DNA of 64,000 nt from Mobula hypostoma (taxonomy: Eukaryota), in contig NC_086097.1 in assembly GCF_963921235.1 (NCBI RefSeq), forward strand, positions 41,480,001 to 41,544,000, read 5' to 3'. Position numbers and translations under genes: made by a program. This document shows positions 1 to 64,000 of this stretch, one piece after another. The notes beneath the pieces were generated by a model that was not told the origin of the DNA, searched no databases, and saw only the letters and a list, made by a program, of their open reading frames with translations. Within the stretch, counting starts at the first letter, position 1, and each line of letters starts with the position of its first letter.

Positions 1-1213
1 TCTATGGGTCTTTGTCCTTCCAAGCTGTAGAAGATTGAAAGATAGAGACAACGAAACATTGACTGATTGTTGGAAATGTATTTATAGATATAGTATGGTT
101 TGGAAACCTGGTGCTAGTGGAGAAGTGTGTGCATAATTCAAGACTGGATGCATCGGGCAGATTGTCTTATCCTCTACGAGCTTCCTGAATGATGCAATGT
201 GTCCATCCAGAGACGTGAATCACATTCCTGAGTTATTAATCTTGATAACATCAGTAATAAAAAACTACTGAAAGCAGATTACACAACGTTATTCTGACCT
301 TATTGGGAATTCCTCACTGACTCCTGACTTGCATGCTCAGTTTGAACCAGACAGGTATGGCCTCTGGTGGAAAGTTGCACTTGAAAGCAATATTGAAAGG
401 GCCTTGTGTGTGTCCTTGGAATTCCGAAATGATGCCTGTGCTAAGGGAACAGGGTAGGGGCTGGTGCAGAATCTTTTGCTGCAGGAATAGTACATCTGGA
501 TTTCACTATGAACAAGTATCAGTGAAATGCCATTTTGGAATCCATCACCTCAGCATCACTGTGCATCCTTTAGCAGAAGTGTGACCCTGACAGCAGGTGG
601 AGATGGACTGGCTGCATGAAGGAATTCCAACAGCCACTGTAGTGTAACTGTGCATCATCATTTCTATGGGCTCTCAGATGAATCCCCGTGGTGCCCTATT
701 GTTCTAGAGTTGTCTTGAATGTTCTATTAGCCACAATGATATCACCGTTTCAATTCTGTGACTTGATCTCAGCTTTATATTACCCCTTAATATCTCCTCA
801 AGACCTGTCTTCCATCAAACCTTGCTGTCCCGAGTTGAACCACACACTGCAAATGGGTTTCCAAAATCCTTTGTCTGAAGTCTGCTCAGAAGCCATTTTA
901 CTTTCCGCTCAAGGGTTAACCTGTTGCCCCAAATCCACTAGACCTTTCCTCCTTCACTACTGTATATAAATTTATTTCATTCATGTGCAAGTCAGGCCAG
1001 CAATGGAGGTAGAAATTTGCCTGTGTAACAATTGCTTTCTTGGTCTTAATACAGAATGGAGAGTTTAATCTTTCTTACATCAAGCTCAAAATGAAGCAAG
1101 TATTTTAAAGTGACTCTCCATCTCCAATTCCCCACGTTTTAACACAATTCTAAAAATAAACTGTTAGAGTAACTCTCACTGCTAATCAATCTCATTCTTT
1201 GCTTTCTCTTCAG

Positions 1214-1394
1214 ACTGGCCAGCAGCGCTGGTGGGAACAAGAAATCTCCATGAATACAATGATCCAGACAGGGGAGTTAATCACACACAATCTCACAGAA
1301 CTCCTGAAGCCGGAGGCCTACGAGGTTCGCCTGACACCTATTACACGATTCGGGGAAGGCGATTCCACCATCCGAGTCATTAAGTACACCGACG
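1214..1394 (+). CDS. MDGA2: MDGA2 internal coding exon (end of FN3 domain), phase 0 to 1
   Basis: Translates [60 protein letters not shown], matching recalled MDGA2 (WWEQEI...[39 protein letters not shown]). Pyrimidine tract and CAG acceptor at 1211-1213, donor G|GTAAGA at 1395. Length 181 nt. Confidence 0.93.
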
Positions 1395-2499
1395 GTAAGA
1401 ACTGTCATGCAATAGTATTTCGCATTCTGAAAATTGCTGCAGAGAGCCATGAAAATTTGAATTGCTTGAGGTAATTTCTGCAATTGATTTTTGTTGCACA
1501 TAGCTTTAAATCATAGAAACTAACATTAATATTACATGCACATATAAAGCAATCCATTTCCATGTTGATTTTAGTGAGCTGAAATACTCCTTGATTCTAT
1601 GTGACTCTTCATAATAGGATCTTGATAGGTTTTCATAGTATGGCTTTCAATGAATTACTAAATATATATCCAGTCTCCTGTACCAGAGTCTTCTCAAGAC
1701 ATGCAATGATATCAAAAAGTCACCAGTTATAAATTGCAAACAAAGCAATGGACATCAAAACAATATGAGTTGAAAGCCAAGCTGTGCAGCATTCCAGTAC
1801 TAGAACCTTTTGTGAATACTCTCACCTGTTCGTGCTACATTCAATATATTTTACCAGAAAATGAATTGCATAGCATCGTGTTTATATGCTCAACCCACTC
1901 CAATGTTAATGAAAAATAAATCTTATGGAAAATGGGAATGTAGCTGTACAATTCCACACAGTTGATGGTCCTGACACCTTTGTCGACCTCTCTTTACTGG
2001 CCCCACACAAACTTCACCCACCAATGTGGGCTCCTCCACTGTGATCAGACCTAACCTTTCAATTACCAACCTCAATCTCATAAACTCTCCAACTACAATC
2101 AACCTTAACCCCTCTGTCCATACACGTCATCCTGTCCACCTATGATCAGCTTTCTAGCCACTGATCTTGACCCTTCCGCTCATAATTAGGCCTGACACGG
2201 CCACAGATTGCATTAATGTTATTAGCCTCCTGATCTTCCTTCCAACCCTTTGCAATTTCTCACCCCACCTCTGCACAATCTCTGCTCTCTCACCCTCACA
2301 AGTCAACTTGCAGAGTTTCCAGTGCACAATCTGCAATATCAAGCATGAAAAGCAAAGGCCTATGCTCACTCAGTCTTGGAGCTTGCTGTATTGGTAAATT
2401 TCCCAGAACTTACAGTTGGTTCATGCAAAGTCTTTATGAGATCACTGCGAATAACCTGTTTAACGCGCCTAAACAAGCATCTTCAAATCCCCAGGCAAC

Positions 2500-3550
2500 A
2501 GACAATTGATGAAGGTAGAGCGGTGGATGTGGTGTATATAGATTTTACTAAGGCGTATGACAAGTTGCTCCATGGTTGGCTCTTACAGCAAGTCATGAGG
2601 CATGGGATTGATGAAAATTTGGCTGTGTAGATTTGGAACTGGCTAGGCCACGGAAGGCGGAGAATGGCAGTAGGTGGAGCATATTCTGCCTAGATGTTGG
2701 TGACTAGTGGAGTTCTGCGGGGATCTATTCTGGGAACTCTGAACTTTGACTTTTTTTTATAATTGACTTGAATAAGGAAGTGGAAGGGTATGTTAGTAAG
2801 TTTACAGATGACATGAAAATTGGTGGTGTTGTTGTTGGTGTGGAAGGTTGTGTTAAGTTACAAAGGTACATGTTGCAGGATGCAGAGCTGGTTGGAGATT
2901 TAGCTGATGGAGTTCAATCTGGAAACATGTCAAATGAAGATCAAAGCTGAAGGCAAAGTACAATGACAGGGTCCAAATCCATAGATATCTCAAAGTTGAG
3001 ATGTAAAGGCAGTGTATGGAATATTGGCCTTCATTAGTCAGGGGATTGAGCTCAAGAGCTGTGAGATTATTTTGCAGCTGTATAAAACTTGTTAAACCAC
3101 CCTCAGAATATTATATTCAGTTCCAGTCACCTCATTTTAGAACGCTTCAGAGAGGGTGCAGAGGGTTGTCAGGATGTTGCCTGGATTAGAGAATATGAGG
3201 ATAGGTTTAGTGAGCTAGGGAGTTTCTCTTTAGAGCGAAGGAGGACGAGAGGTGATTTTGTATGAGAGGCATAGCAGAGTGGCCAGGCAGCGTGTTTCCC
3301 AGGGTTGCAATGGCCAATACGAGAAGACATCTGTTAAAGCTAAGCGGGGTGAAAGTTTAGGGGAAATCAGAGGCAGTTTCTGCCCCCACCCCACACAGAG
3401 GATGCATGGAACACACTACCTGAGGTGGTAGTAGAGGCCAATGAGGGACATTTAAGAGACTCTTAGAAAGGCAAATGAATACAAGAAAAATGAAGGCTTA
3501 TGGACTATACAAGAGGAAAGACTTGGATACGATGGTGGAATAGGTTAATG
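2500..3550 (+). mobile_element. Degenerate CR1-type LINE, RT and 3' part
   Basis: IDEGRAVDVVYIDFTKAYDK and VSKFTDDMKIGG motifs, broken by frameshifts and stops. Confidence 0.85.
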
Positions 3551-3619
3551 TACACTCAATGTCCAATTAGGGATACCTGTACACTTGCTCATTAATGTAA
3601 ATATATAATCAGCCAATCA

Positions 3620-4307
3620 AGTAACATACACAAAATGCTGGAGGAACCCAGCAGGCCAGGCAGCAACTATAGAAAAATGTACAGTCAACATTTCGGGCCG
3701 AAATGCTTTGGCAGGACTGGAGAAAAAAAAGCTGAGGAGTAGATTTAAAAGGTAGGGGGAGGAGAGAGAAAATCACAAGATAAGTGAAACCTGGAGGGAG
3801 AGGAATGAAGTAAAGAGCTGGGAAGTTGATTGGTGGGGTGAAGTGAGAGAGGGAAAAGGGGATGGGAAATGGAGAAGAAGGGTGGGGGGTGGTTGTGGGC
3901 ATTATCGGAAGTCTGAGAAATCGATGTTCCTGCCATCAGGTTGGAGGTTACCCAAATGGAATATAAAGTGACATTCCTCCAACCTAAGTGTGGCCTCATC
4001 ATGACAGTGGAGGAGGCCATGGATGGACATATCGGAATGGGAATGGGAAGTGGAATTAAAGTGGGTGGCCACTGGGAGATTCCGCTTGTTCTGGCGGATG
4101 GAGTGTAGGTGCTTGGTGAAGCTGTGTCCCGACCTAAGTATCTACGTTAAGTTTCACCGATGTACAGGAGGTCACACCAGGAGCACTGAACACAGTAAAT
4201 GACTCACAGGTGAAGTTTCATCTCACCTGAAAGGACTGTTTAGGGCCCTGGATGGTAGCGAGGAAGAAGGTGTAGGGGCAGGTGTAGCACTTGTTCCGCT
4301 TGCAAGG
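3620..4307 (-). mobile_element. Penelope-like (GIY-YIG) retroelement 3' fragment
   Basis: Minus strand resembles the LEEQHLIFRLGxLQPDGxNIDF C-terminus, followed by a pyrimidine-rich region and the acacaaaatgctggagga terminal motif. Flanked by ATCAGCCAATCA at 3608-3619 and 4308-4319. Confidence 0.7.
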
Positions 4308-4417
4308 ATCAGCCAATCATGTGGCAGCAATTCAATGCATAAAAGAATGCAGACATGGTCAAAAGATTCATTTGTTCTTCAGGCCAAACATCAGAAGAGA
4401 TAAGAAATGTGATCTAA

Positions 4418-5341
4418 ATAATTTTGCTGATGACACAAAAGTTGGTGGTGTTGTGGATAGTCTGGAGGGTTGTCAGAGGTTCCAGCATGAAATCAATAGG
4501 ATGCAAACCTGGGCTGAGAAGTAGCAGATGGACTTCAACTCAGATAAGTGCGATGTTGTTCAAACCGATAGATCAAATTTGAAGAATTTGAATATAATAT
4601 TAATGGAAAGACTCTTGGCAGTGAGAAAGATCAACGAGATCTTGGGGTCCTTGTCCATAGGACATGCAAAGCTGCTGCACAGGTTGACAGTTTTGTTAAG
4701 AAGATGTATGGTGTGATGACCTTCATCAACTGTGGGATTGAGTTCAAGAGCCATGAGGTAATGTTACAGCTATATAAGACCTTGGTGAGACCCCACTTGG
4801 GGTACTGTGTTCAGTTATGGTCACCTTACTACAGGAAGGATGTGGATACTATAGAGAGAGTGCAGAGGAGATTTACAAGGATGTTGACTGGATTGGAGAG
4901 CGTGCCTTATGAGAACAGGTTGAATGAATTTAGCCTTTTCTCTTTGAAGTGATGGAGGATGAGAAGTGACCTGACAGATGTGTATAAGATGATGAGAAGC
5001 ATTGATTGTGCAGATAGCGAGAGGATTTTTCCCTGGGCTGAAATGGCTGAGACAAGGGGGCATAGTTTTAAGGTACTTGGAAGCAGGTACAAGGGGGGTG
5101 TCAGAGTTAAGTTTTTCACACAGAGAGTGGTGGGTGTGTGGAATGCACTGGCAGCGATGGTGGTAGAAGCAGATACATTAGAGTCTTTTAAGAGATTCTT
5201 TGATAGGTACATGGAGCTTAGAAAAATAGAGGGCATATAGAAAATAGGGAAAGTTTCTAGAGTAGGTTACGTGGTCGGCACAACATTGTGGGCCAAAGGG
5301 CCTGTAATGTGCTGTAGATTTCTATGTTTCTACGTTTCTAA
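4418..5341 (+). mobile_element. 5'-truncated CR1 LINE
   Basis: FADDTKVGGVVDS, LYKTLVRPHLGYCVQLWSP and FFTQRVVGVWNAL motifs. 3' tail of ttctatgt-like repeats. Confidence 0.92.
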
Positions 5342-8335
5342 GTTATTTTGACGATTGAAGGATTGTTGGTAACAGATGGAGTTCTGATTAGCTCAGAAAC
5401 TGCTGCACTCCTAGGATTTTCACACACAACCGTCTCTGGAGTTTACAGAGAATGGTGCAAGGAATATAAAACATCTAGTGAGCTGTGGCTCTGCAGGCAA
5501 AGACACCTTGTTAATGAGAGAGGTCAGAAGGAAATGGCCAGACTGGTTCAAGCTGACAGGAAGGCAACAGCAACTCAAATAACCACACGTTACAACAATG
5601 GTGTTAAGAAGAGTGTCTCTGAACACATGAAATGTTAAGCCTTGAAGTGGGAGACCATGAACATACACTCAATGGCCATTTTATTAGTTATAGGCAATAC
5701 CACAACAAGGGACTGTACTGTGCCGTGTTCTCTGTTTAGTAAAGAGTTACTATTTGTTAACTGCTGAGGATTGTTCCTTTTACATGGATATCAAACAATG
5801 AAAGTTTTTAATTATAGTGTCCTTTATTACTTCAGGCCATCTAAAACCTGTTTCAACTATTTAAACATAGCATTACATGTATTGAAGTGCACCTCACTAC
5901 ACAGCAAGGTCCTGAAATCTACCGAAATATTGAACAGATAAGTTGTTTAGTGATGTTGGATGGAGGGCTTCGAAACTGCCAGGCATCTTGTACATCCATC
6001 TGGGAAGGCAGGGAGGAACTCAGTGAAACAAATCACCTGAAAGACCTCACCTCTGATAGTGCAGGACTCCCTCCAATCTGCACTGGAGTGCCTGCGTCAA
6101 TTACCTGAAGTTCAAGTTCAAGTTTAATTGTCATTGAACCATACACATGGTAAATGAAACAGCATCCTTCCAGGACCAAGGTGCAAAATGCAGAACCAAC
6201 AGTCACACACAGCACACAGAGCTATGATAGCTGAAAACCATAGAGTCACAAAAAATGCAAACTGATGGTGTAATAGTCCTCATCATGCACCAGTGCAGCT
6301 GCAGATGAATGCATTCCAACTTACAAGCCCTAGAGAAGTGCTTGAACCCACGCAACCCGCTGACCAATAACTTTTGCTGAGCAAGGTGTCATTATATTTG
6401 TCCAGCAGAATAACTACTTCATCTTATCCCAAGAATTTTCTTAACTTTTGGACTCCAAGTTTCAGATGACTTTATTCATCTTTGAACAATTCTAACATAA
6501 CCTTCTTCCAATGCAAAGTTCAAAGTAAATTTGAGATTCATTTTTGCAGGTATTCACAGTTGAATAGAATCAATAAAAAACTACACACAAAGACTAACAA
6601 TGAATGTGCAAAAGATGAAAAATGCAAATAAAAAGTTTATAAGTACTGACAAATAATGTTTACATCCATGAAAGGAATATCATGTTACTGTGCACTGAAT
6701 AATTTATTCGAATTGTATAAAATCAGCTTGACCAACACCAATGCAACAGAAATATTGCATCACAAATATATGATGTGGTCGCAGTTAGAAATATACAAAG
6801 GTCATGGTAATGAATGAATAAGTAAAAGCTCCAGTTATCGTGTCCATAGGTTCCTTTCTGAATAGATGTCATTAACCTGAAACAGTAACTCTGTTCCTCT
6901 GTTCACAGATTCTGCCTGTCCTGTTGATTATTTCCAATAATTGGTTTCATTTCATATTTCATGCACCTGCAGTTATAGTTCTTCAAAACAAGTTCCATCC
7001 AGCCGGAGTAATTGACGTTGCCCTGATGGGTGGCAATAATTTATTTATTTACTTAGTGACACTGCATGGAACAGGCCCTTGCTTGAAGCTCTCAGAAACC
7101 AATGCCTAGCTCACTGCCTTTTGAAATTCTTTCAATCTTTAGCTACAGGAGCAGCTTAGCTAATTCGAGCTAATTGTGGATCAGGCAGCATTTTGGGGGG
7201 AGTTTCTAGCTTTAAGCAGCTACACCATACATATTTTCCATTTATAAATACTAAGCTGGTTTTTATGGGAGAAAGTGGCTTGCTACTTGATGTTGGTACT
7301 GTTAATTCTCAAGAGACCCAGCAAGATGTTTCTGTTCATTTGTTTAGCAGATTTCCCTTAACATTGTGCACTATTTGTAGAAAAAGTTCTTGTAATAGTA
7401 ACACAGCTTACAACAATTGAAAGCTCAGTATAAAGTAATAAGGTGCTCAATATATATTAAGATTTTCATTTACAACATCTGGAAAATTAGTGGCAATATT
7501 ATACAAATGTTTTGGCTACAAGAGGATGTCATTTATTAAGCAAAATGTTATAATTTCCAATTCTATACGCAATGTATAATTGGACTAAATTGCCAATACT
7601 TACGCTAACAGGATGTTGCTATTACCCCAAAAGTGCTTTTATAAGTTATTGTAATATTTGTGTTCATGTAATGATTGGGATTAGCAAAAGAGACTGAAAA
7701 CACAACTATTACTTGTTCCTGGGGCTTGATCCAAAAGTTATTAACATTGAAGTTTAAGATTTTTTGTTGCTAAGTCTGAAATCCTAACCCAATGTTATTA
7801 TAGATGACTGAAGCAATCCTATTGGACACTGTACTGTAATGTCTAGAAACTAATCAAATGCAATCAATGCAATGAGTTCTGGATGCAGGATATAATGCGC
7901 CAACAGGACTATATTGCAGCTAGTAACTGGAAATATATTTCAAGGCAAAATTTCTTATGTGAGCTTTATGGAATTGCTAAATGATACCAAGAGTTGGCTT
8001 GAACATTGGGTTAATTTTGGCATGGCAACAACATATCTGTCAAATGACTTTTAAAAAGTCTCAGTGACTTATTTAAGAAGCCAAGAGTTTATACCCAATT
8101 TGGGTAAGCAAGCATTAATTGTGTGTTTGTGTTTCTTCCATACCTAGTTCTTCAATTAAACCATTGTTTTACTTTCTGAGTAACGCACAAAATGCTGGCA
8201 GAACTCAGCAGGTCAAGGAGCATTTATGGAGAGGAATAAAAAGCTGATGTTTCAGACTGAGACCCTTCTTTGGAACCGAAACTTCAACTGTATACTCCTC
8301 TCCATAGATGCTGCCTGACCTGCTAAGCTATATTT

Positions 8336-11186
8336 TGTTTTATAACGCCAAAATATAATACTAATTTAAAGAAAATGCAGAGCCAGGAGATCCATTTCTA
8401 TTTCATTTTTACTTTAGTGAGGCATGGACTTATGATATAGTGGCGAAATGACATAGGCCATTCAGAAACGTATAACGCATAATGAATTATTTAAACAATA
8501 AAGAATGCTAATCAAGCAATATATTCACAATATTACTCAAATATTCATAACACTCCTTTCAGCTGAGCAATAACCTCCAAAGCAATATAGAATGCATCTC
8601 AACTTGTATACATATATACAGTATTTATACTAGGTAATACAGCTACTATGTTCGGGCTGACCGAAAGTGCACTGAGAGTGGTAAGCGTAAAGGAGTTGGG
8701 GGTTTACTGTTCTGGTTAACAATGGATGGTGCAATCCTGGTCATATTACGATCGAGGAACGTGTTTGTAGACTGGATATTGAACTTTTTTCTGTTGGACT
8801 CCAGCCATATTCCACCCAGATACAACACTGGGCGTCATGGGAGGTTGTTCCTGCCTGTGGCCATCGGACTTTGCAGCATCTCCCGTGGAGGGTCAGACAC
8901 CCTGAGCCAATAGGCTGGTCCCGGACTTATTTCCATCTGGCATGGTTTGCATTTTGTTGTTTGATTGTTTGTGGTCTTTGTATTGCTATATTTATGCTCT
9001 ATTCTTGGTTGGTGCGGCTGTAACGATTTCCCTCAGGATCAATAAAGTATATCTATCTATCTATCTATGTGAACATCCACAGCATAGTAAATTTTAAATA
9101 GTCCTATGCAGGCCTTAAGACTGTGGAGGATTCCTTACTCTTGTAGGTTATTATCTTTCTTGACAATGGGAGATACTCTCCTTGGCAGAGAGCCTTGTGT
9201 CTGTGAAACAGCCTCAGTTTCTGGGGTGTTCTCCATGGGGATTGTAGGAGGTGACTCTGGGACTGTAGGAAGTGGTTCTGGCCACTTTTTTTTCTGGATG
9301 TGTTGGCATTGTGAACAGTGCATGGCAAGCTGCTAGATCTCCTGATCTATCCCAGGCCACTAGACAAAGCTTCGAGCCAACGCTTTCATTTTGACTATGC
9401 CTAGATGACTAGCATGTACCTCTTTCAACACTTTAGCTCTCAGCTTGAAAAGTACAACAACTCTGAATCCCCACATAAAGCAATCTCCATTAATAGCAAG
9501 TTCATCCCAACGAAATTTTCATTTAGCACTATTTAACCCTCGTTATGTTTGAGTTTTCCAATGCCATCCTTGAATACTGCTGTGTCATCATCAAGTAGCT
9601 TTCTTAATTCACTTTCAGTTGACTCTATTGCAGGGGATGTGGCATGCAGATGGTAGATGGATCTCCAATCAAGTTATAGTTGTTTTAGCCAATCACAGCC
9701 CCACAATGCTGGCCCTGTTAAATTTACCATATGCTGTACAAGCCCAATGTGGCTTGTTGGCTGTATTTCACGTTATGAATGTCATTCCTGCAGGAGTTAT
9801 CTTTTATCCAGTATAAGTTCTTCGATAGTTATCTTCAGGTTTTAGTTCAGTATCTTTTAAATGCCATTCAAACTCATTTAGAGGACTGACTGAAACAGTC
9901 TAATTCCGTTTTAATTAATTTGCTGTTCATTTCTGGTGTAAGCCATATTGTTTGTCTCTTGTTAGTTTTCACATTGTAAATCTAAGGCTATTGTGTCCTG
10001 TGTCACTCTCATCATTATCAGATTTTTCACCAACACATGCAGATTAGTGCTCTTTTTGAAACTGCAACTTGCCTTTTTATCTTTTCCTCTTCCCTGTGGT
10101 GACTATTCATTTTTGTCGACCGAGTATGCTGTTTGTATGTGTCCTACTTTGTTTCATTGTCTGCAAGTTTTGCCCTTAACCCTGCATTAGTCTGGTGTAT
10201 ATGAGCCCCTACCACAATGGTAACACAATTTATTCGGCCAGACAGGTCCCTGTTTAGACAGAGCCATTTTACTCATGCTCACTTTCATTTCTGACTACAA
10301 CCTAATTGCATCTCTGTCTGCTGTTTCCATTGATACAGCAATTTCAACTGCTCTTTTAAATGTAAGTCCTGTTTCAGCTAGGAGCCATTTTTGAATTCTT
10401 TCTTGTAAGATTCTACAAACTAAATAATCTCTTAGAGCATCATTAAGCACATCACTGAACTGAAAATGCTCACAATGTTTTCAGTTCATCCACCTATGCT
10501 GAAATGGACTCCCCTTCCATTTGATTCTGCTTATGAAACCCAAAGTGATCTGCAGTCGACAATGGTTTCAGTTCGAAATGTTCCTCCATTACTATCACAA
10601 TATCAGCAAAGCTCATTTTGACTGGTTTGCTTAGCACAGTCAAACAACTAAGCAAACCGTATGCTCTTCCAACTACTACATTCAGCAAAAATGGCACTCG
10701 TTTCTCATTGGCAATTTTGTTTTCTTCAAAATACTGCTCAACTCACTCAGTATACAATATCCAGTTATCACTTGTGCAATCGAATGTATCTATCTTTCGA
10801 ATGTAGACAGCTATTTTTGCTCTTTTTTATTTATGATTATTATTACCCAGTTTGTGAAACCCTGAACTTTGGCTATTTTCTGCTTTTTCTTTAACTCGAC
10901 TATTTCTGTCCCTTCCCAAAGAAGCATGTGCTATTTTTTTTAAACTCGAACGTCTGGCTGCGTTTCAACAGGTAGGTTGTTGTCTTGGGTTTGTTTTTAA
11001 AGTTACTCATTGCTACTGTTTTGTTTAGTATCTCCAAAGCAAGCATGCAGATATGAAGTGAAGATGTAATGTAATGTATGCTGTTCATGTACATTAACCG
11101 ACAATGAATCATTTAAACACAAAGAATGCTTTGTCAAAGAATATATTTACAATATTAAACAAGTATTACTAAAATATTAAATAAGA
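8336..11186 (-). mobile_element. Old, internally deleted gypsy-type LTR retrotransposon
   Basis: Diverged LTRs of about 170-220 bp (8336-8552 and ~11017-11186) share atgaat.atttaaaca..aaagaatgct...caatatta. Gag remnant (VPFLLNVVVGRAYGLL, FHKQNQMEGESISA). Integrase Zn-finger remnant (LARSFV.WPGID..MHCSQCQH). Inserted into a SINE-like repeat that resumes at ~11187. Confidence 0.75.
8790..9068 (+). mobile_element. LINE 3' end fragment with (ctat)n tail nested in the LTR element
   Basis: RHGRLFLPVAIGL C-terminal motif, then aataaagta followed by (tcta)n. Confidence 0.6.
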
Positions 11187-12164
11187 AGTTCCTCCAACAT
11201 TTTACATGCATTCTTGTGGATTTCCAGCATTTACAGAATCTCCTGTCTGAATACTTTCTGAATACGTTTCCAGTTTTCTTTCTTTCTTACACTCTATATT
11301 TTCTCTCCTTGTCTGGTTGATATTCTCCTATGAATCTGCCCTCCTTTTTTTCTTCTGAATCTGCCTAACTCACCTGCTTTGCTTGTCCATCAATCTCTGT
11401 TAATATTTTCCGGCTCAAGTTTAGGAACAGCAGTGCAATGGCTGCTGGACGCATTCTGGGAAGGAGCTTAGTCAGCAGCCAAACTTAGAAACCATAGAAA
11501 AACTACAGTACAGAAACAGGCCTTTTGACCCTTCTTGGCGGAAGATTTTTTCAAACTGTCCTGCACATTCTCTATAACTCTACCCCACAATACAAAGAAA
11601 TTATTGTCTCCTGGCCAGTTCTGTGGGGACCACTGCCTTGTGTTGATGGGCATTTTGTTTCCCCTGTCTGTCTCATGCATGGGCTTCTCTAATAATCTCT
11701 AGGCTTCATCAGTTTATAAATTAGTTGTGCAGTTTCAACATTATTTTTGTGACAGAAGTTAGTTTTAACATACCTTCTTCAAGTTATTGAAAAATCCCAA
11801 GATGTCACAAAAGAGATAAAACAATTTTTGAATGTCTTGAAATGAAGCATCAGTTTTAGAAAGTATTTTTCTTTCATCAGAGTGGCAAGCATCTGGTGTT
11901 TCCTGTATTACTGTAACCAGCCTTGCAATTGCTAACAATTTAGGTAACCCCTCTTCCAAATGTGGACATGGAGCTCTCTTCAATTTTATGTATTTTTGTT
12001 CCCTCAATTGCTCTCTGTCCTGAATGTGTTTGCTCTGGGGCACATTGAATGCGATCATGTGCAACACAGCTCGATGGATACAATTAAATATTCCCATTTC
12101 ATCCTTATTCTGCTGAAAATCACAACTGCTTCTATGGTCTGTACAGTTAATAGAGACAACAATT

Positions 12165-13550
12165 GTACCAGTGCCCAAGCAGAGTAATGTGAGCTGCCTT
12201 AATGACTATTGCCCAGTAGCATTCATATTTACAGTGAGGAAATGCATTACGGTTGCTCATGGCTAGAATCAACTCCTGCCTCAGCAAGGACCTAGACCTA
12301 TTGCAATCTGCCTATATCAATATATCAATGGTAGATGCAAACTCAATGACTCTTCACATGGCCTTAGACCACCTGGACAACACAAACTCCTATGTCAGGA
12401 TGCTGTTCATTGACTATAGCTCAGCATTTAATACCATCATTCCCACAATCCTGATAGAGAAGTTGCAGAACCTAGGCCTTTGTACTTCCCTCTGCAATTG
12501 GATCCTTGACTTTCTAACCATTACTACACAATCTGAGTGGATTGGTGATAACTTCTGCTACTCGCTGATGATCAACACTGGTGCACCTCAGGGGTATGTG
12601 CTTAGCCCACTGCTCTACTCTCTCTATACCCATGTCTGTGTGGTTAGGCATAGCTCAAATACTATCTATAAAATTGCTGATGATACAACCATTGTTGGTA
12701 GAATCTCAGGTGCTGACGAGAAGACGTACTGGAGTGAAATATGCCAACTAGTGGAGTGATGCCACAGCAACAACTTGGCATTCAACGTAAGTAAGACAAA
12801 AGAGTGATTGTGGACTTCTGAAAGCATAAGACAGAGGAAAACATACCAAATCCTCATAGAGGGATCAGATATGGAGAGAGTGAGCAGTTTCAAGTTCCTG
12901 GGTGTCAAGATCTCTGAGGATCTAACCTGGTCCCAACATATCGATGTGGTTATAAAGAAGGCGAGACAGTGTCTATACTTCATTAGGAGTTTGAAGAGAT
13001 TTTGTATGTCAACAAATACACTCAAAAACTTCTATGGTTGTACCATAGAGAACATGCTAACAGGCTGCATCGCTGTCTGGTATGGTGGGAGGGGGGGGCT
13101 ACTGCATAGGACCGAAAGAAGCTACAGAAAATGCTAAAATTAGTCAGCCCCATCCTAGGTTCTAGCTCTGTAGTATAAAGGAAGAGTGTGTCAGCAAGCC
13201 GACATCCATTATCAAGAACCCTTATCACCAGGGCATGCCCCGTTCTCACTGTTACCATCAGAAAGGAGGTACAGAAGCCTGAAGGCACACTCTCAGCAAT
13301 TCAGGAACAGCTTCTTCCCCTCTGCCATACAACTCCTAAAAGGACATTGAATCCATGAATACTACCCCTCACTTTTTAAAAAATATATATTATTTCTGTT
13401 TTTGCACTTTTTAAAATCAATTTAATATACTTTCTGTCAGTAATTTACTTTTTTTATATATATTATCATGTTTTGCATTGCACTGCTGCTGCTTGGTTAA
13501 CAAATTTCGCAACACATGCCAGTGATTATAAACCTGATGCTGATTCTTCT
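12165..13550 (+). mobile_element. Rex1/Babar- or L2-like LINE, truncated RT and 3' end
   Basis: VRMLFIDYSSAFNTI, GAPQGYVLSPLLYSLYTH, KIADDTTIVG, VSSFKFLGVKISEDLTWS and KARQCLYFIRSL motifs. Tail aaacctgatgctgattct. Confidence 0.88.
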
Positions 13551-16179
13551 ATGGAATGGTTTAAGAGTTACCGTTCTCTGATACATGGTCCAACAGACAA
13601 TTATTCAATGAACACCAGTAAGATATGGATTTGGCAATCTGCCCTCAAGGCCATCTATGAACTTCTAATCCATTTATAAGAAGGAGCTCAGACTATTATT
13701 AATACACACACTGATACCCAGCAACTGTTCGTTTCAACACTTCTATTTCCTGTCTGTTTCAGTCAGACTTTTATTGTGTTTCTAAATCCTTGTCTCCCTT
13801 TCCCTTCCTTTCTTCTCACTCTCTGTATTTTCTCTTCATGTCTGACATTTGTTAATCTTAATTTTATTATGCTGAGGCAAAATGAAGTGTGTAAAATATT
13901 AAAAGGTACATAACAAATTGATAAAGATAATGTTTGGCAATATATGAGAACTGTGGGCATTCTTCATATATGACAGATTAGTGATTGCAGTTTGTTGCAA
14001 GCCACAGTGTTTGAATATAATAGTGCCAGTAACATTATACTGTTTCTTTGCACTTGATATCAATCTGTCGATCTTCAGCCCATGCCACTCAGGGGCTTGT
14101 GCTCATTTTATTTTGTGACTGTATGCACCTGATCATAATGTATGTGTTGTGTGTGACTATATGTACTATGTTTTACACCTTAGCTCCAGAGGAGCAATGT
14201 TTCGTTTCGCTGTATACATATGCATGGTTAAATGAAAATAAACTTAAACTTGAGATGACACACAGATGTTAAACCTAAAACTTCATGATACCCAGCTTTA
14301 GATGTATGAGAAGTGACTGATCTACTAATTAATTAGTTAATAATCTATAACACATTTTTTTAAAAATCTGAAATACCTGATCACATGCTATAGAATCACA
14401 GAAACGTATATAATTGAATTGATTGCTCTCCAAACAGATTTTCCACAGCAAGAGGGGAGACAAACAGTCACTGTTTCACTGTTACAGTCTGTCTGTCTTG
14501 CTGCTTTTATTTCAAGTTCCCCCGACTCGAGATTCGGCAACAAACTCTCACTCACCATTGAGAGAAAGAGGGAGAGAAGGAGAGTGATCAGCTGAGTGCA
14601 GAGGACTCTGTCAGCCGAACTCACTGCCTTGATGTTCTGGTTCCCTGCTTTGCTTCAATTAGTGACACTGGTGAGAAATTGGGTCCACAGGGCCGCACTA
14701 GGGCATACCACGAAGGCGCCCATTTTCAGGGAGCTCCTGGAGATATCAAAAACATGGCCGATTGGTGAGCTCCAAGAACAGTAACATGCCATCGTGCAGA
14801 ACCGCCGTTTGAGTGCAACTGTAGATCACGGACACCGACAGGACCCCAGTCACCTTGAAAAGGGAAAATGAGACAATAGGAGAAATAGAGAAACATAGAA
14901 ACACAGAAAACCTACAGCACAATACAGGTCCTTTGGCCCACAAGGTTGTGCCGAACATGTCCCTACCTTAGAAATTACCAGGCTTACCCATAGCCCTTTA
15001 TTTTTCTAAACTCCATGTACCTATCCAAAAGTCTCTTAAAAGACCCTATCGTATCCTCCTCCACCACCATCGCTGGCAGCCCATTCCACACACTCACCAC
15101 CTTCTGAGTAAAAAACTTAACCCTCACACCTCCTCTGTACCTACTCCCCAGCACCTTAAACCTGTGTCCTCTTGTGGCAACCATTTCATCCCTGGGAAAA
15201 AGCCTCTGACTATCACCATGATCAATGCCTCTCATCATCTTATACACCTCTATCAGGTCACCTCTCATCCTCCGTTGCTAAGGAGAAAAGGCTGAGTTCA
15301 CTCAGCCTGTTTTCATAAGGCATGCTCCCCAATCCAGGCAACCTCCTTGTAAATCTCCTTTGCACCCTTTCTATGGTTTCCATCTCCTTCCTGTAGTGAG
15401 GCGACCAGAACTGAGCACAGTACTCCAAGTGAGGTCTGACCAGGGTCCTATATAGCTGCAACATTACCTCTCAGCTCCTAAATTCAACTCCATGATTGAT
15501 GAAGGCCAATACACTGTATGCCTTCTTAACCACAGAGTCAACCTGTGCAGCTGCTTTGAGCGTCCTGTGGACTCAGACCCCAAGATCCCTCTGATCCTCC
15601 ACACTGCCAAGAGTCTTACCATTAATACTATATTCTGCCATCGTATTTGTCCTGCCAAAATGAGCCACTTCATACTTATCTGGATTGAACTCCGCCTGCC
15701 ACTTCTCAGCCCGGTTTTGCATCCTATCAATGTCCCACTGTAACCTCAGACAGCCCTCCACACTATCCAAAACACCTCCAGCCTTTGTGTCATCAGCAAA
15801 CTTACTAACCCATCCCTCCACTTCCTCAACCAGGTCATTTATATAAATCACAAAGAGTAGGGGTCCCAGAACAGATCCCTGGTCACCAGTGGTCACCGAA
15901 CTCCATGCAGAAATGACTCATCTACTACCACTCTTTGCCTTCTGTGGGCAGGCCAGTTCTGGATCCACAATGCTATGTCCCCTTGGATCCCATACCTCCT
16001 TAGTTTCTCAATAAGCCTTGCATGGTGTACCTTATCAAATGCCTTGCTGAAATCCATATACACTACATCTACTACTCTTCCTTCATCAATGTGTTTTGTC
16101 ACATCCTCAAAAAATTCAATTAGGCTCGTAAGACACAACCTGCCCTTGACAAAGCCATGCTGACTATTTCTAATCATAT

Positions 16180-17030
16180 TGTTACGTACCCCGTAACTGG
16201 GTTGCCAAACCAGCAGAAATGGATCACTCAGTTGGAGTCTGGAGTACTAGAACTAAGAAAGTTTTATTAAAGAAACAAGCAACACAGTAATCGAAAGGAT
16301 AATAAATGCAACAATTCAACAATGATAACCACACATGTGCACAGAATTAAGATAACAGCATCAATCAAGCTCTATCGTTGTCTAGGGGTAAATGACCAAT
16401 TTCAAAATGACTCAAAGTTCAGTCCAGTTTGTAGTTCAGTTCGCAGTAATCGTTGCCATGGCGGTGGACAACGTGGGGGAAGAGAGAGATAGAATAGGAA
16501 CAACTCATCATTCAGAACGGCTTCACTCACAGACCAGCGGGATGGCTCACAGACCAGCGAGATGGTTCACAAACAGCTTTTGGGCGGGTCCTTGGTGATG
16601 TCACCTGAGGTCACCGACTGTGACCCCTCCTCCAGATGCGGTCGATCCTCTGCAGTGAACCCGGCACCCAGGCAAGGGCGGACACACACCGGGTTCCCGC
16701 TGATCGTACCTTTCCACCCACTCGTGAGAAGCGTACCGCTTCCAGGGTCTCGTTACCTCGGGTGGCGTGTGTCTGTCTTAGCGAACCTGTCCCTTTTTAT
16801 CCCCCTGCTGGGGTATCGCCTGTCCATCACTTCAAACAGTTCGGGGTTCAAAGGGGGGAGCCGCTCCAGACAGCTCTTCCTCCCACATCCCTTCATTACA
16901 CATCTCCAGACGCTGCTCCATTGTTCCTTATCTCTCCTTCCCCTGAGGGCAGGTGGCAGACCAACTGCTGATGCCACTGATGCTAGCCCAGGCCAGCAAA
17001 CATCTTAATTTTATGTGTATTCTCGTAACA
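16180..17030 (-). repeat. 3' LTR (851 bp)
   Basis: TG...CA termini with 7-bp inverted ends. By eye it differs from the other LTR at 2 positions (16759 and 16911). Confidence 0.95.
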
Positions 17031-17040
17031 CTTCCCCCCT
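17031..17040 (-). promoter_or_regulatory. Polypurine tract
   Basis: AGGGGGGAAG-type purine run on the minus strand abutting the 3' LTR. Confidence 0.8.
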
Positions 17041-17356
17041 TTAAGGATTTTTACCGGGAGGTAAAAATTACAAACATGACTACATTATCTGATACATACA
17101 CAATATACATCTTTAACAGTTATTTAGCTAATACAGAGAATTTGAAGCTGTCAACACCTTGACAGACAGTCATCACATTTTCTGTTCCTTTTACACGTGT
17201 TATTAATAATCCCTTAGACCAGGCTCCAACTCAGCAAACTTCATAGTGGCCAAAAACACTGATGAATTGCGACCAATGTAACCTCTCATTTGGTTTTGTC
17301 CCGGACCACAACAACAAGGGTCGTCCCATTCCGACTCAATTTTCCCTCTCAAGGGC

Positions 17357-20176
17357 TTAGTAGGAGGGGGACGGGTTATTGCAAAACTTCCTGCAGTACC
17401 CCACCATCTCCAAAAGCCTTCTGAGGGCCCTCTTGTCTGTCGGGGTTAGGAGGTCAGCGATAGCCTGCACTGTAGCTTGCATCACTGCCAGCTGCCCCTG
17501 TGTCACCACAATTCCCAGGTAAGTGACTCTCGTGTGGCCGAATTCATTTTTTTCAAGGCTCACTATCACGCTGGCTTCAGACAGCCGTGTTAAATTGCCA
17601 ATACACACCTCTGTGTTCATCAGCCCTTTAGTCACTGAATTACTCAAAAAATATGGGTGTTGTTTGCTTGGCTGCCCTATTGTAACCGACATAACCCAAC
17701 GTCCCAGTTCTTTGCATTTCCTCGGGACAATCAAACACATGGGTGCGAGTCGTTTAATTACTCCTTCGGGGATTAAGGGAGAGACCTTATCAGTAGACCT
17801 GGCCAAAACAATAGCCTTCTCCCATCTGACCGATCCCATCCTAATCTTTTCAAAATGGTTTTTTCCTCTTATCAGGGGGCCCCTAGCTTCATTGATTTCC
17901 ACGCTAACACCGACTAGGTTTGTTGGCATATCAAAAGCCGGTGACCGTCTCAGTTCGCGTCGGTCATGATCAATAACATTTTTCCCCCTGGGCAGCCGGT
18001 AACTCTCTTTCATGATTCCACCAACTGTTTCCTCCAGCACCGCAAAATGTCCACCGGGGGGTACCTCGTGGGCCATGTTAAAAACCTCATCCCCATAACT
18101 CTTTTGCACCACCCCCCATTCCTCATCTGCGGGTACTGTACTTGATTTCCCTTTCTTCCTTAGCACTTCCTCCTCCGCACAATAGCTTGTCAAGGCTGTG
18201 TCAGAGAGAGCGGTCTCGGCAAAAACCATCAGCCCCTCGTCTCGCTCCTGCGTCTGCACAAATTCTTTCCTGGCTACTGCTACGTCCGTCCCAGCTCCCT
18301 CACTACCTCTTATCTCACTACACCCTGTCTCATACAAGGTTGGCAGAAATGTTTCAGCCAAATTCACCATCGCGGGCGGGGCCTCCATGCTGGCAGGCTG
18401 ACCCGTCAATCTCACGACTGGGAACACGATTCCTCCGGCGATGTCATTACCGAGCAAGACTTCCACGTCTTTCATCGGTAATTCGGACCTCACCCCGATC
18501 GTGACTAGTCCAGAGACCAGGTTGCTCTGTAAATGTATCTGGTGCAAAGGGACTGACTCTGTCCCTTCCCCAACACCTTTGACCTCTACCTCCCCAGTCT
18601 GGGTCTCTGAGCTAAACTCTAATACACTCTTCAGTATTAGTGACTGACACGCTCCTGTGTCTCTCCAGATCCGTACTGGAACTGGTTTTAACCTCTCCTT
18701 CACTGACACCAGTCCGGCCGAGATAAACCTCTCGCGCCCTTCCTGGACTTTTTCAGACCTGTCCTTCCCTAGCGGTTCGCTTAACAGCTCAATACAGCCA
18801 TTCAAAATTTCCGCTTTTCCTTTCCCCGTCTCCTTCCTTGGGGCAAAGCACCTGGACGCAAAGTGTCCGACTTTCCCACAATTATAACAGACGACCCCAG
18901 GAGACTTCCTACCAGACTGCTCCCGGTCTACCTTATCCTTTTCACTAGTCCCCGGCTTACTTTCTGACTTTTCCGGCGGACTCTCCCCGCCGTCCTGACT
19001 ACCCTTCTGGTAGCCTTTACTCGGGGCAACCTTCATTTTATGCGTCAACGCATACTCATCCGCTAACTTAGCAGTTGCGGCTAACGTGGCTGCCTCTTTC
19101 TCATCGAGGTAGGGTCTCATACCCTCAGGGACACAACCTTTAAACTGCTCAATCAGAACCAGTTGCAGCAGTCTGTCATAATCCCCCTCTACCCCTTTCG
19201 AGGCGCACCAACGCTCACAATATGTTTGCATCTCGCGAGCAAACTCCAAATACGTGCGGTCCCACCGCTTCCTCGCATTCCGGAACCTCTGCCGGTATGC
19301 CTCCGGGACCAACTCATAAATCCTGAGGATGGCCTCTTTCACCACCTCATACCTCTGGGCATCTTCCGCGGATAAAGCGGAGTAAGCTTGTTGGGCTTTC
19401 CCTCTCAGTACACTCTGAAGTAAGACAACCCACTTATCCCTCGGCCATTCCTGACTTATGGCCACTTTTTCGAAATGGAGAAAGTACCGATCCACATCGG
19501 TATCGTCAAATGGGGGAACCAGCCTAACCTCCTGGGTCGCCCGGAACCCTCCACCTTGGTTCGGCACGAGCCCCTGCTCGGCCCTTATCTTTAACTTCTC
19601 CAGCTCAAATTCCCTTTCCCTCTGTTTCTCCTCTCTCTCCAACTGTCTGTCCCTCTCTCTCTCTTCTCTCTCCAACTGTCTGTCCCTCTCTCTCTCTTCT
19701 CTCTCCAACTGTCTTTCTCTCTCTTGCCTTTCTACCTCTTTCTCTCTCTCCCGCCTTTCTAACTCTCTCTCTTTCTCCTGCCTTTCTAACTCTCTCTCTT
19801 TCTCCTGCCTTTCTAACTCTCTCTCTTTCTCCTGCCTTTCTAACTCTCTCTCTTTCTCCTGCCTTTCTAACTCTCTCTCTTTCTCCTGCCTTTCTAACTG
19901 CCGTACCCGGAACTCGTGCTCGAGTCTCAGTTTTTCAAGCTGTACCTGTACCGCGTCTCCAGCAGGTTTTTCAATAGACACCTCCCCCAGCTCACCTTGG
20001 GGAAACACACCTTTAGATACATAGTGCTCTACAATAGCTCTGTGTATCTCCTCTCTCCTCATTGTCGACTTCACCTTAGCAAGATTCACCCGTTTTGCCA
20101 CAGCTATCAATTCCGATTTCCTGGCATCCTCTAATGCCTCCAAGGTCGGCGCCTTTATAAATTCCTCAACCTCCAT
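17357..20176 (-). CDS. 939-aa Gag (coiled coil, SCAN-like capsid, CCHC knuckle)-aspartic protease with degenerate integrase and RT relics
   Basis: YELVPEAYRQRFR...LIEQFKGCV...AKLADEY (SCAN-like), CYNCGKVGHFASRC, IWRDTGACQS protease, QERD..AHEVPPGGHF integrase Zn-binding relic, VTYLG...ALRRLLEMVGYCRKF RT thumb relic. Confidence 0.9.
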   Translation of the reverse strand: MEVEEFIKAPTLEALEDARKSELIAVAKRVNLAKVKSTMRREEIHRAIVEHYVSKGVFPQGELGEVSIEKPAGDAVQVQLEKLRLEHEFRVRQLERQEKERELERQEKERELERQEKERELERQEKERELERQEKERELERREREKEVERQERERQLEREERERDRQLEREERERDRQLEREEKQREREFELEKLKIRAEQGLVPNQGGGFRATQEVRLVPPFDDTDVDRYFLHFEKVAISQEWPRDKWVVLLQSVLRGKAQQAYSALSAEDAQRYEVVKEAILRIYELVPEAYRQRFRNARKRWDRTYLEFAREMQTYCERWCASKGVEGDYDRLLQLVLIEQFKGCVPEGMRPYLDEKEAATLAATAKLADEYALTHKMKVAPSKGYQKGSQDGGESPPEKSESKPGTSEKDKVDREQSGRKSPGVVCYNCGKVGHFASRCFAPRKETGKGKAEILNGCIELLSEPLGKDRSEKVQEGRERFISAGLVSVKERLKPVPVRIWRDTGACQSLILKSVLEFSSETQTGEVEVKGVGEGTESVPLHQIHLQSNLVSGLVTIGVRSELPMKDVEVLLGNDIAGGIVFPVVRLTGQPASMEAPPAMVNLAETFLPTLYETGCSEIRGSEGAGTDVAVARKEFVQTQERDEGLMVFAETALSDTALTSYCAEEEVLRKKGKSSTVPADEEWGVVQKSYGDEVFNMAHEVPPGGHFAVLEETVGGIMKESYRLPRGKNVIDHDRRELRRSPAFDMPTNLVGVSVEINEARGPLIRGKNHFEKIRMGSVRWEKAIVLARSTDKVSPLIPEGVIKRLAPMCLIVPRKCKELGRWVMSVTIGQPSKQHPYFLSNSVTKGLMNTEVCIGNLTRLSEASVIVSLEKNEFGHTRVTYLGIVVTQGQLAVMQATVQAIADLLTPTDKRALRRLLEMVGYCRKFCNNPSPSY
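19620..19900 (-). repeat. Coding tandem repeats in gag: 27-bp (ERQEKEREL) x ~5 and 33-bp (QLEREERERDR) units
   Basis: ctttctaactctctctctttctcctgc is repeated in tandem, and the repeats are visible in the translation. Confidence 0.9.
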
Positions 20177-20245
20177 TTCTGCTGTTTGTCTTTTCTTTCT
20201 TTCGGGAATTTTAACCCAATCAATTTACTCCGTCCCAAATTTAGC

Positions 20246-20271
20246 GTTCAAAATCGCGGACGAGAACCCCA
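20246..20271 (-). promoter_or_regulatory. Primer-binding site, tRNA-Pro-like (degenerate)
   Basis: Minus strand TGGGGTTCTCGTCCGCGATTTTGAAC, 4 nt inside the 5' LTR boundary, versus the tRNA-Pro complement TGGGGGCTCGTCCGGGATTTGAAC. Confidence 0.75.
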
Positions 20272-20275
20272 CTTA

Positions 20276-21126
20276 TGTTACGTACCCCGTAACTGGGTTG
20301 CCAAACCAGCAGAAATGGATCACTCAGTTGGAGTCTGGAGTACTAGAACTAAGAAAGTTTTATTAAAGAAACAAGCAACACAGTAATCGAAAGGATAATA
20401 AATGCAACAATTCAACAATGATAACCACACATGTGCACAGAATTAAGATAACAGCATCAATCAAGCTCTATCGTTGTCTAGGGGTAAATGACCAATTTCA
20501 AAATGACTCAAAGTTCAGTCCAGTTTGTAGTTCAGTTCGCAGTAATCGTTGCCATGGCGGTGGACAACGTGGGGGAAGAGAGAGATAGAATAGGAACAAC
20601 TCATCATTCAGAACGGCTTCACTCACAGACCAGCGGGATGGCTCACAGACCAGCGAGATGGTTCACAAACAGCTTTTGGGCGGGTCCTTGGTGATGTCAC
20701 CTGAGGTCACCGACTGTGACCCCTCCTCCAGATGCGGTCGATCCTCTGCAGTGAACCCGGCACCCAGGCAAGGGCGGACACACACCGGGTTCCCGCTGAT
20801 CGTACCTTTCCACCCACTCGTGAGAAGCGTACCGCTTCCAGGGTCTCGTTACCTTGGGTGGCGTGTGTCTGTCTTAGCGAACCTGTCCCTTTTTATCCCC
20901 CTGCTGGGGTATCGCCTGTCCATCACTTCAAACAGTTCGGGGTTCAAAGGGGGGAGCCGCTCCAGACAGCTCTTCCTCCCACATCCCTTCATTACACATC
21001 TCCAGATGCTGCTCCATTGTTCCTTATCTCTCCTTCCCCTGAGGGCAGGTGGCAGACCAACTGCTGATGCCACTGATGCTAGCCCAGGCCAGCAAACATC
21101 TTAATTTTATGTGTATTCTCGTAACA
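20276..21126 (-). repeat. 5' LTR (851 bp)
   Basis: Direct repeat of 16180-17030 at an offset of 4096 bp. Confidence 0.95.
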
Positions 21127-22735
21127 ATATTATACCTCATCAATTGTTCATAAAACCTGCCTCTCAGGATCTTCTGCATCAGCTTACCAACCACTGAAGT
21201 AATGCTCACTGGTCTATAATTTCCTGGGCTATCTCTACTCCCTTTCTTGAATAAAGGAACAACATCTGCAACCCTCCAATCCTCCAGAACCTCTCCCATC
21301 CTCATTGATGATGCAAGGATCATCGCCAGAAGCTCAGCAATCTCCTCTCTCGCCTCCCGCAGTGTCCTGGGGTACATCTCATCTGGTCCTGGTGACTCAT
21401 CCAACTTGATGCTTTCCAAAAGCTCCAGCACATCCTCTTTCTTAATATCTACATGCTCAAGCTTTTCAGTCCACTGTAAGTCATCACTACAATCACCATA
21501 GTGAATCCTTTTCTCTGTTCTTTTCCATAGTGAATACTGAAGTAAAGTATTCATTAAGTACCTCTACTATTTCCTCCAGTTCTATACACACTTTCCCACT
21601 GTCACACTTGTTAGGTCCTATTCTTTCATGTCTTATCCTCTTGCTTTTCACATACTTGTAGAATGCCTTGGGGTTTTCCTTAATCCTGCCCGCCAAGGCC
21701 TTCTCATGGCCCCTTTTGACTCTCCTAATTTCCTTCTTAAGCTCCTTCCTGTTATCCTTATAATCTTCTAGATCTCTAACATTACCCAGCTCTCTGAACC
21801 TTTTGTAAGCTTTTCTTCTTGGCGAGATTTATTTCAGCCTTTGTCCACCATGGTTCCTGTACCCTACCATAACTTCCCTGTCTCATTGGAACGTACCTGT
21901 GCAGAACTCCACACAAATATCCCCTGAACATTTGCCAACCATTTCTTCCGTACTTTTCCCTGAGAACATCTGTTCCCAATTAAAGCTTGCAATTTCCTGC
22001 CTGATAGCGTCATAATTCCCCTTACTCCAATTAAACGCTTTTCTAACTTGGCTATTCCTATCTCTATCCAATGCTATTGTAAAGGACATAGAATTATGAT
22101 CACTATCTCCAAAATGCTCTCCCACTGAGAGATCTGACACCTGACCAGGTTCATTTCCCAATACCACATCAAGTATACCCTCTCTGCTTATAGGCTTAAC
22201 TACATATTATGTCAAAAAACCTTCCTGAACACACCTAACAAACTCCACCCCATCTTAACCATCTAAATCTAAAGGAGAAGAATGTAAACTGTTTCACTGA
22301 TCGGCTGGGAGAAGTTGCCCTCTGGCGCCATCTTTACCTCTGCCCTTACTCTTTTTTTTGTATTGCATATGTTTCAGTAATCAAATTTATCCAAACCCAG
22401 AGGCACAAGAGACTGCAGGAGCTGGAATCTGGACCAACAAACAAGCTGCTGGAGAAACAGTGCATTGAGTGGCATCTGTCGGGGTTACTCAATTCTATCT
22501 TACGTCAATGATTGAAATTAGGGGACGTCATTGCTGATTCCAGATCAGAAATACATTGTAACCTCTCAGTCTATCAAAATCCTTCATGAAGTAATAATTA
22601 TATCTACTTTCCTCTTCACCTTCTCTGTTCTAGTAGAAATTGCCCCTGTAGTTCTTATCCTATTTTTCATAATTCTGGTGAAGTGTCTGAAGCCACTGAT
22701 GGTTCTGGTGAGTTGATTGTCAACGTCTCTTATTC

Positions 22736-25700
22736 ACAAGATCACAAGACAAAGGAGCAGAAGTAGGCTATTCGGCCCATCGAGTCTGTTCCGCCACTCC
22801 ACCAAGAGCTAAACTATCCTCCCATCTAGTTCTAATTTCCAGCTTTTTCCCCATATCCCTTGATACCCTGACTAATTAGATATCTATCAATCTCCTCCTT
22901 AAACACCCTCAATGATCGGGCCTCCACAGCTGTATGTGGCAACGAAATCCATAAATCTACGACCCTCTGGCTAAAAAAATTTCTCCCCATCTCTGTTTTA
23001 AATGGGTAACCTCTAATTCTAAGACTGTGGCCTCTGGTCCTGAACTCACCCACCAAGGGAAACAGCCTTTCCATATCTACTCTGTCCAACCCTTTCAACA
23101 TTCAAAATGTTTCTATGAGATCCCCTCTCATTCTTCTATACTCTAATGAATAAGCCAAGAGCCGACAAACGCTCCTCATATGTTAGCCCCTGCATTCTAG
23201 GAATCATCCCCGTAAATCTTCTCTGAACTCTCTCCAACATCAGAACATCCCTTCTAAGATAGGGGGCCCAAAACTGCACACAGTATTCCAAATGAGGGCT
23301 CACCAGTGTCCCATAAAGCCTCATGAACACCTCTTTACTCTTATACACTATTCCTCTTGAAATGAATGCCAACATAGCATTCGCTTTCCTTACTGCCGAT
23401 CCAACCTGGTGGTTAACCTTTAGGGTATCCTGCACGAGGACCCCCCAAGTCACTTTACACTTCTGATTTTTGAATTTTCTCCCCATCTAAATAATAATCT
23501 GCCCAATTATTTCTTTTTCCAAAATGTACAACCATACATTTCTCAACATTGTATCTCATCTGCCATTTCTTTGCCCACTCTCCTAATCTGACCAAGTCTC
23601 TCTGCAATCTTTCCCTTTGTTCAACACTTCCTGCTCCTCCACCTATCTTGGTGTCATCCGCAAACTTAGCCACAAAACCATTTAATCCATAACCTAAATC
23701 ATCGATATACATTGTAAAAAGAAGCGGCCCCAACACTGACCCCTGCGGAACACCACTAGTAACTGGCAACCAATCAGAATAGGATCCCTTTATTCCCACC
23801 CTTTGCTTTCTGCCTATCAGCCAATGTTCCACCCATTCCAATATCTTTCCTGTAATTCCATGGGCTCTCATCTTATTAAGCAGCCTCTTATGCGGCACCT
23901 TATTGAAGGCCTTTTGAAAATCCAAATACACAACATCCACAGCCTTTCCCTTGTCAATCTTATTTGAGATTACCTCAAAAAATTCCAATAGGTTGGTGAA
24001 GCAGGATCTTCCCTTCATGAAACCATGCTGGCTTGGGCCTATCTTGTCACGCACCTCGAGGTATTTCATAACCTTGTCCTTGAGGATCGACTCCAATAAC
24101 TTTCCAACTACCGATGTCAGACTAATAGGTCTGTAATTTTCTTTTTGCTGCCTCCCTCCTTTCTTAAGCAGCGGAACTACATTTGCGACCTTCCAGTCCT
24201 CCAGAACCATGTCATAGTCTGTTGATTCCTGGAAAAACATTTCCAATGCCTCCACAATCTCCAAAGCCACCTCCTTCAGAACCCATGGGTGCACCTCATC
24301 CAGTCCAGGAGCCTTATCTATTCTTAGTCCATTTAGCTTCCCAAGCACTTTCTCTCTCGTAATCTTGACTGTACCTAATTCTATTCCCTGAGACCTCTGG
24401 CTATCAGGTATGTTGCTCACTGTGAAGACTGATGCAAAATACTCATTTAGTTCCTCTGCCATCTCTTTGTTACTCATTATAATTTCTCCAGCATCATTTT
24501 CAGTCAGTCCTATATCTAACCGTGTCACTCTTTTACCCTTCATATATTTAACAAAACTCTTGGTATCCTTTTTTATGCTAATTACCAACTTCCTTTCATA
24601 ATTCATCTTTTCTTTCCTAATGACTTTCTTAGTTTCCTTCTGTAAGTTTTTAAAAGTGGTCCAGTCCTCAGTTTACTCACTAATTTTTGCTTCCTTGTAC
24701 GCAGTCTCTTTTGCTTTTATTTTAGCCTAAACCTCTCTCGTTAGCCACATTTGTGCCATTTTTCCATTTATGGTTTTCTTTTTTTCTGGAATATATTTTT
24801 CCTGCACATTACTTATTTCTTGTAGAAATTTCATCCAATTCTGCTCTACCGCCACTCCATCTAGTTTACTTTTCCAATCGACCTGGGCCAGTTCTTCTCT
24901 CATACCACTGTAATTTCCTTTGTTCCACTGAAATATCGATACACCTGATACCAGCTTCTCCTTTTCAAATTTGAAACTGAACTCAATCATATTATGATCA
25001 CTACTTCCAAGGGGTTCCATTACCTCCAGTTCCCTAATCATCTCCGGTTCATTACACAGCACCTAATCCAAACCAGCTGATCCCCTGGTGGGCTTATGGA
25101 CAAGCTGCTCCAAAAAGCCATCCTGTAGGCATTCTATAAACTCACTCTCCTGAGATCCAGTACCTTCCTGGCTTTCTGAATCCACTTTCATATTAAAATC
25201 CCCCATAATTATCTTGACATTTTCCTTCTGACACGCTTTTTCTATTTCCAGCTGTAACTTGTAGTCCACATCCTGGCTGCTGTTTGGAGGCCTGTATATA
25301 ACTGCTATTAGTGTCTTTTTACCCTTGCCATTTCTTAACTCGACCAATAAGGATTCTACCTCTTCTGATCCTATGTTCCTTCTTTCTGGTGATTTGATAT
25401 CGTTGCTTACCATCAGGGCCACGCCACCCCCTTTACCTACCTTCCTATCTTTCCTATATACTGTGTATCCTTGGACATTCAGCTCCCAATCACATCCATC
25501 ATTTAGCCATGACTCGGTGAAGGCCACAATGTCATATCTTTTAACCTGTAGCTGTTCAACAAGGTCATCCACTTTATTTCTAATGCTGCATGCATTTAAG
25601 TACAGCACATTTAGATCAATATCTGTTACCAATTTTGCTATATTTCTGTTGCACAGCAAATTATCCTGTCCATTCACCTGCCTGCCCTTCTTGCCATCTT

Positions 25701-26900
25701 TGCTGCACAGTATCTTTGTCTTATTTCTATTTTCCTCTTCCTCGACCCTAACACCCTGGTTTCCTTCCCCCTGCCAATTTAGTTTAAACCCTCCCTAACA
25801 GCTATATTAAACAATCCTGCCAGGATATTATTACCCTTTGAGTTCAGGTGTAACCCATCGTTTTTGTATAAGTCATACCTCCTCCAAAATAGATCCCAAT
25901 GATCCAAGAATTTGAAGCCCTGCCCCCTGCACCAGTTACTTAGCCACATATTTATCTGCTTAATTCTGCTATTCTTACCTTCATTAGTGCTTGGCTCAGG
26001 CAGTAATCCTGAGATTATTACTCTGGAGGTCCAGCATTTCAAGTTTCTTCCTAGCTCCCAGTAATTTTCCTTCAGGACCTCCTCTCTTTTTCTGTCTATG
26101 TCATTGGTACCAACATGTACCAAGACTTCTGGCTGCTCGCCCTCTCTCCTCAGAATACTCTGGACCCAATCTGAGACAAACCGTACCCTGGCACCAGGCA
26201 GGCAACACACCATCTGGGTATCCTTGTCTGGCTCGCAAAATTTCTTGTCTGTTCCCCTCACTATGGAATCCCCTATAACTACTGCATTTCTCCTTGCTTT
26301 CTTGAACACAGTGCTGGGCAGAGTGCCAGAGTCCCATTCGCTGTGGTCTTCCTCTATCAGCTCAACTTCTCCAACAGTATCTAAAACGATAAATCGATTT
26401 CTGAGGGGGACTGTCACAGAGGTGCTGTCCACTGTCTCTCTATAGGTATTATCAATCACCTCCTCACTTTCCCTAATTAGCTAAAGGTCATCAAGTTGCA
26501 GCTCCAGATCCCTAACACGGTCCTTAAGGAGCCTCATCTCAATGCACCTGGTGCAGATGTAATGCTTGGGGAGGCTGGGGGTCTCCCAGGGTCCGCACAT
26601 CTGGCATTCCAAGCACAACACTAATCCTAGATGCATACCTCTAATGTTACTGTTATTACTAAATAAGTAACCTGTAACCTACCCCTTTACTATGAGACTC
26701 AGCGGTCGCAGGAAACCTCTTCCTGTTTCCACCTAAGCCCGTTGAGCCAAAGCCCTATCACTCTGCACCCTCTCACTCCGCTGCCCACTCCGACGCTGCC
26801 CGCTGGATATGATGGTGTTCCATATATGGATATGGTGGATATGGAGGCCTTCCGCACTTTGAGGTCATGCGCTTGCACAGTTGTGCCTCTTTTATCCCAA
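22736..26900 (-). mobile_element. Near full-length CR1 LINE: ORF1 (SGNH esterase) and ORF2 (APE endonuclease, RT), with a few lesions
   Basis: VIGDSIVRG, LVHVGTND and DGLHLN esterase motifs (25779-26459). YLNACSIRNK, YRPPN, MGDFN and SDH endonuclease motifs (24727-25677). QGSVLGP and FADD RT motifs (23455-24606). 3' tail (cacaagat). Confidence 0.95.
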
Positions 26901-26944
26901 GTAGATTAAAAAAAAATCTGAATTTTCTCCCGAAAAATGGCGAT

Positions 26945-28305
26945 TTACTCCATTACCTGCTTGCTGTGAATCGAAAAAAAAAGTCTGCTGCATTGCTGGA
27001 GATGGCACTGCCCAGGCAGGTGAACTGCTCAACCATGGAGAGAAGGTGGTCATTAATGGTGATCCAAGGTGGTTTGTAAATGCCAAGAGGGGGCTTCTGA
27101 TGGAGGTTCATTGTTTTCTTCAGACTGACCGTTAATCTAAAAGCCCTTGCAGCCTGTAGCTCATCTTCTGTGTGTGAGAGGAGCATGGTTTTCCACATAT
27201 AGTAGCTCAAGAATGGGCTCTTGCATAGTTTTTGTTTGGGGGAGAAGGTGGCGACGGTTGAAGATATTTCTGTTCAGTGCAGTACTGAATGTAGATGCTC
27301 TTCAAGGTGATCTCTTTCACTTCCCGTAGCATCAATGCTGAAAAAGATGGTGTCATTCCCCAGTACTGATGGGGAATGGGTCAGACCCAACCTGACCGCT
27401 TTGGCCTTCATTGAGCTGTTGCTGGATGGTGAGGAATTTCGCGGGACAGCCAAGCTTCGACAGAATCTTCCAGTGACCATTGTAGCTGACTGTATCAAAG
27501 GCTCTGGTTAAGTCAAAGAACTCCATGTACGGTTCCATGTTCTGTTCAAGACACTTCTCCTGTATCTGGCGCAGGATGAAGGTCAAGTCAGATGTACCTT
27601 TGTTCGCTCTGGTGGGGTAACACCAGCTGCATCTGTCCACAAAAGTCCAGTTGTACAGGGCTGCCATTGTCACAACACTGCTATATGGCCCTGAAGCCTG
27701 GGTCTTGTACCCAAAGTAAATCCAGTTGCTCGAGCATGTCCATCAGCGATGCCTCCTCTCCATCATGGGTATCAGCTGCAGGATCGTGTCTCCAGCAGTG
27801 AGGCAATGAGGTCCTGGAGAAAGTTCAACTTCCAAGCATTGAAACTACTTTGCTGTTCAAGCAGCTCTATTGGTCAGGCCACGTGTTTCACATGGGCTAC
27901 TCCAGGTTATCGAAAGCAGTACTCTATGGAGAACTCTCTCAGGGCAAAAGAGATCATGGTTCCCTGCACAAGAGTACAAAGACCAACTCAAACAGCAGCT
28001 CTCTCAGGCAAATATTGAGGTCAATGAGTGGCAGCAGCTGGCTTGTGACAGAGACCGCTGGAGAAAGCTGATCCACGGAGCAGCCAAGAAATTTGAGAAA
28101 TCTAGCAGAGTGACTGTTAAAGAGAAGAGGAGAAGCAGGAAGGACCTTACTACTCAAGCGCTCGGATCTCAGCTGTTCCCATGGCCCTGCTGTTCCAGAG
28201 ACTGCAGATCCAGAAATGGCCTCTACAGTCACCAGCAATCCTGCTGTCACTCCAGAGTACTCTTCTTCCCTCCTGATCTTTGCAAGTGAAGAACCACCCA
28301 TCATC
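26945..28305. mobile_element. RTE-like LINE fragment with inverted 5' portion (minus arm ~26945-27597, plus arm ~27598-28305)
   Basis: Minus arm: DLTFILRQIQEKCLEQ..FFDLTRAFDTVS...VEQFTCLGSAISS. Plus arm: LYRAAIVTTLLYGPEAW...WSGHVFHM...LYGEL...DRDRWRK...CCSRDCRSRNGLYSH. Confidence 0.85.
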
Positions 28306-30444
28306 TTTCACAATGCTTTGCTCAGTTTGTGTTTAAGTCCTCTCTTTGGCCTTAAACAGATATAGAAGCCTTCATACAAAGTGGATCTCCAACTGGGACT
28401 TGCTTCTTTACCCTTGTACATTTTTAGTTCACGTATTTATTCAACGTATCAAGACTCTTCTTTTGGTTTCATTAACCTACACGACTCTTTTCATTAAGAA
28501 CAGTCGTGCATTTCTTAACTAAATTCTTTCTAAACATATAACTAAGTGGATAAAGATGCAAAGCTTATGTGTGGATTATGATGCATGATAATACTAAGGT
28601 GTTCTAATGGAAGTAGCTTGTAGCACCTGTGTTTTCTGCTAATCCACACACCAGGCATGAAGTGACATATGCACTTCCATCTAATAGCAGGTAACTCCAG
28701 GTTTCCATTATTAACCCAATTTCTCCAATCAGAATGGGATTTACAACACACCTGGCATTCCTTAACTTCCTTAATCTGTCAGAGTCGGGTTAAATCAGAA
28801 TCTTCCTGAAGATTCCATTTTGCCAATATCTTCCTGAGTTCTTTTACACGCCATGTTGCTGATTTCCATACCTTCAATTTCTATTTTGTTAACAAACTTC
28901 AAGATTTTGGCCCTAAGCTCAAATCCAAATCCAAGAGCACTAAGAAGTGGAAGCAGTAGCAACATTTCCAATAATTTTCCAAGCTCTTTATCCTGAGTTT
29001 TGTCAAATAATCCTCTAAGGTCATTCTTTTTTTTCCTTTCCCATCTGCCTACCAGCATGCCTCAAGTCTTTTTAGGTCAACTTGGACCAATGGAGACCTA
29101 TAACTTTGTACATTTATACGTGTTTCTAAAGGTATTGATTCTGGGTTGTGTATTCATTTCACGTAGAATTATTTACTTTGAACTGCAGTCTTTGTTGAAG
29201 TTTAAGTGAATGTGACAGCCCTCTTCACATTGCAAATAGCTGTAGCAAAGAGATAAATTACCAGGTAAATCATTCTGTTTTGATTACCATGGATGAGAGA
29301 ATAATTTTGGTTAGGACACCATGGTTTTTATCTGGTATTTCGTATGACAACACTTTTTTTTCCAAGTGTCACTATGCACAAGTAATTAGAAATGATACTG
29401 AATGACAGTTTTGTGGCAGTAGTTAATTGGTTTGTTAAAGACTTCTGTCTGCATTAGCCTAAGCTATTCCTTTTAAATACTTCAGGGGTTTGTTCAACCA
29501 TGTGTTTCACTGTTTTTTTAAATTGAGCAGGCTGCTATTTAGATCTACTGTTGATAGCCATTTTTTTTTAAAGTACAGTATATATCAACCTGCCTTTTTC
29601 AAATAATGTCCAGGTGCAGATTGTTGGGTGTAGGCAATTTAAATGGTTTTGGCATGGACTAGATGGGCCGAAGGGCCTGTACGTGCTGTACCTCTCCATG
29701 ACTCTGTTACCATAAGGAAGTTGTACCTCCAGCAGGAAGGCATTCAGGCCACTTCACATCTCCAGATGGAGAGAAATTAAAAATAACTGCAACTCAACAA
29801 AATTATGGATATGATATTTTACTATCCAACTTATTATTGTTCACCACAGAGGGACCAAAGCATATTTAATACATAGTATGGAATTATTGTAAGTAGATGT
29901 GCCATTATCCAATTATTCTGTTTCTATTTAAGGATGTAGAAGCTGAATGGAATTTCTTGTCAATGACTTATATGACGTGAAATTTGTTTTGCAGCAGAAC
30001 AGTGCAAAAATAAAGTTGCTATAAACTACAAACACAAATACTGCAAAAAAAAAAGAATTAATGAGCTAGTGTTCAAGGCTTCATGGGCCATTCAGAGATT
30101 TGACAGCAGAAGAGAAAATCTGGTGCAGAGTTGTTGACTGTGAGTCTTTAGACCTCCTTCCCAATGACAGTAAATTGAAAAGGGCATGTCCCAGATAGTA
30201 AGGGTCTTTACTGGCGGTTACAGTTCATAGGTTATGGCTAAAGGCAGATAGGTGGCGCTGAGTACACGGCCAGATCATCCATGATCTTATTGAATGGTGG
30301 AGCAGGTTTGATGTTCCAAATGACGTATTCCTGCTCTAATTTCTTACGTTTCTTATATATTTTGTGAACATAGTTCAGTGTATTCTTGTTCTGCTGCTTC
30401 CATGACCAGCAAGGAATATGTGGAAGCATGATATAGAACTAATA

Positions 30445-31640
30445 TAAGACCATAAGTCCATAAGATATAGGAGCAGAATTGCCATTTGGCCCATCACATC
30501 TGCTTCAGCATCTCATCATGGCTGATCTAATTTTCCTTTCAGACGTAATCCTCTGCCTTCTCCCCGCATCCCTTCATACACTGACCAATCAACAATTTAT
30601 TCATCTCTGCCTTAAACATACATAAAGACTTGACCTCCACAGCTGCCTGCGGCAATGAATTCCACAGATTCACCGCTCCCCGGCTAAAGAAATTCATCCT
30701 CATCTCTGTTATAAAAGGACACCCCTCTATTCTGGGGCTGTGTTCTCTGGTCTTAAACTTTCCCATCATAGGAAACATCTTCTCCACATCCAATCTATCA
30801 AGGCTTTTCACCATTCGATAAGTTTCAAGGAGATCATCCCTCATTCTTCTGAATTATAGTGAATACAGGCACAGAGCCATCAAATGCTCTTCATATGACA
30901 AACCAATCATTTGTGTGAACCTCCTTTGAACCCTCTCCAGTTCCAGCACATCCTTTCTAAGATAAGGGGCCCAAACCTGCTCACAATACTCCAAATGAGA
31001 CCTCACCAGTGCCTTATAAAGTCTCAACATTACATCCTTGATTTTATATGCTAGTCCTCCTGAAATGAATGCTAACATCACATCTGCCTTCCTCACCACA
31101 GACTCAAACTGCGAATTAACCTTTAAAGAATCCTGCACAAGGACTTCCAAATCCCTTTGATTTGCCTCAGATTTTTGTGTTTTCTCTCCATTTAGAAAAT
31201 AGTCAATCCTTGCATTTCTCCTATCAAAGTGTATGGCCATATACTTCCCAACACTGCATTCCATCTGCCACTCCTTTAGCCGTTCTCCAAATCTAAGTCC
31301 TTCTGTAGCCTTTCTACTTCCTCAAAACTACTTGCCTCTCCTCCTATCTTCATATCATCTGCAAACTTCGCAACAAATCCATCAATTCTATCATTGACAT
31401 ATAATGTAAAAAGAATCGGAGCCAATATAGACCCCTGTGGAACTCTGCTAGTTACCAGCAGCCAGCCAATAAAAGCTCCCTTTATTCCGACTCTTTGCCT
31501 CCTGCCAATCATCCACTGCTTTATCCATGCTAAAATCTTTCCTGTAATACTTGTTAAGCAGCCTCATGTGTGGCACCTTGTCAAAGGCCTTCTGAAAATC
31601 ACAACATCAACTAATTCTCCTTTATGTATCCTGCTTGTTA
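30445..31640 (-). mobile_element. Degenerate CR1 LINE 3' part
   Basis: VPQGSILAP, FADDMKIGG and LYKALVRSHLEYC motifs. Confidence 0.9.
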
Positions 31641-33393
31641 TTAGACAGGTATATGGAGGATTTTAAGGTGGGGACGTTATATGGGAGGCAGGGTTTGAGG
31701 GTCGGCAAAACATTGTGGGCCGAAGGGCCTGTAATGTGCTGTACTATTCTATGTTCTATGTTATTGTTAACATGGAAAAATAGAAATGAAAAATGCTTTC
31801 TTTTTGATTTCAGTATGCAATATGAGTTTCTCTGAGTAGATGCAAAATAATCTCCAAAACACAAAAAGCTATGGCTCTCATATTTAGTACTTGGAAGTAT
31901 GGAAACCAAAAAAAAAATATGTTGCATTAAAAGCAATAAAGTCCAAAATACAATTTTTATGTTATATTGAAAATTGTTCAAAGTAGCTACATTCTATTTC
32001 CTAAATTAAATATTTTGGTCCTGAAGTAGAAGTTTCATTAGATATAATCACTGTATTGCTCTGGTGAGTTTGAGGGGAGAAAATTGCAACTGAATTAATA
32101 TCTTTGGTTTGGTTTGAATTGAAGTGATAGCAAAAAAAAAGGTTACAAGCAGTGAGAAAATGGAGTGGGGAGAAAGAGGATTGAATATTACGTGTCTCAC
32201 ACTAGCTTTTATTTTTTTTACACAGCTCCCATGACAAATCCACATTTGGGTAAGTTCTGCATTTTCTTTTTTATGACAAAAGCATTCTGTTATATTTGAT
32301 TGGTTAATTCCCTGGCTGGACAATTAAGCCTACGATTTTCCTTGCTGTTTGAATTGGATCTATGTCACTTCTTTTTTACAAAATATGATGTTTAGAAACA
32401 AAATGTCTTCACTTACATGTGTTTGTGCTCCAGTAGTTTGCAGAATATTAACATTGAAAGACATGAACATTTTTTGTTTTATTACCTCCCAATATAACAA
32501 TTCCTTGCAAATCTGTTCTCTCCCATCGTTCACTTTTTCATGAGACAGTTGAAAACTTTTCAGACCTCTGATCCCAATGCCCTGAAGCAACTGCTTTGTT
32601 CTGGGTTAAAAATGATTATTATCCAAGACTGACTGAATAAACAGTAGATCGAGCCATCTGGGCTTGTAGAGCAAATGTAGAGTTAAATATAGAATTGGAT
32701 GCATTCTCATAGCCAGGGGTTAGTCCTCGCAGGAACACCAAGACCATTCATTTGAACAATGGACAATGGCTGCAAAACAAAAGGCATGGTTATGGGAATT
32801 TATATTTTTGAGTAAAATTAGTTGATTTTGAAGATTTTTAATTATTTTTGGTAATTGCCTAATTTATTTTTGTGAATCTGTATCAGTGGAGTATTGAAAA
32901 GTATTTCTTAATAGCTTTTAATACCTGGCAAATCTTTCAGCATAACTCAGCTTTTTTGTGTGTGGGACATTCACACTGAGCATCAGCAAATAGCAGCAAA
33001 TTGATCTAACTGGACCTACAATATCCAAGTTTATTGTTGGTTCCAACATTGACAGTGAGCATAGGCAGCTTAGCATTCGCTGCAAGTTCTGACACTTGTT
33101 GTACAGGACTTCATGCAGAGCTAACACAGAATACCCTCATCTTGTAGGAATTGAAACAGCCCTGGACAGCTGCAGAATAAATGCCAACAGTGATGATATT
33201 GCTGTAGTATATCCTTTCAGATCTTCAGTTACCAAAACAGTTACAGGACGCAGTAGTTTCAAGGAGAGTCACTTATTCTGATTAGAGCAACAAAGAACTT
33301 CATGCATACGGTACATAGATCGTATTGATGATGTCACTTGATGCTGATACTAACCAAGTCCTATTCACACCTCACTGCTTACTTTCTTTGCAG

Positions 33394-33397
33394 AAAA
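33394..33397 (+). other. Candidate 4-nt microexon (AAAA) in the MDGA2 FN3-MAM intron
   Basis: TACTAAC branch-point consensus at 33348-33354, TGC-containing pyrimidine tract, ttctttgCAG acceptor, AAAA, then consensus GTAAGT donor at 33398-33403. Lies in a largely repeat-free stretch. Confidence 0.4.
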
Positions 33398-34509
33398 GTA
33401 AGTAAAAGAAAATACACATTGTCATTACAGATTGGGTCTACTGTCCTTAGCTGGTTTGACTTTCTCTACGGGTAGGATATGAATGATTCATATGCCTTGT
33501 TATACAACTGCTGTACAGTACATGCTGATTTTGAAACATGTTTGTGCCAGTGCTGGGTTTTTTTCTTTGCACATTAAAGAAGTGTCACTCTACTCGAGCT
33601 TCCTCTATACTTATATGTTTACCCTCAGCTTCTTCCACTAATTGCAAACTTAGGCCATTTCCTATGTTTTGATTTTGCATCAAGAATGACTGTAGCCAAT
33701 TGACTAAGAAAAGCATCTATTCCCACTGATCTGCCTGTTTTACTTGCACTTCCTGAGCCTACAACTAAGGTGTTTCAAGATCAGGACACATTTGTTGCAG
33801 CCACAGACTTTGTACAGTCCATGAGGCTTACAGATATTTTTGTTTCTCTCTTTCTAATTCTCTGCCATCTGTAATGTACCCTAAAATGGATCTTTCATTC
33901 TGCTAAAACTGCCAGTAATTTACACGTATGGTATCAAATACATGTCGCAGGAATTGCAAGCAGTATTATTTCTTCTAAATGCAACAGTAAGGAATTCCCC
34001 ACACCTTGTCCTTGTATCAGATATGCTATGAAGTCATACAGTCCTCTAATTTAATAACTCAGTTACGTAACTATAAATACACCACAGTAGTCTCTCAATA
34101 GATTTAGTGAAGTGTCTTTTTACTCAAGCAGACTTTGCTTAAGGTATGTAAACCCGTCAGAGGATGAAAATGTCTTCAGTCTAAATAAAGTGATAAATTT
34201 TTATAAGTGTAGCATCAGGACAGATGTCAGAAAACTTTTGTTCCAAAAAGGGTAACTTTGGAATGGACATTGTATCGGCCTCCCTGTCTACTTTCATGTT
34301 CATATGCCCATATTCCTTTTCTCTGTACTCTATTGGCTAAGCAGCTTCTCGTGAAAGGTGTATACTTAACAGTGAGCAAGGTTAATTAAATGAAATTTAC
34401 TCAGAGATTTATCTTCTAAAACCTATGCAAACATATGAATATTTCTTTGGGTCACTAAACACTGCATAATTGTTAGTAAAGGCTGAACTTTGTTTACCTT
34501 GTAGTTTGG

Positions 34510-36055
34510 CTGATAGATAGGGTCATAAAATAATTTTTTGGTCCACTAGTTTTCATAAATCAAAGCATTGAGTACAGGCGATGGGATGTTGTACAAGACG
34601 CTGGTGAGGCCTAATCTGAAGTATTGTGTGCAGTTTTGGTCACTTACCTACAGGAAGGATTTATTTATTTATTCATTCATTCATTCATTCATTCAATGAG
34701 ATACAGAACGGAATAGACCCTTCTGGCCCTTCGAATTGTGTCGCTCAGCAACACCCAAATTTAACCCTAGCATAATCATGGGACAATTTGAAATGACCCA
34801 TTGTAAACAAGGATGAAAGAGTACAGAGAACATTTACAAGGATGCTGCCGGGTGTGAGGACCCGAGTTATATAGAAAGATTAAATTGTCACAGTCCAGTC
34901 CTCATTTCGGTTAATTTCCTTTCCCCCGTGTTCTACCTGGTTCTTTGATTAAGGCACCTGATTCTCATCTGAACCGGCAACATAAAAACTCCGGCTTACT
35001 TCTACTCAGGGCCAGACCATTACCTCAGCCAGTGCGGCAATGCACATTCCGGGCTGCCGAGAATAGTGGACTCTTAAGTTGCTTCGGTGCCTGGGGTCGC
35101 TTTGGGAATTCTGTCGTATTCGTGTCCAGCTGAGTGTTGCCAGCCGATTGCCGCTACTCCGAGTCAAGATGCGAGTTCTGTCATTTTCGTGTCCAGCTGA
35201 GGATTGCTGACCGTTTGCCGCTACTCTGAGTCGTGAACTCTGTCCCTTCGTGTCCAGTTAAGTGATTGCCGGCCGTTTGCCGCTTCAGGTGCTACTCTGT
35301 TTCAGGATACGAATTGTCTGTCGTTGTCTGGTTTTGTCGTCTCATGTCCAGCTGAGGATTGCAGGCCGTTTGCTCGTGCCCGAATCCAAGTCCGGGTTCC
35401 GTGTCCGAGTCCAAGTCCAGGTTCCGTGTCTAAGTCCAGGTTCCATGTCTAAGTCCAGGCTTCATGTCCAAGTCCAGGCTCCTCCAGTTTGTTGTCCAAC
35501 ATTCATGTCCACGTAAGCACCTAATCCTTGCTCTCTGGCTTTCCTTGCAACTATTAATAAACACTCTTCTGTTAATGCTACCTACGTGTCTGTGTCCTGC
35601 ACTTGGGTCCACTTCCCTAAGCCATTGTAACATAAATAGGTCAGGACTTTCTTTCTTGGAATGTAGAAAATTGAGAGGAGATTTGATAGAGGTATACAAA
35701 ATTATGAGGGGTATAGACTGGGTAAATACAATCGGGCTTTTTCCACTGAGGTTGGTTGGGATTACAATTAGAAGTCATGGGTTAAGGGTGAAAGGTGAAA
35801 TATTTACAGGGAACATAAGGGGAAATCTCTTCCCTCAAGTGGGTCGTAAGAGTCTGGAATGAGCTGCCAGTGCAAGTGGTGCATGTGAGCTCGATTTCAA
35901 TGTTTAAGCAAAGTTTGGATGGGTACATGGATGGTAGGAGTATGGGGGGCTATGGACCAGTGCAGGTCGATGGGATTAGGCAGGTTAAGTTGTTTCAGCA
36001 TGGACTAGATGAGCCGAAGGGCCTGTTTCTGTGCTGTACTTGTCAAATACTCTGT
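34510..36055 (+). mobile_element. CR1 LINE 3' fragment interrupted by a SINE remnant and a solo LTR
   Basis: CR1 sequence ends at gaaagattaaat (34885) and resumes with aggtcaggac...LRGDLIEVYKIMRGID after 35637. Confidence 0.85.
34886..35632 (+). mobile_element. Solo LTR (747 bp) with internal tandem repeats
   Basis: TGTCACA...TGTAACA termini, TAAAT target-site duplication (34881-34885 and 35633-35637), cataaaa TATA-like motif, aataaa near the 3' end. Confidence 0.85.
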
Positions 36056-36514
36056 GACAAGTTTGCTTAGGGACAAAACAATGGCCAAGTGACAGTCATC
36101 TACATTTCATTCTCTGCTTGCAGGCATATCATGATGTACATCACAGAGTGATTATAGCGATACAGGCCGCGCATACCGCGGAGTAGTGAACAGTAAATTT
36201 AGATCAACCTTTCATCTAAAGGGGGCCCCTTTCAATGACGTGCTTAGAAATTTTCAAACAGGAATTTACAATATTGTGCTCTTTTCGTGATAAAGCAATA
36301 TTTTGATGTGTTGACAGACTGTCCATCCTTCTAGTGGAACATTCAAACCACTGGAACAGGTGGGAATTGAGGAAAGATCAGAGTCATGGTGTGGTAGACA
36401 TGTACAAGAAGAAACAGGCCCCTCAGCCCACCAGCTGTACACTGACTGTCAAGCATCCATTTACAGTGATCCTCCACCAGTCCCATTTTATTCCCACACT
36501 CTCATCGATTCCCC

Positions 36515-36715
36515 GCAGACGCTATCACTCACCTGCACACTGTTGGCAGTTTACAGTGACCTATTAACCTACAGCACATGCCTGGCACATAGGAGGAAAC
36601 TGGAGCATCTGGAGCATGTGGTCACAACTCCACACAGACAGCACTGGAGGTCAGGACTGAATCTGGATCACTGAGCTGTGAGGCAGCAAATCGGCCAGCT
36701 GCACTACGGTACCAC
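36515..36715 (-). mobile_element. tRNA-derived V-SINE/HE1-like SINE remnant
   Basis: Minus strand gctgcctcacagctc...tgctgtctgtgtggagtt...tgctccagtttcctcc core. Confidence 0.65.
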
Positions 36716-37581
36716 ACATCTTCCAGCTCTTCAAAATCACTGCTCACCCTTCCCCTTTCCACCTGCAGTACCGGTGGATCGCCAAGATCTAAAGTACATC
36801 TCATTAAATGATGTCTTACAGCAACTTAGTCTGAGAACCAGGCAACCAAAACACTGCAATTTCCTTTTTTACCTTGAGGACCTAGCTTTAAGCCCAGCCT
36901 CATCTAATGTGATGGAAAATACTTTGTTCTTTTTTCCTGGTCAGAAGTTGTTTTGGTGAATCAAATATCTGTCCAGTTCCATGTGCATGTGGTCCTGTAA
37001 CTTAAAACTAATGCTGGGAAACTTTGGGAAGGAGAGGATTGAAAAAGACCCATTGAGAAAGGTTTGGCAGCTCCAAAGTTCAAAATGACTTTCTGTGCTT
37101 ATAGTCATCTCCCAATATACTGTAATCCACAGATTATTGGATACTTCACCCCACTTTTAATTCTTCTTTCAGATGTTATACAACAGCACATTAAATTGTC
37201 CAGTGAACCGGGTAAGTTTAAAACAAATGAAGGGAACATAATCCAGGTGAGCTTTAAAAGTGAATGTGGGAGACAACCCAGTTAGATTCAAGGGTTTCTG
37301 GGAAACAGGGGCCAGGTGAGTTCAAAGGGAGAGAGGAGGTTGCTCCCTGGTTGATATAAAGGGAGCAAGTCAACAGAACCTGTTAAGAATCCACAAAGGT
37401 GTACGAAACAGGAGCTGTTTTGCCTTAAAGCAAGTGTGGGAAACAGGCTGCAATGAGTTTAAAGGGTTTCAGGAAATTGGGCAATGGAGCCCCAATGTAT
37501 TCTAGGGGAGTGTGGGAAAATGGTGCTGTAGTGATTATAGGGGAAATAGTAGTGAGAAATAGAACCTCAATCTGTTGACCC

Positions 37582-38645
37582 GGGCTACGTCCACACTACA
37601 CCGGATAATTTTGAAAACGATGCTTTTTCTCTTCATTTTGACCCTCCGTCCACACTAAAGCAGCGTTTTCATCCCCTGAAAACAGAGTTTTTCAGAAACG
37701 GTCTCCAGAGTGAATAAATCTGAAAATGCCTAATATCCGGTGTAGTGTGTATGGGGTAAACGGAGAGATTTAAAAATGCTGTCATGACAACACCACAACA
37801 ACAATGCTTTTTCTGCTTCTGCTTGGTACTGCGCAAGCACTGCCGTACGGCTGTTATAACGCGCAGTCGGTGTGAACGGTGTGAGAGTTAAATTGTAAAG
37901 TGAGCCTTTTTTTGACTATTTAAAAACGCTGTCATGACATGCCAGAACAGATAGCCGCAGCGCGACATTTCGTTGTTTTCTTTAACGCAACTCCCCACAT
38001 AACCTAACAATTTCGGAACAGACGGCAATGAGACTGAAGCCAGAAGAGTTAGAAATGTACTCACCAAGTACCTTGACCCATAGCTTACTGAATAAATAAG
38101 TATACCCACCTTGCCCTATTTTCTGTCCTTGCTTGGATGAAGGTGGTTTGTCTATTTATGCAAGTACTGTACTTCTCTGACAATAGATGTGTAACAGCCT
38201 AATGTAATATTGTATGGAAATACAAGATAACACTGATGCAGACATGTTTTCATACATTTAACAAGGTACTTCATTAATGCAACAGAGTTAGTCAGTTTTT
38301 CAATGTTTGTCGTCAGCCGGGTCATACTGTCTGTGAACTCCCTGTCGGTTGCCTCTATACACTCCAGTATTTGTTGTTTTTTAGTTTTAAGTCCTCCTGT
38401 GCGAGAGCCAAGAGCAATTCCTTTTAAGTTTTTCTACTCCGTAACTGGACAAACGTGCACCAAGTATATCGTTTCCTCTTTGCTTGTTTTCTGTGTGTCC
38501 TGCGCATGCCCAGTAGGAGGAGATTCGCTCAAATATCCGTCTAATGTGGACAGAGATATTTTGAAAAACGCTTAGTGTGGACGCCTGTCGTTTTTACTCA
38601 AAACTGGCGTTTTCAAAATTATCCGGCGTATTGTGGACGTAGCCC
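37582..38645. mobile_element. Non-autonomous DNA transposon, Harbinger-like, with ~35-bp TIRs
   Basis: GGGCTACGTCCACACTACACCGGATAATTTTGAAAAC at the left end and GTTTTCAAAATTATCCGGCGTATTGTGGACGTAGCCC at the right end. Subterminal repeats of gtccacact and tgaaaac. Confidence 0.8.
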
Positions 38646-41154
38646 CAGTGAGCCAAATGCTGAAACAATGAGTTTGTCAAGTTATCAGAGATTAACCGTA
38701 TATAGTTGCATTCATAAACTAAACTACCAGGGAACTACTAGCTGAAAAGAAAACTCAGTTAAACTGAGTACTTTAGTGAAGTTGTGTATAACCATTGAAT
38801 ACAATGACTTCCATTTATAAACATCTCTGTTGGGCCAGGGAATTGACAGGGAGGTGTACCTTCATGATTTTGTCATGAGACAAAATACATACATGGAACA
38901 TACATGGTACATACAAAATACATACATGGTACATGAAACTGATCTACAAATTTCTCAGGCAAAGATGTGAAGTGCTTATGAATTGACAAAGTACATAGAA
39001 ATCCAGTGTGTCAGACAAGTCCAGTTTATATTTTTTTGTTAATTCTAACAGTTTTTCATAATTGTAGGTGAGACTGTTCATGTCTGTGAAGGAGTGAATT
39101 TTTAATGGTTGGTGAGGACCCTTAATTGAGAGAAAAATTGAAGTGGGAATTATAAAGTGAAGAACAACAGAAAATGTTGAAATTGAACAAACATAATTTA
39201 TGGAAGTATAACCAGCAGACAACTGCACCAAGCAATTTTAACATTGACAAGGTTTATTCAACAGCTTGACCAGATGCTTTTTATGATGAACTAAATTATA
39301 GCTAATCTGAAAATATTATTTTTTTTGTGAGTACAATACATCCACAAGACACTAATGCAATTAATTTATTCTGCAAGTAAAACTTAGTTAATACCTTATG
39401 TGCTCAGGAAATCTAAATATTGCTTATCATATTGATGAGTTTAATAATCACGATGGACATTAACTGTTGTGTACTGGTAATTCCAAATGTGCAATGTTCC
39501 CGTCAGTGATAATTCATTACTAAGAGCAGAAAAAGACCCAGTTTGGTGGGATATTAACCAGCTTAATTACAGAGACTGAAGCCTAATTACAGCTCAGGGT
39601 TTTTACACAGCCTTTCAGAAATGAAATACAGGCTTCCGCTGTGTGAGCCATACATGGCATCCCTTCAAGGAGGTCACTTGTAATGGATCATTGAACACTC
39701 CTTGGGCTGAATTACAAAAATCAGACCGAATTTACATCAAAGGCAGTACAGATATATCAGAACACTGCTCTATGGAACAACTTCAGCAGTTATCAGAAGG
39801 TCAGCAAAAGATGGTTTTAGAGCGGATGCTTTCAAGTGTCAGTGTAATATTTATTGAAGAGATAAAGTGCTACGTGATATGAATGAGATGGATAGATACG
39901 ATTAAGATACGAAGATAAAAAATTAATAGGGAGACATATCCATTGATATAGTGAAAGGTACAGACAGACATGAAATTAAAACATCATGAAACATTAGAAT
40001 ATTGTGTTTCTGCTTCCACAAAACTCCATAAATGTATATTTGTTTCAAATGGATCAAAAAATCACTGGAATGACAGTTTGCTATATTCATTAACTGTGAT
40101 GTAGACCATAGTTGATGTCCATCATGTATCAGTAAATGCAGTAATATCAGATTCAATCATATTAAATTAAAACATCATTATACAGTTAATTACACTGATG
40201 TACAGTTAGCTCAGTGTTGGCAAGATATTAAGATATATTGACAATATTATTAATTTAATTTGGAATAAAATGTTATATTTCCAATGAGAAGAATGGCATC
40301 AAGATATTAATAACAACATGAACAATTTAATTAGTGAGTAATGAACTATTAAAGAGACTTTCTATTAGAGGATCAAGTTAGATCTGTGAACTGTTTCACT
40401 CAGTATGCAATGTCTTCTGGATTTTAGTGTGGTCAGTTGTGTAAAAGATAAAATGGGCATGGAATTATTATACTAATATTTAAAATTTATTAATAGGATT
40501 CACAATAAAATATAATGTGAAATTATATTCACAATGTAGCTAATAAATAAAACAGCTAGTATTTTAATAGTACCTTGAGACTACAAACATATCTCAAGCC
40601 ACATCACAACAGTAATCATTAAAAATGAACATTGGGCCAAGAGAAGCCATAAAGTAATATCAATGAATTGATGGTTTTTATATTGATTGCTGATGTAGTT
40701 GTACAACCATGGATTGGGGAGGGGGGAAATTGGGAAAGTAGAGTTTTGGAACAGGTGAGAATAATTAAAGTGACTAATAGAAAAGCATGGCTTGATTATG
40801 CTTTTACACCCTGGACTTTGCTCAGTGATATGTGGCCACAACCTCCTTAAAAGGAGGTCAGCAATGATTGAATCAAGAGATGGCAATGGCTTGGAAAAGA
40901 TTTTCAGCAGAAAGTAAAATGAAATAGAGATTGAAGGCAGAAAAGATTATGGAAGTAGATGTGGACATTCTTTATATATGAAAATAATGTAAGATTTGAA
41001 GTTTGGCTCTCAGCAATGAATGAGTTTATTTAATGCAATTTCTGTCAAGGCTGTGAAGAGAAAGAAAGAATAAAGTTTCTGTTGTGATGGCATCAGTTGC
41101 TTCTCAATAGTTAGTTGGAAGAAATTATGGCTTCTTGAAAACTGGTTGGATTTT

Positions 41155-41395
41155 GGACAGCGGTTAGCATATCATTGTACAGTGTCAGCTGTAAGATCAG
41201 GGTCCGATTCCTGCCACTGTCTGTAAGGAGTTTATACATTTTCCCCATGACCATATGGGCTTTCTCCAGGTGCTCCAGTTTCCTCCTACGTTCCAAAGAC
41301 CTGTGGTTAGGGTTATTAAGTTGTGCTTATGCTTTGTTGGCTCTGGAAGTGTGGTGACACTTGCAGGAGGCCCTGCACAATCCTTGCTGATTTGA
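41155..41395 (+). mobile_element. V-SINE-like SINE
   Basis: gcggttagc...cgattcc...gtctgtaaggagttt...ggtgctccagtttcctcc...tccaaagac core. Confidence 0.7.
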
Positions 41396-42779
41396 TTTCA
41401 ATGTTAAAGTAAACTTACTATCAAAGTACATATATGTTGATGTGGTATTGATGTGGATAGAGAATTGGTTGGCAGACAGGAAGCAAAGAGTGGGAATGAA
41501 TGAGACCTTTTCAGAATGGCAGGCACTGACTATTGGGGTACCGCAAGGCTCAGTGCTGGGACCCCAGTTGTTTACAATATATATTAATGACTTAGACGAG
41601 AGAATTCTGAATTCAGAGAAAGGAGCACCAGAATGAGTATTATAGGTCACAATGCCATTGTGTTAGTTTGGATGGGGTAAATGATGTAAATTGCAGCCAG
41701 ATCTCAAGGATGCGGTAGAGTGAGCAATAGGTGAGAAAGACTGGAGGGAGCATATTGTTGCTACATAATTTGTTAAACTTCATGTAATTGTTCATTTTTA
41801 TGCACCTATCTGAACCAACTAGTTTTAAATTAGCAAAAACAAATCTACCTCACAAATAGAATTGGATTATGTAAATTAAGCTTAATTATAACTTCATTTA
41901 TATGGATTATAAATCGTCACCCACTTGAAATGGAAATTATTCTCTCATACACATAATTGAACACTCTTCCTTTGAAACTAATGAGGATATTGCTTTAAAA
42001 GTAAAGAGCTGTTGACTTACATTTTGTCATAATTAAAACAAAGATGTATTAGCATAATTAACTTATATTTGTTTCCAACTTTGCAAAACTATTTCTATGA
42101 TTAAGTAATAGAATAGAATAGAATTTATAAAGTTGAAATAGAATGTTCTATTTTAGAAAGGTAATATTTTGACTTTTAGGGTAAATTGACACAACTGTCT
42201 CTAGGCTTTTCATTGCTCTGCAGTACCTCCTTTTCATTCTGAATTATTATTCGTGCAATGCACATGTAATACAATGCCCATTTTCTTCATTGGTAAAATG
42301 TAGTTAGTATATTAATGCTGCACAAGGCCACTGCTGAAAACATCGTAGCAGTAATTGGACTTGCAATATTTATCTATCTCACTAAGAATAGCGCTAAATA
42401 TTTTTACAATAAATTGAACACAAAGGCTTACAGGATGCTCCTCACATCCCAGAGTGAGGGAATTTTTAAGTGCCTATTTTAAATGTAGGTTTATAAATGA
42501 AAGTTAGCATTTGCTAAATTGTTTTCTCAGCCATTACAGTACTTAACAGGGCATGATTAAGGCTGCTTAAACATTGGTCCACTCAAAATTTCTCTGTGGT
42601 GCTTTACAGGGTATTTAATAAGAGGTCACATTTAATTACAGTCACCTCTATTGTATTCACATTGCGATTATAAAAAGAATACTTTTCTGAACTGCATTTT
42701 CATGCAAACTACACATGGGTTACAAAACACTGAAGTTTTTAAAACAAGCTCAGACTGGGAATTTTCAAGAATACTACGC

Positions 42780-43745
42780 AGTTCCTAATGTTTGAGCTAA
42801 GCACCGCTCTAATGCCATATTTCAGTTTGCTGAAGGCACCAGTGTCGTCGGCCGAATCAAAGGTGGCGATAAATTTGCACATAGGAGGGAGTATGAAAAT
42901 CTGGCCAAGTGGTGCCACATTAACAACCTCTCACACAATGTTAGCAAGACAAAGGAGCTGGTTATTGACTTCAGGAGGAGGAAAGCGGGGGTCCATAAGC
43001 CGGTCCTCATTGGGAGATCAGAAGTGGAGAGAGTCAGCAACTTTAACTTCCTTGACGTTATTGTTTGAGAGGATCTGCCCTGGGCCCAGCACATAAATGC
43101 CATTACGAAGGAAGCACGGCAGTGCCTCTATTTCTTAGAAGATTCACATATTTAAAACTTTGACAAACTTCTGTGTAGTGAAGAGTATATTGGCTGGTTA
43201 CATCATGGCCTGATATTGAAACACCAAAGCCTTGAATGGAAAGCCCTACATAAAGTAATGGAATTGGCCCAGTCCATCACAGGTAAAGCCCTCCCTATCA
43301 CTGACACATCTATACGGAGTGCTTTTGCGGGGCGGGAGCATCCATCATCAAGGCCCCTCTCCATCCAGGCCATTCTCTCCTTTCATTGTCTCCATCAGGA
43401 AGAAGGTACAGGAGCTACAGGACCAACACCAACAGGTTCAGGAACAGTTACTACACCTTAACCATGAGGATAACTTCACTCAACCCACTACTAAACTGTC
43501 TCCACAATCTATGGACTCTTCATCTCATATTCTCAATATTTATTGCTTATTTATTATTTTTTCTTTAGTATTTTCACAATTTTCTTGTCTGTTGCATTTT
43601 GTTTATGCATCCTGTTGGGTGCAGTCTTTCACTAATTCTATTGTGTTTGTCTGATTTACTGTGAATGCCTGCAAGAAAATTAATGTTAGGGTTGTATATA
43701 GTGCCATACGTGTATATTGATAATAGATTTAATTTGAACTTTGAA
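42780..43745 (+). mobile_element. Rex1/Babar- or L2-like LINE 3' fragment
   Basis: agtttgctga(FAD)...KTKEL...FNFL, SGRRYRS..TNRFRNSY motifs. tgataata...tttgaactttga tail. Confidence 0.8.
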
Positions 43746-44611
43746 TGGTTTGTATAGTATGCTTACACTATTTCTATTTACCTTCTATTTTAACCAAGGC
43801 ACAGAATTGTTAATTCAAATAGTTTAATAAATGGTTGAATGATAGGACTACGTAACTACTAAATTCATAAAGGTAATGCATATCTATTGCAAATGTAGTT
43901 CTTTATATGGATTCAAGTTGCATTAAAAATTGACTTTAATATCTTTGAGAAAAGTGCCTGCAAAAACCAAAAGGCTTCTGAACAATCTAATTATGGCACA
44001 TGCAGCTGCCATAGCTATCATAGATCATGCAAATCTGGCTCTGTAATGCTTAGTCACATAAAACACTACATTTTAAGTTGCTAAATCCTTTGAGCTCATA
44101 GATGAAAGGATGACAAAACTGGCAAGTTCTAAAGGATTTGCACTAAGGAATAGAATGAACCTCTGGTATGTGGATACCATCTTTGATTTATTTTCATCAT
44201 TTCAGTCTCATTTTTCCCTTTGTTGAACGTGGCCAAAAGTGACTTTGAAGGGACAGTTTGAAGTGAACATGCAAGAGACACTGGATTTATGAAGATCTGC
44301 TTTTGACTGAAATGTGAAAACAATTTTTCCCATTACCGCAAGAACTTCTCTATGTCACCGATATCTTTGACAAAGTAATTCACCTCCTGGTAGTCAGGTA
44401 TAAAAAAATTAAATATTAGACACTGAGACGCATTAGTTGTTAGACCAGATGACCATGAGATTTTTGTTTCAGTAGGTGTACTTGATGTCAACAGAACGGA
44501 ATTCAATTTGGAGTTAGTCTTTTTCTAGTTCTCTGTAATTCTTAAACTGCCTGGTTCCTGGCTAAGTATTTATATATCTGGCCTTTCTCTGTAATTTTTT
44601 ATATTCCTTCC

Positions 44612-46801
44612 TGTTGTGTTTTTTATAGGAACCGTGAGTTACTCATAAAGACACATATACTGGAAGAACATAACTAGAACTTTTATTTAACAGCAAATAG
44701 AAACCATGTCTTAACATACAAGCTTCTCGATCATTCTGTCAGTTATGCGCCTGCTCATAACTCCGTCCAATCACGTTCTTACATGTGACACGTGATATCA
44801 CCCCATTTTCCTTTCCTTAAAAAGAAAACAATTAGCAACATTAATCAGAACAAATACATAATTTAACATGTCTCTATCAGTCTCTCTGGGGATTTACTAA
44901 CACGAGTAGACCTAAGTAGTTCACACAGTTCTTGTGTTTCATTGTTATTTTCATGTTTCGTCTGGTCTGCATCAGTAAGGGGAAACTCTGAAGTTGGCTC
45001 TTCCTTGAGGTCTTTAAGAAGAAATTGTAATTCATTCATTAACTGTGTAATCTCTTTTTTATGCTGAGACTTCATCATTTCAATAAAACTTCTCAATTCC
45101 TTCACTTGTGCTTTCATTTCTTCAAATGGATCCTGATTCTTGCCACTCTTCGGCTTCAGATCAGTATTGTACTGTACCGGTAAGTTTGGTTTTGGTGGCG
45201 GGGCTTTGTCAGATGCTGGTAACAAAGGGATGGGTCTGGGATCTTTCTTTATGACTTCTTTTACTTTTGCCGCATTGGAACCAAATTCTGTTCTCTCTCT
45301 CTCTCTTTCATCAAGTCACTGTATTCTGACTCTGTGTCACTGTCCAGGACTAAAACTCTTTTTACCAAGTTCAGTTTCTCACAGGCAGATAGACCCAGTA
45401 TTGACTATACATTTTTTGGCACTACCACAAATGAAAGCATGTGCTCAATATTCTTGTGTGATACTTTGACCACACATGTTTCTTTAACTGGAATGTCTGC
45501 ACCTGAATACCCAGTCACTTTTATATTTGTCTGATGTAACTTTGGTCTTGGCTTTAATGCATTAAACTCAGATTCTGCAAGAACATTTACTTGTGCTCCA
45601 GTATCCAGTTGAAACAGAATATTGTTTTAGTTCACTTGCAATGGCATAGTCCAGTCATTCTTACTTTCTTTGTTTTCACAAAGCAAATCAATGTAAAACT
45701 CCTCACGTTCATTTTCAAGTACTGCATTTACATGTTTTATTTCCTTTCTACTTCTGCAACAGCGTGAAAAATGATTAATCTTACCACAGTTGTTGCACAG
45801 TTTCCAATATGCTGGACAGATTTTAGGTCGGTGCTGCCACCCACAGTGATCACAAAGTTTTTTTTTCAAACGACGTCTTGCTCTCTATTGGTTTCTAGTC
45901 GCTTCATTATTTTTTCTAACATGTTCATGGTTATTCACAGCGTGTTCGCTGCAGTTCTCAATAAAAAGCTCTTTAGCCTGTGACTTTACGGTTTCTGGAG
46001 CTTTTCAGAGAATCAAAGCTTTTTCCAAATTTACGTCTGGTTCCCTTAAGAGTCTTTCTCTCACAGCATTATCCAGAATGCTGCAAACAATTCTGTCTTT
46101 AACAAGAGATTCCGTCAGCTCTGCAAACTCGCTTGTCTTACTGTGGTTTCTCAATTCTGTAACAAATTGATCAATCGTTTGACCAGCTTTCTGCTTGCAT
46201 GTAAAGAATTTATACTGTTCATATGTCACATTGCGCTTCGGTATACAAAATCACTCAAACTTGTCGATTATTGCTCTTAGGTTCAAATTATCTCCATCTT
46301 GAAAAGTAAGATGGTTATATACCTCAATTGCGTCATCCCCAATCACGTGGAATAGAACTGCAGCTTTTGTTTTCTCCATTTTATTATCTGCTCCGATTGC
46401 CAATAAATAAATTTCAAAACTCTGTTTAAATCTTTTCCAGTTTTCAGCTACATTTCCAGTCAGCTGAAGTGTTGATGGGGGTTGCAAAACTTCCATTGTT
46501 AAAGCTGTTAGCAAACAAAGAAAAAGTTCACACTTTTTTTTCCAATTATTTTCGCTTCTCCCATGTTAGCAAAACGAATTATTCTTCCAGACTGACTTCT
46601 GACACCATGTTGTGTTCTTTATAGGTACCATGGGTTACTCATAAAGACACATATTCTGGAAGAACATAACTAGAACTTTTATTTAACAGCAAACACCAAC
46701 CACATCTTAACATACAAGCTTCTCAATCATTCTGTCAGTTCTGCTCATGCTCATAACTCCGTCCAATCACATTCTTACACGTGACATGTGATATCACCAC
46801 A
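44612..46801 (-). mobile_element. Non-autonomous gypsy-type LTR element (gag-protease remnant, foreign insert, integrase tail)
   Basis: 194-bp LTRs at 44612-44805 and 46608-46801, TG...CA, ~18 differences by eye. CTTCC target-site duplication (44607-44611 and 46802-46806). PBS TGGTGTCAGAAG and PPT. Gag LQLTGNVAENWKRFKQSF, double Zn knuckle, protease FQLDTGAQVNVL. Confidence 0.92.
45030..45295 (-). pseudogene. SH3KBP1: Captured fragment resembling the SH3KBP1 (CIN85) C-terminal Pro-rich and coiled-coil region
   Basis: SDKAPPPKP...TDLKPK...FEEMKAQVKELRSFIEMMKSQHKKEITQLMNEL versus recalled human SH3KBP1 SDNKASLPPKP...TEGKPK...[33 protein letters not shown]. Confidence 0.72.
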
Positions 46802-47359
46802 CTTCCCACGGTCTGGATTTTGTTGTTCCATCCCAAATATCCCAAAACTGAGGAGGAAGTTAAGAGTCAAGCTTATTGGTGTGTCTGGAACTGCATATAA
46901 GACAGACAGTGTGAGAGGATGGCAGAATTCCTTCCCTAGAGCACATCAGTGAATCAGATTGTTTTTTTAATGATGATCCAGTTGTTTCATAGCTACTGAG
47001 ATTAGCTTTTTTAATTCCAATGTATTTATTACTTTGTTTTAAATTTTCCAATTGCCATGGAGCATCTGGACCTGTGTCTCTGGATCAATGGTCCAGAAGC
47101 CAGTGAGATGATCAAATAATTTATCTCTGTGTTGCCGTGCCTCTGAGACATTTAGTTTGGGTTTGCTGCTGGAAGACTCTGTAGCTTGACATTTTCATGT
47201 CAAAAATTATATGCTGTTGAAAGTACTGTGCTGGCACCAGCTTCCAAATCAAGGGTCATGATCAGTCAGTGACAATCCAGCAGTCCTCTACAATCTCGTG
47301 AAATCAAATCTGCAGTATTTTCAGAGAGGTGATGCAAAATTACTGGATGAAATCCAGTC

Positions 47360-50210
47360 ACAGAATCATAGAGCTGTATAGTAAGGAATCAAGCCCTTTA
47401 AACCACATCATCTATACTAGTCGAGATGTATGTCCAAGTAAGTCCCAAGTCTGGGCCATATCCTACTGAATCTTTTCTATCCATGTACCTGTTCTAATTT
47501 CTCTTCAATATTGTAATTGAATCCTCTGGCTACTCATTTCACATACCAACCATTTTCTATTTGAAAAATCTTCCCCTTGGGTCCCCTTCAATTTTTCTTC
47601 TGTAATAGATTGTGTCTTTGTCTTGTAGTTTTAGGAGTCCCTGACCCTATGACCCTTAGGCTTCAATATCTCTGTAAGGTCATCCCCTCAGCTTCCTGTG
47701 CTATTCACCTACCTTGCCTCATGGTGTAGCTCAAGTCCTGGAGTCCTGGTGCCATTCCCGTGACTTCTTTCTCCACTCCTTCCAGCTTAATGATATCCTT
47801 CCCATAACTGGGCCACCAGAATTACACACAATCCTTCAAATGTGGTCTCATCGACAACAAGTATTATTGTAATATGACATCCCAACTCCTGTACTTAATG
47901 TCCTGTCAGATGAAAGCAAACACACTAATGCCACTTTCACCATCCTACATACCTGTATCTCCACTTTCAGAGAACTATGTGTCTGTACCCTTAGGTCTCT
48001 TTGTTCCACAGCACTCTTGAGGGCTCTGTCATTGGCACTGGTGAGGCTTCACCTTGAGTATTGCGAACAGTTTTGGGCCCCTCATCTTAGAAAAGATGTG
48101 CTGGCACTGGAGAGGGTTCAGAGGAGGTTCACAAGGGTGATTTTCGAATGAAAGGGTTATCATACGAAGAACGTTTGATAGCTTCGGGTCTGTACCTTCT
48201 GGAATTTACAAGGATGAGGGGAAAACTCATTGCAACCTTTTGAATGTTGATAGGTCTAGACAGAGTAGATGTGGAAAGAATGTTTTCCATAGTGGAGGAG
48301 TCTAGGACAAGAGGGCACAGCCTCAGAATTAAACGGTGTCCATTTGAAACAGAGATGCCCGCAGAGAATTTTCTTTAGCCAGAGGGTGGTGAATTTGTGG
48401 GATTTGTTACCACAGGCAGCTGTGGAGACCAAGTCGTTGGGTGTACTTAAGGCAGAGCTTGATAGGTTCTTGACTGGACTCAGCATCAAAGGTTACGGGG
48501 AGAAGGTCAGAGAATGGGGCTGAGCAAGGGACAAAAGGATCAGCAATGATTGAATAGTGGAACAGACTCGATGGGCTAAATGGCCTAATTCTATTCTCAT
48601 GATCTTATGTTCCTTTAAAATGTTATATGGTGTAACATTGTACAGTATAAAAAAAGTGAATTAATATTACATTAGAGACTGACATGGTACAGGTGCAGTA
48701 TCCAATAGTCCAGAAAATCTGCTTGCCTGGCAAAACTAAAGTCCCAAGTGTGCCTGGATATCAGAGTTTTACTGTACGTGGGGAAAAAAAATTCTTGCAA
48801 CGGTTTGCAATTTCCAAAGTTAATTTTCTAAACTCATAAAAGCTGATTTGGTTAAACCACATAAAACTTGCTGGCAGATTGATGAATCTAGCACAAAGCT
48901 ATTCACATTGGGAGCTTACAGTGATACCTCAACTCTCAAACGATAGAAAAGCTGCTGCTATTCATAGCTGAACACCCCACACAGAATCATCATCAAGCAC
49001 CACAGCACAGAGACGGACCCCTTGGCCCATTTAGTCCAGACAGAATTGTTATTCAGCCTGCTCCCATTGACCCACACGAGGACAATTGCCCCTCATACTC
49101 CTCCCAGCCACGTACACATCCAACTTCTCTTAAGCATAATCAAACCCACATCCACTACTTCCACTGTCAGACCATTCCACACTAACACCATCCTCAGAGA
49201 GAAGAAGTTGCCTCTCAGTTTGCCTTTAAATATTTCCCCTCTCACCCTTATCCTACGACCACTATCACCTAATCTCAGTGGAAAGAGCCTATTTGCATTT
49301 AGCCAATTTATACCCTTCATGATTTTATATACCACTATCAAATTTCCCATCGTTCTCCTACGCTCCATGGAATAAAGTGGAAACATTTTCAACCCTTCCC
49401 TATAACTCAGGTCCTCAAGTCCCAGCAACATGCTGGTAAAGCTTCTCTGCGCTCTTTCAAGTTTATTGATATTTTTCCTGTCGGTAGGTGACCAGAACTG
49501 CATATAATACTCCAAATTTGGTCTCACCAATGTCTTATACAACTTAAATGTAACATTCCAACTCCTGTACCTAAGCTTGGATCTATGAAGGCTAATTTGC
49601 CAAAAGCTTGCTTTACAACCCTATCCATCTGTGTTGCCACTTTCAAGGAATAATGGATCTGTTTTGCCAGATCCATGTATTCTACCACGTGCCTCAGTAC
49701 CCTATTGTTCACTGGGTAAGTCCTACCCTGCTTTGTCCTCCCAAAGTGCAACACCTCACTTTTGTCAGCACTAAACTCCATCAGCCATTTGTCAGCCCCA
49801 GCTAGTTCAGATCCTGCTGCGAGCTTTAATGGCCCTCCTCCCTGTCCACTACCACCCCAAACTTGGTGTCATCCTCAAATTTGCTGATCCAGTTTACCAA
49901 TCCAATTATCATCCAATTCATTAATATAGATGATAAACAGGAAAGGACTCAGCAGCATTCCCTGCGTCACACCACCAATCGCAGGCTTCCAATCAGAGTG
50001 GCAGCCATCTACTGCCTCCTCTGGCTTATCCCATTAAGCCAATGGTGAATCAAATTGACTACTTCATCCAGAATGCCAAGCGACTGAACTAGCCTACCAT
50101 GTGGGGCTTTGTTAGAGGCCTTGCTAAAGTCCACGTAGACAATGTTCAATGCCTTTCCTTCATCAACGTTCCTGGTAATTTCTTCGAAAATCTCTACAAG
50201 ACTGGTTAGA
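47360..50210. mobile_element. Cluster of degenerate CR1 fragments (47360-48030 minus, 48030-48610 plus, 48985-50210 minus)
   Basis: LVRPNLEYYMQFWSP and VYVDFSKASNKAPHG motifs plus CR1 3' UTRs. Confidence 0.85.
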
Positions 50211-50351
50211 TAGACAAACAACATTAATAAATGACTTCAGTTGATGTGCCTTACAGGAATGGGAGTTGTTGATGATTTGATGAGGTTAGTTTGTTAATGT
50301 GAAGTTATCTACACCACTGGACTGATCTTAATGCAACTCCATATAATGTAA

Positions 50352-50802
50352 CTGTTATATGTTGAAAGATTGGAGCGACTGGGGTTGTATACACTGGAAC
50401 TTAGAAGGATGAGAGGGGATCTGATTGAAACATATAAGATTATTAAGGGATTGGACACGCTAGAGGCAGGAAACATGTTCCCGATGTTGGGGGAGTCCAG
50501 AACCAGAGGCCGCAGTTTAAGAATAAGAGGTAGACCATTTAGAACAGAGTTGAGGAAAAACTTTTTCACACAGAGGGTTGTGGTTCTGTGGAATGCTCTG
50601 CCTCAGAAGGCAGTGGAGGCCAATTTTCTGGATGCTTTCAAGAAAAGAGTTAGATAGAGCTCTTAAAGATAGCGGAGTGAAGGGATATGGGGACAAGGCA
50701 GGAAAAGGGTACTGATTGTGGATGATCAGCCATGATCACAATGAATAGTGGTGCTGGCACTAAGGGCTGAATGGCCTACTCCTGCACCTATTGTCTATTG
50801 TC
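50352..50802 (+). mobile_element. Short 5'-truncated CR1
   Basis: LERLGLYTLELRRMRGDLIETYKI...FFTQRVV, then 3' UTR and ctattgt tail. Confidence 0.92.
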
Positions 50803-51704
50803 CATATACAATGGATGAAAAGGAGGACAATTCTGAAGTACATAAGTAGGTCAGTTGGTAACAGAGAGATTAATCAGTAACTACTTCATTTTCCGAAAGT
50901 TTTATACACTGTCATTACCCCGGTAATGACAATGCAAGTTGAAGCATATCAATAATTTCAAGTACTCCATGTCCATTGGCGTTCTCACAGTTCACTTATT
51001 ACTTTAGTTCATTCTAAAATTAGCAGGTAGCTTTCTTTCTCTTTTGCTTTTGCCTTTTTTAAAATTTTAGACAGCTGTAGGAGCAGTAAATATGATAGTG
51101 CAGCCTTAATGTGTGGGTTAATATTGGGTTCTGTGTTGCTTTCTCAACATTTTTATTCCTATATATAGAAATCATTTAACAAATGTTACACTGTATGTTA
51201 CAAGGATAATTTCCCCAGACAGTCCTGAGAAGGATCTCAGCCTGAACCATCGACTGTTTATTCATTTCCATAGATGCTGCCTGACCTGCTGAATTACTCC
51301 AGCGTTTTGTGTGTGTTGATCTGGATTTACAGCATCTGCAGAATCTCTTGTGTTTATGATTAGACTGGAATTGTATTTACTATCTAATGCCAGCTGGTCA
51401 CAATAACTTTGAAGGTAATTTCTACAACTAAACTTATCATTCAGGAGGTTGTCCATCAGGGAGACTTTTTTTTCTGTTTGTATGGAATTCTAGAATCAAT
51501 TAAGTTGAAATCAGTTGAAGAAGTAATGCTGGGAAAATTGTTTTGAACGTTAAATTAACCTCTTATCAGATTTTTTTTAAACTACTGGATCTGAAGTTTT
51601 TCAAATCACTCAATAGGCACTTAAGCTTCTACAGGTATTCAGATATGTAATGTCAGATGCATCCAGTATAACATAGTTAGAGATGTGCATGTGTCTGTTA
51701 ACAG

Positions 51705-51860
51705 GAGAATTCAACTGTGCATTTGAAAATGATAAGATCTGTGGATTCACTCAAGACCGGCTTGATAATTTTGATTGGACGAGGCAAAGTGCTTCAACTA
51801 GGAATCCAAAGTATACTCCAAATACAGGACCAAGTGCTGATCGAAGTGGCTCCAAGCAAG
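51705..51860 (+). CDS. MDGA2: MDGA2 internal coding exon (start of MAM domain), phase 1 to 1
   Basis: Translates (G)[51 protein letters not shown](G), matching recalled MDGA2 [56 protein letters not shown] acceptor and AG|GTAAAG donor. Joins in frame with exon 1214-1394 (KYTDGEFNC). Confidence 0.93.
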
Positions 51861-53610
51861 GTAAAGTGCCTGTTTCATTTCAGAGAGCAAGTGCCTGTCT
51901 AATCAGAAGCTTACAACCACCATTCATTCTCAGATTTTAGTGAGTGTAAGCATAACTTTGACTGTGGCTTTCTTCCATCTCAAGGCATTAATACTTAAAA
52001 TACTCTATTAATGGAAGGTCATCGATCTGAAGCATTAACTCTGTTTTTTGTCTTTGTGGATAGTGCTTGACTTGCTGTGTGTTTCCAGCAATTTCTATTT
52101 TTATTCTAGATTTCCAGTATCTTAACTGCTTTTCAAATGTTGTCCATTATGCGGTTGCCATTGCAGTAACTATAACTTTCATTGTACCATTTGCCTTGAA
52201 TATAGCAATGAATTCTTTGTAGAAACATAAGTAAAATGGGTACTTCTAGCTAAATCATACATTCAGCCAATTCTACCTACAGTGTGTTCTATACATTTCC
52301 AACAAACTGCATGAATAAGACTGGAGTGAAATGCAAGCACCTCTGGCCTGTTTTGTTTTTTAAGTATGTTTCTTTTTACATGTTATGTGGCTGATATAAT
52401 ACTTCTCCAATACTATTTTGGAAATTAGGGATAATTCCAATACCCATGTTGACCATGTGTGCAACTTATCCAACTGAGCTGCCAGTTAACCACATTTGGG
52501 ATGCTAATGAGTTATAATCTATCACTAGGGCTACAAATCCCTCATAAAAAATGATGGAGTTAATTGTTTCCAAATACCGTTCCAAATAGTTCCTGCTCGA
52601 TCCATGTTTAATTGCCCTTTATTAGAATGTGAGGAGGAAGACTGGTAGTTTTCTTCTGACTATCATCTTATCATGTCTTATTGCTGCATCTTCACATGGC
52701 TTCATGCATCATATTCTGACTTCAGCTCACATGTAGTAATGAAGATTTCTTGCATAATAAAGAAAGAGAGCTTCATTTGCAGGTCTTTTCTTGCTTTTAT
52801 GTGCATTCTGCTGCCTCCAGCTCCACCTCTTTTTTCATACCCTCTGCCACAAAGTGATGCAAAGGTTTGAGCAGCCTCACAAGATCTAGAAGGAATTGCT
52901 TATAATACTCTCAGCAGTGACCTGAGTTCTAAATTTTCAAGCTTTGATACATTACCATTGGCTCCTACTGTTTTCTTCACAAGTTGCAAATGATTAGTAT
53001 TGATTTTAAAACCAGGACACACTATAGATCTGATTGCAAAGATGTGCATTTACTTCACTTCATGCTCATGTAACCTCCTAAACATTTATTCCAAATTCAG
53101 ACTTTCATCTGTTTTAGTGGCTATCTAGAGATCACGTTTAACGATGGTACATTACTCACACAATTTTATCCATTGTGGCTTGGTATATAGTACCTTGGGA
53201 GACTAGGAGAAAATGTAAATCCATGGGGTAATCTTGTGTTTGAGTGGAGCTATTTGTGCATGGATTCATAGAGTTGTGAACACAGAAATTAGCCTTTCAT
53301 CCCACCTTGTCTATGTCAACTTTTTTGCCCATCCACACTAATCATATTTGCTGGCGTGTGAAAATGATTTTGACTATCTATGCCTCTTGCAATTTTGTTC
53401 TCATGTCACCCCTCGCTCTCTATCGACCCAGAGAAATCAAGCCCTAACTATCCATTCTTTCCCCACAATTAAGGTCCCCTGATCAAGGCAATATCCAAAT
53501 GAATCTCCTCTGCACTCTCTCCTTCACATAGTGTGGTAACCAGAACTGAACACAATACAAGTAAAGTTTTGTACTTTGTAAAGTTGCAACATTATGCCCC
53601 AGCTTTTATA

Positions 53611-53952
53611 CGAGGGGTGATTGATAAGTTTGTGGCCTAAAGTAGAAGGAGTCAATTTTAGAAAACCTAGCACGTTTATTTTTCAACATAGTCCCCTCCT
53701 ACATTTACACACTTAGTCCAGCGGTCGTGGAGCATACAGATCCCTTCTTTGTAGAAGTCAGCGTTTTGGACCTCCAGAAGTGGTCCACAGCAGGGGTGAT
53801 TGATAAGTTTGTGGCCTAGGGTAGAAGGAGATGAGTTATATAGCTCTCGTTACATGCACGTGCAGTTCAACTGTTTGAGTGATAATGCAGAAAGTGTGAA
53901 GTTAATAACACCTCCTTCTACGTTAGGCCACGAACTTATTATTCACCCTTCG
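53611..53952. mobile_element. Mariner-like MITE
   Basis: TA|CGAGGGGTGATTGATAAGTTTGTGGCCTAA at the left end and TTAGGCCACGAACTTATTATTCACCCTTCG|TA at the right. TA target-site duplication. Extra internal TIR copy at ~53792-53830. Confidence 0.85.
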
Positions 53953-55221
53953 TATTCCGTATCATTGCCTTCTACTGTCCACATTCCTTGGCATCCTAGC
54001 ATTTACTGTGGATGTCCTTACCCCTGTTGACTTCCCAAATATGCAACACATATGATTGTCATGAGATATATAAAGCTTGATGGAATTAAATACTGTTGTT
54101 GCGATTAAGTTCCATCAACCTTTATGTGTCCCATGACATCTAAAATTTTCTCCTTCTTAATACTAACTTGATCCTCATCTTAGTTCTAAAGGGATGTCCC
54201 TTTATTCTGAGTATTGATGTCACCTCAATATCCCGCTGCATCCTTGTATCTGGTACCAAGACGTAAGAGGAATATTTTTCCAAACTATGAGGGAGTATAG
54301 CAGAAGTAGAAATTGCAACCGTGTGCAAGTTATATATACCATGATGGGAAAAAGAATGCATTGACTGAAAGATTTTCAACCTCCACTTTTCAGACCTTGT
54401 GTTAGAATAGTGGAATCAAAGCTAAGCTGAACTCATCCAGCCAAGATAATCACTATTTTAAAACTACTCTGGTCATCTAACATAGCAAGACTTTGTACAG
54501 AGTGTATAATAAGAAAGCATTGTTTTTTCCATTACACCCATTAGCACACTTTATTCCTTGTGTGAGCTTTCAGAATTAATGAATATCAGAGAGGACATTT
54601 ACAGAAGATTACTTGTTGTAAATGAGAATGTGTTCTCAAATGCACATGGGTGAATTATAACCAGAAAAAACATAATTTACTGCTGGTTTGATGTAAGTAA
54701 TCAAAGTAATGCATGCATAAAGCTTTCTATGATAAAAGCGAAAGCAAATTAGCAAGTTTCTCTGATAAGCCATCATAAGTTTAAAAGCAGCTGGATTTGT
54801 ATGCTGATAGATAATGCAGGGGTGCGATGGAGGCATTTCCATTCATATCGCAGCTTTTGTAGAACAGGTAATGTGTAACGAAAGTATTATTGGGAGAAAA
54901 AACAAATAAGATTCCATATTCCTGCAGCTGGTGGGTGGCATGCTGCTAGGAATTGGGGCATTATAGCAGGGACGGAAAATTCCAGCATATGCCTCCTCCT
55001 CCTTCTAAAACTTCAAAACTTACATGGAGAACTTGGCCAGCAAGATCATACAATGGCGTAAAGACGATAAAGTCTGCAGATGCTGGAAATCCGAAGCAAC
55101 ACACACACAAAATGCTGGAGGAACTCAGCAGGTCAGACAGCATGTATGGAAATGAATAAACAGTCGATGGTTCAGGTCGAGAACTGAAGTCCTGAAGAAA
55201 GGAGTCAGCCCGAAACATTGA

Positions 55222-55594
55222 CTGAAAAATAAAATGGATGCTAAACCACAATGTTGAGAGAGTCTCAGCAATGGGGACTGTTGGACGCTACTTTGAAATA
55301 CTTGACATCACATTTCAGAGCCTGAAGTATTTGAGAAAAGGTAACAACTAAATGTGGCTTCAGTAAAGCTGGGATGTCCACTTGGGTCATGGAAGCACTA
55401 GGGGAAAATGGCATTTTGGTGCCATTTTAAGGTACCCAGCCACATACATCAATATTTCCCTCAAATTGACAAGGTTTTAAGTGAATGTGGCTGGGTACCT
55501 TAAAGTGATGTCAAGTATTTCAAAATAGCGTCCAACAGTCCCCATTGCTGAGACTCTCTCAACATTGTGGTTTAGCATCCATTTTATTTTTCAG
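55222..55594. repeat. Nested inverted repeat (90-bp outer arms, 20-bp inner arms)
   Basis: 55222-55311 is the reverse complement of 55505-55594 with 1 mismatch. 55426-55445 is the exact reverse complement of 55485-55504. Confidence 0.92.
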
Positions 55595-56099
55595 AATTTC
55601 CTTTCCCTTTAATCTCAAAGTCTTTTCTCACTTCAAATCTTTCTAAAATAATTGTTCCTCAAGGGAGAGGGAACTGAGTATAGGCAATTAACAGTCTGAT
55701 TAATAAGTTAAGATGATGGTCGGCTAAAGTATTTCTCAGATAGAGCTTGCCTTGTAGGCATTTGCGAGTGTGTTGCATCACCTCCACAATTATTTTAATT
55801 GATCTACAACTCATCCCTTAAATTTTAAAAATGTCTTTGGGCATTTCTGTTTACCAGAGTGAAACATGAAACATGCGGAAAGCAGCATGAATATCTTGTC
55901 AATAATCAATGCTTTAGGTGCTAGTGTTTAAACTGGGAGGATTGAGAATTGTATGGGGGCTCGCTATGTTGTGACAAGGTACAACACGCGAGGCTGCGAC
56001 ACAAGGTAAGAGCCCATGTTGTTGGAGGCAAGGTACCAGCATGGATAGAAGATTGGCTGACTGCCAGAAGGTAGAGAGTGGAGATGATGGGCTCTCTTT

Positions 56100-57755
56100 G
56101 AGGATGAGGACGGAGGGTCCAGTGAGATGGAGGAACTGAGGGAAATACACGTTAATAGGGAAGTGGTGTTAGGTAAATTGAAGGGATTAAAGGCAGATAA
56201 ATCCCCAGGGCCAGACGGTCTACATCCCGGAGTGCTTAAGGAGGTAGCCCCAGAAATAGTGGATGCATTAGTGATAATTTTTCAAAACTCTTTAGATTCT
56301 GAACTAGTTCCTGAGGATTGGAGGGTGGCTAATGTAACCCCACTTTTTAAAAAAGGAGGGAGAGAGAAACCGGGGGATTACAGACCGGTTAGCCTGACAT
56401 CGGTGTTGGGGAAAATGCTAGAGTCAGTTATCAAAGATGTGATAACAGCACATTTGGAAAGCGGTGAAATCATCAGACAAAGCCAGCATGGATTTGTGAT
56501 AGGAAAATCATGTCTGACAAATCTCATAGAATTTTTTGAGGATGTAATTAGTAGAGTGGATAGGGGAGAACCAGTGGATGTGGTATATTTGGATTTTCAA
56601 AAGGCTTTTGACAAGGTCCCACACAGGAGATTAGTGTGCAAACTTAAAGCACACGGTATTGGGGGTATGGTATTGATGTGGATAGAGAATTGGTTGGCAG
56701 ACAGGAAGCAAAGAGTGGGAATAAATGGGACCTTTTCAAAATGGCAGGCAGTGACTAGTGGGGTACCGCAAGGCTCAGTGCTGGGACCCCAGTTGTTTAC
56801 AATAGATATTAATGACTTAGACGAGGGAATTAAATGCAGCATCTCTAAGTTTGCGTCTGACACGAAACTGGGCGGCAGTGTTAGCTGTGAGGAGGATGCT
56901 ATGCGGATGCAGGGTGACTTGGATAGGTTAGGTGAGTGGGCAAATTCATGGCAGATGCAATTTAATGTGGATAAATGTGAGGTTATCCACTTTGGTGGCA
57001 AGAACAGGAAAAGAGATTATTAACTGAATGGTGGCCGATTAGGAAAAGGGGAGGTGCAACGAGACCTGGGTGTCATTGAACACCAGTAATTGAAAGTGGG
57101 CATTCAGGTACAGCAGGCGGTGAAAAAGGCGAATGGTATGCTGGCATTCATAGCAAGAGGATTCAAGTACAGGAGCAGGGAGGTACTACTGCAGTTGTAC
57201 AAGGCCTTGGTGAGACCACACCTGGAGTATTGTGTGCAGTTTTGGTCCCCTAATCTGAGGAAAGACATTCTTGCCATAGAGGGAGTACAAAGAAGGTTCA
57301 CCAGATTGATTCCTGCGATGGCAGGACTTTCATATGGGATGAAAGACTGGATCCTAGGCTTATACTCGCTGGAATTTAGAAGATTGAGGGGGGGATCTTA
57401 TTGAAACGTATAAAATTCTAAAGGGATTGGACAGGCTAGATGCAGGAAGATTGTTCCTGATGTTGACGAAGTCCAGAACGAGGGGTCACAGTTTAAGGAT
57501 AAAGGGGAAGCCTTTTAGGACCGAGATGAGGAAAAATTTCTTCACACAGAGAGTGGTGAATCTGTGGAATTCTCTGCCACAGGAAACAGTTGAGGCCAGT
57601 CCAATGGCTATATTTAAGAGGGAGTTAGATATGGCTCTTGTGGCTAAAGGGATCAGTGGGTATGGAAAGAAGGCAGTTACAGGGTTCTGAGTTGGATGAT
57701 CAGCCATGATCACACTGAATGGCCTACTCCTGCACCCATTTTCTATGTTTCTATG
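56100..57755 (+). mobile_element. Relatively young 5'-truncated CR1 LINE nested in an older CR1
   Basis: 298-aa open RT segment (KSPGPDG...QGSVLGP...KFASDTK) and a 3' tail. Older CR1 pieces lie at ~55960-56100 and resume at ~57760. Confidence 0.92.
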
Positions 57756-58119
57756 GTTCCCAATGCCTGGTGAAGTTCCACAGGGGTCAGTGTGGAATCG
57801 GATTTGCTTTATTATTACAACGTACTGAGGTACAATGTAAAACTTATCTTGCCTATTGTACATAAAGATAAAATCTTTGCAGAGCGCAATGAGGTAATAC
57901 AAGGTTAAACAATAACCAAGTGCAGAATAAATACAGGGAAAGTACAGTGCAGGAAAGAATAACATGGACAACCCATCTAACAAGGTAGGTGCAACTTTTT
58001 ACTTTACGCGTCAATGTTCTGGTTGAAGGAACTAATGGCATTGTGGCCAAATTTGCAGGCGATACTGAAATCGAAAATAGAATAATGCAGCGCACTACAG
58101 GCTGTTTGGCCCATGATGT

Positions 58120-58525
58120 TCATGCTGACTTTTTAAACCAGCACGTAAGCAGCATCCATCAACAGAGATGCCCACCATCCAGTCCATGCTCTCTTCTCGC
58201 TACTGCCATCAGGAAGGAGGTACAGGAGCCTCAGGACCCACAGCAAGTTTAAGAACTGCTATTACCCCTCAACCATCAGGTTCTTGAAACAGAAGGGATA
58301 ACTTCACACAAATTCACTCACCCCAACACTGAACTGTTCCCACATCCTATGGACTCACTTTCAAGAACTCCATCTCATGTTCTTGATACCTATTTGCTTG
58401 TTTGTTATTCTGCTCATTTTTTGTTGTTTCTTTGTATTTACTATGAATGCGTGCAAGCAAATGAATCTTAGGGTTCTATATGTTGACATATATGTACTTT
58501 GATAATAGATTTACTTTGAACTTTA
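58120..58525 (+). mobile_element. Rex1/L2-like LINE 3' fragment (same family as 42780-43745)
   Basis: ccatcaggaaggaggtacaggagc...tgataatagatttactttgaacttt. Confidence 0.7.
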
Positions 58526-61500
58526 TATCTTAAATCAATCTAATTCTTCCCTCTCACACAGCCCTCCATTCTTCTATCATCCATTTCTTATCAAAGAATT
58601 TCTTAAATGACTCTTAATATTGTATACCCATGTCCACCACCACCCCTGGCAGTGTGTTGCAGGCACACACCATTCTTTGAGTAAAAAAACTTATCTCTGA
58701 CATCACCACTGTTCTTATCCCTAAAATTATCTTAAAATTATGCCCTTTGAATTAGCCATTTCCTCTCTGGGGAAAGTAAGTCCATAAGACCATGTGACAT
58801 TGGAGCAGAATTAGGCTATTCAGTCCATTGAGGCTGCTCTACAATTCCATCATGGCTGATTTCTTATCCCTCTCTACTCCATTCTTCTGCCTTCTCCAAG
58901 TAACCTTTGACACACTGACTAAACCAATCAATATCTGCTTTAAGTACACCAAATGACTTGGCCTCCACAGCTTTCAGTGTTAATTAATTCCACAGATTCA
59001 CTACCTTTTTAGTAAATAAATGCCTCCTCATCTCTATTTCTCTATTCTGAAGCTGTGCCCTCTGGTCCTAAACTGTGGGACTGTAGGAAATATCCTCGCC
59101 ACATACAATATTTCATCTGCCACTTCTTTGCCTGTTGTCCCAATCTGTCTATATCCTTCCACAGCCTCCCTGCTTCCTCAACACTACATGCCCCTCCTCC
59201 TATCTTTGTTTAATCCTTGAATTTGGCCACTAAGCAATCAATTCCTTCATCTAAATCATTGACATATTACGTGAAAAGAAGCGGTCCCAACACTGATCCC
59301 CTGTGGAACACCGCTTTTCACTGGCAGCCAGCCAGAGGAGGCCCCTTTATTCCCACTCTTTGTCACCTGCCAGTCAGCCAATCTTCTATCCATACAAGTA
59401 TCTTTCCTGTAATACCACGGGCATTTATCATGTTAAGCAGGCTCATGTGCAGCACCTTGTCAAAGGCCTTCTGAAAATCTAAGAAAACAACATCCACCGA
59501 TTCTCCTTTGTCTATCAGCTTGTTATTTCCTCAAATAATGCAAACAGACATGCTGACTTTGGCCTATTTTATCATATACCTCCAAATATGCCAAAACCTT
59601 ATCCTTAATAATGAACTCCAACACCTTCCCAACCATTGAAGTCAGGTTAACAAGCCCATAATTTCTTTTCTTCTGCCTCCCTTTCTTCTTAATGAGTCAA
59701 GTAACATTTGCAATTTTCCAGACCTCCAGGACCATTCTAGAATCTAGTGATTCTTGAAATATCATTAATAATTCCTCCACAATCTCTTCAGCTACTACAT
59801 TGAGAATCATGGGGTGTAGTCCATCTGGTCCAGCTGACTTATCTACCTTAAGACCTTTCAGCTTCACAAGCACCTTCTCCCTCATAATAGCAATGACATT
59901 CACTTCTGCACCCTGACACTCTTGAACTTCTGACATACTACAAATGTGTTCTACAGTGAAGACTGATGCAAAATACTTACTAAATTCATCCACCATTTCT
60001 TTGTCCTCCATTATTACCTCTCTAGCATTATTTTCCAGTAGCCCAGTACCTACTATCACCTCTTTTTTAAACTCTGTATATCTGAAAAAATCATTTTGTA
60101 TCTTCTTTTATATTATTGATTAGCTTACTTTTAAATATGTCATCTTTACTTTCCAAATGGCTTTTTAGTTGACTTCTGTTGTTTTTTTAAAGCTTTATAA
60201 TTCGCTAACTTCCCACTAATTTTTGCAATATTATATGTCCTCTCTTTTCCTTTTATGCTACCTTTGACTTTCTTGTCAGCCACAGTTTCCTCATCCTCCT
60301 TTCAGAATACTTCTTCATCTTTGAGATGTACCTATCTTGCACCTTCTGAATTGCTCTCAGAAACTCTAGCCTTTGCTGGTCTACCATCATCCCTGCTGGT
60401 GTCTCCTTCCAATCAACTTTGCCCAGCTCCTCTCTCATGCATCTGAAATTCCCTTTACTCCAATGTAATACTGCTACATCTGACTTTAGCTTCTCCCTTT
60501 CAAACTGCCGTGTGAATTCTTTCATATTCAATGTCTCCTAACGGTTCCTTTACCTTAAGCTCCCTAATCAAATCTGTTTCATCATACAATGCACAATCCA
60601 GAACTGCCTTTCCCCTTGTGGGCTCAAATACAAGCTGCCCTAACAAGCCATCTCATAGGCATTCTACAAATTCCTTCTACGGAGATCCAGTGCCACCCTA
60701 ATTTTCCCAATCTACCTTCTAATTGAACTCTCCTATGACTATTGTAACGTTGCCCTTTTTACATGCCTTTTCTATTTCCCATTGTAATTTGTATCCTGCT
60801 TCCTGTATAAGTTTCATAGACCTGTACATATCTCCCATCAGGGTCATTTTACACTTGCAGTTTCTTAACTCTAACCACAAGGATTCAAAGTTCAAAGTAG
60901 ATTTTTTATGAAAGTATTTATACCTTATACAACTTTGAGACTTGTCTACCTTACAGGCAGCCACAAAACAGAGAAACCCAAAAGAATCCGTTAAAAAATA
61001 GACCATCAAACCCCCAATGTGTAGAGAGCAAGAAAATGTGCAAACAATTAAAGTAAGTAAATAGCATTCAGAATTGATGTTCATGAAAGAAAGTCCATTC
61101 CCAGACACAAAGTCGCAACTTCAGTTAAGTGCAGGGCCAAGCAAATGTCACTGAACAGTGAGCTGGACTGTCCTGTCCCTAACCTTGGGTCCTGACTCCC
61201 TTTTCAATCTGGCCCAGTGGCCAAATATCAGGTTTTTTTGCTTCAATATGTTCTGGGGCCTGGATCCCACTGCCACGACTTGGCTAGTACCTGACCTTTC
61301 CAATTCGACCTGGCACTTGTATGGATTGAACCTGAAGTCCATAAGACAGGAGCAGAATTAGGTCATCTGGCCCATGGAGTCTGCTCCACCATTCAGTCAT
61401 GGCTGATCCTTTTTTGAATCTCCTCCTCAACCCCAGTTCCCGGCCTTCTCCCTGTAACCTTTGATGCCAGGTCCAATCATGAACCTATCAATCACTGCCT

Positions 61501-64000
61501 TAAATATACCCAGCAACCTGGCCTCCACAGCTGCATGTGGCAACAAATTCCACAAATTCACCACCATTTGGCTAAAGAATTTTTTCCGTATCTCTGTTTT
61601 GAAACGGCGCCCCTCTATCCTGAGGTTGTGCCCTCTTGTCCTAGACTCTCCCATCTACTCTGTCTAAGCCTTTCAACAGTTGAAAGGTCTCAGTGAGATC
61701 CCTCCTCATTCTTCTGAATTCCAGCATGTACAAACCCAGAGCCATCAAACATTCCTTGTATGATAACCCTTTCATTCCTAGGATCATCTTTGTGAACCTC
61801 CACTGGACCCTCTCCAATGTCAACACATCTTTTCTAAGATGAGGGACCCAAAACTGTTCACAATACTCAAGGTGAGGCCTCACCAGTGCCTTATAATGCC
61901 TCAGTGTCACATCTTTGCTCTTGCAATCTAGACCACTTGAAATGAATACTAACATGGCATTTGCCTTCCTCACCACCAACTCAACCTGCAAGTTAACCTT
62001 CAGGCTGTTCTGCACAAGGACTTCCAAGACCCTCTGCATCTCAGATTTTTGGATTTCTCCCTGTTTAGAAAATAGTCCACACATTTATTTCTACTACCAA
62101 AGTGCATGACCACGCATTTTCCAATATTGTATTTCATTTGCCACTTTCTTGTCCATTCTCCTAATCTCTCTAAGTCCTTCTGCATCCTTCCTGTTTCCTA
62201 AACACTACCTGACCCTCCACCAATCTTCGTATCATCTGCAAACTTGGCAACAAAGCCATCTATTCCATCATCTAAATCATTTATATACAGCATAAAAAGA
62301 AGTGGTCCCAACACCGACCCCTGCAGAACACCACTAGTCACTGGCAGCCAACCAGAAGAAGATCCATTTATTTCCACTTGCTACCTTCTACCAATCAGCT
62401 AATGCTCTAACCATGTTAGTAACTTTTCTGTCATACTTTGGGCTTTTAACTTGTTAAGCAGCCTCATGTGTGGCACTTTGTCAAAGGCCTTCTGAAAGTC
62501 CAAATATACAGTACAACATCCACTGCATCCCCTTTATCTATCCTACTAGTAATCTCCTCAGTGAGTTCCAGCAGGTTCGTCAGGCAGGACTTTCCCTGAA
62601 GGAAATCATGCTGACTTTGTACTATCTTATCCTCTGTCACCAAATACTCCATCACCTCATCCTTAAAAATTGACTCTAACATTTTCCCAACCACTGAGGT
62701 CAGGCTAACTGGTCTATAATTTCCTCCTTCCTCCTTTCTTAAAGAGTGCAGTGACACTTACAATTTTCCAGTCCTCTGGCACCATGCCAGAGTCCAATGA
62801 TTTTTGAAAGTTCATTTCTAATGCCACCACAATCTCTAACGCTACCTCTTTCAAAACCCAAGGGTGCAGTTCCTCTGGTCCAGGTGACTTATTTACCTTT
62901 AGGTCTTTCAGCTTTTTGAGCAACTTCTCTCTTGTAACGCTTCTCTCTTGTCACCCTGTTCTCTTCCTTCACACACTCAACGTCAGGCATACTGCTAGTG
63001 TATTCCACAGTGAAGACTGACGCAAAATAGTCATTTAGATCATCAGCCAACTCCTTATCCACGTTATTATTTCTCCTGCCTCATTTTCTAGCAGTTCTAT
63101 ATCTACTCTCATTTCTGTTTAATTTTTAACGTACTTGAAAAAACTTTTACTATCCACTTGATATTATTTGCTAGCTTGCTTTCATATTTCATCTTTCCCC
63201 TTCTAATGATATTGTTATTTGTTCTCAATAGGTTTTTAAAAACTTCCCAATCCTCTATAGAAACATAGAAACATAGAAAACATACTGCACAATACAGGCC
63301 CTTCAGCCCACAGTCCTGTGTCGAACATGTATTTACTTTAGAAATTACCTAAGGTTACCCATAGCCCTCTATTTTTCTAAGCTCCATGTACCTATCCAGG
63401 AACCTCTTAAAAGACCCTATCGTACATGCCTCCACCACCGCAGGCGGCAGTTCATTCCACGCACTCACCACCCTCTGCGTAAAAAAAACTTACCCCTGAC
63501 ATCTCCTCTGTACCTTCTTCCAAGCACCTTAAAACTGTGCCCTCTCATGCTAGCCATTTCAGCTCTGGGAAAAAGCCTCTGACTAACCACACGATCAATG
63601 CCTTTCATCTTATACACATCTATCAGGTCACCTCTCATCCTCCGTTGGTCCAAGGAGAAAAGGCCTAGTTCACTCAACCTATTCTCATAAGGCATGCTCC
63701 CCAATCCAGGCAACATCCTTGTAAGTCTCCTCTTCATCCTTTCTATAGTTTCCACATCATTCCTATAGTGAGATGACCAGAACTGAGCACAGTACTCCAA
63801 GTGGGGTCTGACCAGGGTCCTATATAACTGTAACATTACCTCTCGGCTCTTAAACTCAATCTCACGGTTGATGAAAGCCAATGCACCGTATGCCCTTTTA
63901 ACCACACAGTTAACCTGCGCAGCAGCTTTGAGTGTCCTATGGACTCAGACCCCAAGATCCCTCTAATCCTCCACACTGCCAAGAGTCTTACCATTAATAT
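58525..64000 (-). mobile_element. Stack of nested, degenerate CR1 LINEs (at least 4 pieces)
   Basis: Repeated RT and endonuclease motifs (KSAGPDG, IVIGEFN, NYRPVSLTSVVGK, LVRPHLEYC) and separate 3' tails at ~58785, ~61340 and ~63260. Confidence 0.9.

Follow-up and report, generated by a model that had tools for sequence, protein, structure and literature searches.

The locus described here raises the question of how a retroelement can lose the catalytic parts of its pol region and still keep a single reading frame open through what is left of it. The window (the whole stretch of 64,000 nucleotides that was analysed) carries at 16180-21126, on the minus strand, a Gmr1-type element of 4,947 bp. 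It is bounded by a 5' LTR at 20276-21126 and a 3' LTR at 16180-17030 (with AATAAA at LTR position ~763), both of 851 bp with TG...CA ends, and by an ATAT target site duplication (TSD) at 21127-21130 and 16176-16179. The two LTRs differ at two sites, both CpG/TpG; re-reading of both sides confirmed LTRs and TSD as the earlier note, made from the letters alone, had given them. All features of the element lie on the minus strand, among them an imperfect primer binding site (PBS) of the tRNA-Pro type at 20253-20271, the same as in several autonomous copies, and a polypurine tract (PPT) at 17031-17042, the same as in the autonomous partner. ARAGORN called two tRNA-Pro genes, in one of the three loci scanned.

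The insertion site is the reverse transcriptase (RT) region of a multi-copy LINE, which we take to be a CR1. The RT frame of this LINE, with an RVT_1 match in the left flank, is interrupted by the element and resumes across the TSD (15893-16179 and 21127-21563). Further LINE fragments are found at 23455-26480 and 56088-57023. A second gypsy element, unrelated to the first, lies on the minus strand at 44612-46807, between 200-bp LTRs that are 90% identical; it contains a decayed gag and protease followed, instead of pol, by a piece of the SH3KBP1/CIN85 coiled coil (PDB match, E 1e-6). The possibility that this SH3KBP1-like piece (44863-45315) is a host exon was rejected, since it sits within the second gypsy element.

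The 939-aa ORF, located at 17357-20176 by open reading frame translation, encodes Gag, a protease and a relic of pol. Gag contains a charged tandem repeat of 27/33 bp (19592-19897), which differs in length among copies (of the 58 position-picked copies, a sample described below, in which it was measurable, 50 have a multiple of 3), a SCAN or capsid C-terminal domain (19037-19306, aa 291-380, Pfam E 9e-13) and a CCHC zinc knuckle (18848-18892, aa 429-443, Pfam zf-CCHC). The aspartic protease core (18407-18736; family-branch dN/dS 0.23-0.28) has its DTG at aa 506-508, and the SCAN-like, CCHC-bearing Gag and the DTG protease first noticed in the sequence were thus recovered. The relic, ~1.1 kb long, consists of ~390 codons fused in frame with Gag-protease, and it aligns to the partner in three pieces. 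The first (17933-18376) corresponds to the pre-integrase linker together with one half of the zinc finger of integrase, with two zinc-finger His retained, CxxC gone and a VTR-containing junction segment deleted. The second (17642-17932) comprises the integrase-RT linker and the RT N-terminus, the whole integrase core being lost at the join. The third (17375-17641) is a piece of RT palm and thumb, in which YIDD has become CIGN and from which the RT fingers are deleted. A remnant of RNase H lies at 17150-17356; most copies translate the first part of it, but the window copy does not. Compared with the partner, the family therefore lacks the post-protease segment with the VTR motif, which is presumably a site of cleavage, the CxxC and the entire DDE core of integrase, the fingers and YIDD of RT, and the N-terminal half of RNase H. 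None of the catalytic motifs of integrase, RT and RNase H is left, and a Pfam scan of the 939-aa ORF gave no rve, RVT_1 or RNase H match up to E 1. The alignment bears out the relic order of integrase then RT, the missing DDE core and the altered YIDD position claimed earlier, and the scan agrees with the claim that no intact RT or integrase is present.

In the available portions of the published accounts, the Gmr1 clade of Ty3/gypsy elements is distinguished by an integrase upstream of RT and by a SCAN domain in Gag (PMC8220671, PMC4131045). In the ray family, the integrase is upstream of RT in the relic and in the partner, Gag has the SCAN domain, and the elements possess TG...CA LTRs, PBS, PPT and a short TSD, which is 4 bp long and matches in 51 of the 60 copies picked by position and in 37 of the 38 picked by gag. 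Judged by its domain order and SCAN domain, the family is a Gmr1-type gypsy element. It resembles the clade in these two traits (the order being found in one ORF in the partner), and differs from the clade as described in those portions by being non-autonomous. It has no working RT, RNase H or integrase (no Pfam match; catalytic segments deleted or substituted), it has been amplified in the defective form (the deletion joint is present at 1,278 places, with distinct TSDs), and it has an autonomous partner with the same cis ends. The proteins nearest to the 939-aa ORF are 98% identical to it and annotated from Mobula hypostoma, and the full-length relatives, which bear no family name, have the domain order SCAN, protease, integrase, RT, RNase H. 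A literature search retrieved no published account of a non-autonomous Gmr1 family. Two family ORFs, P0001 and P0008, are annotated under host gene names (MACC1 and phosphatidylserine decarboxylase isoforms). This points to gene models that are chimeric or to copies that have been exonised, and is a warning for annotation, as such relic ORFs get called genes.

The 1,278 places are exact genome matches to a 26-base word across the integrase deletion, and represent a lower bound, the word being present in 76 of 78 copies checked. Three samples of copies were drawn: 39 picked by the relic, 38 picked by gag, and 60 picked by position on contig 1. The last are 60 of the first 66 matches, the window copy, four copies already sampled and one tandem neighbour having been skipped. 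The 39 relic-picked copies were left out of the break counts because they had been chosen by likeness to the relic, and the variant counts exclude L162, which aligns poorly in codons 540-724. Family ORFs measure ~925-1023 aa. In the position sample, 26 of 60 copies are open from the ATG to the family end, and in most of these the two LTRs differ little; in the gag sample, 26 of 38 copies are open to the end. Random breaks in the relic of other copies, which the earlier note held to speak against its reading, do occur, 34 of the 60 position-picked copies being broken (20 of the 60 with a lesion within codons 601-935), but nearly all these breaks are private. The window copy is itself a slightly broken member, because a private 14-bp deletion costs it ~56 codons: the ORF, described earlier as fully open, is present, but its frame ends ~56 codons before the family stop at a deletion near 17376 (site 17370-17380) that is missing from all 29 other copies compared and found at one place in the genome. 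Seven matches at G000:C21:47202943-47226521 are spaced regularly at 3,926 bp and likely form a head-to-tail tandem of the family sharing LTRs. In L131, L169, L171 and L176, the 3' LTR runs directly into a PBS-like TAAG. Four runs guessed to be RNA, of which X5 is the one examined, contain the relic; these are contigs, and may be DNA or host-gene read-through. The DNA runs of the same organism as the window that contain the relic all derive from a single sample.

An autonomous partner sharing LTR ends and PBS had been anticipated. A search with the integrase core led to 20 loci and brought it to light, with the PPT also in common. Four of these loci hold single ORFs of 1,535-1,564 aa, in one frame with no stop or shift, and autonomous copies are 6.3-6.7 kb long; the young ones have the same PBS and PPT as the element, and LTRs 88-96% identical to its own. 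L074 and L075 (G000:C80:24468000-24482900) are tandem autonomous copies with a common LTR and an ORF of 1,564 aa each. An integrase-core word, present in 12 of the 20 partner loci, occurs at 32 places in the genome, which would put the ratio of family to partner at roughly 40:1, both counts being lower bounds and the two words unequally conserved.

Different parts of the family do not have the same history. The dS to the young partner is 0.04 in gag, 0.28 in the protease and 0.60 in the relic, and in trees, gag falls among the youngest autonomous copies, the protease deeper, and the relic near an older subfamily, L083. An AU test rejects the grouping of relic codons 604-845 with young partners (p=0.01; long branch). 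A first relic tree, which placed the family beside young partners, was rejected: it contained the recombinant L088, without which the relic falls near L083. In a tree of 43 LTRs, those of family and partner interleave, and an AU test rejects monophyly for the 30 non-autonomous ones (p=4.6e-6). L088 combines a family-type 5' part with a partner-type pol, and L152 has a partner junction inside a family body. From these trees and recombinants, the LTRs and gag are refreshed through recombination with the partner, the relic being older. LTR swapping has reportedly been described in soybean, by Du et al. 2010. The label 'very young' given to the element thus holds for the insertion, whose LTRs are near-identical, but not for the relic, which is old by its dS, its deeper tree position and its presence in other organisms. 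In three other sampled organisms, runs reach a likeness of at least 85% over 29-30 of the 30 bins into which the stretch was divided, and single contigs span the integrase joint (X9) and the RT joints (X13, X16). Because the runs cover the relic stretch and contigs bridge the deletion joints, the deleted form probably predates the separation of those organisms.

Is the relic then maintained as a protein? Branch dN/dS was estimated on 331-351 codons, with three older autonomous subfamilies as third sequences. On the relic branch, dN is 0.25-0.26 and dS 0.25-0.31, a ratio of 0.83-1.01 (bootstrap range 0.56-1.83), while the partner has a ratio of 0.12-0.13 on the same codons. The RT palm/thumb piece, with 77% amino-acid identity, gives 0.48-0.58, with an interval that includes 1. 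Among variants found in at least 4 of 137 copies, dN/dS is 0.16 in capsid-nucleocapsid, 0.18 in the protease and 0.58 in the relic, and there are no stops; among singletons of the same copies the values are 0.76, 1.00 and 0.97, respectively, with 12 stops across the three regions. The common variants of gag and protease (N19/S45) differ from those of the relic (N41/S28; p=0.0009), and common differ from singleton variants with p=5e-8 in gag and protease, and p=0.08 in the relic. By these ratios, purifying selection acts on gag and protease (dN/dS about 0.2), and the relic is near-neutral in amino-acid sequence on its own branch. The gag signal may be partly imported, because much gag variation is common to the partner (20 of 31 shared variants). 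Some protein-level constraint on the relic may nevertheless exist, because its common variants, at 0.58, lie below the 0.97 of its singletons.

The reading frame, in contrast, has been kept. In a nucleotide alignment of family and partner that was blind to frame, all 15 blocks of at least 36 nt hold one phase until the last 11 codons, a 14-nt frameshifting loss 11 codons ahead of the family stop ending the agreement. The fixed or common indels of the family lineage comprise 13 in-frame events and one frameshift, counted in part by hand in alignments of 60-85% identity, such that short compensated frameshifts inside gaps would escape; their polarity was derived from the longer forms in P0010, P0011 and P0014. 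Eleven of the 13 fall within codons 600-935, and the chance of 11 in-frame indels is (1/3)^11 = 6e-6. Among the rare indels of the same region, in contrast, a hand tally over the gag-picked and position-picked samples gives 17 frameshifts and 6 in-frame events (Fisher p about 1e-4 against the fixed or common ones). Older copies keep in-frame intermediates, such as a post-protease junction shortened by 36 nt and then by 27 nt, and deletions of 12 and 18 nt are still segregating. A neutral simulation on the relic led us to expect 6-8 stops, and none is fixed; the probability of none is at most 0.001 at d 0.25-0.30, and about 0.01 at d=0.15. Between the stop and the 3' LTR there are 172 nt in the family and 120 nt in the partner; were the stop directly after the protease, this distance would be ~1,360 nt, with ~2.1 kb of 3' UTR. 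Thirty codons before the end, at codon 965, a +1 frameshift that shifts the stop by 28 nt only is present at 58 places, 7 of which belong to one tandem array; a +1 in the same base run makes up a third of the depth in one contig run of another organism (X16). Outside the last ~35 codons, no frameshift has spread.

It therefore appears that translation through the relic, and not its sequence, is the main object of selection, because indels are in frame and no stop is fixed despite near-neutral dN/dS, while rare indels are mostly frameshifts. The selection for an open frame that the earlier note had proposed is upheld by these counts. Of the two roles it had offered, one at the level of frame or RNA fits better than a new protein role, because relic dN/dS is near 1 and C-terminal residues change by frameshift; a mild constraint (0.58, p=0.08) may accompany it.

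How could translation matter for an element that makes no enzymes? We consider it reasonably probable that RT and integrase act in trans within mixed particles and that the RNA is protected or licensed by being translated to a point near the LTR. The enzymes would likely be borrowed from the rare autonomous partner, with whose Gag-Pol the Gag-protease-relic protein would co-assemble, and co-packaged RNAs could exchange LTR and gag by template switching. The element may also build a capsid of its own, as the earlier note had proposed. For its survival and packaging, the family RNA would need translation that reaches almost to the 3' LTR. An early stop would expose it to nonsense-mediated decay (NMD), or uncouple it from its own Gag, so that only in-frame steps would be open to the element as it shrinks. 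In RSV, RNA whose gag carries a premature stop is packaged less, according to the available part of one account (PMC5035971). Our search found no literature on NMD, non-autonomous elements and gag-pol together.

Some observations run counter to a strict form of this rule. A 199-bp frameshifting deletion of the protease region is present at 4 places, and the two examined have different TSDs; an in-frame 456-bp deletion in gag is present at fewer, namely 2. The latter removes most of the capsid region in L059 and L069, which are independent insertions, and a copy without its own intact capsid has therefore been mobilised at least once. A stop at codon 739, in a CpG hotspot, is common to two older copies that are nearest neighbours. 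Shared breaks at codons 599 and 706, in homopolymer runs, and a CpG stop at 948 occur in unrelated backgrounds, and we read them as recurrent rather than inherited; the 771+1 break is recurrent in L100, and may be inherited in L157 and L163. Judging from these copies, broken templates can be mobilised, but rarely: the 199-bp frameshift at 4 places and the CpG stop in two neighbours argue for occasional mobilisation.

Other explanations have to be considered. The relic tail might be a weakly constrained protein module on Gag-protease, helping its own RNA to recruit partner Gag-Pol, for instance via the RT thumb. The similarity and ratio of the palm/thumb piece (77%, 0.48-0.58) and the 0.58 of common relic variants point in this direction, as do the loss of the VTR-containing junction, by which the tail would stay attached, and the cis action reported for the IAP 1Δ1 fusion protein in the portions available (PMC6466679, PMC7411935). 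However, the dN/dS of the whole relic is 0.83-1.01, the thumb interval includes 1, deletions go on removing pieces of the tail, and its last 30 residues are replaceable by frameshift, so that we regard this explanation as unlikely. Retention of the relic for RNA signals (packaging, dimerisation, minimum length), the open frame being a side effect, would fit the persistence of ~1.1 kb over a long branch and in several organisms; it predicts neither indels in multiples of 3 nor the lack of stops, third positions have diverged at least as much along the relic branch (0.28) as along the partner lineage (about 0.23), and we find it very improbable. As for youth of the copy or chance, youth does account for single intact copies (the 26 of 60 that read through), but a frame open for these reasons is hardly credible in the face of a relic-partner dS of 0.60, 13 in-frame indels, the 6e-6 calculated above and a simulated probability of no stop of at most 0.001.

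The family could also be a supplier of Gag and protease that corrects the Gag:Pol ratio of the partner, to the gain of both, the open relic serving only to stabilise the supplier mRNA. An unbroken single-frame Gag-Pol in the partner, the ratio of about 40:1, purifying selection on gag and protease, and the interleaved LTRs of both kinds are compatible with it, but plain parasitism accounts for the same counts, and the 20 of 31 shared gag variants also found in the partner weaken it further; we give it little credence. We are rather doubtful, too, of a wider conjecture, that of a two-part system in which a rare single-frame Gag-Pol copy and a 40-fold commoner supplier, shrinking by threes, stay linked because they recombine constantly, with the supplier determining the stoichiometry of the particles for the two of them. 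If it were true, the need to be translated would be a general rule for defective gypsy elements. Enzymes borrowed in trans, with translation through the relic required in cis, thus stay our preferred reading.

Non-autonomous LTR elements are usually seen as non-coding parasites, and in the ray family, selection for the frame can be told apart from selection for the protein. It provides a natural series of more than 1,000 alleles, with intermediates still present and private mutations as a control, on which one can test whether cis translation or RNA surveillance decides which defective retroelements spread. In the literature that we searched, neither this family nor a dead gypsy pol selected for its frame alone was described, and Repbase or Dfam may already list the family.

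Among known systems, mouse IAP 1Δ1, reportedly treated by Saito et al. 2008, has several traits in common with the ray family. In the portions of the literature available (PMC6466679, PMC7411935), it too is a non-autonomous LTR element in which internal deletion produced one in-frame gag-pol fusion ORF, with proteins needed in trans; most new IAP insertions come from it, and its fusion works in cis, translation being reported to matter there. The cis need of translation is thus a reported one for IAP 1Δ1, whereas in the ray family its basis is population genetics. IAP 1Δ1 is moreover an endogenous retrovirus with, as described there, one 1.9-kb deletion that takes part of gag, whereas the ray family is a gypsy element with integrase before RT and no env, has a whole Gag and protease, and went through 13 successive in-frame indels with dN/dS near 1. 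The C/D pair of ERVK[2-1-LTR] in cattle, in the part of the report available, is alike in that the defective type outnumbers the competent one and that recombination homogenises the flanks around a diverging centre, but D-type elements have no intact ORF (PMC10924933), and the divergent centre of the ray family is still translatable. In plants, TR-GAG and other families retaining GAG/PROT keep Gag with or without protease and lack working enzymes, and some sugar-beet families retain decayed pol pieces (PMC13570524, in part); non-autonomous Athila elements have intact ORFs under purifying selection (PMC2410132, in part). A TR-GAG has an ORF for Gag with or without protease and no pol, whereas the ray family has its relic codons fused in frame, and the portions of these reports that we saw mention no dead pol kept in frame without amino-acid constraint, unlike what is found here. 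The ray family works like IAP 1Δ1 and the plant TR-GAG and Athila non-autonomous families, and is a member of none of them.
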